A DNA stretch of 64,000 nt, from positions 1-64,000 of the forward strand of contig CAVTCR010000041.1 in assembly GCA_963733195.1 (NCBI GenBank), written 5' to 3'. Within the stretch, counting starts at the first letter, position 1, and each line of letters starts with the position of its first letter. This DNA comes from an uncultured delta proteobacterium (GTDB taxonomy: Bacteria; Desulfobacterota; Binatia; Bin18). The translations under genes were made by a program, and so were the position numbers. Under the pieces are notes generated by a model. The model was not told the origin of the DNA. It did not search any database and saw nothing but the letters and a program-made list of their open reading frames with translations. Positions 1 to 64,000 of the stretch are shown piece by piece.

Positions 1-25
1 CGGGTCCCCTGGAGCGCGGTTAGGC
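1..25 (-). other. attC site (partial, cut by window edge) of the DUF3553-like cassette
   Basis: GCCTAAC on minus strand at 25..19, 13 bp after the stop at 39; complementary to this cassette's start core GTTAGGC at 914..908. Confidence 0.75.
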
Positions 26-38
26 CGTGTCCTTCATA

Positions 39-888
39 CTACTTCTCGGGAGCAATGCACCAGATGAAGGACTGCACATCGATCATATCGCGGGGGTTCA
101 AGGTTGCGATTTCCGAACGCAATACCCCAGCAAACTGCTGAACTGATCGGTACGTGAGCCAGTTCAACTCTGGATGGTAGTTAAGCTCAAAGTTGCAGAC
201 GTCGGCAGCGTCTTGGGTAATCATAGGCTTAAAGAAGATGTAGCGATCCGGGTATGCCAAGAACTGAAAGTAGGTTGCGTTGGTCCACTTCGGCGCCTCA
301 ATATCAAAGAGGAGGTCTGTCCAGGCATTGAATCTTGCCTCCTCCTCCGAAGTTCCATACAGAAGTTCGTGGAGCAAAACCGTAAACCGTTGCTTTGCCT
401 GGTCGGACCGGAGACCATCGCGTAATGCCATCTTCTCGTTCGGAAAGATGAGATTTGTGGCGTTCACGACTTGGAGAGCGCGGGCAGTTGCCTCTTCAAA
501 GTTGGTCGCCGCAACCAGGGCAGATAGTTGGTTCCGACCGAGTAGCGCAAGCATGCGTTGGTAGGCGGCCAGCTTGTAATCGCGCTCACATCTGAAATAT
601 TCGGAATCGTAAAGCCCTGCGGAAAAATGTTAATAAATTCGGCGATAGATGCAGGGACTGTCTTTGCGTGTGATTCCTTTGCGCGGACCCTGGCTCTTTC
701 GGTGGTCGAGGAGCGGATGTTGCGCCTGCGCGCCCGAGACTAGCTGAAGTGGAGCATTCTTGAGAGTATTCTCGCCAGCGTATACGAAAGTACACATAGA
801 CTTGACCGTCTCTCTCAGAGAGCGCCTCGCCCAGTCCCCATGCAGGCTGTTGCGTGTGGATGACTCGATCACCAGCTTTTACAGTCAT
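39..888 (-). CDS. DUF3553-like domain protein (integron cassette), frameshifted
   Basis: N-terminus MTVKAGDRVIHTQQPAWGLGE (586..888) resembles DUF3553; continues via the 630..872 frame (AQHPLLD) into 39..554 ending PRDMIDVQSFIW. Confidence 0.7.
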
Positions 889-1084
889 TCAAGCAACCTC
901 CACATCGGCCTAACGGTCCCGGTCACCGTTTGCCGCCCAACCGAGACCTTTCATATTTCCCGAACCGCAAGCGGGCGGCAATACGGTGCAGTGGATTGAT
1001 ACTCATCCAGGCCTCCTCGGCTGCGAGTGTGCAGCGGTAGGATGGCTGTATCCCAACAATCCATTCTACAAGGAGGAGACCTGG

Positions 1085-2128
1085 ATGAATTTCTACACGC
1101 AGCAGCATAAACATTATTGCGGCATCGATCTACATGCGAAGGCGATGTACGTCTGTATCCTCGATCAAACGGCACGAAACTGGTCCATAAAAATCTGCCG
1201 ACGACCCCCGAAGCGTTTTTGCGGGTCATCGCTCCGTATCGCGAGGATGTGGTCGTCGGCGTCGAATGTATGTTTACCTGGTATTGGCTGGCGGACCTCT
1301 GTCAGAAGGAAGGAATTGCCTTTGTCTTGGGCCATGCCCTCTATATGAAGGCGATTCATGGGGGCAAAGCCAAGAACGATAAGATTGATGCGCAGAAGAT
1401 TGCCGTCTTATTGCGCGGTGGAATGTTCCCCCAAGCGTATGTCTATCCTGCAGAGATGCGGGCGACCCGCGACTTACTCCGCCGTCGCTGTCATCTGGCC
1501 CGCAAACGGGCCGAACTCTTAGCCCACATTCACAATACCAATAGTCAGTACAATCTGCCCGGAGATCGGCAAACGGCTGGCGAACAAAGCAAACCGGGAA
1601 GATGTGGCCGAACATTTCCCCGATCCCAGTGTCCGCAAGACCATTGAAGTCGATGTGTCGCTCATCGATCACTATGATCAATTGTTCGGCGAGGTGGAAC
1701 TCTATCTCACGCGCAGTGCCAAAGCGCATGATGTCCAAACGTTTGCGCGGCTCCAATCGGTCCCGGGGATCGGACAGATCTTGGCCTTGGTCCTCTTATA
1801 TGAGATTCAGGACATCGCGCGCTTTCCGCGCGTGCAAGATTTTGTCTCCTATTGTCGCTTGGTGAAATGTGCCAAGGAATCGAATGGCAAACGACTCGGC
1901 ACCTCGGGCAAAAAGATCGGCAACGTCCATTTGCGCTGGGCCTTTGCCGAAGCCGCGGTCCTCTTTATCCGGCAGAGTCAGCCGGGGAAAGAGTATTTTG
2001 CGAAATTGGAACACAAACACGGCAAAGCCAAAGCGCTGACCGTACTCGCCCACAAGTTGGGCCGGGCCGTGTATTACATGCTCACGCGGGAACAGGCGTT
2101 TGATCTCAATCGCTTTGTGACTGCGTAA
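1085..2128 (+). CDS. IS110 family transposase (two frameshifts)
   Basis: MNFYTQQHKHYCGIDLH, VGVEC, KNDKIDA, SVPGIG, KESNGK, AHKLGRAVYYML across ORFs 986..1348, 1117..1647 and 1604..2128. Confidence 0.92.
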
Positions 2129-2612
2129 CCCCTGAGGGGAGAGAGGGAGCCCGCCGCCTAACTGGCCCACAAAGGGGAGAGCCTCTTCGATATTCCTTCC
2201 TTATATATACAGCATGGACTGTGAGGGAATATCTGGACGAAACGCCCGGAGCCGCACGTTTTGATTGGACCGTCTCTCCCGCTCATCTTCTTGGTGATGC
2301 GTCACCAAGTGTCCCGTGGCTGCCCCTCCGCCGAGTCTGGAACTAACTAGGAGTGTCTTCGGACACAACCCGCTGTATTGAGAAGACCGGGATGAGGGCA
2401 CAGAAGAGTTTCTAGGGCGTGGCACTTGCGGGTGCCACTGTTTCCCGTGGAACATTGCTCCACGGAAACATTGACCCTCAATAGGTGTTTGGTGCAGCCC
2501 ACAGGCTGTGACCAGCAACCGAAATCAAGTCAGCCGCGATCGCTTGGCGAAGATGCCTCACCAAATGTTACTCGGACGGCCACCCCGCCCCCGAGTGCAT
2601 CCGTCTGTCCGC
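2129..2612 (+). ncRNA. candidate bridge/seek RNA region in the IS1111-type right end
   Basis: long non-coding, hairpin-rich stretch (GTGGCAC-TTGCGG-GTGCCAC; GTTTCCCGTGGA...TCCACGGAAAC); position matches where IS1111-group elements encode their guide RNA. Confidence 0.55.
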
Positions 2613-2724
2613 TTGACATCGGAGGCCTGATAGGGGTTCGGCGTCTCTTGACTATTGCCCGACAAGTTTTCAGCGTCGCGATCGGTTCTTGTCTCGGCGC
2701 TGACGCCATTAGCACCATTCGCTC

Positions 2725-3746
2725 TCATTGTGTCGGCTCTTCCAAGAAGTGCTGTACTTCACGGATCAGATGCATGCGGTTCTTCTCCACAAACATTGGG
2801 TGTGACCCCCCCGAAAGTACAACCAAGCGGCGATACTTCGCGCCCGTGAGCCGCAGAAAGATTTCTTGGGCCATACTCGGAGGAGTGACGGCATCCCATT
2901 CGCCGACGATCAGCAGCGTCGGCGCGCGAATTACCGCCGGGTCATAGGTGGGCTTCCCTGCCGCCCACCATTCGCTGAAGTCTTTCATCACCCCATTTGG
3001 CGAGCGCAGCACCGGCGGGTTGCGCGACGCGCCCACGGGATCAGTAGCGAGGTTCGCTGCCCACCATTTGTCGTACCATTCGGTAGGGCTCACCTCTTCG
3101 ATGCGCTCTTGCGGAATTCCGCGTGTGTTTGCCGCGCGCACGCTTTCGTATGTACCTACCCGGTAAGCACCCTGATAGGGCGGGGCTTTGGCCATTAACC
3201 ACACTGGGGCGTAAAGTATCAGCTTTTCGACCTGAGCCGGGTTCTGGGCTGCGTAGCTAGCCATCGTCGTTGTTCCCCAAGACCAACCCACAAGGTTAAT
3301 CTTTGCAACACCACGGCGGTTTTGAATGAAATCCACGGCAGCCGAAATGTCGCGGACTGCCTCCCGGGTGTCGGCGAAGGGCGGATTCGCTTCCGGCGGC
3401 TGCTCCATCGCCGCCGGGCGTGTGGAGTGACCGTAGCCGCGCACGTCCACGCAATACGCATCGAAGCCGCGCCGTGCGGCGAAATCCATCCACGAGCCAC
3501 CGGGCAAATCAATATCGAACCCCGTCTCGGACGGAAAAGTTGCGCCATGCACGAATAGCACGATCGCTCGGGACCGAAGCGGTCCTCGCCGGTCGGGTGC
3601 TTGTTGCGGACGTGTAGCTCGATACCCGAGTCAAGCGCAGGGATCATGAATGTTTCGGTCGTAATGCCGCTCGAGCGCGGTGGTGAGGAGGCACAGCCAA
3701 CGAACGCTAAACTGAGGGCGAGTGCGACAAGCAATCCGATAATCAT
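2725..3746 (-). CDS. lipoprotein alpha/beta hydrolase (integron cassette), frameshift near 3565
   Basis: signal peptide MIIGLLVALALSLAFVGC; VHGA oxyanion motif, GWSWG nucleophile elbow, GEWD, GSH. Confidence 0.85.
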
Positions 3747-3796
3747 AGCCGATTCCTTCGCGATGGTTGATTGACTGAGCCAGATGTTGCTATGAC

Positions 3797-3894
3797 GCCG
3801 AACGCTCCCGCGCACCGCGAGCGGCCACACAGTGTCCTTTCAGGTTTGGCAGAAGCCCAACGTGGCCGCGATGCGGTGGCGCGGCGGGTTAGCA
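3797..3894 (-). other. attC site
   Basis: GCCGAAC...GTTAGCA with imperfect inverted repeat CCGCGCACCGCG-AGCGGCCAC...GTGGCCGC-GATGCGGTGGCGCGG. Confidence 0.88.
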
Positions 3895-4937
3895 CGCAAG
3901 TCTCGCTCTGGAAATCCAATCTGATACAAGCGTCCACTATTCTGGCCCGAAAACATTTTAACATCTGCTTCTTGATGCGATGATAAGCGATATACGCCAG
4001 ATAGCCGTTCGAAAAATGCAATACGTTTAATTCTTTTGGGGGCGGAGCGGTGTCGGGCTCTTCTAACGGCACTGGATCAATGTAACTCAGTCCTCTCCGA
4101 CTCAACGCTAACTTCCATTCTTTTTCTACCCATTCTGATCGCGCTGCCGACAGCGACGAAAATAGGTAGAACGCGTCCTTAGTGGGAACATGTCGCTGCA
4201 GTTTTTCTTGCCAGTTGTCTCCTGAACGCAACGAAAATACATCAAGAAATGTCCAGGTCGGGCGCTACCTTCTTCATGCCCTGTATTCGACAGAACCTCG
4301 TACTCGATTGTCGCTTGCATAGGAGGCGAAAGCTGTCTTGGGATAAAGGAGTAGAGCAGAACGGTCCGAAGATTTACGCAAGGACATGGTTAGATACGGA
4401 AACGAGAAAAGCACTTCGCGATTGTAAGACCCTGATATCCGATTACTGCTTTTCCAGCAAAGAAACCAAACTTAGCGTCGATAGGGACATGGATAATGAA
4501 CGAGGCGGTAGTGGGTACACCATCCCATACAAGCAATCGACGGGATCACGAATGTATAATTTTCAATTTCGATAGAGATAGTCAGTATTTCCCCTCTTGG
4601 TACCGACACACCTGTCTTTCTGCCTACTGTGACGTCCCGCCCAATCTCATGCGCGATAGCGATGACGGAAGAGTATTGATTTAGCAGGAATGCCCAAATA
4701 TCCAATATGAAAGTGGCGTCGCGAGTAATGGCTTGGGGTGCGAATGCAGCGAAATCAACGCTCTCGCGTGATGGTGCTGACCTGGGCGGTGCTGGCGATG
4801 ACATGTGGTCGTCGTAGTCAGGTGGTGCTGACGGCGGTGCTGGTAATGGCATGTCGCGATCGTACTCGATCGAGCGTTTCGCGATTCTTCGGAATAACCA
4901 TAGTGCTGTCAGAAGAGCCGCAAACAACGCGATACTA

Positions 4938-6054
4938 TACTTCACACGGGGAAGAATTGCGCTTTTGCAAAAAGCTGAAAGCGTAAGGTTAACAGCGAGT
5001 CCAGAGCAGTGCGATGGGTGGTCTGCGTTTGGGCTAAGCACTGAACAATGGCGGACTTGAATGCGGCGAAGTCCGCGTAATAAGTGGAGTAGAGGCACTG
5101 TTTTTTGACGAACTTCCAGAGCCGCTCAATGAGGTGGAGATTCGGGGAATAGGGCGGCAGAAAACATAACTCAAGGTGTAGGCTGGCGGCGAGGGTAAGG
5201 ACTTGGGCGCAACGTTGGTAGCGAGCATTGGCCAAGACCACGGTCAACGGGACACCGAGGTTGAGCGCCGCAAGGTGCCGCAAGAGGGCACAGACTTCCG
5301 TCGCGGTAATGTAGGTGTCGTTGGTGACCGTCACGAGTTCATGGGTGATCGCGTTGAGCGCGCCCAGCACCTGGAAGCGTTGCCGCCCCGCGGGGGCCCG
5401 CAGGAAGATGCGCGTCACGGACCAGAGGAAGCCGAGGAAGGGGGCTAACACGAAGTGCGCCGCATCGACAAAGAAGACGGTGCGCTGCCCCGCGCGGGCC
5501 TAGGCTAAGCGCGGCTCCAGCTCCTCCCCCAAGTAGCGCGCTTGCGCGTCGGAGTCGGCTTTGGCCGGGAGCATCCCGACCCGGCGACAGTGGAGATGGA
5601 GTTTTTTTCAGAAACTCTCGTACCTGCGTCTCACTGCGGTTGATGCCCGTCAGCGCTTCAATCGGGCTTTGCGCTTCTTTGATCGTCGCGGGCGGATGGG
5701 CGCGAAAGTACGCTTCCAACGCCGCGTAATGTTCCTGCCGGGCACTCTCCGGTCCCTGGATCGCGACTTCTTTCAATCGCTCGACGCCGCCCGCGAGATA
5801 GAGTTGGAAATACTCCCGCAGCGTGTTCTCGGTGCTGTTCACTCATTGCGCGATCTGCCCATGCGGTAGCCCATGGCTCTTCAGCCACAGCGCTTCCATC
5901 CGTCGTTGCACCAGCGGGAGCGGATGGCGATACCGCTCATAGTTCAGCTCCTCTAAAATCGCCGGGGTAAACTCCAGTGGCATGGTCATGCCCACACCTT
6001 AGCAAATGACAAACGCCCCGTCTCTAAAACCGCAATTCCTTCCCGTGGACAGTA
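4938..6054 (-). mobile_element. IS630 family element (transposase ~4942-5989 in several frames)
   Basis: TA duplication 4936-37/6055-56; TIRs TACTTCACACGGGAAGAATTGCG / rc TACTGTCCACGGGAAGGAATTGCG; FVDAAHF, LPPYSPNLHLIERLW; third catalytic Asp appears as Ala (VLANARY). Confidence 0.92.
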
Positions 6055-6078
6055 TAGCGGCAACTCCCAGATAATCTA

Positions 6079-7317
6079 AATCGGACCAGAAGAGATTGGC
6101 ACAGCGACGCACACGCTGATAGATCAAGAGTTGTGAGACTATTGCAACGATCAGCCAGGAGTTGCTGTGCCGAAAACCACGATAGTAGAGATTCCTTCTG
6201 CCGAGCAAGCCCGCATGCGGGCCGAATTACGCCGAGCCCGATATGGGTACTTGTTAGCCTTACATCTGCTGCTCCTGTGCGCCGCTGGGCGGACGCCGAG
6301 CGAAGTGGCTACCGTGCTCTTTTGTTCACGCTCCAGCGTGTACCGGATCGTGCGGGCGTACCGGGCTGGGACACTGCGCTTTGATGAGGCCAGCGAGCAC
6401 GCCCCGCAACAGCGCCGGCTGCGGCTGCTCACGCCGTCACTCAAACGCTCCGTACACGCCCTGCTCACGACCGCTCCCCGTGCATTCGGCTGGTGTCGTA
6501 CGCGGTGGAGCTGTGCCACGTTAGCGGTGGAAGTGCAGGTGCGCCGGGGGATTCGCGTATCCGCGGAGACCATGCGCCACTGGCTCCATGAACTAGGCTG
6601 GGCGTGGAAACGCGCGAAGGTGGTGGCCAAGGATGACGATCCACAACGGGTGGAGAAGTTAGCGCGCATTCGGCTGGCCTTCGAGCAACTGCGAGCAGGG
6701 ACGGCGCTGTTCTTTGCCGACGAGTTGGATATCAATCTCTTACCCAAGGTCGGCTATCAGTGGATGCCTAAGGGCGAACAAGTCGAAGTCATGACACCGG
6801 GCACCAACGAGAAGCGCTATCTGGCCGGAGCGCTCGACCTGACCACGGGGACCATCACCCATTGTGTGTGGTATCGCAAGCAGACCGGGCTCTTTCTTGA
6901 TCTGCTCCAGACGCTCGATCGGACACACCCCGCGCCGCTTTTCTCTCGGCTCACCGTCGTGGTCGATAACGCCAAGCTGCATAAGGCCCAGAAAGTCCAG
7001 CAGTGGCTCGCGGCGCATCCCCGCTTCGAACTCCTCTACTTACCCACTTACTGTCCGCGCGCCAATCCGATTGAGCGGGCCTTTGGCGATGTCCATGACA
7101 AATGTACCCGTAATCACACCCGCAAGCGCATGTGGCACCTGGTGCAGGATGTGCACCAGCCATCTGCGGGTCAATGGACCATGGCGCTATGCCCTCTCCG
7201 AGCTCTATTACACACCAGAGGTGACGGCTACGGTCGAGCCCTGCAGACGGCGGACAGTTCTCTTCCTGTGCTCTCACAACTTGCCGCCTGAGTGTACGAA
7301 TGTTGCGCGGTCCGATT
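6079..7317 (+). mobile_element. IS630 family element
   Basis: TA duplication 6077-78/7318-19; TIRs AATCGGACC/GGTCCGATT. Confidence 0.92.
6167..7291 (+). CDS. IS630 family transposase
   Basis: HTH, FADELD, VVDNAKLH, LPTYCPRANPIERAF. Confidence 0.93.
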   Translation: MPKTTIVEIPSAEQARMRAELRRARYGYLLALHLLLLCAAGRTPSEVATVLFCSRSSVYRIVRAYRAGTLRFDEASEHAPQQRRLRLLTPSLKRSVHALLTTAPRAFGWCRTRWSCATLAVEVQVRRGIRVSAETMRHWLHELGWAWKRAKVVAKDDDPQRVEKLARIRLAFEQLRAGTALFFADELDINLLPKVGYQWMPKGEQVEVMTPGTNEKRYLAGALDLTTGTITHCVWYRKQTGLFLDLLQTLDRTHPAPLFSRLTVVVDNAKLHKAQKVQQWLAAHPRFELLYLPTYCPRANPIERAFGDVHDKCTRNHTRKRMWHLVQDVHQPSAGQWTMALCPLRALLHTRGDGYGRALQTADSSLPVLSQLAA

Positions 7318-7369
7318 TAGTATCCAATCGAACATGGTCTTCACTGAGTTTGTCGTAAATTTTATGAAG

Positions 7370-7469
7370 TGCTAACGGCCCGCCTCAGCGGCAAGGCCCC
7401 TGACCGCTACCTTTCAGTTACAGCAGGAACCGCCACAGGGGCCGCGTCCGCTGCAGGCGCTGGTTAGGC
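7370..7469 (-). other. attC site
   Basis: TGCTAAC...GTTAGGC; stem CGCCTCAGCGG..GGCCCCTG...CAGGGGCC..CCGCTGCAGGCG with an extrahelical base. Confidence 0.9.
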
Positions 7470-7569
7470 CACCGCCTAGAGTGAGCACCGAAGCCTGCCC
7501 TTCGGGGTTTCTCGGTCCTCTCAGCTACCCTTGCGACCCGGTGTTTCGCTCTCCCTGTGGCCCCTCCTC

Positions 7570-7878
7570 CTATTGCTGGCGTCCCGGCCTCTCCTGCTGC
7601 CTTCTTTCCTCTCCCGATCTTGTTCCTTCGGCATCCTCAGGCTGATCTGATGCCCCTTGCAGAGCTTCTCTCCAGCGTGCGGCAACTCGATAGGAACGAA
7701 GAACCTTTGGGGGTACAGGTAATCTTCTCCCTGATTCGTCAATCACCCGCACCAGTTTGTGTTTGGCGGCTTTCTCATCCGGCAGCACTTGATAAATCTT
7801 CCGCAACTCTAAAGAAGCTGGGTAGCCGGTATTATCGATACAGACGGCAAACTGCGGGTGCGTTTCTTCTGTCTTCAT
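7570..7878 (-). CDS. small conserved hypothetical protein (second gene of a two-gene cassette), frameshifted
   Basis: FAVCIDNTGYPASLELRKIYQVLPD...RVIDESGEDYLYP; starts 6 bp after the partner's stop; 3' end uncertain. Confidence 0.7.
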   Translation of the reverse strand: MKTEETHPQFAVCIDNTGYPASLELRKIYQVLPDEKAAKHKLVRVIDESGRRLPVPPKVLRSYRVAARWREALQGASDQPEDAEGTRSGEERRQQERPGRQQ

Positions 7879-7883
7879 AGCGT

Positions 7884-8119
7884 TTACTCCAGTACTTCCT
7901 TCACCTTCATTTCCTTTTTGCCCAGGCCATGCGCTTCATACCAATGTAGTTCAGCAGCGGATTCCGTTCCATCCTCCAAGCGGACCAGCGCAAAGCCCTT
8001 GAGCTTCCGCCACCGTCCTGAGCCATGAAGTTCTTGCGCAACCGCTCGATGTCATGAATTCTGCTGCCGACAGCAATGACTTCTGTGTCTGTGATTTCGC
8101 CAATCACTTCAAAAATCAT
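7884..8119 (-). CDS. small conserved hypothetical protein (first gene of a two-gene cassette), frameshifted
   Basis: MIFEVIGEITDTEVIAVGSRIHDIERLRK then GRWRKLKGFALVRLEDG...LHWYEAHGLGKKEMKVKEVLE-stop. Confidence 0.7.
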
Positions 8120-8161
8120 TGCGCCATGCTGCCAAGTGCAGCCATAAGATTCAAGGGCGCG

Positions 8162-8200
8162 GCCTAACGCTCCCGCGCACCGCGAGCCGCCACGTTCCCC
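8162..8200 (-). other. attC site, only one arm recognisable
   Basis: GCCTAACGCTCCCGCGCACCGCGAGCCGCCAC is nearly identical to the arm at 3797; complementary arm not found. Confidence 0.65.
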
Positions 8201-8449
8201 TACGTTAAGATTCGTTATTTTTTCCCTTTGTTACCTTTATGACCCGGGTCGCCGGGACGATGCAGTATGATAGGAGTTTTCTCGCCTGGCTTCTTCAGGA
8301 TCACATGTCCCTTATCTTTCGTTTCCTCAAATTTGGGCTTTTGCTTGAATATGTCGAATAGTCCCATAACCATCTCCTTCTACAAGAGTAAAGTTTACCG
8401 TTCTTTACCTTCAAAACTCCCAACTCCTTGCTGCCGTAATCCAGGCATC

Positions 8450-8776
8450 CTACCACGAACAAACCACGGCTCGCGTGTTGGTTTGGCTTCTGAGCTGTTG
8501 GAGTCTGGGCTCACGGGGAAAAGCATCTCCCATAGGAAGGAAATACCCGTGAGAAACACAGGCTACCAACTCCCTTGAATGACCAAGTGCGAACAGGTCA
8601 TGCCGTAACAATCTTGCGCCAGATCCGACACCAGCACGATAGAAACTGTAGGCAGCAACGGCAATAGCGGCGGCAACTAAAATTCCCCCACCGGGAGTGT
8701 TATCACTTGAGGTGTCGGTCGTGAGGTTCATAGGGTTCATAGGGCTGACCATTGATCCACCAGCGTGCTCCATCAT
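8450..8776 (-). CDS. hypothetical cassette protein with a hydrophobic segment, probably frameshifted
   Basis: only sizeable cassette-oriented ORF between attCs 8162 and 8936; GGILVAAAIAVAAYSF. Confidence 0.35.
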   Translation of the reverse strand: MMEHAGGSMVSPMNPMNLTTDTSSDNTPGGGILVAAAIAVAAYSFYRAGVGSGARLLRHDLFALGHSRELVACVSHGYFLPMGDAFPREPRLQQLRSQTNTRAVVCSW

Positions 8777-8935
8777 GATATCCCTTGTATCCGAATGCTG
8801 CCCAGCAATTATCTTCCGGCTCGTACATATTCGTCTTCCTCCATCGCTACTCTATCGAATGTGGCTTCCCTTCTTCAAAACCTCTCGGCTTTGCGTCAAC
8901 CCTCCAATGGTTTCTCGTAGCCTCGGCCCCTGCGG

Positions 8936-9032
8936 GCCTAACGTATAGCGGTTGAGCTGCAGCGGGCAAGATGGCACCCTTCTCTCGTCCCTGGCCGCGC
9001 CCGCCCGCGGTCCGCTCCAACCGCGGTTGGAC
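8936..9032 (-). other. attC site closing the IS91-transposase cassette
   Basis: GCCTAAC...GTTGGAC; stem GCGGTTGAGCTG/CCGCTCCAACCGC. Confidence 0.82.
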
Positions 9033-9076
9033 AAGCGGCCTGCGGCGGCTGCCCTATGGGGATTTGAACCTTCCCC

Positions 9077-10244
9077 TCAGGCCGCCACTGGCCATGCTTC
9101 CACTCGCGGCGGTGCGCCAGAGCGTGGAAACACTTGGATGATCACCATCGGTTGTTGACACACCGGACACTGTTCCCAGGGGTGGTTGTCGGGGGACCGC
9201 TCTTCGGCTTCCCTCGGCTTCTCCTGTGTCGTATCCTTCTCCGGCAGTTGGTCGCGACAGTGCGCCAGCCTGGGCCGTTGCGTGCTGGCATACAGGCCCC
9301 ACGCGCGGACCATATGCACGCCCGGCAGCGGCACGTGCTCGCTCCAGCGGCGCAGAAATTCCTCTACGCTCAGCGTCAACTCCGCCTGGCGCGGCTGCCC
9401 GCTCGTCCAGCTCCCGATGATTGCCATAGCGAAACGTCACCTGCTGTCCGTCAAAGCGAGAAAGCGATGATCCTTGATCGGGCCGCCCCGCACGTAGCGC
9501 GCCAGATACTTCATCACGCCGCGGCCATGCGGATAGCGCTCGGCAATGCGGATATTCCATTGCTGCCGCGCCGCCGCGACCAGCACCGCCGCATGCCGTC
9601 GTCATCGAGGTGGGGCGGAAGCTGCAGCTGCCCGGTCAGCCACAACGCCTCGAGCGCCCCGAGCACTTTGCCCCGAAACAACGCCCGCACCACCGCCACC
9701 GGAAGCAGAAAGCCCGTCCGTACGGCGTGCCACTGGCCGTCGGCGTCAGGCCGCCGCCGCTGACCAGGCAGTGCACGTGCGGATGTAACGTGAACGTGCG
9801 GCCCCACGTATGCAACGCCGCTAACATCCCCGGCGTCGCGCCCAACCATTTCGGGATCGCCCAACAACGTGAGCAACGTCTCCCGCACACTGCCGAACAG
9901 CACCTCCGTCAGTTGCTCTCGGTTCCACTGCCACAGCTCATGCAATTCACTGGGCAGGGTAAAGATCACGTGAAAGTGATCGGTGGGGAGAAGCTGCGCT
10001 GCCAGCCGTCGAGCCACTGGCTAATCCGGTGGCGTACAACAGCGCGGACAGGCCCGATGGCGGCAGGAGTTGTACCAGATCTCCGTGACGTGGCCCTGCG
10101 GACAGCGCCGCACGTGCCCACCCAACGCCGCCGTCCGGCACGCATCACTGCGTGTGCGGCCCTCCAGACCCGGCGCGGCACCTTGTGCGCCTCGGTATAC
10201 GTCGCAAAGCTGGTCTGGAGAATGTCTTGTAACGTCACGGCCAT
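9077..10244 (-). CDS. IS91 family (Y2, HUH) transposase with zinc-binding domain, several frameshifts
   Basis: CRTAALGGH, YNSCRHRACPRC, HVIFTLP, LHTWGRTFTLHPHVHCLVSGGGL, YLARYVRG, C-terminal CPVC. Confidence 0.9.
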
Positions 10245-10297
10245 AGCACAAACTCAGAGTGACTTCACGATCTGTTTGTGGACGCCTCGTCCGCTAT

Positions 10298-10350
10298 GTC
10301 CAACTACAATTGAACAGCACAACTTGTTTCTGCTAATGGAAACAAGTTGC
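10298..10350 (-). other. putative attI site
   Basis: GTTGGAC core (10304..10298) matches the GTCCAAC inverse core of attC 9032..9026; no attC stem upstream, only AT-rich repeats and then intI. Confidence 0.7.
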
Positions 10351-10457
10351 TATTCCAATAAACAAGTTTGCTAGATCTATAAACCACCAAGTTTCTACAT
10401 CTACAAACACTCAGGTTGCTACATGTAGAAACTTTACAAACATTGACTGACCTCCCT

Positions 10458-10487
10458 TCTATAAACCTTATAAACCTTGCGTGTCAA
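10458..10487 (-). promoter_or_regulatory. candidate cassette promoter (Pc)
   Basis: TTGACA-N18-TATAGA on the minus strand facing attI. Confidence 0.4.
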
Positions 10488-10579
10488 TGTTTCGCGCTTG
10501 TAATCCAAGGGCCAGGACGTGTTCATAGCGGACTTCCCATAGCCCCCGTTGCGGACTCCACCGACCACCCTCGTTGTTT

Positions 10580-10970
10580 CCTAAACTGTCGGAGGGCTGG
10601 AACCTCGACGCCGCGGTTAGGACATGGGTGTAAATATGTCGTACCAGGTCTTGATCAGTAATTCTTTATCGTGTATAGGCAGGTTGGCGATGAGCCAGGT
10701 GCACGCCCTGCACAGCACTGAGTAAGCTACGCACTTCCTGTTGGGTGAGCACAGTGGGAAGCCGCTGAGAATGTTTGGCTGGGACAATGTTATCGAGCCA
10801 GCCCAGCTCCTGCGCTAGCACTTCTCGGTACAAGAAGAGCAGGGCGTGTAACGCCTGGTTCTGTGTGGCCGCGCTGACGTGCCGGTCTACAGCAAGAAAG
10901 GTGAGAAATTGCTCGACTTCTTCTTTCCCCATCTCACGAGACGGTGTGGAGCAACAGCGAAAACGGTAAA
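10580..10970 (-). pseudogene. intI: integron integrase remnant, central catalytic region deleted
   Basis: EMGKEEVEQFLTFLAVDRHVSAATQNQALHALLFLYREVL...RLPTVLTQQEV, then almost directly a degenerate ELL..IYTHVL..SP C-terminus. Confidence 0.85.
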
Positions 10971-11014
10971 CAGGGGATTGGCTACGGCAGGAATGCAGTC
11001 CGCGCTATTTGCCG

Positions 11015-12273
11015 CTACGCTTCAATCAGCGCTTGATAATTCATCTTCTTAGGAATCTCCCCCAGGAGGGTAAGAGCCCGGGATTCATTCCCAAGGCATC
11101 GCGCCGCTAGTCCGTGCACCTCTTCGAGAGTCACGCGTTCGACATCCGCAGCAACCTCAGCAATAGGAATATCGCGACGGAAATAAATCTCACACCGCGC
11201 CAATCGATTCATGCGTGATTCACTCGTCTCGAGGCCGAGCAATAACCCGCCTTTGGCGTGGCCTTTGGCGCGACGAAGCTCCTCTGCAGAGATTCCCTCT
11301 CTCGCAATGTCACGTAAAATCGCACACGATAGCTCAACAACTTGCGGCTATCGATTCAGCACTGGTGGCAGCGTACACGCCAAGATAGCCAGAGTCGCGA
11401 TAGCTGGAGAGAAATGAAGTCACGTCATACACCAATCCACGACGTTCACGAATTTCCTGGAAAGAGCCGAGAACTCATGCCGCCACCAAGCGCAGTATGT
11501 AACAAATAGGCGGCATACCACTCAGTGTCGTGCACCGACACACAGGGGATGCCTAAGCAAAGATGGGTTTGTTCAAGATCACGCGGATAGCGATAGATCC
11601 CAGGATGTGAGACTGGAGGAACCTCGTCGATGCGGATCGCTTTTCCGTGCAGCCGGGTAAGCGATGGAGCAACGAGGTCCTCAAGTTGTGCGTGCGGAGC
11701 GCTCCCCGCCATCGCCACAAAGATACGATCCGGACGATAGCGTTGGTCAAGGTAGCGGAGAAAATCACTTCGCTGAAAACGAGAAACTGCCTCCGCGGTG
11801 CCAGAAATAGGACGGCCCAGCGGATGCTCAGGCCAAAAGTCGAGATGGAACAAGTCGTGAATCAGATCGTCTGGTGTGTCCTCGACTTGCGCAATCTCTT
11901 GGCAGATGACCGAACGCTCACGTTCGATTTCTTCTTCAGCAAACTGTGACTGAAGGAAAACATCCGTCAGTAAATCGAGTGCCAGCGGTAAGTGTTCCGT
12001 CAGCACTTTGGCGTAGTAGCAAGTGTATTCTTTGGAGGTAAAGGCATCGAGCACACCGCCAACCGCATCGATTTCCTCAGCGATGTCGGCGGCAGTGCGC
12101 CGCTGGGTACCTTTAAAGAAGAGATGCTCAAGAAAATGGGCGATGCCGTTTTCTTCTGGTCTTTCGTCACGCGAGCCGTTCTCGACCCAGATCCCCACGG
12201 TTACCGAGGGTGAACCTGTCATTTCTTCTGATAACAGGCGCACTCCATTGTCGAGTACCGTGCGGTGGGTCAT
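11015..12273 (-). CDS. M16 family zinc metallopeptidase (frameshifted)
   Basis: HFLEH motif, NA/DAFTSKEYT, LGGGMSSRLF; typical position after pnp. Confidence 0.9.
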
Positions 12274-12277
12274 CTCT

Positions 12278-14380
12278 CTAGCTTTCGCTCGCTGCGCTTT
12301 CTGCCTGCATCGCTTCGCGGTGACTGAGACGAATCTTGCCCTGGCGATCAATTTCCAGGACCTTCACCATGATTTCGTCTCCCTCTTCTACGACATCCGT
12401 TACTTTGCGAATGCGTCCGCCACCGCCAAGCTGAGAAATATGCACGAGACCATCTGTTCCTGGCAGGATTTCCACAAACGCACCGAAATCGACCACCTTA
12501 CGCACAGTGCCTTTGTAAATCTTGCCGATTTCGGCTTCTGCAGTCACCCGATTAATCTTATCCACTGCCTTGCTCATTGAATCGCCATCGGCAGAAGCGA
12601 CATACACGGTCCCATCGTCTTCGACGTCGATCTTCACTCCGGTTTCTTCGATGATCGAGCGAATCATCTTCCCACCTGGGCCGATGAGGTCACGGATTTT
12701 GTCTGGTCTTACTTTTAAGGTCAGAATCCGTGGTGCATGTTCCGACGCCTCTAAACGCGGCTCAGCTAACACCTTGGTCATTTGCTCAAGAATAAACAGC
12801 CGGCCCTCGCGCGCTTGATAGAGCGCTTGCTGCATAATCTCTTTGGTGACTCCGGCAATCTTGATATCCATTTGCAGCGCCGTGATTCCGCCTGCAGTGC
12901 CAGCGACTTTGAAATCCATGTCGCCAAGGTGGTCTTCATCTCCCAAGATATCACTCAAGATACGAACCTCTTCGCCTTCCTTGATAAGCCCCATGGCAAT
13001 CCCTGCCACCGGAGCTTTGATCGGTACGCCTGCGTCCATCAACGAGAGCGTACCACCACACACGGTTGCCATCGAAGAAGAACCATTCGATTCCAATACC
13101 TCCGCCACCACACGAATGGTGTAAGGAAATTCGCTTCCTTCCGGCATAACGGCTTGTACTGCACGTTCCGCTAATGCACCGTGACCAATCTCACGTCGCC
13201 CAGGACCACGCAGCGGCCGCGCTTCACCAACACTGAATGGCGGAAAGTTGTAATGCAGCATGAACCGCTTAAACTGCTCGCCAATTAAGGCGTCTACTTT
13301 CTGCTCATCCGAAGACGTGCCGAGCGTCGCAATAACTAAAGCCTGGGTTTCACCGCGTGTGAATAGTGCCGAGCCATGGGTACGGGGCAGTACGCCAACT
13401 TCACAGGTAATCGGACGGATGTCGGTCAGTCCACGTCCATCAACGCGGCGACTCTCACGGATCACCAACGTGCGCAGTGTTTCACTTTCCAGTTCTTCGA
13501 GCGCAGCACCCACTTCTTTCTCACGTCCGACGTAGTCTTCTGCAAGTGCAGTCTTCACTTCCTTTTTGACCCCAGCAACAGCGTCGTAACGCTCGTGCTT
13601 GCCGGTCACGGTCAGGGCTGTACGAATTTTCTCTGCGGCAAGCGTACGAACTCGGCTGGCCAGAGTCGTATCGGCAGGAACCGCGACAAACTCTCGCTTG
13701 GGTTTCCCAGCAATTCGGGCAAGCTCATCCTGTGCATCGAGAATCGGTTTGATCGCATCCTGCGCGAGGAATAAAGCTTCAAGCATGTCTTCTTCAGAGG
13801 CTGCCTTCGCGCCGCCTTCGACCATGATAATCGCATCCCGCCCCGCAGCGACAAAGAGATTAATATCGCTCTGATCAAACTGGCTCTGTAAAGGATTCAC
13901 TGTGAGTGCGCCGCGAAGGCGACCGATGCGTACACCGGCGATCGGCCCACGAAACGGGATATCGGAGACTTGTAACGCCGCAGATGCGCCAATCATCGCC
14001 ACAGTATCAGCATCGTTCTCTCGATCTACCGAAAGCACCGACGCCACCACCTGTGTTTCACAGAAAAATCCATCCGGAAAAAGTGGACGCAGTGCACGAT
14101 CAACAAGGCGAGAGGTCAGAATCTCTCGCTCCGGCGGACGTCCTTCGCGTTTGAAGAACCCACCGGGAATCTTTCCTGCGGCATAGGTACGTTCCTGATA
14201 GTCAACAGTCAAGGGAAAGAAATCGGTTCCTTCCCGAGGAGAACTGGATGCAACGACGGTAACGAGAACGACGGTTTCACCGTACGATACAACTGCTGCG
14301 CCCCCGGCCTGTTTCGCCATACGACCAGTCTCAATCGACAACGGTCGCCCGTAAAATTCCATTTCAATCTTTTTATACAT
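12278..14380 (-). CDS. pnp: polyribonucleotide nucleotidyltransferase
   Basis: [37 protein letters not shown] and S1 domains. Confidence 0.99.
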
Positions 14381-14452
14381 GTGTACACTACCCCCTTACG
14401 CTCGTCGGAGCGTTCCCAGGGAATTATTATATATCAATTTGAAGCGGCGTGC

Positions 14453-14725
14453 TTAACGACGAAGCCCTAGGCGTTCAATCAGCGTGCGGTATCGCGCGTG
14501 ATCAATCCCACGTAAGTAGTCGAGAAGACGACGGCGTTGTCCAACCATTTTGAGAAGACCACGGCGAGAGAGGTGGTCCTTGGCGTGGGCTTTGAAGTGG
14601 CCTGTCAATTGCTCAATTCGTTTGGTGAGGATTGCGACTTGAACTTCGGGTGATCCCGTATCCGTACTGTGGCGCTGGAACTGCCCGATGGCTTCGGTTT
14701 TGCGCCCTGCCTCCTGCATGCTCAT
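14453..14725 (-). CDS. rpsO: 30S ribosomal protein S15
   Basis: [33 protein letters not shown]. Confidence 0.99.
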
Positions 14726-14734
14726 TCTTTCTCC

Positions 14735-15670
14735 TTATATTTTGTCTTCTGTTCCTCTTAACATGCCGCCTCGTAACTGTAAAGTTGAGAAAACACGGAG
14801 CAATTTCCATTCTCCGTGGTCATGCCGCACCATGGCCACTAGCTCACCCTCCGGACCAAGGAGTTGTACGATCTCATCGGTCGTTGCTTCTTGAGCAATC
14901 TCGCGGAGCGCCTCTTGTCGCCCCTGGCACAGCATGACCGCGATCCGCTCCGTTATCTCAACAGCACGATAGTGTCGAAGCGCCTGTTCAAGCGACAGCA
15001 CGGGAAGCGTTCTTTGTTCCCAACGGGTAGCTAAGAGGGATAATGAAAGAGCCTGATCAACTAAAAATGGGCCAAATTCGGTGCGTCGTAAGGTCGCAAG
15101 ATGTGCTCCACAGCCAAGAGTAGCCCCAAGATCCGCTGCTAACGATCGAACATATGTCCCTTTTGAGCATCCGAGCGAAAAGCTGAGAGTATCAGTCCCA
15201 GTCGCCTTCAAGGTCAATCGTTCGATCGTGACCTTGCGTGGCTCTCGGTCAATCTCTATCCCTTGGCGAGCCAATTTATAGAGTGGGACTCCTTTGCGCT
15301 TAATCGCAGAATACATGGGTGGGATCTGCCATTGCTCACCAATAAATTGTGCTTCCAGTTTCCTGAGTGTATTCTCGTCACTCAGCGGAACTGGTGACAT
15401 CTTGATGACCGTCCCGGTGCTGTCAAAGGTATCGGTTTCGACCCCAAGGCGGATGGTGCCGCTATACGCCTTTCGTTCCACCATTAGGAATTGGGAAATT
15501 TTTGTTCCTGTGCCTAGACAGATAGGTAAGAGGCCACTGGCAAACGGGTCAAGGGTGCCTAGATGACCGACTTTTTCCTCAGCCAGTATGTGTTTTACCG
15601 CCCGCACGACAGCCGCTGAGGTCATGCCTTCAGGCTTGTCGATCAGCAAAATCCCATTGACGGCTGGCAC
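14735..15670 (-). CDS. truB: tRNA pseudouridine(55) synthase
   Basis: KVGHLGTLDP, PPMYSAIK, CSKGTYVRSL. Confidence 0.98.
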   Translation of the reverse strand: MPAVNGILLIDKPEGMTSAAVVRAVKHILAEEKVGHLGTLDPFASGLLPICLGTGTKISQFLMVERKAYSGTIRLGVETDTFDSTGTVIKMSPVPLSDENTLRKLEAQFIGEQWQIPPMYSAIKRKGVPLYKLARQGIEIDREPRKVTIERLTLKATGTDTLSFSLGCSKGTYVRSLAADLGATLGCGAHLATLRRTEFGPFLVDQALSLSLLATRWEQRTLPVLSLEQALRHYRAVEITERIAVMLCQGRQEALREIAQEATTDEIVQLLGPEGELVAMVRHDHGEWKLLRVFSTLQLRGGMLRGTEDKI

Positions 15671-16017
15671 TACGACTCTTTCTGTTCTACCTGTCGTAGA
15701 AGACTTTCCAGGCGGTTTGCTTTCTCCAAAGTTTCATCAACCAAGAAGCGCAACTCTGGCGTATGACGAAGACGGAGACGTCCGGAGACTTGCCGTTTGA
15801 TATAACCCGACGCACTGCGAAGCCCCTCCAACGCTGGCTCTCGATCTTCCGGACGAAAGGTGGAGAAATACACCTTGGCCAACTTCAGATCAGGACCGAT
15901 CGTCACTGCCGTGAGAGTGACGTTATGGGTGCGAGGGTCCTTCACCTCGCGGAGGAGGATCTCAGCGATCGCTTCAAGCATCAAGCTGTTAATACGTTCA
16001 GGACGACGAGAAGGCAT
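15670..16017 (-). CDS. rbfA: ribosome-binding factor A
   Basis: DLKLAKVY, RLRHTPELRF. Confidence 0.97.
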   Translation of the reverse strand: MPSRRPERINSLMLEAIAEILLREVKDPRTHNVTLTAVTIGPDLKLAKVYFSTFRPEDREPALEGLRSASGYIKRQVSGRLRLRHTPELRFLVDETLEKANRLESLLRQVEQKES

Positions 16018-16097
16018 GAGAAAGTTTCACGTTTCGAGTTTCAAGCAGAGTAGAGTCGCTCCGGCGCGGGGCTCTACAAAAAATTCTAGGAACCACG

Positions 16098-16385
16098 CTA
16101 GTAGTGCAAAAACTCGACCTCTTCTCCCCCGACTTGGGCAAGATGTAAATTCTCGATAAATCGGACTGCAGCCTGCAAAGCCCCACTAATGTAGGCTTGG
16201 TCGTTGCCTACCTGACAAAGTCCGAGTTGGGTTTTTTGCCACAGGTCTTGATCACCACACTCGGCAATCGATACGTTGAATTCGTTGCGGACACGAGCTT
16301 TGATCTTCCGTAGGATTGCCCGTTTTTCTTTCAACGAATGGCTCTCGTCGAGATACAGCGTGAGTCGCAGTACCCCGACCACCAT
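16098..16385 (-). CDS. DUF503 (YlxP-like) protein
   Basis: SHSLKEKRAIL...FNVSIAE...QDLWQ; between infB and rbfA. Confidence 0.92.
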   Translation of the reverse strand: MVVGVLRLTLYLDESHSLKEKRAILRKIKARVRNEFNVSIAECGDQDLWQKTQLGLCQVGNDQAYISGALQAAVRFIENLHLAQVGGEEVEFLHY

Positions 16386-16430
16386 CCTCCCACCTTCTTC
16401 AAAGCTCGATTCACTCACTGCTTTTCGAAT

Positions 16431-19406
16431 CTACTGCGCTCGCGGCTCTAAGCGGCGCAATACTTGTTCCATTTCATAGGCTTCAATCAAATCTCCAGCT
16501 AGCGGCTCTTTGAAGTTTTCCAGCAGTACGCCACATTCCATACCAGATATCACTTCACGGACGTCATCTTTGAAGCGCCGCAGACTGCCGATCTTTCCTT
16601 CGTAGACCACTTGGCGGTTACGGATTACGCGTGCTTGTGCTCCCCGTGTCAGTCGCCCTTCATTCACCGCACATCCTGCCGCCAAGCCTAAGTGAGACAC
16701 CGGAAAAACTTGTCGTACTTCGGCTTTCCCAAGGGGTTTTTCACGGAAGGTCGGAGCTAACATGCCTTCCAACGCCGCACGTACATCTTCGATGACTTCG
16801 TAGATAATGTTGTAAAGGCGGACTTCGACCCCTTCTCGCTCAGCAAGCTGCATTGCCTTACTTTCGGCACGCACATTGAACCCGATAATGATCCCTTTCG
16901 AAGCAGAGGCAAGCAAGACGTCCGACTCTGAGATCCCACCAACCGAAGTATGAAGAATAACCAGTTTGACTTCGTTATTCGACAGCCGATTCAGTGAATC
17001 ACTCACAGCCTCAGCAGAGCCTTGCACATCGGCCTTGACGATAGCCCGTAATTCCTTGACCTCCCCAGCTTGAGCTTGTTGGTAAAATTCTTCTAACGTA
17101 CTGCGCGTGTTACTCTTGGACAGTTCGGTTTCCCGCTTCTTGGAGCGCCGATGCTCAGCCACTTGTCGTGCCGAAGCTTCATCTTCTAGTGCCGTGAAAC
17201 GGTCGCCAGCCTCAGGCACCCCATTCAGACCAAGTATTTCCACAGGGACGGATGGAGTCGCTTTCTCAATCTTATTTCCCCAACTGTCAATCATCGCACG
17301 GATACGACCATACTCAGTTCCACAGACAAAAGGGTCACCAGTTTTCAGGATCCCTTCTTGTACCAAGACCGTTGCCACCGGACCTCGCCCACGATCCAAT
17401 TTTGCTTCAACAATCGTACCTCGCGCTAACTTGTCAGGGTGTGCACGAAGATCCATGACATCAGCCTGGAGCAAGATCATCTCTAAAAGATGAGGAATCC
17501 CATCACCAGTTTTCGCTGAGACTGGAGCAAAGATTGCATCTCCGCCAAGCTCTTCCGAGATAATGCCATGGTTCAGCAGCTCACGTTTGACACGCTCCAA
17601 ATCAGCGCCAGGTTTGTCGATCTTATTGACCGCAACAATGATCGGCACCTTTGCCGCTCGTGCATGATTGATAGCCTCCACAGTCTGCGGCATGACGCCA
17701 TCATCAGCGGCAACTACTAAAGTGACAATGTCCGTCACCTCAGCTCCGCGGGCACGCATCGCAGTGAACGCTTCATGTCCCGGCGTATCAAGAAACGTCA
17801 CACTACGGCCGTCCACTTTCACACTATAGGCACCGATATGCTGGGTGATCCCACCATGCTCCTGAGCAGTCACATTGGTTTGACGGACGGCGTCGAGGAG
17901 TGAAGTCTTGCCATGATCAACATGGCCCATGATGGTGACCACCGGCGGACGCAGTTCAAGTCGCCCTTCGTCGGCGTGCTCTTCATGACCAACTTCCAGA
18001 GCCGACTCAACATTGAAAGCAACATTCTCGACCGTATGATCGAAGTCGGCAGCAATCAGTGACGCGGTATCGAGATCAAGCGTTTGGTTAATGGTTGCCA
18101 TCACCCCAAGGCTCATCAGCTTCTTAATGACCTCACCTGCTTTGACGCCCATGTTTCGGGCGAGATCACCAACGGTGACAACTTCTGAAATGCGCACAAC
18201 ACGTTTACTCGCCTTTGGAACCGTAATCTCAGTTTGTCGCTGCTCTTTTCCCAGGATCGCTTTCTTCTTCCTGTTCCCGCGCGCAGAACGAAGATCCCGC
18301 TCTTGCGTCTCACTCTGCTCCGGACTGCGAATCACTTTCCGCTTCTTCGGTCGACGCCCAGCTGCACCAGCATTTGCAGCCTCTGCCCCGACTCCCCCAG
18401 GGGTGACTCCATCTCGCGATGGTTCTCGGGTCGCCGGGACAGCCGGTTGAGCGGTCGGTGGCCGACCAGGAGCTGACGCTGGAGGTCGGGTAGGTCTCAC
18501 GTCAGGTCTCGGTCGTGGTTCCGGTGAGAGTTTTCCCAGATCAATACGGCCTAGGACACGGTTAGGACGTGGAGGTTCTTCTTTCAGGGCAGGAGAGGTA
18601 GCAGTCCCAGCAGTCACTCCGAGAGAAACTCTCGAGGGAGATGCCATCGTTCCACCTGGCGAGACAGGGGATTTTGGTACCACAGGAGGTCGTTCTTGCG
18701 AGGGCATCGAGGCATCTCTCGCAATCACTGGTGGTACCGAAAGGCTCGACGTCGGGGTGTCCTGCCTGTTCACTGACGAGTCTTTTTTTACTGGGATTGT
18801 CTCCTCGCTCACTTCAACCGGAACAGGCGAGCGGAGCCTATCAGTCTCGGGAAGAGACGAGTCGGGTTTCTCCACTTGAGATCGGACGGCAACGGGTTGA
18901 GGTACAGACGCAGCTTCTGAGTGTTCCGGAAGTGAGGCAACAGGAATCGACGGCGCAGGCTCGACTTCAGGGATTTCAAAGGCGAGCGGGAGCGGTGGGG
19001 GAGCAGCAAAAGGTGAGTCTAGCGTGGGCAACGAAGGCAGGTCCGAGGCTGGGACCGGAGGTGCACTCACGTCATCTTCGTGGAACACTTCGACGCGTTT
19101 CGCTCGCCGGCGAATGACACCTTGACTGATGCGGCTTTCGCGGATTTCTTCTCGGGCGGTCACTACTTGTTCGTTTTGCTGATCGAGCTCAGTAACGACT
19201 CGCTCCCCAATAATCTTCTCTTCACCTAACACCAGCGCCGAAGTATCTGGGAGCGCTGGTCCCGGACGAACAAGTGCAATCTCTTCATCCGTAAGCGTAC
19301 TCTGCGCTCTTTTTCCTTGGACCCCGAGTTCTTCGAGTTTGCTCAGTAAATACCGGGTGTCCATCCCCCATTCTTTGGCTAGTTCATGAATACGTTTTCG
19401 TGGCAT
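16431..19406 (-). CDS. infB: translation initiation factor IF-2
   Basis: [39 protein letters not shown]. Confidence 0.99.
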
Positions 19407-19415
19407 ACAACCTCA

Positions 19416-19694
19416 TTACTTCTCTACCCACTGTGTCACTCGCTGTTCGACCAGTGCTGCATACTGCTTCCGCGCGTCACGCGACAATACGACACCAAGG
19501 GAACGGACCATCCCAGTTCGGGCCGAGGCAAACGCCTGCACACACTGTTGCCGTCGATGCAGGTATCCTCCTCGTCCTTTTCCCGCTCCTAGTATCAGTG
19601 TCCCCTCCAGGCTCAGGGTAAAGCGGATCAGGTGCGACTGCTCATCCCGACCTCCGCAACCAATACATAAACGAATGGGAGCCGTTGGTTTCAC
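19416..19694 (-). CDS. ylxR: YlxR/DUF448 RNA-binding protein
   Basis: PIRLCIGC, GRGGYLH; between nusA and infB. Confidence 0.88.
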   Translation of the reverse strand: MKPTAPIRLCIGCGGRDEQSHLIRFTLSLEGTLILGAGKGRGGYLHRRQQCVQAFASARTGMVRSLGVVLSRDARKQYAALVEQRVTQWVEK

Positions 19695-20995
19695 TATTCG
19701 TCTCGTGTTACCTCTGGTGCTTCTGCCGCTTCCACTACCTTTGCCGCTGCAGTTGCGGCTTTTTCCGCGACATGGTCACGGGCCGCCTGAAGGATCGCAT
19801 TCGCTTTCTCTTCTCCAATTCCCTCGACTTCAAGTAATACATCTAAATCGGCTGTGGCAACCTCTTCAGCCGATTTGAATCCCTGTTGATAAAGGAGCTC
19901 AGCGGTCATATCGCCAATGCCAGCCACTGCGGTAAGCGATACGAGCGCCTGCGAGTGCTCCAGTTCAGACTCCGACTCTGACCGCACCTGGAGCTGCCAG
20001 TTAGTCAATTTTGAAGCAAGTTTGACGTTCTGTCCCTTCTTCCCAATCGCCAAAGACAGTTGGTCGTCAGGAACGATCACTTCCATTGTGCGTTCTTCGT
20101 CATCCTGAATGATTTTGGAGACTTTTGCCGGTAACAGCGCCCGGCAGACAAACTCAGCAGGGTCCGCAGTCCAAGGAACAATATCGACACGTTCGCCACG
20201 GAGTTCTTGGACAACCGCCTGCACTCGAGTGCCCTTCATTCCAACACACGCCCCCACAGGATCCACATCCGGGTCGGTTGAATGCACCGCGATTTTCGCC
20301 CGGTTCCCAGGTTCACGGGCCGCGTGCTTAATTTCAACAATCCCTTCATACACTTCAGGAGCTTCTTGTTCAAAAAGTTTGATGAGAAATCCTGGATGGG
20401 TCCGTGACAGAACAATCTGCGGACCTTTGTTCGACATATCGACGTCCAGCACATAGGCCCGAATACGATCGCCTTGTCGATACCGCTCCCACGGAATTTG
20501 CTCTTTTTCCGGGAGTACAGCATCGGTTCGACCGAGGTTCACAATGATGTTTTTCTTCTCAATCCGTTGAACAATCCCCGAATAGATTTCGCCTTTGCGG
20601 TTCTTGAACTCGTTGTAGATCTGCTCGCGTTCAGCCTCGCGCACTTTTTGTATCACACTCTGTTTTGCAACTTGCGCGGCAATACGACCAAATGAAGCTG
20701 ACGGCAGTTTACTGAGTAGCTCGTCGCCGATCTGAGCTTCCGGGTCGAGATCAGCACGCGCGATTTTCAGCGACACCTCAGTGTCTGCGTTCGCGACATC
20801 CTCCACAACTGTTTTGATTTCGAATAGCTCGATCTCACCGATATCAGGGTTGAACTTGGCTTCGATTTGCTTCTGGCCAAAGGTGCGCCGAGCTGCCGAG
20901 AGCATGGCGCTCTCAAGGGCCTCAATGATGACGCCCCGGTCCATCCCTTTCTCTTTACTTACCTGATCGATTACCCGGTTGAGGTCTTGCTGCAT
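19694..20995 (-). CDS. nusA: transcription termination factor NusA
   Basis: FGRIAAQ, AREPGNRAKIAV, DPVGACVG, SLAIGKKGQNV. Confidence 0.99.
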   Translation of the reverse strand: MQQDLNRVIDQVSKEKGMDRGVIIEALESAMLSAARRTFGQKQIEAKFNPDIGEIELFEIKTVVEDVANADTEVSLKIARADLDPEAQIGDELLSKLPSASFGRIAAQVAKQSVIQKVREAEREQIYNEFKNRKGEIYSGIVQRIEKKNIIVNLGRTDAVLPEKEQIPWERYRQGDRIRAYVLDVDMSNKGPQIVLSRTHPGFLIKLFEQEAPEVYEGIVEIKHAAREPGNRAKIAVHSTDPDVDPVGACVGMKGTRVQAVVQELRGERVDIVPWTADPAEFVCRALLPAKVSKIIQDDEERTMEVIVPDDQLSLAIGKKGQNVKLASKLTNWQLQVRSESESELEHSQALVSLTAVAGIGDMTAELLYQQGFKSAEEVATADLDVLLEVEGIGEEKANAILQAARDHVAEKAATAAAKVVEAAEAPEVTRDE

Positions 20996-21010
20996 GCTCT
21001 TCCTCCTCAA

Positions 21011-21520
21011 TCAATGCGGTCGCCTTTTGTTCTTGTGTTGCTGTGGAGCTGGAAACTCATGCTCGTTCGTTGCTTTACGAATGCTCCCCCACGCCATCTG
21101 AACCTCGCCCGCAAGATCGTCTACTAGCAAAATTCCATCGTCTGTCACTGCGCGCAGCGTCCCTAAAAATGTCCGTCTCCCTTGTTGTTCGAGACGTGTT
21201 TGTACGCGGATACGGCTGCCTTCATAGCGGCGGTAGTGTGTAGGATGCAAGAGTGAACGGGTAATCCCAGGGGACGAGATCTCCAATGTATAACGCCATG
21301 GAATAGGATCGTGCGCATCAAGCAGATCATTCAGTTGTCGATGGACGCGGGTCAATTCATCGAGAGTAACTCCTCCGTTACGGTCGAGCGCAAGGCGTAA
21401 CACCCACCGACCAGCTTCCGGACGGAAGTCTACCCCCCAAATTTCCATGCCCTCCTCTGCAACAATTGGAGTGGCGAGGGCTTCCACTCGCTGCACTATG
21501 TCTTCAACCTCAGCTCGCAT
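21011..21520 (-). CDS. rimP: ribosome maturation factor RimP
   Basis: YTLEISSPGITR; upstream of nusA. Confidence 0.95.
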   Translation of the reverse strand: MRAEVEDIVQRVEALATPIVAEEGMEIWGVDFRPEAGRWVLRLALDRNGGVTLDELTRVHRQLNDLLDAHDPIPWRYTLEISSPGITRSLLHPTHYRRYEGSRIRVQTRLEQQGRRTFLGTLRAVTDDGILLVDDLAGEVQMAWGSIRKATNEHEFPAPQQHKNKRRPH

Positions 21521-21525
21521 TCTGG

Positions 21526-21553
21526 AAAAAAAAAGTGGGCGAACCGCCCACTC
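21526..21553 (-). promoter_or_regulatory. rimP leader terminator/attenuator hairpin
   Basis: GAGTGGGCGGTTCGCCCAC followed by a T run immediately before the rimP start. Confidence 0.75.
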
Positions 21554-21612
21554 TTCTCACTACCTCAGTAAAATTAGACAATTCCGCGCCAGTGTGCAAG
21601 GGGCCTGCTTGC

Positions 21613-22107
21613 TTAGCCCTTTCCAGCACCGTTCTCTGTCGTCAGGTCATGAAGCGTCAGCAACTGGATGATCTCGTACGTCCGCTTCCCTTGTGGGGTA
21701 GTTACTTCCACCTCGTCTCCCACTTCTTTGCGTAAGAGCGCCTGACCGATCGGAGAGCTGAGCGACACATGCCCTGCTCCAGGATCAACTTCTTCCGGGA
21801 AAACAACCTGGTATTCTAAAACCTCTCCGTCATTTATGTCCTCAAGTTTGACTCGACTTCCATAGGCGATTCGATCACGTGGAATGCTGGAAAAATCGTA
21901 GAGGACGAGCTGGCGAAGTCGCTCCTCAAGCTGAGCCACGCGAGCACGGACAAAATCTTGCCGCGAGCGAGCAGATTCGTATTCTGCGTTTTCACTCAGA
22001 TCACCTTGGGCCGCTGCCTCTTGTAAATCCTTGGGAATTTTCACCTGCAGTTCGTGCCGTAACTCGTCAACTTCTTGTCTTAATCTCTTGACGATGGGGA
22101 GATCCAT
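21613..22107 (-). CDS. greA: transcription elongation factor GreA/GreB family
   Basis: GDLSENAEYESAR, SSPIGQALL. Confidence 0.9.
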   Translation of the reverse strand: MDLPIVKRLRQEVDELRHELQVKIPKDLQEAAAQGDLSENAEYESARSRQDFVRARVAQLEERLRQLVLYDFSSIPRDRIAYGSRVKLEDINDGEVLEYQVVFPEEVDPGAGHVSLSSPIGQALLRKEVGDEVEVTTPQGKRTYEIIQLLTLHDLTTENGAGKG

Positions 22108-22163
22108 AATATTTCTCTCTTGTTCCTATCTAATCCTCAGGCGGTAACACGCATAGAAGCACT

Positions 22164-22195
22164 GCGGGGGTTGGTTTTCATAAACCAGCCCCCGC
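22164..22195 (-). terminator. hairpin after the thiolase gene
   Basis: GCGGGGGTTGGTTT-TCAT-AAACCAGCCCCCGC; weak U tract. Confidence 0.4.
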
Positions 22196-22230
22196 TCACG
22201 CTGTGTTAGGAAAAATAACTCTTCTTGAGT

Positions 22231-23367
22231 TTAGACGGTAAGAATGTGGATCGTACAAGCGGACCCTAAGCCAATCACATGCGCCATACCGGCCTTTGCC
22301 CCTTCAACCTGTCGTGCGCCAGCTTGGCCGCGTAGATGGGTTACGACCTCGTAAATGTTGGCCACACCAGTTGCTCCTAACGGATGGCCCTTAGACAACA
22401 GGCCACCACTGGCATTAACCGGGATCTCACCACCGATACTCGTCCGGCCTTCATCAATCATACGACCAGCTTCACCTTCACCACACAAGCCCAGATTTTC
22501 GTAATGAAGCAGTTCAGCAGTTGCAAAGCAGTCATGGAGTTCAACGAGATCGAGATCCTTCGGACCGAGACCTGCTTTCTCATACGCTTGCTTCGCGGCG
22601 TTCCTCGTCAACGTGTTTACATCAGGCATGGTCAGGTCACGATCAGTCCACGGATCAGACGTCAACACCGAACAGGCAACTTTCACCGGCTTTGCAGTAA
22701 ATTGCTTCATTTTTTCAGCCGACACCAGGATTGCTGCGGCAGCGCCATCACCAGTCGGGCAGCACATGTAGAGCGTGTTGGGATAAGCAACCATACGACC
22801 TTTCACCACATCGCCCAGAGAGACTTCGACTTGATACTGTGACAGTGGATTATGAACTGAATGCTTGTGATTCTTGACCGATACCTTGGCAAATTGCTCG
22901 AACGTCGTACCGTACTTGCGCATGTGTTCGACACCTGCTTGGCCAAAAACAGCAGGCATCAGTCCACTACCGAGCACGCCTTCGACACTTTCCCCGCCAC
23001 TACGTGCGCCACCGCCAAGCAGACCCATCTTCCCCATTTGCTCGACACCCACGGCCATAGTGATATCATACATGCCTGACGCGATTCCCATGTAAGCTTC
23101 GCGGAAAGCAGTCGATCCAGTCGCGCAAGCATTCGTCACATTCAATGCAGGAATACCGGTCTGACCAATCTGCTGCAGGATACGTTGCGCGTTCATTGAG
23201 CTCGATTGGAACAGGTTCCCACAGACGAGGAGCTCGATATCTTTAATCGTCATGCCTGCGTCTTTAAGGGCAAGCAGGGCAGCGTCAGCCCCAAGTTGGG
23301 GAACATCTTTGTCAGGGTAGCGACCAAATTTAATCATGCCAACACCGAGGACGTATACGTCTCGCAT
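22231..23367 (-). CDS. thiolase family protein (SCP-x/nsLTP type)
   Basis: NACATGS, ELHDCF, GGLLSKGHPLGATG. Confidence 0.93.
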   Translation of the reverse strand: MRDVYVLGVGMIKFGRYPDKDVPQLGADAALLALKDAGMTIKDIELLVCGNLFQSSSMNAQRILQQIGQTGIPALNVTNACATGSTAFREAYMGIASGMYDITMAVGVEQMGKMGLLGGGARSGGESVEGVLGSGLMPAVFGQAGVEHMRKYGTTFEQFAKVSVKNHKHSVHNPLSQYQVEVSLGDVVKGRMVAYPNTLYMCCPTGDGAAAAILVSAEKMKQFTAKPVKVACSVLTSDPWTDRDLTMPDVNTLTRNAAKQAYEKAGLGPKDLDLVELHDCFATAELLHYENLGLCGEGEAGRMIDEGRTSIGGEIPVNASGGLLSKGHPLGATGVANIYEVVTHLRGQAGARQVEGAKAGMAHVIGLGSACTIHILTV

Positions 23368-23402
23368 AGGCTCCTCCTTAACGACTGCCTGCTAGATTAG
23401 GG

Positions 23403-23870
23403 TTAATTGTGACTGGGACGGAAGAAAAACGCAATGATGTCAATAATCTCTTCGACACCTGCGGCATTTTTTTCTTTGCGTTCACGCACCTTGCGGGTGA
23501 TCATTTCGACCGGCATGCCAAAAGTGATTTTCGCTGGGTCAGGTTCGATGTCGACGAGGTTGCAGCGAATGCTGACTCCTTCAGGAAGGTCGACGATAGC
23601 AGAAATATAGGGGACAGGAATCCCAGGAGCAGACTGATGAACGATAGAATAGACGTAGAGAGTCCCACGATCACTGAGTTTGATCTGTTCAATCTTGCCG
23701 GCAGCCATGCATTTACTGCAACCGACTCGACCTTCACCGATATAAGCTGCACCACAGGCCGTACATCGGTACCCCGCAAGATAAGCTTTCTCTCCCGGGT
23801 TTGATGGCAGATGCAACATGTCAGCGATCGCGCGTTGCTTGTGCTCTGCGGAACTTCCCTCTGCAGCCAT
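23403..23870 (-). CDS. DUF35-type Zn-ribbon/OB-fold thiolase partner
   Basis: CTACG...CSKC, GTLYVYSIVH, PYISAIVDL, GMPVEM. Confidence 0.9.
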   Translation of the reverse strand: MAAEGSSAEHKQRAIADMLHLPSNPGEKAYLAGYRCTACGAAYIGEGRVGCSKCMAAGKIEQIKLSDRGTLYVYSIVHQSAPGIPVPYISAIVDLPEGVSIRCNLVDIEPDPAKITFGMPVEMITRKVRERKEKNAAGVEEIIDIIAFFFRPSHN

Positions 23871-23913
23871 GTGACTACCCCCTTACTCTATTCGCTAGCT
23901 GCACGCGACCTAC

Positions 23914-24114
23914 TTAAGCAACGGTCCCGGTACCGTGTAGGAACAGGAAACCGTGAAGTGCTTTGTCTGCTTCCTTTCGCATGCGGTCATGTTTGATGCC
24001 ATTGCCGGCACCATCAAACCAACCGCGGAAAGGGCTGAGCAGGTCTGTGCCATAATGGAGGTACCCATACATGACGAGAAGGCCGAAAACAAGTCCTTGG
24101 AAAAATGGTTTCAT
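23914..24114 (-). CDS. small hypothetical membrane protein
   Basis: MKPFFQGLVFGLLVMYGYLHYG hydrophobic N-terminus. Confidence 0.5.
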   Translation of the reverse strand: MKPFFQGLVFGLLVMYGYLHYGTDLLSPFRGWFDGAGNGIKHDRMRKEADKALHGFLFLHGTGTVA

Positions 24115-24188
24115 GCTCGTAATATCGGTCGAAATCACCCGTTTCTTAAGCAATTGAAGGACTCCAATCAGAAGGCTATATACACTCC

Positions 24189-24920
24189 GTGAGGAAAATT
24201 CTCGCTACACTCTTGGCGTTGTTTTATCCCAAGCGCTGTCCAGGTTGTGCCGTTATCGTTGAAGAGGGCGAAGGTTTTTGTCCACATTGCTTGCCACATA
24301 TACAACCGATTACCTCTCCTCTGTGCTCGTGCTGTGGAATCCCGTTCATAACCCACGAAGGTCCAGACCATCTCTGCGGTCCGTGTCTGAGAGAACCACC
24401 ACTGTTTCGTCAGGCCCGAGCCTGGGCGTATTACCAGCAGGGGGAAAGTGACTTGCAGCCCCTCAGTACCGCAATCCAGAAATTTAAATACAATCGTGAC
24501 CTGAGTGTCGGGAAAACGCTTGCGTTGCTCGCGGCAGCTTCCTGTCCGTTCGCACACGAACAGTACGATATGATTATTCCAGTCCCATTGCATCTTGCCC
24601 GTTTGCGCTGGCGAGGGTTTAATCAGGCACTGCTACTGTCACGGGCTATTGGCACCACACACGGTATCACTGTCGATCCACTTCTTCTCGAACGGGCTCG
24701 GCCTACGGTGCCACAAACGCAACTCACCGGCAAAGAACGTCGCACCAACGTAAAAGGCGCGTTTACAGTATCTGCAACAGATCGGCTACATGATAAGCGA
24801 GTGCTTCTGGTTGATGATGTCTATACCTCAGGGGCAACTGTCACCGAATGTGCACGGACACTCGTGCAAGCTGGGGCACAAGCTGTCGATGTGTTTACGC
24901 TGGCACGGGCGGTGAGCTAA
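24189..24920 (+). CDS. comF: ComF family phosphoribosyltransferase-like protein
   Basis: double Zn-ribbon, RWRGFNQA, LLVDDVYTSGAT. Confidence 0.93.
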   Translation: MRKILATLLALFYPKRCPGCAVIVEEGEGFCPHCLPHIQPITSPLCSCCGIPFITHEGPDHLCGPCLREPPLFRQARAWAYYQQGESDLQPLSTAIQKFKYNRDLSVGKTLALLAAASCPFAHEQYDMIIPVPLHLARLRWRGFNQALLLSRAIGTTHGITVDPLLLERARPTVPQTQLTGKERRTNVKGAFTVSATDRLHDKRVLLVDDVYTSGATVTECARTLVQAGAQAVDVFTLARAVS

Positions 24921-24974
24921 AACAGCAGTGAAGAGTGAAGAATGAAGAGTAAGTTCCAAAGACTGACCAACTTA

Positions 24975-25030
24975 ATAGACTTGTAGACTCCCAGACGCAT
25001 GGACTCTCAGACTCTTAGACGCATAGACTA
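24975..25030. repeat. degenerate 8-bp tandem repeat
   Basis: TAGACTTG TAGACTCC CAGACGCA TGGACTCT CAGACTCT TAGACGCA TAGACT. Confidence 0.8.
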
Positions 25031-25041
25031 ACAGACTTTTT

Positions 25042-25701
25042 ATGACTTCCCCCCTGCCCATCGGCGTGTTGATCTCTGGTAGTGGCACCAATTTGCAAGC
25101 TATTATTGACGCCATCGAGCGGCAGGAGCTTGCGGCTACGATCCGTGTCGTTATCAGCAATCGTTCAGATGCCTATGGCCTGACCCGTGCGCAAAAGCAC
25201 GGCCTCACGACGATCGTCATTAATCACAAAGAGTTTTCTTCTCGGGAAGCCTTTGAGGGAGAGCTGGTAAAAGTCTTACAGGATCATAACGTCGAGTTGG
25301 TTGTTCTCGCAGGATTCATGCGCATACTGTCGTCATTTTTCATCCGCACCTTTCCGCAACGCATCATGAACATCCACCCTGCCCTGCTGCCGGCTTTTAC
25401 TGGCACTCATGGACAACGACAGGCGCTACAGTACGGTGTGAAAATTGCCGGGGCCACAGTGCATTTTGTCGATGAAAAAACAGATCATGGTCCAATCATC
25501 GCCCAAGCTGCGGTTCCGGTATATTCCGACGACACCGAAGAAAGTCTCAGTGCTCGCATTCTTGCCCAGGAACATCGTATCTATCCGCAGGTGATTCAGC
25601 TCTTTGCCGAAGGGCGGCTCGAAATCCGCGACAGAGTCGTCGTCATCCACAATGCGCCACGTTTCCCTGACGCTGCGCTACGCGTTCCTGAATCCACATG
25701 A
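25042..25701 (+). CDS. purN: phosphoribosylglycinamide formyltransferase
   Basis: SGSGTNLQA, LAGFMRIL, NIHPALLP, GATVHFV. Confidence 0.98.
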   Translation: MTSPLPIGVLISGSGTNLQAIIDAIERQELAATIRVVISNRSDAYGLTRAQKHGLTTIVINHKEFSSREAFEGELVKVLQDHNVELVVLAGFMRILSSFFIRTFPQRIMNIHPALLPAFTGTHGQRQALQYGVKIAGATVHFVDEKTDHGPIIAQAAVPVYSDDTEESLSARILAQEHRIYPQVIQLFAEGRLEIRDRVVVIHNAPRFPDAALRVPEST

Positions 25702-26345
25702 GTACGGTTGACGGCCAGATTGGTATCGACGAGTCTGGCAAAGGCGATTATTTCGGTCCGCTCGTCATTGCTGGAGTGTATGTTCCTCGTATCCAGGAAG
25801 CACAGCTGAAAGCGATGGGCGTGCGGGATAGCAAGACGCTCTCGGACGCTAAAGCAACGACGCTTGCGGCTCAGATTCGCGCACAGTGCCCACATACCGT
25901 CATAGTGATCGGGCCAGAACGATACAACGCGTTACACGCGTCGATGAAGAATCTCAACCGGCTGCTTGCGTGGGGTCACGCGCGAGCGATTGAGAATCTC
26001 TTAGAAAGTGTTGAATGTACGCGTGTCGTTGCCGACCAGTTTGGGGATGAACGGTTTCTCAATAATGCCCTCATGGCTAAAGGCCGATCTGTTACGCTTA
26101 TCCAAAAACCACGCGCCGAAGAAGAGGTCGCTGTCGCTGCGGCTTCTATTCTAGCCCGTGCAGAGTTTTTCCGTCGCCTGCAAGAACTTGGAACCCGTTA
26201 CGGCATCCCATTACCGAAAGGCGCAAGCGATGCCGTGATTCAGGCGGCAAAACGTCTCGTCCAGAAGCATGGCGCAGAGACGTTAGGTCAGGTTGTGAAA
26301 CTTCATTTTCGCACCACGGTCAGCGTGTTGGGCAGTAGCGGTTGA
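25698..26345 (+). CDS. rnhC: ribonuclease HIII (catalytic domain only)
   Basis: IGIDESGKGDYFGPL, DSK, ADQF, VAAASILAR, KLHF. Confidence 0.88.
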   Translation: MSTVDGQIGIDESGKGDYFGPLVIAGVYVPRIQEAQLKAMGVRDSKTLSDAKATTLAAQIRAQCPHTVIVIGPERYNALHASMKNLNRLLAWGHARAIENLLESVECTRVVADQFGDERFLNNALMAKGRSVTLIQKPRAEEEVAVAAASILARAEFFRRLQELGTRYGIPLPKGASDAVIQAAKRLVQKHGAETLGQVVKLHFRTTVSVLGSSG

Positions 26346-26533
26346 TAGCCCTTGTGCGGACAGGATATTCCCACATTGGAATTTTCCGTGCTCCCATGTG
26401 GTACGCTACCTTGCTCTGGATCCGACTCCTCATCGGATTCCAAGAGTCCCACCGCTGAGCTCAGTAGAGGCAACACGAAAAGGAGTTTTCATGAGCTGCT
26501 GAACGCGGTACAGTAGCATTGAGGCTAACTGTA

Positions 26534-26782
26534 ATGAGAAAAGATACACTTTCCGCGTTACCCCTGTGGGAGCAATTCCAAAAAGCTGCTCGCCAACGAC
26601 GACGAAGTCCAGAGCGACTGCTCACCGACTACATGCGCGAACGTCTCGAAATCTGGGAAGATCAGCGATTGGATGAAGAGATACGGCACGACGCTCAACG
26701 TAGTGGCTATCGGGAAGAAGACGCCGTAGACATCGTGCGTCAGTATCGACGGGAGAAGAGGGAACGGAGTGCCGCCTCGTAA
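26534..26782 (+). CDS. putative antitoxin
   Basis: small ORF overlapping the PIN toxin start. Confidence 0.65.
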   Translation: MRKDTLSALPLWEQFQKAARQRRRSPERLLTDYMRERLEIWEDQRLDEEIRHDAQRSGYREEDAVDIVRQYRREKRERSAAS

Positions 26783-27214
26783 AGAGCGAATCACCGTCGT
26801 GCTGGATACCAACGTTATCGTCGGATATTACCTCAGCCACTCTCCCGGTCCGCCAACAGACAAATCTTTGGCTTATGGCGAGACCAGCGAAAGCTACAAT
26901 TGATTGTCAGCGATGAGGTAACCATTGAATACCTGGAAGTGTTGGACCGCCTTCAGGTCGAACCGATTCGTGTGCACTGCTTTGCTGAACGTTTGGGACG
27001 GGGTGAGACCACGACACGGGTGCAGCTCGGCCGGCGCTTCACAGCCAGTCGAGATCCAGATGACAACTTGTTCTTGGCAACCGCAGCCGTGGGGAAAGCT
27101 CAGTATCTGGTCACCAACGATCGTGACCTACTCGATTTACCCCCTCGTCAACGCCGACAGTTTAAGTTCGAGATCGTTATGCCACAACAATTGCTGGCGC
27201 GACTGGAAGATTAG
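26769..27214 (+). CDS. PIN-family toxin (frameshift near 26850)
   Basis: VVLDTNV, SRDPDDNLFLATA, LVTNDRDLL. Confidence 0.88.
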
Positions 27215-27349
27215 CACACCACGCCTTCATCGGTTTCTTCATCCATTTGTACGACCGTTAGTGTGTTGGGCAATAACGGTTGACAGCCCACAATAAACGG
27301 TGCAGACCGGTCCCGTTGGTATTGCAGGTTGTAAAGAAGGGGAATCACA

Positions 27350-27775
27350 ATGGCTGAAGCAAATGCGATCATTCAAGAACTCGAAGCTGCCTATCACCAT
27401 TACATTGAGGTCTTCAATCGCCAAGATGCGGCAGGGTTCGTCGGCTGTTACTCTCATCCTCATTCCATGCTAAGCGGCGAGCAGGGCATGGTGGTTGTTA
27501 ATACAGAGGCCGATCATCAGCGGGGCTATGAACGCATGATGGTTGGCTTACGAGAAAGCGGTTGGGGACGCAGTGGGATCGATCGGCTACAGATCTGGCC
27601 GTTTTCCGCATCGCTGGCACAACTGGTTGCCGATGTCACGCGCTACAAAAAAGACGGATCAGTGTTGGAGAAACTCCGCGCCTCATACATGTTCCGTCGT
27701 GAGAACGGCGCGTGGAAAATCCTATCCTTCTCACTCGTCGAAGCCCCATTCTCGGGGCCGGGAGCGAGCCGCTGA
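27350..27775 (+). CDS. NTF2/SnoaL-like fold protein
   Basis: YIEVFNRQDAAG...YMFRRENGAWKI; RBS upstream. Confidence 0.75.
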   Translation: MAEANAIIQELEAAYHHYIEVFNRQDAAGFVGCYSHPHSMLSGEQGMVVVNTEADHQRGYERMMVGLRESGWGRSGIDRLQIWPFSASLAQLVADVTRYKKDGSVLEKLRASYMFRRENGAWKILSFSLVEAPFSGPGASR

Positions 27776-27917
27776 GAGCTGATAGCAGCGACATCGGACA
27801 ACATGATGCGCGTGCCCGCGCTCTACAATTGCTTTCCTAATGACGCAACACGGTGGAAAAAAACACGCTGCTTGTCCTGAGGTAGGCGAAGGAGTAAAGA
27901 GGCCAAGAGGGCAGGCC

Positions 27918-30900
27918 ATGACCTTTGATGAAGTGCTAGACCAGGTCCGAGAGCTTCTGCAACAGCGTGGCCGGGTGACCTATCGGTCGCTCAAGCTGCG
28001 CTATCAGCTGGACGATGAGTTGCTGGCGGGGGTCACCGACGAACTGGTCAAAGCTGAACGCGTGGCAGTGGATGAAGACGGTGAGGTGTTGATTTGGACG
28101 GGCGGTACGACAGTTGTCAGTCCCCAGCCCCCAATCCCTAGCCCCCAACCCCTAGACACACCACGCATCACGCACCACGTCTCACGCGCTGAAGGCGAGC
28201 GGCGCCAGCTGACGGTCAATTCATTGACTTGGTCGGGTCCACGACCCTCTCGCAACAGCTCGACCCTGAAGACTATCATGCTCGGGTACGAGCCTATCAG
28301 GCCGCCTGTCACCAGATCATTGCGCGCTACGAGGGGCATATGGCCCAGTATCTGGGTGATGGCGTGCTGGTGTACTTTGGCTATCCACTGCGCATGAGGA
28401 AGATGCGGTGCGTGCCGTGCGCAGTGGCTTGGAGATCGTAGTGGCTGTTGGCCAGTTGGAATATACGCCGCCGTTACAAGTCCGAATTGGCATTCACACA
28501 GGGCTGGTCGTGGTCGGCGACATTGGCGCGGGGGAACGCACGGAACGGCTCGCCTTAGGCGAGACGCCCAACATTGCGGCTCGGGTGCAAGGCAAAGCCG
28601 AGCCGAATACCGTCTTTATCAGCCAGGCGGCCTATCGGCTCGTGCAAGGCTTCTTTACGTGTGAGGGCTTGGGGCCACAGAGCCTGAAGAACGTCTCGGT
28701 CCTCTTGAGCTGTATCGGGTGCACGGTGAAGGCGAGGCGCAGAGTCGCTTTGCGGTGGCGATGCAAAAGGGCTTGACGCCACTGGTGGGCCGAGTCGAAG
28801 AACTCAACCTGCTGCGGCGGCACTGGGAGCACGCTAAGGCCGGTGCAGGCCAAGTTGTGCTAGTGAGCGGCGAGCCAGGGATTGGGAAATCGCGGCTGGT
28901 GCAGGAGTTCAAAGAGCAGCTTGGGCATGAGGGAGTGACGCGCATTGAGTTTCGCTGTTCCCCGTATCACCAGAACAGTGCGCTGTATCCCATCATCGAC
29001 CACCTGCAGCGCCTACTGCAGTTTGCGCGAGAGGACTCGCCCGCAGCAAAGCTGGAGAAACTCCAGCACACGCTGAGCCACTATCGCTTCCCCCAGGCCG
29101 ATACGCGTGCCCCTCTTGGCCGCCCTGTTGTCGCTCCCGCATCCCGAAGGCTACCCACCTATTACGGTCAGTCCGCAGAAGCAGAAGGAGAAGACGCAGG
29201 CGGCCTTAGTGGCGTGGCTGGTCGAGGAAGCAGAGAAGGCGGCCGTGTACTGTGCCTGGGAAGATCTGCACTGGGCTGATCCCTCGACATTAGAGGTGCT
29301 CACCTTCCTCCTGGACCAAGTGCCCACGACGCGGCTGTTGGCGGTGTTGACCTTTCGCCCCGAGTTCACCCCACCCTGGGGCAATCGCTCGCACCTCAGC
29401 CAGCTGACGCTCAGCCGCTTAGGCCGACCGCAGGTCGAGACCATGGTCGAGCAAGTGACGCGCGGGAAGGCGCTGCCGGCGGAAGTCATGCAGCACATCG
29501 TGGCCAAGACGGACGGCGTGCCGTTGTTTGTCGAAGAATTGACCAAGACCGTGGTGGAGTCGGGGCTGTTACGAGAAGAAGGGGACCTGTATGTCAGGGC
29601 GCATGGGGGTGCGCCCATCCCGCCGCTGGCGATTCCCTCCACGTTACAGGACTCGCTGATGGCGCGGCTTGGATCGTTTGGCTCCTGTCAAAGAGATTGC
29701 GCAGTTGGGAGCAACGCTGGGGCGGGAATTCTCGTATGAGTTGCTCCACGCGGTCTCCCCCTTAGACGAGGACAGCTTACAGCAAGGCCTGCGGCAGTTA
29801 GTCGAAGCCGAGCTGCTCTATCAGCGCGGCTTGCCGCCACAGGCGACATATCTCTTCAAGCATGCGCTGATTCAGGACACGGCCTATCAGTCGTTGCTCA
29901 AGAGCAAACGCCAGCAATATCACCAGCAGATTGCGCAGGTGTTGGTGGAGCAGTTTCCCGAGACAACAGAGACGCAGCCCGAGCTGGTGGCCCATCACTA
30001 CACGGAGGCAGGGCTTATCGAGCAAGCCATTCCCTACTGGCAGCAGGCAGGGCAGAGAGCCATCCAGCGCTCGGCCAATGTCGAAGCGATTCGTCACCTG
30101 ACCAAGGGGCTGGAGTTGCTCAAGACCCTGCCCGATACTCCGGAGCGCGTCCAGCAAGAACTCTCATTGCAACTACCGCTGGGCTTAGCGCTTGATACTC
30201 ACCAAAGGCTATGCGGCCCCGGAAGTGGAAAGCACGTACACCCGGGCGCGCGAGCTTTGTCAGCAAGTGGGGGACACGCCGCAGCTCTTCTGGTGCCTTA
30301 TGGGGGTTGTGGCAATTTTATGAAACGCGCGGGAATTACCAGACTTCGTTAGAGTTGGCGGAGCAGCTCCTGCCCCTGGCGCAAAGCCAGCGAAAGCCTG
30401 TACTCCTCATCGAGGCCTACTATGCGCTGGGGGAGAATCTGTACTCTCATGGGAGAGTTAGCCTCCGCTCGCTCTCACCTTGAGCAAGGGATTGCCCTAT
30501 ATGATCCCCAGCAACGCCTTGCTCGAGTCCCGATGCGCTTCCTTTACTCAATGACCGTGATAAGTTGTCAGTCCTATGCAGCCTTCGTCCTGTGTCTGCT
30601 CGGCTATCCGGACCAAGCCCTGAAGAGGATCCATGCGGCACGTCCGTTAGCGCAGGAGATGGCTCATCCCGCTGGCTTTGACTGATGCTCTGGCCTGATG
30701 ACGGCGTTTTTTCATCTGGCGCCGGCGAGAGACGCAAGCGGCCCAGGAGCGGGCCGAGGCGGCGATTGCGCTCGCAAGCGAGCATGGGTTTCCCCCTGTA
30801 TTGCGCGGAAGGAACGATCGTGCGCGGCTGGGCGCTGGCTGAGCACGGACAGAGAAGAGGAAGGCATTGAGCAGATGCGTCAAGGAATGGCTGTCTTGCG

Positions 30901-31340
30901 TGGCCCGGAGCAGAGCTAGGCCTCTCACAGCATCTGGCCGTGTTAGTCGAGGCGTATCGAAAGATAGGACAGACAGAGGAAGGGACTATGGTGCTAGCCG
31001 AGGCGCTGGCAATCGTAGACAAAACCGGGGAACGTATGATAGGAAGCGGAGCTGTATCGGCTGAAAGGGGAACTCACCCTTCAGTCCAAAGTCCAAGGTC
31101 CAGAGTTCAAAGTCGAAGAAGCTGAGGAGTGCTTTCACAAGGCCATCGACATTGCTCGGCGCCAGAGGCGAAGTCACTGGAGCTGCGGGCGGTAATGAGT
31201 CTGGCGAAGCTCTGGCAGCAACAGGGCAAGACTGGAAGCTCACTAATTGTTATCTCGAGATCTACAACTGGTTCACCGAAGGCTTTGATACCAGAGACTT
31301 GCAAGAGGCGAAGGCGTTGCTGGAAGAATTAGGGCATTGA
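27918..31340 (+). CDS. adenylate/guanylate cyclase-AAA ATPase-TPR protein, many frameshifts
   Basis: ERRQLTV, YLGDGVLVYFGYP, RIGIHTG, GEPGIGKSRL, EDLHWAD, TDGVPLFVEEL, YNWFTEGFDTRDL. Confidence 0.9.
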
Positions 31341-31353
31341 ACGGAATTGCACC

Positions 31354-31374
31354 GTAGGGCGGGCTGCGCCCGCC
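31354..31374. repeat. REP-like GTAG palindrome
   Basis: GTAGGGCGGGCTGCGCCCGCC. Confidence 0.65.
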
Positions 31375-31471
31375 ATCGTATCTACTTGTTCCTGAGTCGC
31401 GGGGGGTCAGTGCGAGAGATGACTTGCTCTGACATGTCTGACACATGGGGTCCAGGTTTTTACAAACCGTC

Positions 31472-33127
31472 CTATCGGATTGTGAACTCGGCAGCGCAGC
31501 CGTTATTCACCCAAATCCCCTCCCGATCCAATCCCCAACTACTCCCACGCACGCAGCTGGCATCGCTCAGTTGACGGATTAGCCTGACTCTTCTGCCTCG
31601 ATGATAAACCGGGCAGCGGTTGTAATCAAAGTGTTCGGACCTACAGGTAATGCTCCTTCCACCGCCACTACCTCCTCCACCCCAACCCCCACCTCCTCCG
31701 CCCCAACCCTCACCTCCTCCGCCGCGACCTACGGAGAAAATCGCCCGGCAGCCGTTCCGTACCCAAATACCACTGCCGTCACCTTCCGTCCCCCAGGTTT
31801 CGTACTGTCGGCACGGCGCATTGCTCAACTGTCGCTGTAGTCGTACTCGCCCACTCGTGTAGGTCGGACAATAGACATTATGCGAAATAAGCTACAATAG
31901 GTTGGTGCTTGAATATGAACGATTGAAAAAAGACCGACGACGATTGCTGGCGTTGACGGGATTGACCCACAAAGAGTTTGAGGCGTTGCATCAGGCATTT
32001 AGCGCTGTCTATGCAACAGAGTATCCCAGAGACAAAACGGCGGACTGGGCGAGGCCGCAAACGACAGAGTGGAGGAGGCCGCAAAGGACAGCTGCCGACG
32101 ACAGAGCAGAAACTCCTGTTTAGCCTGGTGTATCAGAAGACCTATCCGCTGCAGGCGTTGCTGGGTGAGGTGTTTGGGCTGAGTCAGTCGCGGGCGAACC
32201 GCTGGATTCAGCGCTTGCTGCCGATTCTGAAGCAGGCGTTGGACGAGTTGGGAGTGCTGCCCAGCCGTGCGCCGGAGGACTTTGCCGAGCAGGAACGGAG
32301 CCAGCAAGAAACGGCGGCTCTGATTATCGATGGGACCGACCGGCGCCGCCAACGCCCGAAAAATCAGGAAAAACAGGCCTTGCACTACAGTGGCAAGCAC
32401 AAGACGCACAGTGACAAGAACGTGGTGGTGGTTAATGCGAAGACCAAACGCGTGGGCTATTTGAGTCAAACGTATGCCGGGAAAATGCATGACAAAAAGA
32501 TCGTGGATAGCGAACCGATTTGCTATCCGCCCGAGCACGATCCTGTATAAGGACACTGGCTTTCAAGGGTATGAACCTCAAGTGCAACAGACTCACCAGC
32601 CGAAAAAAAGCCGCGCAAAGGGAACGTTAACCCGGGGCCAAAAGCGTCACAATCGCAAGCTGTCCCGCGTTCGGCGTCCGGGTAGAGCATGCCCTGGCGG
32701 GGGTGAAACGCTCGCGAATTGTGAAGGAGGTCTTTCGCAATACCAAAGAGGAATTGTCAGATCTGGTAATGGTCGTCGCATGTGGATTACACAATCTCCG
32801 CGTGCGGTACCGCAAACGGCGGCTGCGAATATGAGCGAAAGTTATTTCGCATAATGTCTAATAAGCATAGCGGTCGCTTTGGGATTCACATCGCACGTTC
32901 CGCCACCCTCCCGCTCCCCATTGTACAGGCGTCAAGCGAGGTTGGGTTTCATCCGCACCCTCCGGCAGGAGCCACTCCGCATTCTGGACGTAACCGACGA
33001 AGGACTGCGACTCCTCCCCTAACAAAGTCCCTGGAGTCCCGCCATTAAGTTCCGCAGCCATAGCAATCTTGACGGCGGGCGTGAGTACAACAACCGCAAG
33101 AGCAACAGCATGCAGCATCTGTCGCAT
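31472..33127 (-). pseudogene. secreted DUF3011-like repeat protein interrupted by an IS5-family element
   Basis: signal peptide; repeated C.S...C..RL.RQLS..C..WG...IWV..GC.A.F units; IS removal restores DRYAYCPTYT in frame. Confidence 0.85.
31873..32859 (+). mobile_element. IS5 family (ISL2-like, HTH_Tnp_4/DDE_Tnp_4) element
   Basis: perfect IRs AGACATTATGCGAAATAA/TTATTTCGCATAATGTCT; 3-bp TSD AAT; IIDGTD, YSGKHKTH, DTGFQG. Confidence 0.92.
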
Positions 33128-33286
33128 AATAACCTCACTCAGTAGGGATTTTCGCAGGGTATTACAACAAACGGTGTCATCGTGTAAAGAGGGAGACGCC
33201 GCGGGAATCCAGGTTTCGGGGCAGAAAAGATTGACATCTCTGAGGCAATAATGGCAGACTAGCCTTGATTACAGAGGAGGGGTTCT

Positions 33287-34372
33287 ATGGCGCACCCAAT
33301 TCCACTGCACTCCCAGCGCATTCACGTAGAAGATGATCCGGTAGAATTGATGTATGCTCGTGGTGTCACTGATGGTTTGCCGGTCGTCCCCCCCACTGAA
33401 GATCGTGTCAAACGTATGCTGGCAGCGGTCGACCGCGACCCGCAAGAAGTGCTCGGTACCGTCGGCCCCAATTATGGACGTGCGACACTTGAAAAAGTAG
33501 CGATCAATGCAGTCATGGCTGGGTGCCATCCTTCCTATTTTTCTACAGTAATCGCAGCAATCGAAGCCTTGAGCGATGAGAAATTCAATGCCCATGCGAT
33601 TAATGTCACCACCTTCTCTGCCACACCGCTGACGATCATCAACGGACCAATCCGTCAGGAAATCGGCGTTAACTGTGGCCACAATGCTCTTGGACACGGC
33701 TTTCGCGCTAATGCCACGATTGGGCGTACGGTACGCCTCGTCATCATGAACATCGGTGGTGCCAAACCTCAGGAAATTACCAAGGCAACGATGGGCCATC
33801 CAGCGCAGTTCACTTTTTGTGTTGGGGAGAATGAAGAAGAAAGTCCATGGGAGCCGCTGCATGTCGAAAAAGGATTTCGTCCTGAGCAAAGTACAGTAAC
33901 AATGTTCGGCGGTCATTCTCCGTTCCAGATCAACGACCATGCCAGCCGCTCGGCGGAACAGCTTGCACTGTCCCTCGGTTGGACAATGGCCAGCTTATGG
34001 AATCATAAAAACTTTCCGCTCTTCTCAGACTCGGTTCTGATTGTCTGCCCAGAACATGCAAAGACATTCGCTCAGGATGGGTGGTCGAAGAATGATCTGC
34101 GCCAGTTCTTATTTGAAAAGATTCGCAAGCCATTCCGCGAGGTCAAACCTGGTGTCAACGGTGGCGAAGGCGCCGGCGTCAGTATGCTCCCAGTGAAGAA
34201 CGCATCGACAGAACCACCCACTGATGACACCCTCTTCGCGAAGTTTCCCGCACTCGACAGTATTGTGATTATCGTTGCTGGTGGAACTGCAGGCCGTTTT
34301 TCTGCGGCAGTTCCAGGGTTAGCCCGCGGAGCTGCTGGTAGCCAAATTACCACCAAAGAAATCCAAGATTAA
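33287..34372 (+). CDS. conserved hypothetical partner of UGSC-type proteins
   Basis: TDGLPVVPPTEDRVKRML, KVAINAVMAGC, RANATIGR, ENEEESPW; RBS AGAGGAGG. Confidence 0.85.
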   Translation: MAHPIPLHSQRIHVEDDPVELMYARGVTDGLPVVPPTEDRVKRMLAAVDRDPQEVLGTVGPNYGRATLEKVAINAVMAGCHPSYFSTVIAAIEALSDEKFNAHAINVTTFSATPLTIINGPIRQEIGVNCGHNALGHGFRANATIGRTVRLVIMNIGGAKPQEITKATMGHPAQFTFCVGENEEESPWEPLHVEKGFRPEQSTVTMFGGHSPFQINDHASRSAEQLALSLGWTMASLWNHKNFPLFSDSVLIVCPEHAKTFAQDGWSKNDLRQFLFEKIRKPFREVKPGVNGGEGAGVSMLPVKNASTEPPTDDTLFAKFPALDSIVIIVAGGTAGRFSAAVPGLARGAAGSQITTKEIQD

Positions 34373-34391
34373 GAAAGAAGGAGGTATAGCT

Positions 34392-34937
34392 ATGAGTGAC
34401 ATCTTGCTCGACCCGACCGATAAAGTAGATCGCGGACAAAAAGCGTTCGCCCAACGGCTCGACACGCTCGATGGAAAAACCATCGGGCTGCTCGACATTA
34501 ACAAATCCAAAGGCGTTTACTTTCTCGACCGTATCGAAGAAGTGCTGCGCACGCGCTACGGCGTCAAAGAAGTACTCCGCCGGAAGAAAGTCTCACCTGG
34601 CCGTCTTGCGTCTGAGCAGATTCAGGCAGAGCTACGAGAAAAGTGCGATGCGGTGATTGAAGCCCTCAGCGATTGAGGGGGCTGCATTTCGTGCAGTTCG
34701 CACGACGTAGTCAAACTCGAAGAAAACGGTATCCCTACCGCCAACGTCGCTACCACAGAATTCATCGGTGCTGCCCACGCACAGTGTTCAGCGTTAGGCA
34801 TGTCACAATACGAACCAATTTTTGTCCCGCATCCGATTCAACCGAAAACACCAGACGAAGTCCGCGCCCTTGCCGACCAAGTTGTCGAGCAAGTGGTTGC
34901 TAAGCTGTTGAAACAAAAAGTGCAGCAGGCGGCGTAG
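34392..34937 (+). CDS. UGSC-family selenoprotein (Sec at TGA 34674-34676)
   Basis: in-frame readthrough EALSD-U-GGCISCSSHD...VPHP; ORF continues 86 codons to TAG. Confidence 0.88.
34681..34711 (+). promoter_or_regulatory. candidate bacterial SECIS element
   Basis: GCTGC-ATT-TCGTGC-AGTTC-GCACGA-C-GTAGT; loop 18 nt after the UGA with G at loop position 2. Confidence 0.65.
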
Positions 34938-34944
34938 TAGCTAT

Positions 34945-34972
34945 AGGGCGCAGCATGCTGCGCCCTTCTTTT
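34945..34972 (+). terminator. perfect palindrome/terminator (REP-like)
   Basis: AGGGCGCAGCATGCTGCGCCCT followed by TCTTTT. Confidence 0.65.
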
Positions 34973-35052
34973 CTAAGATTCCCTTCATCTGCCCACTTGC
35001 TTCAAGAGATGGTTTCCTCTATCCCGAAACTATCTGTATGGAGGAAAGAGCG

Positions 35053-35295
35053 ATGGACGCGCAGAGCTATGAGGAACTGATTATCCACGGGATTAAAGGG
35101 TTACCAACCGAGACTCTCACTGAAATCGTCGACTTTATCTATTTCGCACGTCAACGAGCACTCCAGCCACAGATTTTTGCAGAGGAACGCCAACTCGCTC
35201 TCCTGGGACAAGAATTGAAGCAATTGAGTCGTGATGAAGAAGCCCACTTAGAGCAAGAATTCGCCGACTATGAGCAGCGCTATCCCCGCGAATGA
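35053..35295 (+). CDS. putative antitoxin
   Basis: LPTETLTEIVDFIYF; overlaps the downstream PIN gene. Confidence 0.7.
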   Translation: MDAQSYEELIIHGIKGLPTETLTEIVDFIYFARQRALQPQIFAEERQLALLGQELKQLSRDEEAHLEQEFADYEQRYPRE

Positions 35296-35677
35296 ATTCG
35301 TTACCGACACCATAGGACTGGTCTTACGCCTTGAACAACGTCGCACGGGACGGACCGCGAGGGCGACGTTTGAGGCGATGGAGAGTGGAACTACTGTCAT
35401 TCATGTTCCAGCTTTAGTGTTTGCAGAAATTCTGTACCTTTCTGAAAAGCGAAGAATCAGCATTTCAGTCCATTCGGTAATGGACTACCTGACACGGTTT
35501 CCGAATTGTCGAGAATCGTCCCTGAATCTTGCTGTCATCCAGTCAGCAGCCGAGATCACCGACATTCCAGAACTCCACGACCGCTTGATTGCGGGCACAG
35601 CACGCACTCTTAATCTACCCTTGATTACCAATGATCCGGTCATTCAGGCTTCTACCCTCGTAAGAACATTGTGGTAG
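35270..35677 (+). CDS. VapC/PIN toxin
   Basis: FVTDT, VFAEILYL, ELHDRLIAGTA, LITND. Confidence 0.88.
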   Translation: MSSAIPANEFVTDTIGLVLRLEQRRTGRTARATFEAMESGTTVIHVPALVFAEILYLSEKRRISISVHSVMDYLTRFPNCRESSLNLAVIQSAAEITDIPELHDRLIAGTARTLNLPLITNDPVIQASTLVRTLW

Positions 35678-35707
35678 AAAGCTGTTACTTCTATCGACTT
35701 GAGAACT

Positions 35708-35728
35708 GGTGCGCACAGCGCACCCTAC
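35708..35728. repeat. REP-like palindrome (CTAC end)
   Basis: GGTGCGCACAGCGCACCCTAC. Confidence 0.65.
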
Positions 35729-35743
35729 AGAAAAGGGGAATGT

Positions 35744-36709
35744 ATGCCTAAGACTCGCGTCGCCGTTCTGGATGATTACCAAGATGTGGCACTGCAAATG
35801 ACTGACTGGAGCCCTGTTGCTTTAGATACCGAAGTAACGGTTTTCAAAGATCACTTATTCGACCAGGATGCAATCGTCGAACGTCTCAAGGATTTTCCGA
35901 TTGTCGTGGCGATGCGCGAGCGGACACCATTCCCACCTCCCCTTTTGGAGCGGCTACCGAAATTGAAACTGCTCGTCACGACCGGCATGCGGAATGCTGC
36001 TATTGACGTCGCTGCGGCAACAACCCTTGGTATTACGGTGTGTGGTTCTGGCGGTGTAGTGTATCCGACCGCGGAACTCACATGGGGCCTGATTCTCGCG
36101 TTGCTCCGCCATATACCGCGTGAAGATAAGGCCGTGCGGGACGGACAATGGCAAGTCAGTATGGGTCTTGGGGTCAATGGCAAGACACTCGGAGTTATCG
36201 GGCTTGGCAATCTCGGTTCACAAGTTGCGACGATTGGTAAAGCCTTTCAGATGAACGTGCTGGCGTGGAGTCAGAATCTGACCGCTGAACGTGCAGCGCA
36301 AGTCGGGGCCGAGATAGTCACCAAGGATGAACTATTGCAACGCTCTGACATTGTGACCATTCATCTCGTGCTAAGCGATCGCACTCGCAACCTACTGAGC
36401 GCACGTGAACTCGGATTGATGAAATCCACAGCGTATCTCATCAACACCTCACGTGGCCCGATCGTCGAAGAAAAGGCGCTGATTGAAGCGTTGCAGAAGA
36501 GAACCATTGCCGGAGCGGGCTTGGATGTGTTCGACCTGGAACCCTTGTCACTTGATCATCCGTTACGACATTTAGAAAATACGGTCATCACACCGCATAT
36601 CGGTTATGTCACACAAGAAACGTACGAGATCTTCTTTCGCCATATTGTCGAGAACATTCGTGCGTTTCTCGATGGAAAACCCGTTAGGGTAATGACGGCA
36701 TCACGGTGA
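35744..36709 (+). CDS. D-2-hydroxyacid dehydrogenase family protein
   Basis: AMRERT, GVIGLGNLG, INTSRGPIV, LDVFDLEP, TPHIGY. Confidence 0.95.
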   Translation: MPKTRVAVLDDYQDVALQMTDWSPVALDTEVTVFKDHLFDQDAIVERLKDFPIVVAMRERTPFPPPLLERLPKLKLLVTTGMRNAAIDVAAATTLGITVCGSGGVVYPTAELTWGLILALLRHIPREDKAVRDGQWQVSMGLGVNGKTLGVIGLGNLGSQVATIGKAFQMNVLAWSQNLTAERAAQVGAEIVTKDELLQRSDIVTIHLVLSDRTRNLLSARELGLMKSTAYLINTSRGPIVEEKALIEALQKRTIAGAGLDVFDLEPLSLDHPLRHLENTVITPHIGYVTQETYEIFFRHIVENIRAFLDGKPVRVMTASR

Positions 36710-36716
36710 AACTGTC

Positions 36717-36795
36717 TGGATTCTCGCTCCCCAGTGGGGCGGTAGAACCTGGACAGGTCCCAGTAGAACTTGGGACAGGCTGCGCGGGAATGACA
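36717..36795. repeat. REP-like element with an internal direct repeat
   Basis: TGGATTCTCGC...GCGGGAATGACA; GTAGAAC(C/TT)GGACAGG twice in the loop. Confidence 0.55.
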
Positions 36796-36869
36796 CCAGG
36801 CGATTTTTCACATGTTGACTCACAACTCACCTACTTGTCCGCGCTCCTGCTTTCTTTTATCCCAACAAC

Positions 36870-37661
36870 ATGACGCAAACATCTCATCCCCAATTCGCCC
36901 GTCTCATCGAAATCATGGCCACACTGCGCAGCACCAACGGCTGCCCGTGGGATCGCGAACAGACACCCGATTCTCTCAAGCCATATCTCGTCGAGGAAAC
37001 CTATGAAGTACTTGAAGCTCTCGAAGCTCGTGATCTACCTGCATTCAAAGAAGAGCTGGGTGACTTACTGTTACAAATTGTCTTTCACGCTCAACTGATG
37101 TCTGAGAAAGGCGTCTTCACCATCGATGATGTGGCACAGGCAATTGCCGATAAGCTCGTACGCCGCCATCCTCATGTATTCGGTGATGCCAAAGTCAAAG
37201 ATGCTGATGAAGTTGCGCAGAATTGGACCAGGATCAAAGCCCAAGAAAAGGAAGGAAAGGCAGATCGCTCGGTATTGGCAGGAGTCCCTGCGGGTGCACC
37301 AGCGTTGATCCAAGCCCAGCGTCTGGGCGAAAAAGCAGCGCGCGTGGGATTCGATTGGACCTCAGCCACGGAGGTACTCAAGAAGGTCGAAGAAGAAACA
37401 GAAGAATTAGCAGCCACTCTGTCAGACCGTACGACAGAGCAGCAAGAACACGAGCTGGGAGACCTTCTCTTTGCCCTCACCAGTCTCGCTCGACATCTCA
37501 ATATCGACTCTGAGACTGCGCTGCGCAAAGCGGGAAAACGTTTCAATGCTCGGTTTCGTTATATCGAGACACATCTAGAACAGAACGGCGAAGACATTCA
37601 CGAGACCTCACCTGTTCGCTTGGAGGAATTGTGGCAAACGGCGAAGCAGACGATCGGGTAA
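36870..37661 (+). CDS. mazG: nucleoside triphosphate pyrophosphohydrolase
   Basis: GCPWDREQT, EELGDLLLQIVFH, KLVRRHPHVF. Confidence 0.97.
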   Translation: MTQTSHPQFARLIEIMATLRSTNGCPWDREQTPDSLKPYLVEETYEVLEALEARDLPAFKEELGDLLLQIVFHAQLMSEKGVFTIDDVAQAIADKLVRRHPHVFGDAKVKDADEVAQNWTRIKAQEKEGKADRSVLAGVPAGAPALIQAQRLGEKAARVGFDWTSATEVLKKVEEETEELAATLSDRTTEQQEHELGDLLFALTSLARHLNIDSETALRKAGKRFNARFRYIETHLEQNGEDIHETSPVRLEELWQTAKQTIG

Positions 37662-39308
37662 CATTCTCACTAGCGCAGCAAATTCAGTCTTGCCCCCCCA
37701 CCAGGCGACCAGGATAAAACTGCCTATGCCTGCCACAATAGCTGATACGAGTACCCCAACATGGAACAGATACGGCACGCTACGATCAAGCCAGTCAATC
37801 TGATGCTCAATCCACCACACAGGTGCGATCATAAACACAGCCCCAAGTGCACTCCAGGCAAGGGAGTTCAACCAGGCTCTCCACGGAAATCCCCCTAAAC
37901 GACGAAGGAGGATCGCGCCCAACAGCAAAACATTGACGGTGGCAGATAACGACGCAGCCAACGCAAGACCTCCCGCCTCCAAGTGTCCAATCGTGATATG
38001 CGCACTCAGAGCGGCGAGAAACTGTACTAATCTTCCTGAATTTTCCTCTGCGACTATGTGCCCCATAAACATGACACCAAAGAACACGCTCGCCAGAAAA
38101 GCCAGAATCGCCGCTATTAATGGTGAGCGCGTGTCTTGCAGCGCGTAGAGACATGACGTCAACAACCGCGCAGCTGCCACCGACCACAACCCCAGCACCA
38201 TCCAACGCAACGCTTGCGCTGCATCTTTTACCGCCTCTGCCCCAAACGCGCCGTGAAAGAACAGAACCGCGCAGATGGGAAGGGAAAGCACGGTCATCCC
38301 CACCGTGGCAGGGAGTACCACGAAGTTGACTAAGCGCAGGGCAAATCCCAAGCTCTCACTGACTCCGGCCAGGTCACCGCGCTGAGCTTGCACGGTCAAA
38401 CTCGGTAATGCGGCAGAGCTCAACGCCAGTACAAAGATTCCCTGCGGGAATTCGAATACGCGGGTGGCATACCACAGTGAGGACACGCTGCCTTCACTTA
38501 ACAAAGACGCCAACAGATTCTTGACTATCAAACTGATCTGATAGAGGAGGGAGCTGAATAAGACTGGAACAAGCAGTACGCCAATCTGGCGGATCGCAGG
38601 ATGTCGCGGATTCCAATGCGGAGGCACCAATACGCCCAAGTTCCGCAGTGCTGGTACTTGCCATAACAGTTGAGCAAGCCCACCAATTACAACTGCTGCA
38701 GCTAAGACGAAGATCGGAGTTCCTATTTCCTCAACAGCAAACCACCCAACAAAGAGCGTGGCCGTGATCATGGCAATGTTCAAAAGGATCGGCGCAAACG
38801 CCGGCGCAGCAAAATGGCGGAACGCATGTAAGATTCCCATCGCTATAGCCGAAAGACCGACAAAAAATAGGTAGGGAAACATGATACGCAACTGACTCGC
38901 AGTGAGGGTCAGTTTTTCAGGAGAAAATCCTGGGACAAGGAGTGAAGCGATAGGGACCGCCCACAAGACTCCGGCAGCCGACAGTACAAAAAGCAGGAAC
39001 ATTCCTACGCCAAGCAGGGACCGAATCATCCCGATCGTTTCGTTCGAGGTGCGGCGTTCCCGATATTCCGTAATGACTGGTACCAGGGCGGCTGCAGAAG
39101 CTCCTTCTCCTACTATTCGACGCAGCATGTTAGGAATGCGGAAGGCGGTAAAAAAGGTATCCGTAACGGATCCGGCACCAAATACCGCGCCGATGGCAAT
39201 ATCACGGAAAAGCCCGGTTATACGGCTAAGCAGGGTATAGAATCCAATTTGTCCAGCGGCTTTGACAATCTGTCGCTCTTCGGTGGTAGTGGAAGCAGGT
39301 GCCGACAT
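37608..39308 (-). CDS. murJ: lipid II flippase
   Basis: SRITGLFRD, FRIPNMLRRIVGEG, RVFEFPQG; multi-TM. Confidence 0.96.
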   Translation of the reverse strand: MSAPASTTTEERQIVKAAGQIGFYTLLSRITGLFRDIAIGAVFGAGSVTDTFFTAFRIPNMLRRIVGEGASAAALVPVITEYRERRTSNETIGMIRSLLGVGMFLLFVLSAAGVLWAVPIASLLVPGFSPEKLTLTASQLRIMFPYLFFVGLSAIAMGILHAFRHFAAPAFAPILLNIAMITATLFVGWFAVEEIGTPIFVLAAAVVIGGLAQLLWQVPALRNLGVLVPPHWNPRHPAIRQIGVLLVPVLFSSLLYQISLIVKNLLASLLSEGSVSSLWYATRVFEFPQGIFVLALSSAALPSLTVQAQRGDLAGVSESLGFALRLVNFVVLPATVGMTVLSLPICAVLFFHGAFGAEAVKDAAQALRWMVLGLWSVAAARLLTSCLYALQDTRSPLIAAILAFLASVFFGVMFMGHIVAEENSGRLVQFLAALSAHITIGHLEAGGLALAASLSATVNVLLLGAILLRRLGGFPWRAWLNSLAWSALGAVFMIAPVWWIEHQIDWLDRSVPYLFHVGVLVSAIVAGIGSFILVAWWGGKTEFAALVRMLPDRLLRRLPQFLQANR

Positions 39309-39379
39309 TGATTGAAGAGTATCCTCGTGCTAGGGTTCGCGGGCGTATTCGCTAGGGATCGAGAAAGGAGTATGAAAGA

Positions 39380-39670
39380 GTGGCTTCGTCAGAAGAAAAA
39401 CGTCATCGTCAAAGTCTCAAACGGCAAGCTCGCAACCAAGCAACGAAATCTCGAGTCAAAACCTTGATCAAGAAAGTTATTGCGGCCGCGGCTGGCACCG
39501 ACACGAAAATTACGGAGGAACAGCTTCGTGTTGCCGTGAGTGCTATCCACAAAGCAGGACGGAAAAGAGTGCTCCACCCGAACACAGCGGCTCGGCGAGT
39601 TGCTCGACTGTCTCGCCTGGTTCATCGCAGTAAGAACGCAGCCCAATCCTCAACAACACCCAATTCCTAA
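39380..39670 (+). CDS. rpsT: 30S ribosomal protein S20
   Basis: KRHRQSLKRQARNQATKS, LHPNTAARRVARL. Confidence 0.97.
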   Translation: MASSEEKRHRQSLKRQARNQATKSRVKTLIKKVIAAAAGTDTKITEEQLRVAVSAIHKAGRKRVLHPNTAARRVARLSRLVHRSKNAAQSSTTPNS

Positions 39671-39766
39671 ATAGACTTCAGAAGATTGGCCAGCAGAATT
39701 TGTCACCCTGAGTGAACGAAGGGTCTCTCAGAGAGATTCTTCGCTGCGCTGCTCAGAAACAAAATC

Positions 39767-41146
39767 TTAGGCAGCGACCGGCTGGGGGAGGAGCGTGAAG
39801 CCCAGTCGAGTGGCGGTGCGCTTGAGGTGACGAATGGCTCGTTGGCGGAGGTGCTGTTCATAGGTCTCCTGACTCTGGGGTTGATAGGGAGTGCGATGTT
39901 TGAGGACATGATAGAGAATACGCGCCAACTTGTGCGCGGTGGCGGTGATCGCGTGCGTAGGCCCTTTGCGGGCTCGCAGGCGGCGATAATAACTGCCCAA
40001 GGCTGTCTGGGTGCGCCCCAGCGTCTGCGCCGCCAAGCGCAACGCTTGGGCTGCGCGGCGGTTGCCTTTGAGGGGTTTGCTGCGCAACACCTTGCCCCCC
40101 GAGATGTCATTATGGGGAGCCAAGCCCAACCAGGAGGCGAAGTGCTTCTCGGTGGGCCACTTACTCATATCGGTGCCGATTTCCGCCACGAGCACTTGCG
40201 CACTGCTGGCCTCCAGCCCGTCGGTGGCCGTCAGATCGATGCCCAGAATCCGATACAAGCAGGCGCGCACGTCAAAGGCCGGGGCGTTCTTGGCATGGGA
40301 GTTGGGCTTGGGATCAGGCCCCAAGGGCGGCGGTGGGCGTCTGCTCATCATAGGTGGGCTTGAGGGCGGCATAGTGCTGCTCAAGGTAGGTGTCGCATTC
40401 CTGCACTTGCGCGGTGTAGAAGTCATAGAAGGCCAGCGCCTGCTTGAGCGCAAAGACGTGTTCGGGGCGGTAGTGGCCACTCAGCGCCTTGGCAATCTCG
40501 GCCTCACTGCGCTGGCAGCGCCGTGGCGCAGGCGGGCCAAGACCTGCGGGTCGCGCTCGCCCGGCGACAATGGCCCGGATGATCTGCAAGCCCGTCGTGC
40601 CGGTAATATCACTCAACGACCTGCGTCAATTGGAGGTTCATCTGCTGCAAGGCTTTCTGCATGTGCTGGATATGCCCAGCCCGATGCTCGACCAGCATCG
40701 CCCGCTGGCGCAAATAGGTGCGCAACACCCGCATGTCTTCGGCCGGGCGAAAGGAGGCCGTGAGCAGCCCATAGCTATGCAACTGCTGAATCCACTGACA
40801 ATCTTGCACGTCGCTCTTGCGCCCGGGGACGTGCTTGAGATGGCGGGCATTGACCAGATAGACCTCCAGGCCGCGTGCCTCCAACATCTCATAGATCGGA
40901 ATCCAATACACCCCGGTCGATTCCATCGCCACGCGTCGTCACCTGACACTGCACCAACCAGTCCGCCAAGGCGTGCAAGTCGGGCGTGAAGGTGCCAAAG
41001 GCCCGCACCGGCTGCGCGTCGCGCTCGGCGGGCACGCAGGCCCAAATCTCTCGGCCCCAATGTCCAACCCCGCTGCCGCCGGCATTGTGCCGCCTCAGCT
41101 TGGGAGCCACGGCGGCTCTGGGAGACCGTCGATTCGGTCTGCGCAT
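39767..41146 (-). CDS. IS110 family transposase (several frameshifts)
   Basis: AMESTGVYWIP, RKSDVQDCQW, FASWLGLAPHNDISGGK, AHKLARILY. Confidence 0.92.
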
Positions 41147-41149
41147 GGC

Positions 41150-41400
41150 GAATGCCCTCCTTCTCTCTGGCTCTCATCGCCCAGACCTGGACCCCTCGAT
41201 TCGTACTTACGCTGCTCAGCGGGGTCGGGGCTTGGTGCACCCCACGCCACCATTCTTTGCTCCATCGGGGTCCAGAACCAGACTCAGCAAGCGGGCTCCT
41301 GCAGCACCATTCGAAACGCCGGTCTTAGCTTGTCTGGGCATGGCCGGGAGATTAGCACTTCCCCGTTTCTGCCTCCACGCTTAGCGCCGCGTGCTATGGG
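41150..41400 (-). ncRNA. candidate bridge RNA in the IS110 left end
   Basis: non-coding left end; contains CGCTGCTCAG (41210-41219), identical to the far junction (39747-39756). Confidence 0.55.
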
Positions 41401-41533
41401 GAACTCAGAATGACAGCCCGAAGAGGCAGAGCGTAAAGTGTAAGAATGTCATGGGGTTCGATTTGATAGAATAAGGGTTGAAAGTGAGGAGCCGTAGAAA
41501 AACTACCTCCCAACCTCTCATTCCCGACCTTCC

Positions 41534-42237
<704 letters not shown>

Positions 42238-42245
42238 GACTTCTC

Positions 42246-44965
42246 CTATGCAACGACAAAGTTGACGAGCCGCCCTGGAACCACGACTTCCCGGCGAATA
42301 GTTTTCCCACTGAGATAGGATTGTACTTTCTCGTGTGTCCGCGCAATGCTCAAGATCGCGGCTTGATCAGCATTAGCATCCACTTCGATCGTTGCCCGCA
42401 ACTTGCCGTTGACCTGCACAGGCACCGTCACGGTTGCGTCTCGTACAAGTTCAGGATCATACGTCGGCCAGGCTTCGTAGGCTAACGTCTTGACATGGCC
42501 GAGTCGTTGCCACAATTCTTCCGCTAGGTGCGGAGCAAACGGCGATAAGAGCAGGACAAATCCTTCAACGAGTGCACGTGGCAAGCGTTCAGCTTTATGC
42601 CCTTCGTTCGTGAACTCCATCAACGCACTCAGAGCCGTGTTAAACCGCATTCCCTCAAGATCTTCGGTCACTTTCTTTACTCGTCTTGTGATACTCGACG
42701 GGTAAGGCTGTCCTGGGGATCGGGCGAAGCCTGAACGATTTGCGTTCGTAGTTCTCCGCTGTCACTCACTATAAGCGACCATACTCGCGACAAAAAGCGC
42801 GACAACTCCCGCTACGGATCGCGTGTTCCACGGCTTCACCTGTTCCAGCGGTCCCATGAACATCTCGTAGCAGCGCAATGCATCAGTCCCGTACTCAGCA
42901 ATGACGGAGTCAGGATTCACTACATTGCCTCGCGACTTCGACATTTTGTCTTGTTGCGGCTCGAGCTCCAATTCAGGCTCTTCTGGATGGTAAGGTTTCT
43001 CATCATGCCATACGACTTTATCAACCGGCACATAGCGCACCGTCAATGTCACAGATTGGTTACCTGCTAGGACATAGTCCGGCTCTTCACTTCCGTCTTG
43101 CGTGGTCCGCTGCACAGCATGATACGAATATCGCTTTCCTGTCGCGTCTTCGTAATAGCGATAGCTGAAGCCCAGAATCATGCCTTGATTCACCAGCCTC
43201 TGAAACGGCTCTGACGTAGACACGAGGCCACAGTCGTACAGCACTTGGTGCCAAAACCGCGAATACAACAAGTGCAGAACCGCGTGTTCTACCCCGCCGA
43301 CGTAGAGGTCGACCGGCATCCAATAGCGTTCTTTCTCGGAGTCCCACGGATGCTGCGCGTTATGCGGATCGATGAAGCGCAAGAAATACCAACAACTCCC
43401 GGCCCACTGTGGCATGGTGTTGGTCTCGCGTTTAGCGGGTTTGCCAGTCTTGGCGTCAGTAGTCTCGACCCACTGTTTTACGGCCGCCAGTGGTGGGTCG
43501 CCAGTGCCGGTTGGCTTAAAGCTTTCCACGTCCGGCAACAACACAGGTAAATCATTAGGATTAAGAGGTTGAGGTTGTCCATCAACATGAATCACCGGAA
43601 AGGGCTCACCCCAATACCGCTGCCGACTAAAGAGCCAGTCGCGTAACTTGTAGGTAACTGTCCCTTCTCCGTACTGATGCTCGGTGAGCCATGCATTCAT
43701 CTTCTTTTTCGCATCAGCGACATTCAATCCATTCAAAAACCCAGAGTTCACATGCGGTCCATCACCAACGTAGGCTTCTTTGTTGATATCTCCACCTTGC
43801 ACGACTTCGATAATCGGGAGGTTAAAACGGCGAGCGAACTCCCAATCACGTTGGTCTCCACCTGGCACAGCCATGATCGCGCCAGTGCCATAGGTAATCA
43901 GCACATAGTCTGCAACCCAAATCGGGATTGGCATGCCAGTGACCGGATTGAGCGCAAACCCACCAGTGTCCACTCCGGTTTTTTCTTTCACCAAATCTGT
44001 ACGAGCGAGGTCGGACTTCCGCGAGGCTTCTTGGCGATAGGCTTCGACTGCCGAGCGCTGCGCTGCCGAAGTCACGCGATCAACCAACGGATGCTCAGGA
44101 GCGAGTACGCAATACGTCGCACCAAACAAAGTATCAGGACGCGTGGTAAACACATCAAAATACGCATCAGCCTCGGCCAACAGCAGTCCCGTCAGTACGA
44201 CACAGACGGAAAACGAATACGTGCACCTTCACTGCGACCGATCCAGTTGCGCTGCATTTCTTTGACGTTTTCCGGCCAATCAACCGCATCGAGTCCAGCT
44301 AACAAGCGCTCGGCATAAGTCGTGATCCGTAACATCCACTGACGCATCGGACTGCGAATCACTTCGTGTCCACCACGTTCGCTTTTGCCGTCAATCACTT
44401 CTTCATTGGCGAGGACCGTCCCAAGCGCAGGGCACCAGTTCACCGGCACATCAGCCATGTAGGCGAGACCACGCTCGTAGAGTTTGAGAAAGATCCACTG
44501 TGTCCATTGGTAATACTCAGGATCACAGGTAGAGATCTCGCGATCCCAGTCATAAGAAAACCCGAGCGCCTGAATTTGCTGCCGAAAGGTGTTGATATTC
44601 CGGGCCGTCGTCTCCCGCGGATGCGTTCCGGTTTCGATGGCATACTGTTCCGCTGGCAAACCAAAGGCATCCCAGCCCATCGGGTGCAAGACATTAAATC
44701 CGCGCATGCGCTTGTAGCGAGCGAGAATGTCGGTCGCAGTGTATCCCTCCGGGTGACCAACATGCAGTCCGGCGCCACTCGGATACGGAAACATGTCGAG
44801 GATGTAGTATTTTGGTTTTGTGGGGTCCTCAACGACGCGGAAAGTTTTGTTTTCTAACCAATAGCGTTGCCACTTCGGCTCTAGTTCTTGTGGCCGATAG
44901 CGTACCCGCTCTGGGCTCGGTTTCGCCTCGTACTCGGAGGTATCAGGTTTATTCGCTTGACTCAT
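42246..44965 (-). CDS. leuS: leucyl-tRNA synthetase (frameshifts near 44190 and 42680-42800)
   Basis: [38 protein letters not shown]. Confidence 0.97.
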
Positions 44966-45386
44966 GCGCTTGCACTTTCTTACCAATCATCACTGCTACA
45001 CGGTCGAGAATGCCATTGATGAACGTTGGGGCCTCGTCTCCGCAGTAGAGTCGAGCAATCTCGATGGCTTCATTGATTGTTACACCAGGAGACAATTGCG
45101 GATACGACAGAAGCTCGTACACCCCCAGGCGAAGAAGGTTGAGGTCAACTCTTGGTAGCCGCCCGAGTCGCCAATGTTCTGCGACATTGGCAATCATCTT
45201 GTCAATGCGCTCACGCTCGCGCCAGGCTCCTTCGACCAATTCGTTGGTGAATTCTTGTGAAGTGACTTTGGGCTCAAAGTTTTGCCAAAACAAAGCAAGC
45301 GCTTGCTGCGGCGCGACCCCGCTGAGGTCAACCTGGTACAGCACCTGCAGTGCAAACTCACGTGCTTGGCGGCGTGAGGTAGACAT
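44949..45386 (-). CDS. nusB: transcription antitermination factor NusB
   Basis: [28 protein letters not shown]. Confidence 0.97.
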
Positions 45387-45402
45387 AAAGCTGCGTCTCA
45401 GC

Positions 45403-45467
45403 TAAAACGTGAAACGTAAAACGTAACCACTCCCCCTCCTCCTTACGTTTTACTCTTTACGTTTTAC
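45403..45467. repeat. inverted heptamer repeat block
   Basis: TAAAACG TGAAACG TAAAACG ... TTACGTT TTACTCT TTACGTT TTACG. Confidence 0.75.
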
Positions 45468-45943
45468 GCTTTTTGTTTCTCCAATTCCTTCAGCGCATTC
45501 ACCATCTCAATCGCCGCCATCGCGGCTTCAGCACCTTTATTGCCGAGCTTTGCGCCTGCACGGTCGAGCGCTTGATCAACTGACTCGGTCGTCAATACAC
45601 CAAAGGTCACGGGCAAGCCGTGCGTGAGCATAATTTCTTTCACCCCCTGGGTCATGGCCGAGGCTATATAATCAAAATGGGGGGTTTCGCCGCGTATAAT
45701 CGCCCCCAAACAAATCAGCGCGTGATAGCGGCCACTCGCAGCCATTTTCTTGGCAAACAAAGGAATATCGAAACCACCAGGGACCAGTACGACATCAATA
45801 TCGTCGTCTTTCACACCGTGGCGACTCAGCGTATCAATCGCTCCAGCTTGTAAGCGCTCGGTCACCAGGCTGTTAAACTGCGATACGACGATCCCGAAAC
45901 GCAGCCCTGTAGCATCCATCTTTCCCCGAATCACCCGCGCCAT
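45464..45943 (-). CDS. ribH: 6,7-dimethyl-8-ribityllumazine synthase
   Basis: IVVSQFN, IRGETPHFDY, GNKGAEAA. Confidence 0.97.
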   Translation of the reverse strand: MARVIRGKMDATGLRFGIVVSQFNSLVTERLQAGAIDTLSRHGVKDDDIDVVLVPGGFDIPLFAKKMAASGRYHALICLGAIIRGETPHFDYIASAMTQGVKEIMLTHGLPVTFGVLTTESVDQALDRAGAKLGNKGAEAAMAAIEMVNALKELEKQKA

Positions 45944-45955
45944 ACGCTCCTCTCC

Positions 45956-47181
45956 TTACAGTACCGGCTTCAACTCGGTCAACAGATGACCAAGTTTCTC
46001 TTTCTTCACTCGCAGATAGTGAATATTTCCCGCGTGCGGCGCAGTCTCGATTGGTCGCCGCTCCACGACTTTTATCCCATACCCTTCCAGGCCAGTAATC
46101 TTCTGCGGATTGTTCGTCAGCAGGCGCACACGCGAGACCCGGAGATCGCGCAGAATTTGTGCGCCAATTCCATAGTCTCGCAAATCTTCCTTAAAGCCGA
46201 GGCGAAGATTCGCCTCTACTGTATCAAATCCCTGGTCTTGCAGAGCGTACGCGCGAATCTTGTTGGCCAGCCCAATGCCCCGACCTTCTTGATGCATATA
46301 AATGATGACGCCTTTACCCTCTTCAGCAGATCGCCTGCATGGCTTGGCGGAGCTGATCCCCACAGTCACAACGCTCGTGAACCAAAGACATCTCCGGTCA
46401 AACATTGCGAGTGCACACGTACCGTGATGGTCTCGCGCGCCCCAATTCTTCCTTTCACCAGCGCCATGTGTTCGTGCCTATCAACATCCGTGCGATAGAC
46501 GATCGCGTGAAATTTTCCTCCATACGGACTCACAATATCCCCCTCTGATACCCGATGAACCAAGGATTCCGTCCGCAAACGGTACGTCATTAAGCGAGAA
46601 AGGCTGACCACTTGGAGATGATGCTGCTGAGCAAAACGCTCGACGTCTTCTCCTTGAGCCATTCCACCGTCTTCCCGCAGAATGGTGCACAACACCGCCG
46701 CAGGCTTGAGGCCCGCAAGGTGGGCAAGATCCATCGCTCCTTCCGATAAGCCGAATCGCGCTAACACACCACCACGGTGAGCGACGACTGGATGGATATG
46801 CCCCGGCATAACAATATCATCAGGCCCAGCACCATCTTTTACGGCAACGGTAATCGTCAGAGCACGATCAAAGGCAGAGATTCCGGTAGTCACACCACGC
46901 CGTGCCTCGATTGAGGCTCCGAACACTCGCTGCTGGGCGCTTGGTCGTCCATTCCCTAGCAGAGGAATGCCCAGCTCTCGGATTTTTTCCTCGGTTACCA
47001 CAAGGCAAATCAACCCACGAGCATGAGTCGCCATGAAATTGACAGCTTGCGGAGTCATGTGTTCAGCGGCGATACACAAGTCCGCCTCCCCTTTTTCATT
47101 TTCCTCATCAACGAGGATAACCATCTTCCCCTGACGCAAGTCCGTTAGTGTCTCTTCAATTGGCACTGTTGAGATGGGCAT
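45956..47181 (-). CDS. ribBA: RibBA fusion: degenerate DHBP synthase domain plus GTP cyclohydrolase II (frameshifted)
   Basis: [32 protein letters not shown]; RibB-like N-terminus. Confidence 0.92.
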
Positions 47182-48294
47182 CTCTTTTCCCTTTCTCATC
47201 CACATAGGCAGCTACAAGAATGTCCTTGCCGATGCGCTCAACGGTCATTGTATGCAGTTTCTGCCCAGCGGCAACCCGGTCTATTCCAAGGGGGCCAATC
47301 ATTGCCCGTCCTTCGCTACCAAGCAAGAGTGGCGCATAAAAAAACAATACCTTATCGACAACACCTTCGCGCAAAGCAGCAGCGGCAATGCGACCACCCC
47401 CTTCAATGAGGACCGATTTATTCCCTCGCTTCCCCAGTTCTGCAAGCAACGGCCGGAGTGGCACATGACCGTTTTGTCCCGGCAAACAAACCATCTGTAC
47501 CCCTTGTGCCTCCAGTTGGGCCTGCTTCTTCTTTTGGCCATGATCTTCAGAGGTAGCGATCAGCGTGAGCGCGGTTGAGCGTTGAGTACACACCCGCGCC
47601 GTCGGCGCGATACTGAGGCGCCCATCAAGGATGACGCGGAGCGGATCACGTCCCCCGCGCATACGGCAGGTCAGTTGGGGATCATCGTTCCGCACTGTTT
47701 CTGCACCGACCAGGATGGCATCTACACGATTACGCAATTCATGCACAATGCGGCGAGATTGTTCTCCACTAATCCACTGCGAGTCACCACTCGCGGTAGC
47801 AATGCGACCATCTAAAGATGCCGCGAGCTTTAAAGTAACAAATGGTCGTCCGGTACGAATGAAACAAGCAAAATCCTCGTTGAGTCGTTCGCATTCTTCG
47901 CGCAGCACGCCGGTCATCGACAGTCAATACCTGCGCGCCGCAAGCGACGTAGCCCACGTCCTCGTACCAACGGATTAGGGTCAACCATGCCAACCACCAC
48001 TCGCTTGACACCCGCTTCGATAAGGGCATCGGCACATGGTGGCGTCCGCCCATAATGCGAGCAGGGCTCAAGGTTGACATAGATGGTTGCTCCATGTGCT
48101 GTTCCAGTAACATGACGCAAGGCTTCACGTTCCGCGTGCGGCAGGCCAGCGCGGCGATGGAACCCTTCGCCAATGATACGGCCGTTGCGTACAATTACTG
48201 CGCCAACCGCTGGATTTGGACTCGTACGGCCTAGTGCTTTGGTGGCTAATTCGAGGGCTCGGCGCATGAACTGCTCGTCTGCAGCGGTCCTCAC
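47156..48294 (-). CDS. ribD: riboflavin deaminase/reductase RibD (frameshift near 47920)
   Basis: [29 protein letters not shown]. Confidence 0.96.
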
Positions 48295-48827
48295 GTGTCC
48301 CTCAGTAGAGATTTCGTACGATCACCAGACGAACGCCGTCGCGGTTTACGGTCCTCGCGCTCTTCTCCTCTCCCACGGCCATCAACTAGTTCTTTCAATT
48401 CGTGCATGAATGCATCGAGATCTTGAAACGAACGGTACACTGACGCGAAGCGAACGTAGGCGACTTTGTCGAGATCATAGAGCTGTCGCATAATTTCTTC
48501 GCCGATCGTCGCACTGACGATTTCTTTTTCGCCACGATTCTGGAGAAATCGTTCGATACGGTCGGCAACTTCTTCGATGGTTGCCATGCTCACCGGACGT
48601 TTTTCACACGCTTTTCTGAGACCGTTAACCACCTTCAAACGATCGTAGGCTTCCCGGCGGCCATCTTTTTTCACCACTAAAGGCAAGATCTCTTCTACGC
48701 GTTCATAGGTGGTAAAGCGCCGTTCACAGTGGGAGCATTCCCGCCGTCGGCGCGTAACATCGCCCTCACGGCTTAAGCGTGAGTCAATGACACGGTTCTC
48801 TACACTAGAGCAGAACGGACATTTCAT
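48291..48827 (-). CDS. nrdR: transcriptional repressor NrdR
   Basis: [32 protein letters not shown]. Confidence 0.98.
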
Positions 48828-48901
48828 AGGAACTAGGGGCCGGGGACTAGGGGTCAGGGGCTAGGCCACCCCTCCTCTTCTACACGTTTTGCACGGCCTT
48901 T

Positions 48902-50158
48902 TCACGCTGCGTTTAATCGCCTTTTATACATGGGGAATTGGCTGCACAGGTCACGAACTTCTTTCCCAATCGCCTTGAGCGCACCGTCATCACCAACCTT
49001 TTGCAATGCACGATAAATGAGGTCAGCGATGGCATCCATTTCTTTCTCTTTCATTCCCCGACTTGTCACTGCCGGCGTGCCGATTCGTACTCCACTAGTT
49101 ACAAAAGGGGATCGATGATCAAAGGGGATCGCGTTTTTATTCACCGTAATCCGCGCGGCATCAAGCGTTTCCTGGGCCAATTTTCCGGTCAATTCGGTCG
49201 CACGTAGATCCAGAAGCATAAGATGGTTATCCGTCCCACCAGAAACGAGACGAAAGCCTCGTTGGGACAGACCTTGAGCTAACGCCTTAGCATTATTCAC
49301 AATTTGTTGCTGATACGCTTTGAACTCTGGCGAGAGCGCTTCTTTAAAAGCGACGGCCTTAGCTGCAATGACATGCATCAACGGCCCACCTTGATTGCCT
49401 GGAAAAATTGACGAATCGATCGCTTTGGCAAGCGCAGTTTTACACATGATCATACCGCCCCGGGGCCCACGGAGCGTCTTGTGCGTTGTCGTCGTCACGA
49501 TTTCGGCATACGGAAGCGGAGACGGATGAAGCCCTGCCGCTACCAATCCGGCAAAGTGCGCGATGTCGACCATTACCATCGCGCCGATCTCGTCTGCAAT
49601 CTTGCGAAACGGCTCAGCATCGATTTGACGCGGATAGGCACTGTGTCCAGCGACAATCATCTTCGGACGATGCTGCCGGGCCAACGCTACAACTTCATCA
49701 TAGTCAATACGCTGATCAGACTCGCGCACACCGTAGGGAATCACTTTGAAAAACTTTCCCGAGAAGTTGACTGGACTGCCGTGCGTCAAGTGACCACCAT
49801 GCGACAGGTTCATACTTAAAATAGTGTCACCTGGATGGAGCTGGGAGAAATACGCCGCCATATTGGCCTGCGCCCCAGAGTGTGGTTGGACGTTGACGTG
49901 CTCAGCCCCAAATAATTGCTTGGCTCGATCAATCGCCAATTGTTCAATTACATCGACGTGCTCACACCCACCGTAGTAGCGTCGTCCAGGATACCCTTCA
50001 GCGTATTTGTTGGTCAGGACAGAACCTTGGGCTTCGAGCACTGCCTCACTAACGATATTTTCTGAGGCAATGAGTTCCAGGTTATACTCCTGCCGTTCGG
50101 TTTCATTCTGAATCGACGCATAGACTTCCGGGTCTCTCTGGGCCAGCGCACTACTCAT
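48902..50158 (-). CDS. glyA: serine hydroxymethyltransferase
   Basis: [32 protein letters not shown]. Confidence 0.99.
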
Positions 50159-50296
50159 CAAAATTCTCCTTCAATAAGGTCCACAAACGAAGAATCGCAG
50201 GACCTCTGCATAGAAGCCTCTGCGATTCTCCGACCATAGAGAGTGAGTAATCTCCTCCTAACGGAGGGCGAATCAGGTCTGACTCCCGATTCCTGC

Positions 50297-50536
50297 TTAC
50301 TTCTTTTGCTTATTGATGTACTCAAGCACGTCCTGAACGGTACGAATCTTCTCAGCATCTTCGTCTGAGATTTCCATGCCGTACTCTTCTTCCAGCGCCA
50401 TCACGAGCTCAACGAGATCAAGTGAATCCGCTCCTAGATCTTCAATGAATGACGCTTGTGGAGTGACTTCGTCAGCACTGACCCCGAGTTGTTCACAAAT
50501 GATTTCTTTTACTCGATCCTCAATAGATCCTGCCAT
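50297..50536 (-). CDS. acpP: acyl carrier protein
   Basis: [12 protein letters not shown]. Confidence 0.98.
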
Positions 50537-50615
50537 AAACGTACTTCCTCCTCTCTAACCCGTCTGGACAGCGTGGCGGAAACTGCCAGCATGTATAGTT
50601 TTCATCAACTTTCTC

Positions 50616-51365
50616 TTACACGTACATGCCGCCGTTGACGTTAATCACTTGGCCGGTGATGTAGCTCGCAAGCGGACTGGCCAGAAACGCCACAACTTCT
50701 GCAACTTCTGCAGGAGTTCCCCATCGACCGGCAGGAATAAGGCTCAAATATCCTGTTTTGACCTCCTCTGGCAAGGTCCCGGTCATGTCGGTTTCAATAA
50801 ATCCTGGAGCAACCGCGTTCACCGTAATAGCGCGAGTTGCTAGTTCTTTGGCCATCGTTTTGGTAAAACCGATGATGCCCGCCTTTGATGCCGCATAGGC
50901 CGCTTGTCCCACATTCCCTGCTTGTGCGGTCACTGAACTAAGGTTGATAATCCGCCCGTAGTGTTGACGGAGCATGGCACGCGACACTGCTTTCGTGCAC
51001 AGGAACACGCCTTTGAGGTTGACATTCATCACCTGCTCCCATTCTTCTTCTTTGAGGCGAAGGAGCAGATTATTGATGGCAATCCCAGCGTTGTTCACGA
51101 GAATGTCGATTTTCTTATGCCGTTCGAGAATAGTCTGCACTGCTGGGGTGACTTCGCTGCTATTCGCGGCATCAAACCGACAAAGTTCTGCTTTTCCCCC
51201 AGCCTGTGAAATGGTCGCCATCACCTCTTCAGCCGCAGCGTGTGATTGTAAATAGTTAACCAGGACCAGCGCACCATCACGAGCTAACCGTTCAGCAATC
51301 GCGCGACCAATACCACGAGACGCACCAGTGACCAAGGCAACTTGCCCATCAAGTACGCTACTCAT
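50616..51365 (-). CDS. fabG: 3-oxoacyl-ACP reductase
   Basis: TGASRGIG, NNAG, YAASK. Confidence 0.96.
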   Translation of the reverse strand: MSSVLDGQVALVTGASRGIGRAIAERLARDGALVLVNYLQSHAAAEEVMATISQAGGKAELCRFDAANSSEVTPAVQTILERHKKIDILVNNAGIAINNLLLRLKEEEWEQVMNVNLKGVFLCTKAVSRAMLRQHYGRIINLSSVTAQAGNVGQAAYAASKAGIIGFTKTMAKELATRAITVNAVAPGFIETDMTGTLPEEVKTGYLSLIPAGRWGTPAEVAEVVAFLASPLASYITGQVINVNGGMYV

Positions 51366-52300
51366 CCCAATACTCCCCGGGCTTCTGCTAACGTTGTCGG
51401 GTCACTGACTGACACACAGGGCAAATCCGGTACGATGCGTTTCAGGAGCCCGGCTAGCACTCGGCCCGGCCCGACCTCAATCGTCGCTGTACATCCTAAG
51501 ACGTGGAGCTTTTGCATGCTCTCTTCCCACCGCACCGGTGCCGTCACTTGTTGTACCAGCAGCTCTTTGACCCGCTGCGGATCGACATTTACATCTGCCG
51601 TGACGTTCGCAATTACCTGCGCTTTCGGGGAGTGCACCGTTACCGATTCAAGCACTTTCGCCAAGCCGTCGGCTGCGGGTTTCATCAAAGCACAATGAAA
51701 TGGAGCACTTACTGCGAGTTCGACCGCGCGCTTGGCTCCACGGGTTTTTGCTCCAGCAACAGCGCGGCGGACCGCACCCGCATGACCGGCAATAACGATC
51801 TGACCGCCACCATTCAGATTCGCGGGAGAAACGATTTCTCCTTGTGCCGCTTCGGAACACACCGAAGTCACGTCTTCTGAGGACAGGTTAAAGAGGGCGG
51901 CCATCGCGCCTATCCCAACAGGCACAGCTTCCTGCATCAGCCTCCCTCGCTCACGCACGACTCGCACGGCATCAGCAAGAGAGAGAACCCCAGCCGCAAC
52001 CAATGCGGAATACTCACCCAGGCTGTGACCAGCAACATAGGTCGGCTGTACGCCAGTTTCTTGTTCCAGCACGCGAAACGCGGCAATACTGGTCGCAACG
52101 ATCGCTGGTTGCGCATTGGCTGTCAGCTTTAGAGCGTCGTCTGGCCCTTCAAAGCATAGATGCGACAGAGCAAAACCGAGGGCAGCATCCGCCTCAGCAA
52201 AGACCTGCGCGGCAATTGCGAACTGCTGCGCCAGGGCCTTCCCCATCCCCGCAGCTTGGGACCCTTGTCCAGGAAACAATAGAGCAATAGTGCGACTCAT
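51362..52300 (-). CDS. fabD: malonyl-CoA-ACP transacylase
   Basis: FPGQGSQ, GHSLGEY, SAPFH. Confidence 0.97.
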   Translation of the reverse strand: MSRTIALLFPGQGSQAAGMGKALAQQFAIAAQVFAEADAALGFALSHLCFEGPDDALKLTANAQPAIVATSIAAFRVLEQETGVQPTYVAGHSLGEYSALVAAGVLSLADAVRVVRERGRLMQEAVPVGIGAMAALFNLSSEDVTSVCSEAAQGEIVSPANLNGGGQIVIAGHAGAVRRAVAGAKTRGAKRAVELAVSAPFHCALMKPAADGLAKVLESVTVHSPKAQVIANVTADVNVDPQRVKELLVQQVTAPVRWEESMQKLHVLGCTATIEVGPGRVLAGLLKRIVPDLPCVSVSDPTTLAEARGVLG

Positions 52301-53436
52301 TCTTTTTTCTTCTCTTCTTCAGCTGGAGGTTCAGTCGCTGGTGGGGTTTCGTGGCTTTCCCGCGCATGACGAAAACGTTCTTTGATCTGTGCCCATATTC
52401 TCCGCCCACTTTTTTGTTCGGGTTGAGCAAGGGCAATTTCAGGAGGAAGAGCCTGAATGCTCTCGACAATCTGGCGGTTAATATCTTGCCGCAGCGACTC
52501 ATCTGCAACGCGGATCGCATTCTTAATCGCCTTTGGAGATGAGGATCCATGTGCAATGATCGCCAACCCCTCTGTGCCGAGCAGCGGAGCACCACCAACT
52601 TCTGAAGGGTCAAGGCTGGCGCGAAGATTGCCAAACGCTTTGCGAATCAGCAAATATGATAACTTGCCACGTATCCCGGAAGAAAACACCGTCCGTAATT
52701 GGTCTTGGAGGAAGTGGGCAAAGCCTTCTAAGGTTTTCAGCGCAACATTGCCGGTGAAACCATCTGTGACAATGACATCAGCTTTCCCGTTGTTCAGGTC
52801 ACGTCCTTCGACATAGCCGATGTAGTTGATCGACGTTTTCTTGAGCATCTCATGGGCAAGGCGTGTGGTATCCGTCCCTTTCGAGTCTTCCTCGCCATTG
52901 CTGAGTACCCCGACTCGGGGAGACGCAATTCCACGCACGAGCCGGGCATAGACTTCTCCCATCAGCGCAAACTGGACAAAATGGATCGGTTTACACTCGG
53001 TATTTGCTCCTGCATCAAGTAAACACGCATGCCCACCAAGCGCAGGGATAGCAGTGACGATTGCCGGTCGATCGACACCTTTGAGGGTACCTAAAATAGT
53101 CACAGCCAGGGCGAGCATAGCTCCAGAATTTCCCGCACTGAGGACAGCACCAGCTTCTCCGGCTTTCACTGCTTCAATCGCCACTCGTAGTGAGGAATCA
53201 GGCTTGCCACGGAGAGCAGCAATCGGCGATTCTCCCATATCAACACTTTCACTGGCGTGGCGAATCATGAGCAGAGAAGACTCCTGCCCGCCGACACGAT
53301 CGAGCTCACGACGAATGTCCTCTTGATCACCGACCAAGAGGACAGAAGCCCCGTACTCATCTACCGCTTGTAGGGCACCTTCCACTACTGCGCCAGGAGC
53401 ATGGTCGCCCCCCATGGCGTCAACCGCAATAACCAT
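52297..53436 (-). CDS. plsX: phosphate acyltransferase PlsX
   Basis: AVDAMGGDHAP, SAGNSGA, TDGFTGNVALK. Confidence 0.98.
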   Translation of the reverse strand: MVIAVDAMGGDHAPGAVVEGALQAVDEYGASVLLVGDQEDIRRELDRVGGQESSLLMIRHASESVDMGESPIAALRGKPDSSLRVAIEAVKAGEAGAVLSAGNSGAMLALAVTILGTLKGVDRPAIVTAIPALGGHACLLDAGANTECKPIHFVQFALMGEVYARLVRGIASPRVGVLSNGEEDSKGTDTTRLAHEMLKKTSINYIGYVEGRDLNNGKADVIVTDGFTGNVALKTLEGFAHFLQDQLRTVFSSGIRGKLSYLLIRKAFGNLRASLDPSEVGGAPLLGTEGLAIIAHGSSSPKAIKNAIRVADESLRQDINRQIVESIQALPPEIALAQPEQKSGRRIWAQIKERFRHARESHETPPATEPPAEEEKKKE

Positions 53437-53518
53437 GATGTTGGATTGTGATGCTATTCAAGGGAGCTCGCAAGCCGCAAGGCCATTGAGCATATCGAGC
53501 CACGAGGCTCGGCTCCGG

Positions 53519-53704
53519 CTACTCGGCTTCCACGACTTCCATCACCTGCCTGCCACGATAATATCCGCAGCTTGCACAGACACGGTGAGAAAGCACGGGC
53601 TCGCCACAATTGGTACACGTTGCCCACTGCGGTACAGTGAGTGCATCGTGCGCACGTCGTTTGTTCCGTTTTGATTGTGATGTTTTACGTTTGGGAAGGC
53701 CCAT
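53519..53704 (-). CDS. rpmF: 50S ribosomal protein L32
   Basis: PKRKTSQSKRNKRRAH, CTNC...CASCGYY. Confidence 0.97.
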   Translation of the reverse strand: MGLPKRKTSQSKRNKRRAHDALTVPQWATCTNCGEPVLSHRVCASCGYYRGRQVMEVVEAE

Positions 53705-53784
53705 GGTCATTCCTTATAAAAAAGATGTAGCTTTTCTGTCTGCGTGATTGATCGTGATTGATAAGGATGGAGAGGTGCCTCGCG

Positions 53785-54336
53785 CTATCTCTGGGAGGAT
53801 AAGCGCAAGTTCGAGAGGACAGTCAGACGTGGCTCTTTCCACTCCGGACGACATTCGCATGACTCGACGTTCAGATTGATACCACACTGCGAACAGAGTC
53901 CACGACAATCTTCACGACAGAGAGGACGGCTCGGAAGTGCCAGTAAAGTCTCCTCGTGCACAAGCGCCGAGAGATCAACCTCTTCTTCACTATAAAAACT
54001 CGCGGACAACTCATCAGCGGTCAGTTCCTGTTCGCGATCAAGGGTACGGTCAGGACTTAACACGCGCGAAAACTCTCGTGCAAGGGAAAGTGCATACTCT
54101 TCCAAACATCGTCCACAGCGCCCAACGAGTTCACTGCTCAATGTCGCTGAGAACAAGAGGTCCTCGCCTGAGCGGACGTGCACCATATCGATGTGCAACG
54201 GCACAGTAAAGCGATACTCTCCGTCACTACCGCGTTCCAGAACGCCGTTCAGTTCGTGCACCTCTTCCACAAAGTGGATTTCTGTCGGCGATGCCTTGAT
54301 ATCTTTAACTGCGATCTTCACTGATGAGATCCTCAT
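53785..54336 (-). CDS. DUF177/YceD family protein
   Basis: CGRCLE, LCREDCRGLCSQCGINLN. Confidence 0.93.
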   Translation of the reverse strand: MRISSVKIAVKDIKASPTEIHFVEEVHELNGVLERGSDGEYRFTVPLHIDMVHVRSGEDLLFSATLSSELVGRCGRCLEEYALSLAREFSRVLSPDRTLDREQELTADELSASFYSEEEVDLSALVHEETLLALPSRPLCREDCRGLCSQCGINLNVESCECRPEWKEPRLTVLSNLRLSSQR

Positions 54337-54444
54337 CCCGACGCGCGCGCATGGTAGTATGAAACCGGTAAAAAAGCAACGCAGTTCTGCGAAACCATGC
54401 ACAGCTCTTGACGGGATAGAATAGATGAGCTACCAGCGAAGCCA

Positions 54445-54663
54445 ATGGCAAAAGAAGGAATCGAAGTTACTGGCACCGTTCTCGAGACACTCCCCAACGC
54501 TATGTTCCGCGTCCAGTTGGAAAATAAAGTGACCGTGCTGGCGCACGCCTCCGGGAAAATGCGCAAGTTTTACATTAAAATTCTTCCTGGCGATACAGTC
54601 ACGGTTGAGCTTTCACCCTATGATCTAACCCGTGGACGTATCACCTTCCGTCACCGTACCTAG
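54445..54663 (+). CDS. infA: translation initiation factor IF-1
   Basis: [24 protein letters not shown]. Confidence 0.99.
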
Positions 54664-54718
54664 TAAGCCTTCCTTCTTCTTTCAGTAGACTGAGGGGACA
54701 AGACAGGGAAGCACGCGC

Positions 54719-54913
54719 ATGTCAGCTGTAGCGCTGACGCTGTTCATTCTTTGGATGTTGAGTTTATGGTTGCTGCTGACTAAGCGGCAACAACTACATC
54801 ATGCACTCTTGTCACGCTCGCTTATGCACCTTGGAATCATAAGTGGAGCATTATTGTTCTTCGTTTTGACTTTAACAGCACTCGCATTTCTGCGTCTTCT
54901 CATTGTCGATTAA
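54719..54913 (+). CDS. small two-TM hypothetical protein
   Basis: two hydrophobic segments. Confidence 0.5.
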   Translation: MSAVALTLFILWMLSLWLLLTKRQQLHHALLSRSLMHLGIISGALLFFVLTLTALAFLRLLIVD

Positions 54914-55097
54914 AAGATGTTCGGTCTCTTGAGGATGGATTTCCATGCGGAGCTGAAGGACGAGCCCGGATGTGCACCCGCTATTTTCTTGAATCGACAA
55001 AAGCACTTTTGGTGTTGAAATTTCCCCTCAGCGTTATCAGCTGAAAGAATATGATATTTTGCCTTGTGAGGGTTGATTATCCGGATATAATGTCCTC

Positions 55098-56270
55098 ATG
55101 GGGGAAATAATCTCACGAACTCTACAAATGCCTGATTTGTCTCGGCATTCGGTGTTCTTGTGGGGACCGAGAAAGACCGGCAAGAGTTTCTGGATTAAGC
55201 AACATCTTCCTGAAGCTCCCATCATCGATCTCCTCAAGACCGATACGTTGGCAGAATATGCCGCGCGTCCAGCATTGTTACGCGAGCGGTTTGGCGTAAA
55301 TGCCTCTCCTCACCAGGGTGGTCCTCTTGTGATTGACGAGATTCAAAAAGTGCCTGCCTTGCTCGATGAGGTACATTGGCTGATGGAGAATCGTTCCCTC
55401 ACCTTCCTGCTGACTGGGTCGAGCGCACGTAAACTCCGCCGCGGCCATGCGAACTTGCTGGCCGGGCGTGCCTGGCGGCGTGAAATGAAGCCGCTCTGCT
55501 TTGTGGAAGTCGGGGACCTTAATCTCGAACATGTCATGGTCAGTGGCCTCTTACCGCCACATTTTTTGTCTTCCGAGCCGCTAGAAGACCTACGGGCGTA
55601 TGTCAGCGACTATCTGCGCGAAGAGATTCTTGCTGAGGGGCTGGTGTCTAATCTTCCGGCATTCTCCGAATTCCTACGCGTTGCAGCACTCACGAGCAGT
55701 GAGCTACTGAACTATACCAATGTTGCCCGCGAAGTAGGCGTCTCAGCCAAGGTCGTGCACGGTTATTTCGAGATCCTCGAAGACACCTTGCTTGGCTATC
55801 GGCTCCGTCCTTGGACACGTAGCGCACGGCGTAGACTCATTCAGACCGAGAAGTTCTACCTCTTTGATGTTGGGGTGGCGAACTATCTCACACGTCGAAC
55901 TCCGCGCGTTGGGACACCTGAATTTGGCAAAAGTTTTGAGCACTATATCTTCATGGAACTCCTCGCCTACCGCGCCTACCGGGCTCCTGAGCTCGATATT
56001 CGCTACTGGCGAACGAGCACTGGCCGTGAGGTTGATTTCGTATTGGAGGACAAGACCCTCGCGATCGAAGTCAAAGCATCAGCACGAGTCCATCCGGTGG
56101 AGTTGCAGTCTCTCACGGCGTTGAGCGATGATGGTGTAGTCAAGAGACGAGTCGTCGTGTCGCTTGAAACGCAACTCCGCGAGGTACAGGATCGCTTCGG
56201 TCCGATTGTCATTCTTCCTTGGCGTGAGTTTCTGACGCGGCTTTGGTCAGGAGCGTTGTTGGTCGAGTAG
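55098..56270 (+). CDS. AAA ATPase with DUF4143/PD-(D/E)xK-like C-terminus
   Basis: GPRKTGKS, IDEIQK, LTGSS, KFYLFDVG, EVDFV...IEVK. Confidence 0.92.
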   Translation: MGEIISRTLQMPDLSRHSVFLWGPRKTGKSFWIKQHLPEAPIIDLLKTDTLAEYAARPALLRERFGVNASPHQGGPLVIDEIQKVPALLDEVHWLMENRSLTFLLTGSSARKLRRGHANLLAGRAWRREMKPLCFVEVGDLNLEHVMVSGLLPPHFLSSEPLEDLRAYVSDYLREEILAEGLVSNLPAFSEFLRVAALTSSELLNYTNVAREVGVSAKVVHGYFEILEDTLLGYRLRPWTRSARRRLIQTEKFYLFDVGVANYLTRRTPRVGTPEFGKSFEHYIFMELLAYRAYRAPELDIRYWRTSTGREVDFVLEDKTLAIEVKASARVHPVELQSLTALSDDGVVKRRVVVSLETQLREVQDRFGPIVILPWREFLTRLWSGALLVE

Positions 56271-56279
56271 TTGGTTGCG

Positions 56280-56395
56280 TCTGTGGCAACAACAAGTCTT
56301 GGAGCAGGAGGCAAGGAGTCAGGAGCAGGAAACCTGCACTCAGCTTGCCGAGGCGCACAGGATGTTATCCGAGGTCTACAACTGGTTCACCGAGA
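56280..56395 (+). pseudogene. remnant of the C-terminus of an AAA-TPR/cyclase paralogue
   Basis: LWQQQ...AEAHRMLSEVYNWFTE, compare 31210-31280. Confidence 0.6.
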
Positions 56396-56488
56396 AGCGA
56401 GACAAAAGTGAACCTAAATCGAACCACAGGAGATTGGCACAGTCATATTTGTAAGAGCGCAATCCGAGATACGATGGAACCCGCTCTT

Positions 56489-56516
56489 GTAGGGGCGTAT
56501 GGCCATACGCCCCTAC
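56489..56516. repeat. GTAG REP, perfect 28-bp palindrome
   Basis: GTAGGGGCGTATGGCCATACGCCCCTAC. Confidence 0.85.
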
Positions 56517-56764
56517 GAACAGTGAGTGCGAAAGTGTACGAATGTCAGTGGTCTGATTTAGGCAAAAAGCTAGAAGCAAAGTTGTGAGGGAACTTATAGT
56601 GAGTCTGTATGTGTTCATATCGGTTCTCCTTATTAGAGAAGTATAAAAGGCGTGCAGAATCGTGGGGTCATACAGGCACTTCCTGTTTGGGTGCCACTGG
56701 CGGCCAGCTCCCTCTGTCGGGGAGCTGGTCCGCCAGTGCGACCGACACAGGATTAATGCGAGTC

Positions 56765-57214
56765 TTACTTGCTCACTCTTCGTTCGACCCCTGCATCCAC
56801 AACGCCGGGATCGGTCAGGACGAAACTCACCTCCTCACCGTCGCGCCCGAAGAACAGATCGGCGTGCGTGACAACCCCATTCTCATCCTTCGTGGTGAGG
56901 GCGCCGGTACAGTCCGGGTTGACCGTATAGGTGCCGGTATAGGAGACGTGGTGCGAGATCGTGCCATTATCGCTGAACGAGTAGACGCCGGTCATCGTGC
57001 CGTCGCCGTTATACTGATCCTTGCCAGCGAAGGCGAAATGGACCGGCTGCCCATCCACGAGCTGGACACCAGCACAGTGGTACACATAGGTCCCTTTCAG
57101 CGTGCGCAGCGAGCAGGGTTTATCGCTCCATGCCTGCTCTGGACGTCCAGCTCCTGAGATGAGGAGCCCGAGGGCCAAAAGCATTCCAACACCAATCTGT
57201 CGTTTCATAGTCAT
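56765..57214 (-). CDS. secreted hypothetical protein
   Basis: signal peptide; CSLRTLKGTY...TGTYTVNPDCTG; RBS CAGGAGG. Confidence 0.8.
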   Translation of the reverse strand: MTMKRQIGVGMLLALGLLISGAGRPEQAWSDKPCSLRTLKGTYVYHCAGVQLVDGQPVHFAFAGKDQYNGDGTMTGVYSFSDNGTISHHVSYTGTYTVNPDCTGALTTKDENGVVTHADLFFGRDGEEVSFVLTDPGVVDAGVERRVSK

Positions 57215-57252
57215 TTCCTCCTGCTTGGTAAAAGGGTTAGTGTTCGTAGTTC

Positions 57253-57383
57253 GTAGCCTGGATGGAACGAAGTGCAATCCAGGAACCATTCCTTTTCCTC
57301 TCCCGGATTCCGCGAAGCCTGTCCTGCCTGCGCCAGTGCCGCAGGCACAGGTGAGCGAAGTCGAAGGGCTTCATCCGGGCTAC
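57253..57383. repeat. REP doublet with nested hairpin
   Basis: GTAGCCTGGATG...ATCCAGG ... CCCGGATTC...CATCCGGGCTAC. Confidence 0.7.
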
Positions 57384-57387
57384 TCGG

Positions 57388-57615
57388 CTATTTGGCTCGT
57401 AGTCTGCGACGCGGCGGAGCCCGGACGTTAGCCAACACCTGGTCGATGAACGCCAACAGCTCCTCCAGCGAAGCAAAGTGCATCGACTGCCCCGACACCA
57501 CATGTTCCACCCGCCCGGCGAGTTGCCCCCGTGGAATGTCCGTGCTCGTCCGCAAGTGCACGACAAACGCCCAGTGGACTGACAAAGGAGCCGTTTCTGT
57601 TGGGTGCGGGGTCAT
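57388..57615 (-). CDS. small conserved hypothetical protein
   Basis: WAFVVHL...AGRVEHVVSGQSMHFASLEELLAFI. Confidence 0.75.
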   Translation of the reverse strand: MTPHPTETAPLSVHWAFVVHLRTSTDIPRGQLAGRVEHVVSGQSMHFASLEELLAFIDQVLANVRAPPRRRLRAK

Positions 57616-57689
57616 AGGGTTGTTCCGTTTCCCTCTTTCTCTTGCAATCACGCATGCGCTGTGCGAGGAGAATAGAAGCACGGAGAAAG

Positions 57690-57733
57690 AAAGTCATAGG
57701 AAAGTTCTGGGATTACTGTGGGATTACTCTAGG
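57690..57733. promoter_or_regulatory. four direct repeats with 11-bp period, candidate wHTH operator
   Basis: AAAGTCATAGG AAAGTTCTGGG ATTACTGTGGG ATTACTCTAGG between divergent genes. Confidence 0.6.
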
Positions 57734-57751
57734 ACGTGAGGCGCATCGAAA

Positions 57752-60040
57752 ATGCAGACGTACCAATCACTTAGCTTTGGTCCCTATCGACTGGACCTCC
57801 ATACGGGGCAACTCTGGCGGGGCAAACAAGAAGTGAGGTTAACGCTGAAAGCCGCTGCCGTGCTCCGCTATCTGTTGGCCCGGGCCGGGCACGTGGTGAC
57901 CAAGGACGAACTCTTTGCCAGCGTCTGGTCCGACACCGTCGTCAGCGATACCGCCCTGACCTCGTGTATTCAGGAATTGCGTCATGCGTTGCACGATGAC
58001 GCTCGCAAGCCGCGATACCTTGAGACCGTGCACCGACGCGGGTTCCGCTTCATCGGGAAAGTAGTCGGGAGTCAGCAAGAAGAAGCAGCAAATCAAAAGG
58101 CAAAAGTCAAAGATCAGTCCGACTGGTCCCCTAGCCCCCAACACCCAGCACCTACCCTGGTGGGTCGCGAAGCCGGAACTCGCCAACTGCACGAGTGGTT
58201 AGAGAAAGCGGTAAGCGGCGAGCGCCAGCTGGTCTTTGTGACGGGTGAGCCAGGGATTGGCAAGACGACGGTGGTCGAAGCGTTTCTCAGAGGAATTGGG
58301 AACTGGGGGTTAGGCTCTGGTTCCCCTCCGCCCCGATCAGGCAATTCTAAATTCCAGATCCCAAAGCCTACATCCCAAATCCTGCCTCCCTGGCTTGGTC
58401 GGGGGCAGTGCATTGAGCACTACGGTGCAGGCGAAGCGTATCTGCCGATCCTGGAAGCCTTGGGGCGATTGTGTCGAGACGAGACCGGGAACTCTGTCAT
58501 TACGCTCCTGCGGCAGCACGCCCCGAGTTGGCTGGTGCAGATGCCCGCGTTACTCAGCACGGCAGAGCTGGAAGAGTTGCAGCGACGGACGGCAGGCGTG
58601 ACGCGCGAGCGGATGTTGCGAGAGTTAGCCGAAGCACTCGAAGTGATCACTGCCGAACGCCCGTTGGTGTTAGTGCTCGAAGACTTGCACTGGAGTGATG
58701 TGTCGACGTTAGACTTGCTCTCGATGCTGGCCCACCGCCAGGAGCGTGCCCGATTACTGATCATTGGCACCTATCGCCCGGTGGAAGTGTTGACCCGTGA
58801 CCATCCGCTCAAAGGGATCAAGCAGGAGTTACAACTGCATGGGCAGTGTGAGGAGTTGGCGTTGGACTTTCTGAGTGAAGCGGCGGTCGCCGAATATCTG
58901 GCGATGAGATTTACCCTCGTCTCCCTCACCCGTCCTCCTCCGACTACGCGAAGGACAAGCTCTCCCGCAAGGGGAGAGGGAACCCTTTGTCGCAGAGTCC
59001 GTACACAAACTGGCCCACGTCATTCATCAGCGCACGGATGGCAATCCACTGTTCATGGTGAACGTGACCAATGAGCTGGTGGCGCGCGAGGTCATCACCA
59101 CAGCACGATGGGCACTGGGAAATCAAAGGACAAATTGCAGACGACGGCATTGAGGGTACCAGAGAATCTCCGCCAATTGATTGAGCAACAGCTTGCCCGC
59201 GTGAATCCTGACGAGCGTAAAATCTTAGAGGCAGCGAGTGTGGCGGGAGCAGAGTTCTCTGCCGCAGCCGTGGCCGCGGGCACAGAGCAATCGACAGAGG
59301 CGGTAGAAACACACTGTGATGGATTGGTACGCCGAGAACAATTCCTCCGTACCCAAGGGACGAGCGAATGGCCGGATGGGACGGTGGCGGCACGCTATCG
59401 GCTTCGTGCACGCCTTGTATCAAGAAGTGTTGTACGAGCAGCATCTCCGCCACTCGGCGCAGCCGTTTGCATCGGCAGATTGGTGAGCGGGAAGAACAAG
59501 CCTACGGCGACCGAGCGCGAGAGATTGCCGCAGAACTGGCCGTGCACTTTGAGCGGGGGCGGGATACCAAGCGAGCAATCCAGTATCTGCAACAAGCGGG
59601 CGAGAATGCGCAGCGGCGCTCTGCCTATCAGGAAGCAATCACCCTCCTCACCAAGGGGCTAGAGCTGCTCAACACTTTGCCGGACACCCCGAGCGCGCCC
59701 AGCAAGAGCTGGACTTGCAAATCGCCTAGGGTGGCTCGCTGATCGCTACCAAGGGCTATAGCGCCCCGGAGGTGGAAAAGACGTACAGCCACGCCCTCAC
59801 GCTGTGCCGGCAGATCGGCGAGTCGCCGCGGCTCTTCGCGGTGCTGTCGGGACTGGCGGTCTTTCATGTGATCCGGGGGAATTTACGAGTCAGGGCGCGA
59901 GTTGACTGAGAATCTCCTGCGCATAGCCCAGCGCGCACAAAATCCCGTACTCCTCCAGGCGGCGCACTACGGGCTGGGAGAGGTCTTGTGCATTCTGGGC
60001 GAGCTGAGCGAGGCGCAGGCCCATCTGGACCAAGCGATCG
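57752..60040 (+). CDS. OmpR/ToxR-type winged-helix-AAA ATPase-TPR regulator, frameshifted and truncated near 60040
   Basis: FGPYRLD...YLETVHRRGFRF, GEPGIGKT, LEDLHWSD, ELAVHFERG. Confidence 0.88.
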
Positions 60041-60126
60041 TAACAACTTCGCTCGCCACGTTGAGGCGAAGCAGCGGGCCTGATCGGCGGAGCGGCCGCT
60101 CTGCTCCTGAACAGCCAACGGACTCC

Positions 60127-62499
60127 TCACCACTTGGTAATAAAACCGCCATCAAACGGCATCTGATACTCGATCGCGAGCTTGCCGCGACGCTTGACCC
60201 CGAACTGGTTACGCTGAACGATACCGTCGTCCAGGCGGTCTTGTGCGACCGCCTCGTAGATTTCGCGCGACACGCGCACGCCGAATATCGCGACGGTTTC
60301 GGTGACGCCGTTCTCCTCGTTGCGGATCGGTAGGCTCAGCTTGCGACCATCCGGTGCGATCGCCTCCACCATCAGGTAGTAGTTGCGCGTATCGCTGTTG
60401 CCGGGGGGCCGTCGCCACACGCCGGTTGGCTCGCCGGCGCGCGAGACGATTGTGAATGTGTACTCGCGGGTCAACTCCTCTCCAAGCGATTGCAATTCGG
60501 CGGCGATCTTGCTGGTTCCGCGTCATCGCCGCTGCGGATCGCTCGCTCGCCGTCAGCTAGAGCATCGCGCCATAAGTCGGAATTGGGATTCCCCAATCGG
60601 CGAACTGTGATTCACCGTGCGCGGAGGTGGATCATGGGGCGAAGCTATTCATTGGATCTGCGTCGGCGGGTGGTAGCGCGAGTGGCGGGCGGCCAATCGA
60701 GGCGCGGTGCGGCCGAGGCTCTGGCGGTCAGCCCGTCGTTCTCGGTCAAGCTGGTGGCGCGCCATCGTCGCACGGGCTCGGTTGCGCCGGAGCGGCAGGG
60801 CCGTCCACCGGGCACTGGCAAGCTCGAGCCGTATCGAGCGTTCCTGATCGGACGCGTCAAGGAGAAGCCGGACATCACCATGCCGGAACTGGCCGCCGAG
60901 CTCGAGGCCCGGCATGGCGTCGCGGCATCGCCGGCCTCGCTGTCGCGCTTCCTGTGCAAATCCGGGTTCAGCTATAAAAAAAACCCTGCTGGCCACGGAA
61001 CGCGCACGCTCCGACGTCGCCAAGGCGCGCAACACCTGGGTGCATAGGCGCCAGCCGATCATGCGGGCCATGCCGCACCGCCTCGTGTTCATCGACGAGA
61101 CCTCGACCAGCACCAAGCTGACCCGGCTGCGCGGCCGTGCCCTGAAGGGTGAGCGGCTACCCGGCGCGGCTCCGTTCGGCCATTGGCACGCACAGACGTT
61201 CATTGCCGCCCTGCGCTGCAATGGCCTTACGGCGCCGTGGCTGATCGACGGCGCCTTGGATCGTAATGCCTTCGACCTTTACATCGAAACCCAGCTCGCC
61301 CCGACCTTGCAGGCCGGCGACATCGTCATGCTCGACAACCTGAAGGTGCACGCCTCCGCCAGGGCTGCAGATGCGCTCAAGACCCGTGGCGCCTGGTTCC
61401 TGTTCCTGCCCGCCTACTCGCCCGATCTCAACCCCATCGAGATGGCGTTCGCCAAGCTGAAAGCCCACCTGCGCGCCGCCGGAGCACGAACCTACGACGC
61501 CTTGTGGCGTGCCGTCGGCGACATCTGCTCGCTGTTCCAGCCCCGCGAATGCTGGAACTTCCTCAGGCACGCAGGATATGCACTCGATTAAAGGCGCGAT
61601 GCTCTAGCTGAGAGGTGGCTTTTTGCTTGGCCGCGTCGTCAGCGGCCATGGCAAGGATATCGGCGTGGGCCCGCCGGGCGGTGGTGAGTTGTTGCTCCTT
61701 CAGCTCCCCGGGCGCCACGAGCACTGCCGGGGTTGCGGCCTCGCCAGCGAAATAGACCTCCGGCAGCGTCGAAGCGGCGATCCAGGGGTCCTGGCCGATC
61801 TCCTTGTTCACCCTCAGCGCCACGCGGCGGAACATGGTCACGGCCTCGATGCCGGGCTTGACGATCTCGTCGGCCAGCGCCTTGGCGTAGGCCGCCGCCG
61901 CCCCTGATCGGTTGCAGTCTTTCCCGGAGCGGTGGCGTAGGCGATCATCACGCCCGGGGTATAGGCGATGGGTACAAAGCCGCGATTGGTCAGCGCCCGC
62001 TTGTCCTTCTGCGTCAGGTTCAGCTCGTTGCGGCAGGCATCGAACACGACGTAGTGGGTGGCCCTGGAGCCTGCGCGCGCAGCGCCTCGACAACCCCATT
62101 GAGGTTGATCGAGCTGATCCACAAATCGTCGTCGTCGGCGTTGGCGACATCGACCGGGATCAGGTAGTTGATCTTGGTGTCGGGTCGGCCGCACCATGGC
62201 CTGAGTAGTAGACGAAGCTGATCGCGCCTTTGCCTTCCCGCCGCACGTTCTGGATGTGGCGCTTGATGGTGGTATCGATCGTGCCGTAGTTGGCATCCTT
62301 GACCTCGGTCACCTTGAACTTGAGCGACCGCAGCGCCGCGCCGAGAAATATGTCGTTGTGTGGGTTCTTGAGTGGGCCAACCTTGGCGTTGTAGCTCTGG
62401 TTGCCAATCAGCAGCGCGAGACGCTCGGAGGCACCATGCCGGACCGGCGAAAATCGCCAACACAATCAGAGCAGAGACAACCCGCTCAAACCACCGCAT
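60127..62499 (-). pseudogene. secreted caspase (peptidase C14)-DUF6384-like fusion interrupted by IS630
   Basis: RLALLIGNQSY, YYSGHG, VFDACRN, YATAPG; IS removal gives TSQL-ADGERAIR, leading (after one indel) into TGVWR..NYYLMVEA..DDGIVQ..ITKW. Confidence 0.75.
60560..61604 (+). mobile_element. IS630 family element (transposase 60634-61591, -1 frameshift at an A run near 60980)
   Basis: TA duplication in CTAG; TIRs GAGCATCGCGCC/GGCGCGATGCTC; FIDET, MLDNLKVH, YSPDLNPIE. Confidence 0.93.
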
Positions 62500-62872
62500 G
62501 TCTGCATCCGTTCGACAGTCGGGACCTGCCATCCCGTTATGTTCGGGATGGCGGAGCCGAGCCGCCAGCGTGACGTCATGAACAAGCTTGCAGGTGTGTT
62601 AGGCATTTTCTTGACTGCGTTGCGATCGATCATCTGCGCATCGACGCAGCCGCTTCGGGGCTAGTTGTCGTGGCCAAGCCTCGTTCGCTACGCCGAAGCC
62701 GTGAAGAACTGGGTCGGCGCGGACTGCCTGCATCAAGCGAGGTAGCCGACCGAGGAGGGCGCGTCCGTATCATGCCCGAGGTCCTCGTGCACGGTGGCCT
62801 GATCGCCGGTCGAGCAGTCAGGATTAACAAGCTGTAACTGGTGCAGCATGCGAGATCGATTTCTAGTCTGGC

Positions 62873-64000
62873 ATGATCACCAAACGACCCGCAGCCCGGC
62901 GGCTTGGGACGTGGCCGCACTCGCCATTGCCGCTCTCACGCTCTTTGTCCTTCCCGCACCCGCGCGCTGACTGCACAGGAAGCGGCGAATTCACGCCTCG
63001 GTGCAGCGGAGGCATCGACCCGCGAGGATTTCGACCGGTTGTTCAATGCGGTGGTCGAACGAGTCGGCAAGTCGTTCTGGGATAAGGACGGTCTCGCCAG
63101 CGCAGACTGGGAGCGCCAAGCGCAACTTGCGCGTCCGGAAATTGCCGAGGCTCCGACACTCGAAGAGGCTTCGCGGCGCATCAACGCGTTGCTGGGCAAG
63201 CTCAAGACCTCACACACGGGTCTGCTGACTCCGGATGACCAGGACTATTACAACCTACTCGACGTGTTTTCCGGCAGCCGCGGTGCCAGGAAGCTCGCCA
63301 AACAGTTTCGCAGCGGTGTCCACTACGCGGGTATCGGGATCTTTTCAGTGCGGATCGACGACAGCCATTTTGTCGATGCGGTGCTGGAGGGATCGCCAGC
63401 CGAACGTGTCGGCATCAAAGTCGGCGATGAGCTCGTGAACGTCGACGGAGCACCATTCCACCCAATCCGTTCATTTCGCGGTCGCATCGGTCAGGAGGCG
63501 ACCCTCGCGATCAGGCGCACGCGCGGTGGACCTATCCAGATGGTGCGCTGCGACGTAGTGCGGATCGCGCCGTTGCGCCTTTTCAACGACGCGACTCTGG
63601 CAAGCGCGCGCGTCATTGAGCGAGACGGACGCCGCATCGGCTACGTGCACGTGTGGGCGTCGGTCGGGGATCAATCAGCGCAGTCCCTCAAGGCCGCTCT
63701 AGCCAAGCTAAACGTCGAAGGCGGTGTTGCTCGGCCTGCAAAGTCCGAGACAAGCGACCAAGATAACGTAAAGAAACTCTGGTTACGGCTCCGCTCGACG
63801 CGCTCATCATCGACATGCGCGGCAAGATCGGCGGAACCGGCACTACCGCAGGCCGCTATCTCGACTTAATTGATCCGAGGGGTCCGCGCGTCCGCTCGCG
63901 TAACAAGCGCGACAGCACCCAGGCATCGGTTTCGCTACGGGGAAGGACCGCTCTTCTCATCGATCACCACACACGCAGCACCGCCGAGCTGTTCGTCCAT
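62873..64000 (+). CDS. S41 family peptidase with PDZ domain (frameshifted, runs off the window)
   Basis: LKTSHT, GSPAERVGIKVGD, RIGYVHVW, IDMRGKIGG, HTRSTAEL. Confidence 0.8.

Follow-up and report, generated by a model that had tools for sequence, protein, structure and literature searches.

Integron cassettes consist of one open reading frame (ORF) and an attC site with R'', L'', L' and R' boxes, the L'' box bearing an extra base. The first bases of a cassette complement its own R'', and cassettes lie behind attI or behind other attC sites, in arrays with changing neighbours. They commonly carry genes unrelated to their own mobility. In the usual view they are passive cargo moved by the integron integrase (IntI), and IS91 and ISCR elements are independent rolling-circle transposons that merely lie near integrons.

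The available excerpts of one account of IS91, IS801 and IS1294 (PMC13181058) give these elements a common order – a palindromic 5' end, tnpA, and a 3' end with two palindromes – with GTT-type tetranucleotides at both ends. In the same excerpts, the terIS of the family lies upstream of tnpA and has one subterminal palindrome beside the cleavage tetranucleotide (GTTC in IS801 and IS1294), the oriIS lies downstream of tnpA and has one or two palindromes abutting a GTTC/CTTG target, and insertion occurs without target duplication (PMC13181058). In complex class 1 integrons, ISCR1, an IS91-like rolling-circle element, is physically tied to the integron; it is found past the 3' conserved segment and, not being a cassette, has no attC, and it also lacks a terIS; of such elements this source treats ISCR1 only (PMC8876359).

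Other mobile elements are specialised on the integron recombination sites themselves. IS1111-attC insertion sequences and group IIC-attC introns interrupt attC sites, by DDE or retro-homing chemistry. Both are named as attC-invading elements in the available part of one report (PMC9229058), and cassettes with embedded IS3 and IS911 are mentioned in an excerpt of another (PMC11023631).

The family described here is cassette and IS91-type element at once: a conserved, selected HUH transposase inside a bona fide cassette, with relatives that carry an IntI-like recombinase. One member lies in the window, a stretch of 64,000 nucleotides (contig CAVTCR010000041.1, assembly GCA_963733195.1) from an uncultured delta proteobacterium of the Binatia. 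The unit has the ORF, attC boxes, end complementarity and array setting of an integron cassette, a transposase of the IS91 family and an end order resembling that of IS91, the physical tie to integrons of ISCR1, and the specialisation of IS1111-attC and group IIC-attC elements. Unlike ordinary cassettes, it carries as cargo a transposase from a family with its own single-strand mobility chemistry; unlike IS91, IS801 and IS1294, it inserts only at integron crossovers and has a full attC of the local family as its 3' end; unlike ISCR1, it is a cassette with an attC; and unlike the attC invaders, it does not interrupt adjacent attCs and takes the place of an ordinary cassette. The full-text literature yielded no report of an IS91-type transposase as an integron cassette, though survey lists of cassettes could include such entries. 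On balance, we infer an old, widespread family of cassettes with an IS91-family (HUH, two-tyrosine) transposase as cargo, moved via their own attC, probably integrated by IntI and spread with the aid of the transposase.

The cassette unit and its locus

The whole unit, including both core heptamers, occupies 8936..10304 of the window (1.37 kb; this and all other window features lie on the minus strand), with boundaries common to dozens of metagenome loci with unrelated flanks; between its two crossover points, the cassette itself spans 10303..8942 (1362 nt). It opens with the 5' core GTTGGAC (10298..10304), the exact complement of the cassette's own R'', with which it covaries across subfamilies; attI contributes the G, and TTGGAC belongs to the cassette (G|TTGGAC). 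A 60-nt leader between the 5' core and the start of the transposase gene (10244) holds a subterminal palindrome, GCGGACGAGGCGTCCAC (10278..10294), which has the position of the IS91 terIS palindrome and is conserved in 35 aligned copies. The IS91-family transposase pseudogene (Zn_Tnp_IS91 plus Y2_Tnp) follows at 9077..10244, as defined by Pfam matches on four ORF pieces and an indel map against a second copy on contig C47. Directly 3' of its stop codon lies a small palindrome, GGGGA...TCCCC (9057..9075), read from the sequence and kept in the three copies of this genome.

The unit ends in its attC (8936..9032), identified by its fold and by an alignment of 40 copies. The boxes are R'' GTCCAAC (9032..9026), L'' with one extra base (9021..9012), L' (8958..8951) and R' GTTAGGC (8942..8936), with an L'-R' spacer of 8 nt. 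Attachment sites of this kind usually measure roughly 57-141 nt; this one is 97 nt long and is bounded by an RYYYAAC-type R'' and a GTTRRRY-type R', the palindrome that characterises attC. A strict regex-plus-fold scan of both strands returned it as the sole RYYYAAC...GTTRRRY hairpin in the window, a scan that misses two degenerate attCs of the array (3797..3895 and 908..1005), both with a degenerate R'' and both found through a repeat family (D1) and folds. A second cassette (8162..8935) directly follows the unit; it contains small ORFs without a Pfam match and ends in a half attC (8193..8162) with R' GTTAGGC. The array downstream of the unit is interrupted by IS630-like transposase genes.

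Upstream, the region 10305..10579 carries repeated AACTTGTT/AAACAAGTT-type motifs and is shared with the C47 copy. The same type of region occurs on contig C9 and in a contig of metagenome run X1, in both cases with a different cassette from the same GTT onward, and it is because this region carries other cassettes that we assign it to attI, outside the element. The alternative assignment of 10305-10579 to the element itself was rejected, as the region occurs with other cassettes and is absent from most relatives. Beyond attI lies an intI remnant of 83 residues (10690..10938), on the same strand as the cassettes, which corresponds to positions 39-121 of TIGR02249 (88.8 bits, and 89.8 bits in a second search) and to Phage_int_SAM_4, with Pfam and NCBIfam models both matching. 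The last 35 residues of intI are possibly represented at 10582..10659, where there is a weak tblastn match (37% identity, E 0.87); were this match real, it would imply an internal deletion of intI.

The window unit is a true integron cassette in the first position of a decayed integron whose intI is oriented like its cassettes, an arrangement known from one group of integrons. The first-pass annotation had read the locus as a true cassette in first position at attI beside a decayed intI, with GTTGGAC at 10304..10298 and GTCCAAC at 9032..9026; these coordinates are exact, and every structural mark of a cassette in that position is present. The structural case for a cassette is strong, and the agreement goes far beyond what chance would give.

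The assembly (87 contigs, 6.9 Mb) contains three copies of the unit – in the window, on C47 and on C1 – which are mutually 80-85% alike. The C47 copy is 85% identical over window positions 8936-10579 and has an open gene of 390 aa, whose product is referred to here as P0001; the C1 copy is degenerate, is 80% identical over 8952-10352, and is followed by an array with two clear attCs. Remnants of intI adjoin the window and C1 copies, and the end of contig C47 is 77% identical to the window's intI remnant. Between the window and C47, the attI region (85% in one BLAST segment) shows roughly the same divergence as the element, and these two copies may have been inherited or duplicated as one intI-attI-cassette block, instead of arising by separate insertions. 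The one intact integron integrase of the genome lies on C33 (477 bits against a cut-off of 265); there, the intI stop is followed by five GATATAC-type repeats and GTTAGGT, with cassettes oriented as intI, which is the layout of the window locus.

Boundaries, attC structure and insertion contexts of the family

P0001 has thousands of relatives: of 8000 candidates scored, 5139 reach E <= 0.001; the best 120 matches are 58-84% identical and lie mostly on contigs of 1-7 kb. Soil and rhizosphere runs contain parts of the family, and with the family this common in the searched metagenome collections, experimental material is easy to find. Among 401 genomes of the phylum, nothing above 45% identity was found outside this genome, and a search of the genome contig collection returned five loci, four of them distant two-gene elements. 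The closest named plasmid match, Thiolapillus pTBH10 (43% identity), has an uninformative context.

The metagenome scan yielded 79 loci. By BLAST, similarity to the window starts at 10304-10307 in 24 of them and ends at 8935-8940 in 18; in ten loci, whose attI is of the same type or has the same end, similarity begins further upstream. A 5' core of the form [G/A]TTG[G/A/C]AC stands at the expected distance in 39/39 assessable loci (at least 59% protein identity), and a family profile found the 3' attC in 34/36 assessable loci at the same identity. The two misses are L082, where the site has a mutated R', and L065, where the site is lost after R''. The first-pass annotation had named a prevalence of homologues lacking attC as the outcome that would count against a transposase cassette; the outcome is the opposite.

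The attC is conserved as a structure. In the alignment of 40 copies, 13/20 pairs of the L stem show a compensatory change and 91.9% of cells are paired; 0/500 shuffles reached the observed covariation score, and slid controls were all below 40% paired. The R''/R' helix is 82% paired, with the mismatch expected where bases of R' belong to the neighbouring cassette. R'' and the 5' core change together: GTCCAAC goes with GTTGGAC in most copies, GTTCAAC with GTTGAAC in L075, L076, L084 and L085, and GTGCAAC with GTTGCAC in L080, with a one-base mismatch in L070, L071, L079 and L082. The signature of a circular junction that had been seen in the window alone is now backed by this covariation across copies. 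In addition, about 14 nt at the 5' end of the unit are complementary to the region before R'' and are conserved outside the coding sequence; this complementarity and the 5' palindrome set the unit apart from ordinary cassettes, as do its somewhat longer spacer between L' and R' and its strong preference for the first position.

The order of the site is R'', 4-5 nt, GTTGGAGCGG or ATTCGAGCGG with one extra base, then CCGCTCAAC, 8 nt and GTT. Neighbouring cassettes carry attCs built in this order too (GTTGCAGCGGAC...CCGCTGAAC, for example), with a last spacer of 6-7 nt instead of 8 nt, the same polarity of the extra base in L'', and the same L'' motif, ..AGCGGAC. Since the element's attC has the L-box layout of its neighbours, it should be read by the same integron integrases. 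A further proposal, raised in the first-pass annotation, is that attC hairpins of other cassettes could serve the HUH enzyme as origin and terminator, which would let it mobilise ordinary cassettes with no IntI present; given the shared motif and layout, a protein that reads one such site could read the others. However, the enzyme in the window is dead, and only the element has the 5' palindrome and the extended complementarity of its ends; we consider this proposal very improbable.

The flanks identify where the unit inserts. At 30 displayed 5' junctions, unrelated upstream sequences join the unit at G|TTGGAC (one ATTGGAC and one GTTGAAC among them). Manual classification gave attC-type upstream flanks in 18 loci, 12 of which fold as hairpins of 57-101 nt with an RYYYAAC-like R'' and a hybrid R'; three further upstream attCs (L075, L080, L085) were read by eye only, and at least 15 flanks end in the hybrid R' G|TTGGAC. 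Another 28 loci have repeat-rich, attI-like upstream flanks of at least seven unlike types, and about 60% of junctions are at attI by the same manual classification. An intI gene lies beside the upstream flank in ten of these attI-like cases (the window, C1, L055, L064, L070, L072, L084, L087, L088 and L100), co-oriented with the cassette in 9/10 and divergent in L055; those that could be judged in full (the window, C1, L055 and L072) are all inactivated. At the other end, the sequence after ...TATACGTT varies, with at least 12 versions (TTAGGC, TTAGCC, TTCGGC, TTGGAC, TTAGAT, TTATGC and others), and the GTT is kept in 37/40 copies. No insertion away from an integron crossover was found among the assessable copies.

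The transposase and relatives with a recombinase

The transposase gene of the window is split into at least four frames, has stop codons within the transposase match, and differs from the intact C47 paralogue by at least eight frameshifting indels of one or two bases, none in a homopolymer run. What had been called a transposase ORF is a pseudogene, with no intact ORF. With both the transposase gene and intI decayed, the window copy is a fossil and inert; being dead, it can neither mobilise cassettes nor stand in for the decayed intI, a role that the first-pass annotation had considered for the HUH enzyme. Sequencing error was considered as the source of the frameshifts and rejected, since neighbouring genes of 700 aa and 311 aa are intact and the indels lie outside homopolymer runs. 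The adjacent M16 peptidase gene is also split, and at this spot local decay and local assembly quality are not fully separable.

The gene pieces still match PF14319 and PF04986 (Zn_Tnp_IS91 once, Y2_Tnp in three parts), and the intact paralogue P0001 is identified as an IS91 transposase by NF033538 (358 bits against a cut-off of 125). Among 35 full-length metagenome copies, 30 are open for at least 375 codons (three of the 30 start with ATA). An alignment of 20 sequences shows an HFH motif with H90 invariant and H92 nearly invariant, and invariant Y247 and Y251, residues that we take from the IS91 literature to be catalytic. For 26 copies (323 pairs), the median pairwise dN/dS is 0.18 (range 0.10-0.40) and the median dS 1.1, and the transposase is under purifying selection across the family. 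One RNA run (X18) contains fragments covering parts of the gene and attI of relatives, for which DNA carry-over is possible.

Selection on this scale bears on an alternative in which the unit is passive cargo: the transposase would be a passenger moved by IntI and would act elsewhere, or be domesticated. Structurally the cassette lacks nothing when the transposase is left out of account, and cargo unrelated to mobility is common in integrons. A useless passenger would nevertheless decay, whereas 30/35 copies are open with dN/dS 0.18 at dS ~1.1; conservation extends to two noncoding features, the 5' palindrome and the long complementarity of the 5' end to the stretch ahead of R''; the share of junctions at attI is above that of a random array cassette; and separate partner ends for the enzyme were not found. 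We regard passive cargo as improbable. The selection implies that the transposase matters, and we infer that it helps the cassette to spread.

More distant relatives carry a recombinase of their own. Transposases 35-45% identical to P0001 occur in units of ~2.5 kb, present more than once in a genome and again in other genomes; every such unit has a tyrosine recombinase of 285-306 aa upstream of tnpA. Against the integron-integrase model this recombinase matches in two stretches with 205-211 bits, below the cut-off of 265. The best-resolved pair of such units begins with GTTGAAC... and ends with GTCCAAC-hairpin-GTTAGGC, the same end design as in the single-gene cassette; the 5' boundary lies between attI and tnpA in the latter and upstream of the recombinase in the two-gene units. 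The unit described here resembles the two-gene elements in its homologous transposase, its ends and its link to an IntI-like recombinase, but holds the transposase alone, the neighbouring recombinase being a true intI outside the unit, beyond attI. The present genome has one unit of the two-gene type, on C66, apparently degenerate. ISfinder lists IS91-family members with an integrase (tyrosine recombinase) gene upstream of tnpA, ISShvi3 among them. Because distant relatives carry an IntI-like recombinase inside the unit, comparison of the two designs suggests that a tyrosine recombinase is needed, in cis or from the host integron.

Movement of the unit

The family has changed its surroundings repeatedly: a tree built from 45 copies requires 21 changes of flank type, against a possible minimum of 10 and a shuffled mean of 25.9. 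Over the 3.3 kb that begin at the 5' boundary, L084 and L085 share 99.85% identity; upstream of the unit there is intI plus attI in L084 and another cassette's attC in L085, as if a cassette had entered at attI ahead of the unit. L054 and L055 (98.6% identical) and L075 and L076 (99.6% identical) are alike through the upstream flank and the unit, and diverge within a few bases of the 3' crossover. In L091 and L092 a second IS91-like cassette stands in tandem directly behind the unit. Mining of reads for cassette circles covered four of 24 runs, all of them Logan contigs with a word share of at most 0.33, and no go-back joint was seen in these four; since contigs drop rare forms and the query copy is foreign to the samples, this result speaks neither for nor against circles.

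Integration is fairly likely to be performed by IntI. This reading draws on the many unlike attI sites used at the exact crossover, on the unit's attC, which belongs to the local attC family, and on the relatives that bring their own IntI-like enzyme. Family members would enter and leave integrons at the G|TT crossover, behind attI or behind the attC of another cassette, and the window copy would have integrated at the attI of a chromosomal integron before its intI and transposase gene decayed. Several observations count against IntI: the ends of the unit agree with IS91 anatomy as well, L' and R' are separated by 8 nt where neighbours have 6-7 nt, some copies have one-base mismatches between R'' and the 5' core, the neighbouring intI genes that could be judged are inactivated, and the window and C47 copies possibly descend from block inheritance. 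Junctions made by IntI and by an HUH enzyme cutting at this GTT would look identical in sequence.

The IS91-like anatomy is fuller than had been thought. The first-pass annotation recognised no IS91 ends, yet a 5' palindrome lies 10 nt inside the 5' end beside GTTG (with weak covariation, two cells changed on both sides), two palindromes lie at the 3' end (the attC stem is one, the short repeat beside the stop codon the other), and GTTR flanks that end, which reads equally well as an IS91 oriIS or as attC plus R'. These ends could belong to a self-sufficient IS91-family insertion sequence that targets integron sites and for which IntI is dispensable. Its HUH enzyme would nick at GTT beside hairpins, taking the attC-like 3' end for its oriIS and the palindrome at the 5' end for its terIS, and would insert into the GTT of single-stranded attC or attI DNA, hence the cassette-like junctions. 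The protein is indeed an IS91 transposase (358 bits with NF033538) under purifying selection, the ends agree with what the available excerpts say of IS91, IS801 and IS1294, including the lack of target duplication (PMC13181058), the element persists beside dead intI genes, and two IS91-like cassettes stand in direct tandem in L091 and L092.

All assessable insertions are, however, exactly at the IntI crossover, in many attCs and in attI sites of at least seven different types, and nowhere else, whereas a tetranucleotide target would be struck genome-wide, and attI sites are not hairpins. The pattern of IS91-type dispersal – tetranucleotide targets throughout replicons, near-identical copies, read-through products – is not that of the unit: the three copies of the genome are only 80-85% alike, so that nothing jumped recently, and with the 5' core in place throughout, no read-through (one-ended) 5' end was seen among the 39 assessable close copies. 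Relatives, moreover, carry an IntI-like recombinase. We therefore regard a self-sufficient insertion sequence as rather unlikely, and return to integration by IntI.

That family members always lie precisely on integron recombination sites suggests that the mobile element relies on two kinds of DNA-moving enzyme. In one tentative scheme, to which we give less than even weight, the unit is a dual-enzyme, replicative cassette in which the HUH transposase copies out and IntI pastes in. The transposase would start rolling-circle synthesis at the attC-like 3' end and release single-stranded circles of the cassette strand, and the integron integrase – that of the host, or the one on board in two-gene relatives – would paste the folded attC into attI or attC sites. 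Rolling-circle, single-stranded circles would suit the single-stranded attC substrate of IntI. Read-through of the 5' terminator would take upstream genes along with an attC, and, if it occurs, would be a concrete route to new cassettes and to the movement of whole intI-attI platforms. Cooperation of the two enzymes, if real, would amount to a new mode of mobility, HUH copy-out with tyrosine-recombinase paste-in on folded single strands, and would give a testable handle on two long-standing questions, the generation of cassettes and the movement of integron platforms.

Because GTT stands at both ends, a cut as G|TT and a cut before the G look alike at the junctions; the divergence of L076 from L075 right after ...TATACG favours a cut after the G (G|).

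Inactivated integrase genes beside the element

An inactivated intI gene was found in all four of the element-adjoining cases that could be judged in full: the window, a second contig of the same genome (C1) and two further loci carrying relatives of the element (L055 and L072). Only a remnant of intI persists in the window (10582-10938) and on C1 (L003/L018; C1:40645-40977), L055 likewise holds a remnant (L055:332-663), and the intI at L072 (L072:1804-2772) is interrupted by a single in-frame TAG at 2047-2049. A dead IntI may thus be a condition for the transposase cassette to remain in first position, with the number of cases being small (n = 4).

Diversity of attI regions and element junctions

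An orphan attI of the window's repeat-bearing type, without an adjoining intI, is present elsewhere in this genome, at L004 (G000:C9:179507-179605 and flanks); it follows a putatively CoA-transferase-like gene (sequence read by eye) and precedes a cassette encoding a PIN-domain toxin and a ribbon-helix-helix antitoxin. At L047 (1150-1230), a complete attC (R' GTTGAAA) is separated from the element by 14 nt similar to the last bases of an attI (..CCATAGAATTAGTA); it looks as if the stretch were either a piece of attI carried along with the element or a secondary site that was used.

In the ‘TAGATGG-repeat’ type of attI (L064, L087 and L088), the interval from the intI stop codon to the crossover measures ∼515-536 nt, in contrast to 168-278 nt in the other attI types, and because of this additional length it may house something else.

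Element leader and genes near the array

The leader of the window's element (10245-10277) contains an inverted repeat, CACAAAC ... GTTTGTG, which stops 4 nt short of the start codon and encloses a short palindrome, GTGAAGTCAC. Since both are partially conserved in relatives, they may constitute a control element.

The cassette array also houses a pair of IS630-like (DDE_3) transposase genes (window 4942-7291), of which one is broken up over different reading frames. The M16 peptidase gene bordering the intI remnant (window 11015-12351) is also split, into a 301-aa piece containing both Pfam domains and a 75-aa tail in a different frame, reflecting either local gene decay or locally lower sequence quality.

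IS91-like genes in paired arrangements

A two-gene unit in the window's own genome (L005; G000:C66:42601-45693) consists of an IntI-like recombinase gene (33-42% identity to the genome's single intact IntI, on C33), followed by an IS91-like transposase gene whose product matches the intact 390-aa paralogue P0001 in two pieces (37-44% identity). Direct tandems of two IS91-like cassettes were observed at L091 (2190-2327) and L092 (681-742 and 2040-2101). At L092, positions 681-742 recur exactly as the final 62 nt of the contig (2040-2101), with a period of 1359 nt; this repeat could stem from a tandem duplicate, from a circular form or from a loop in the assembly.
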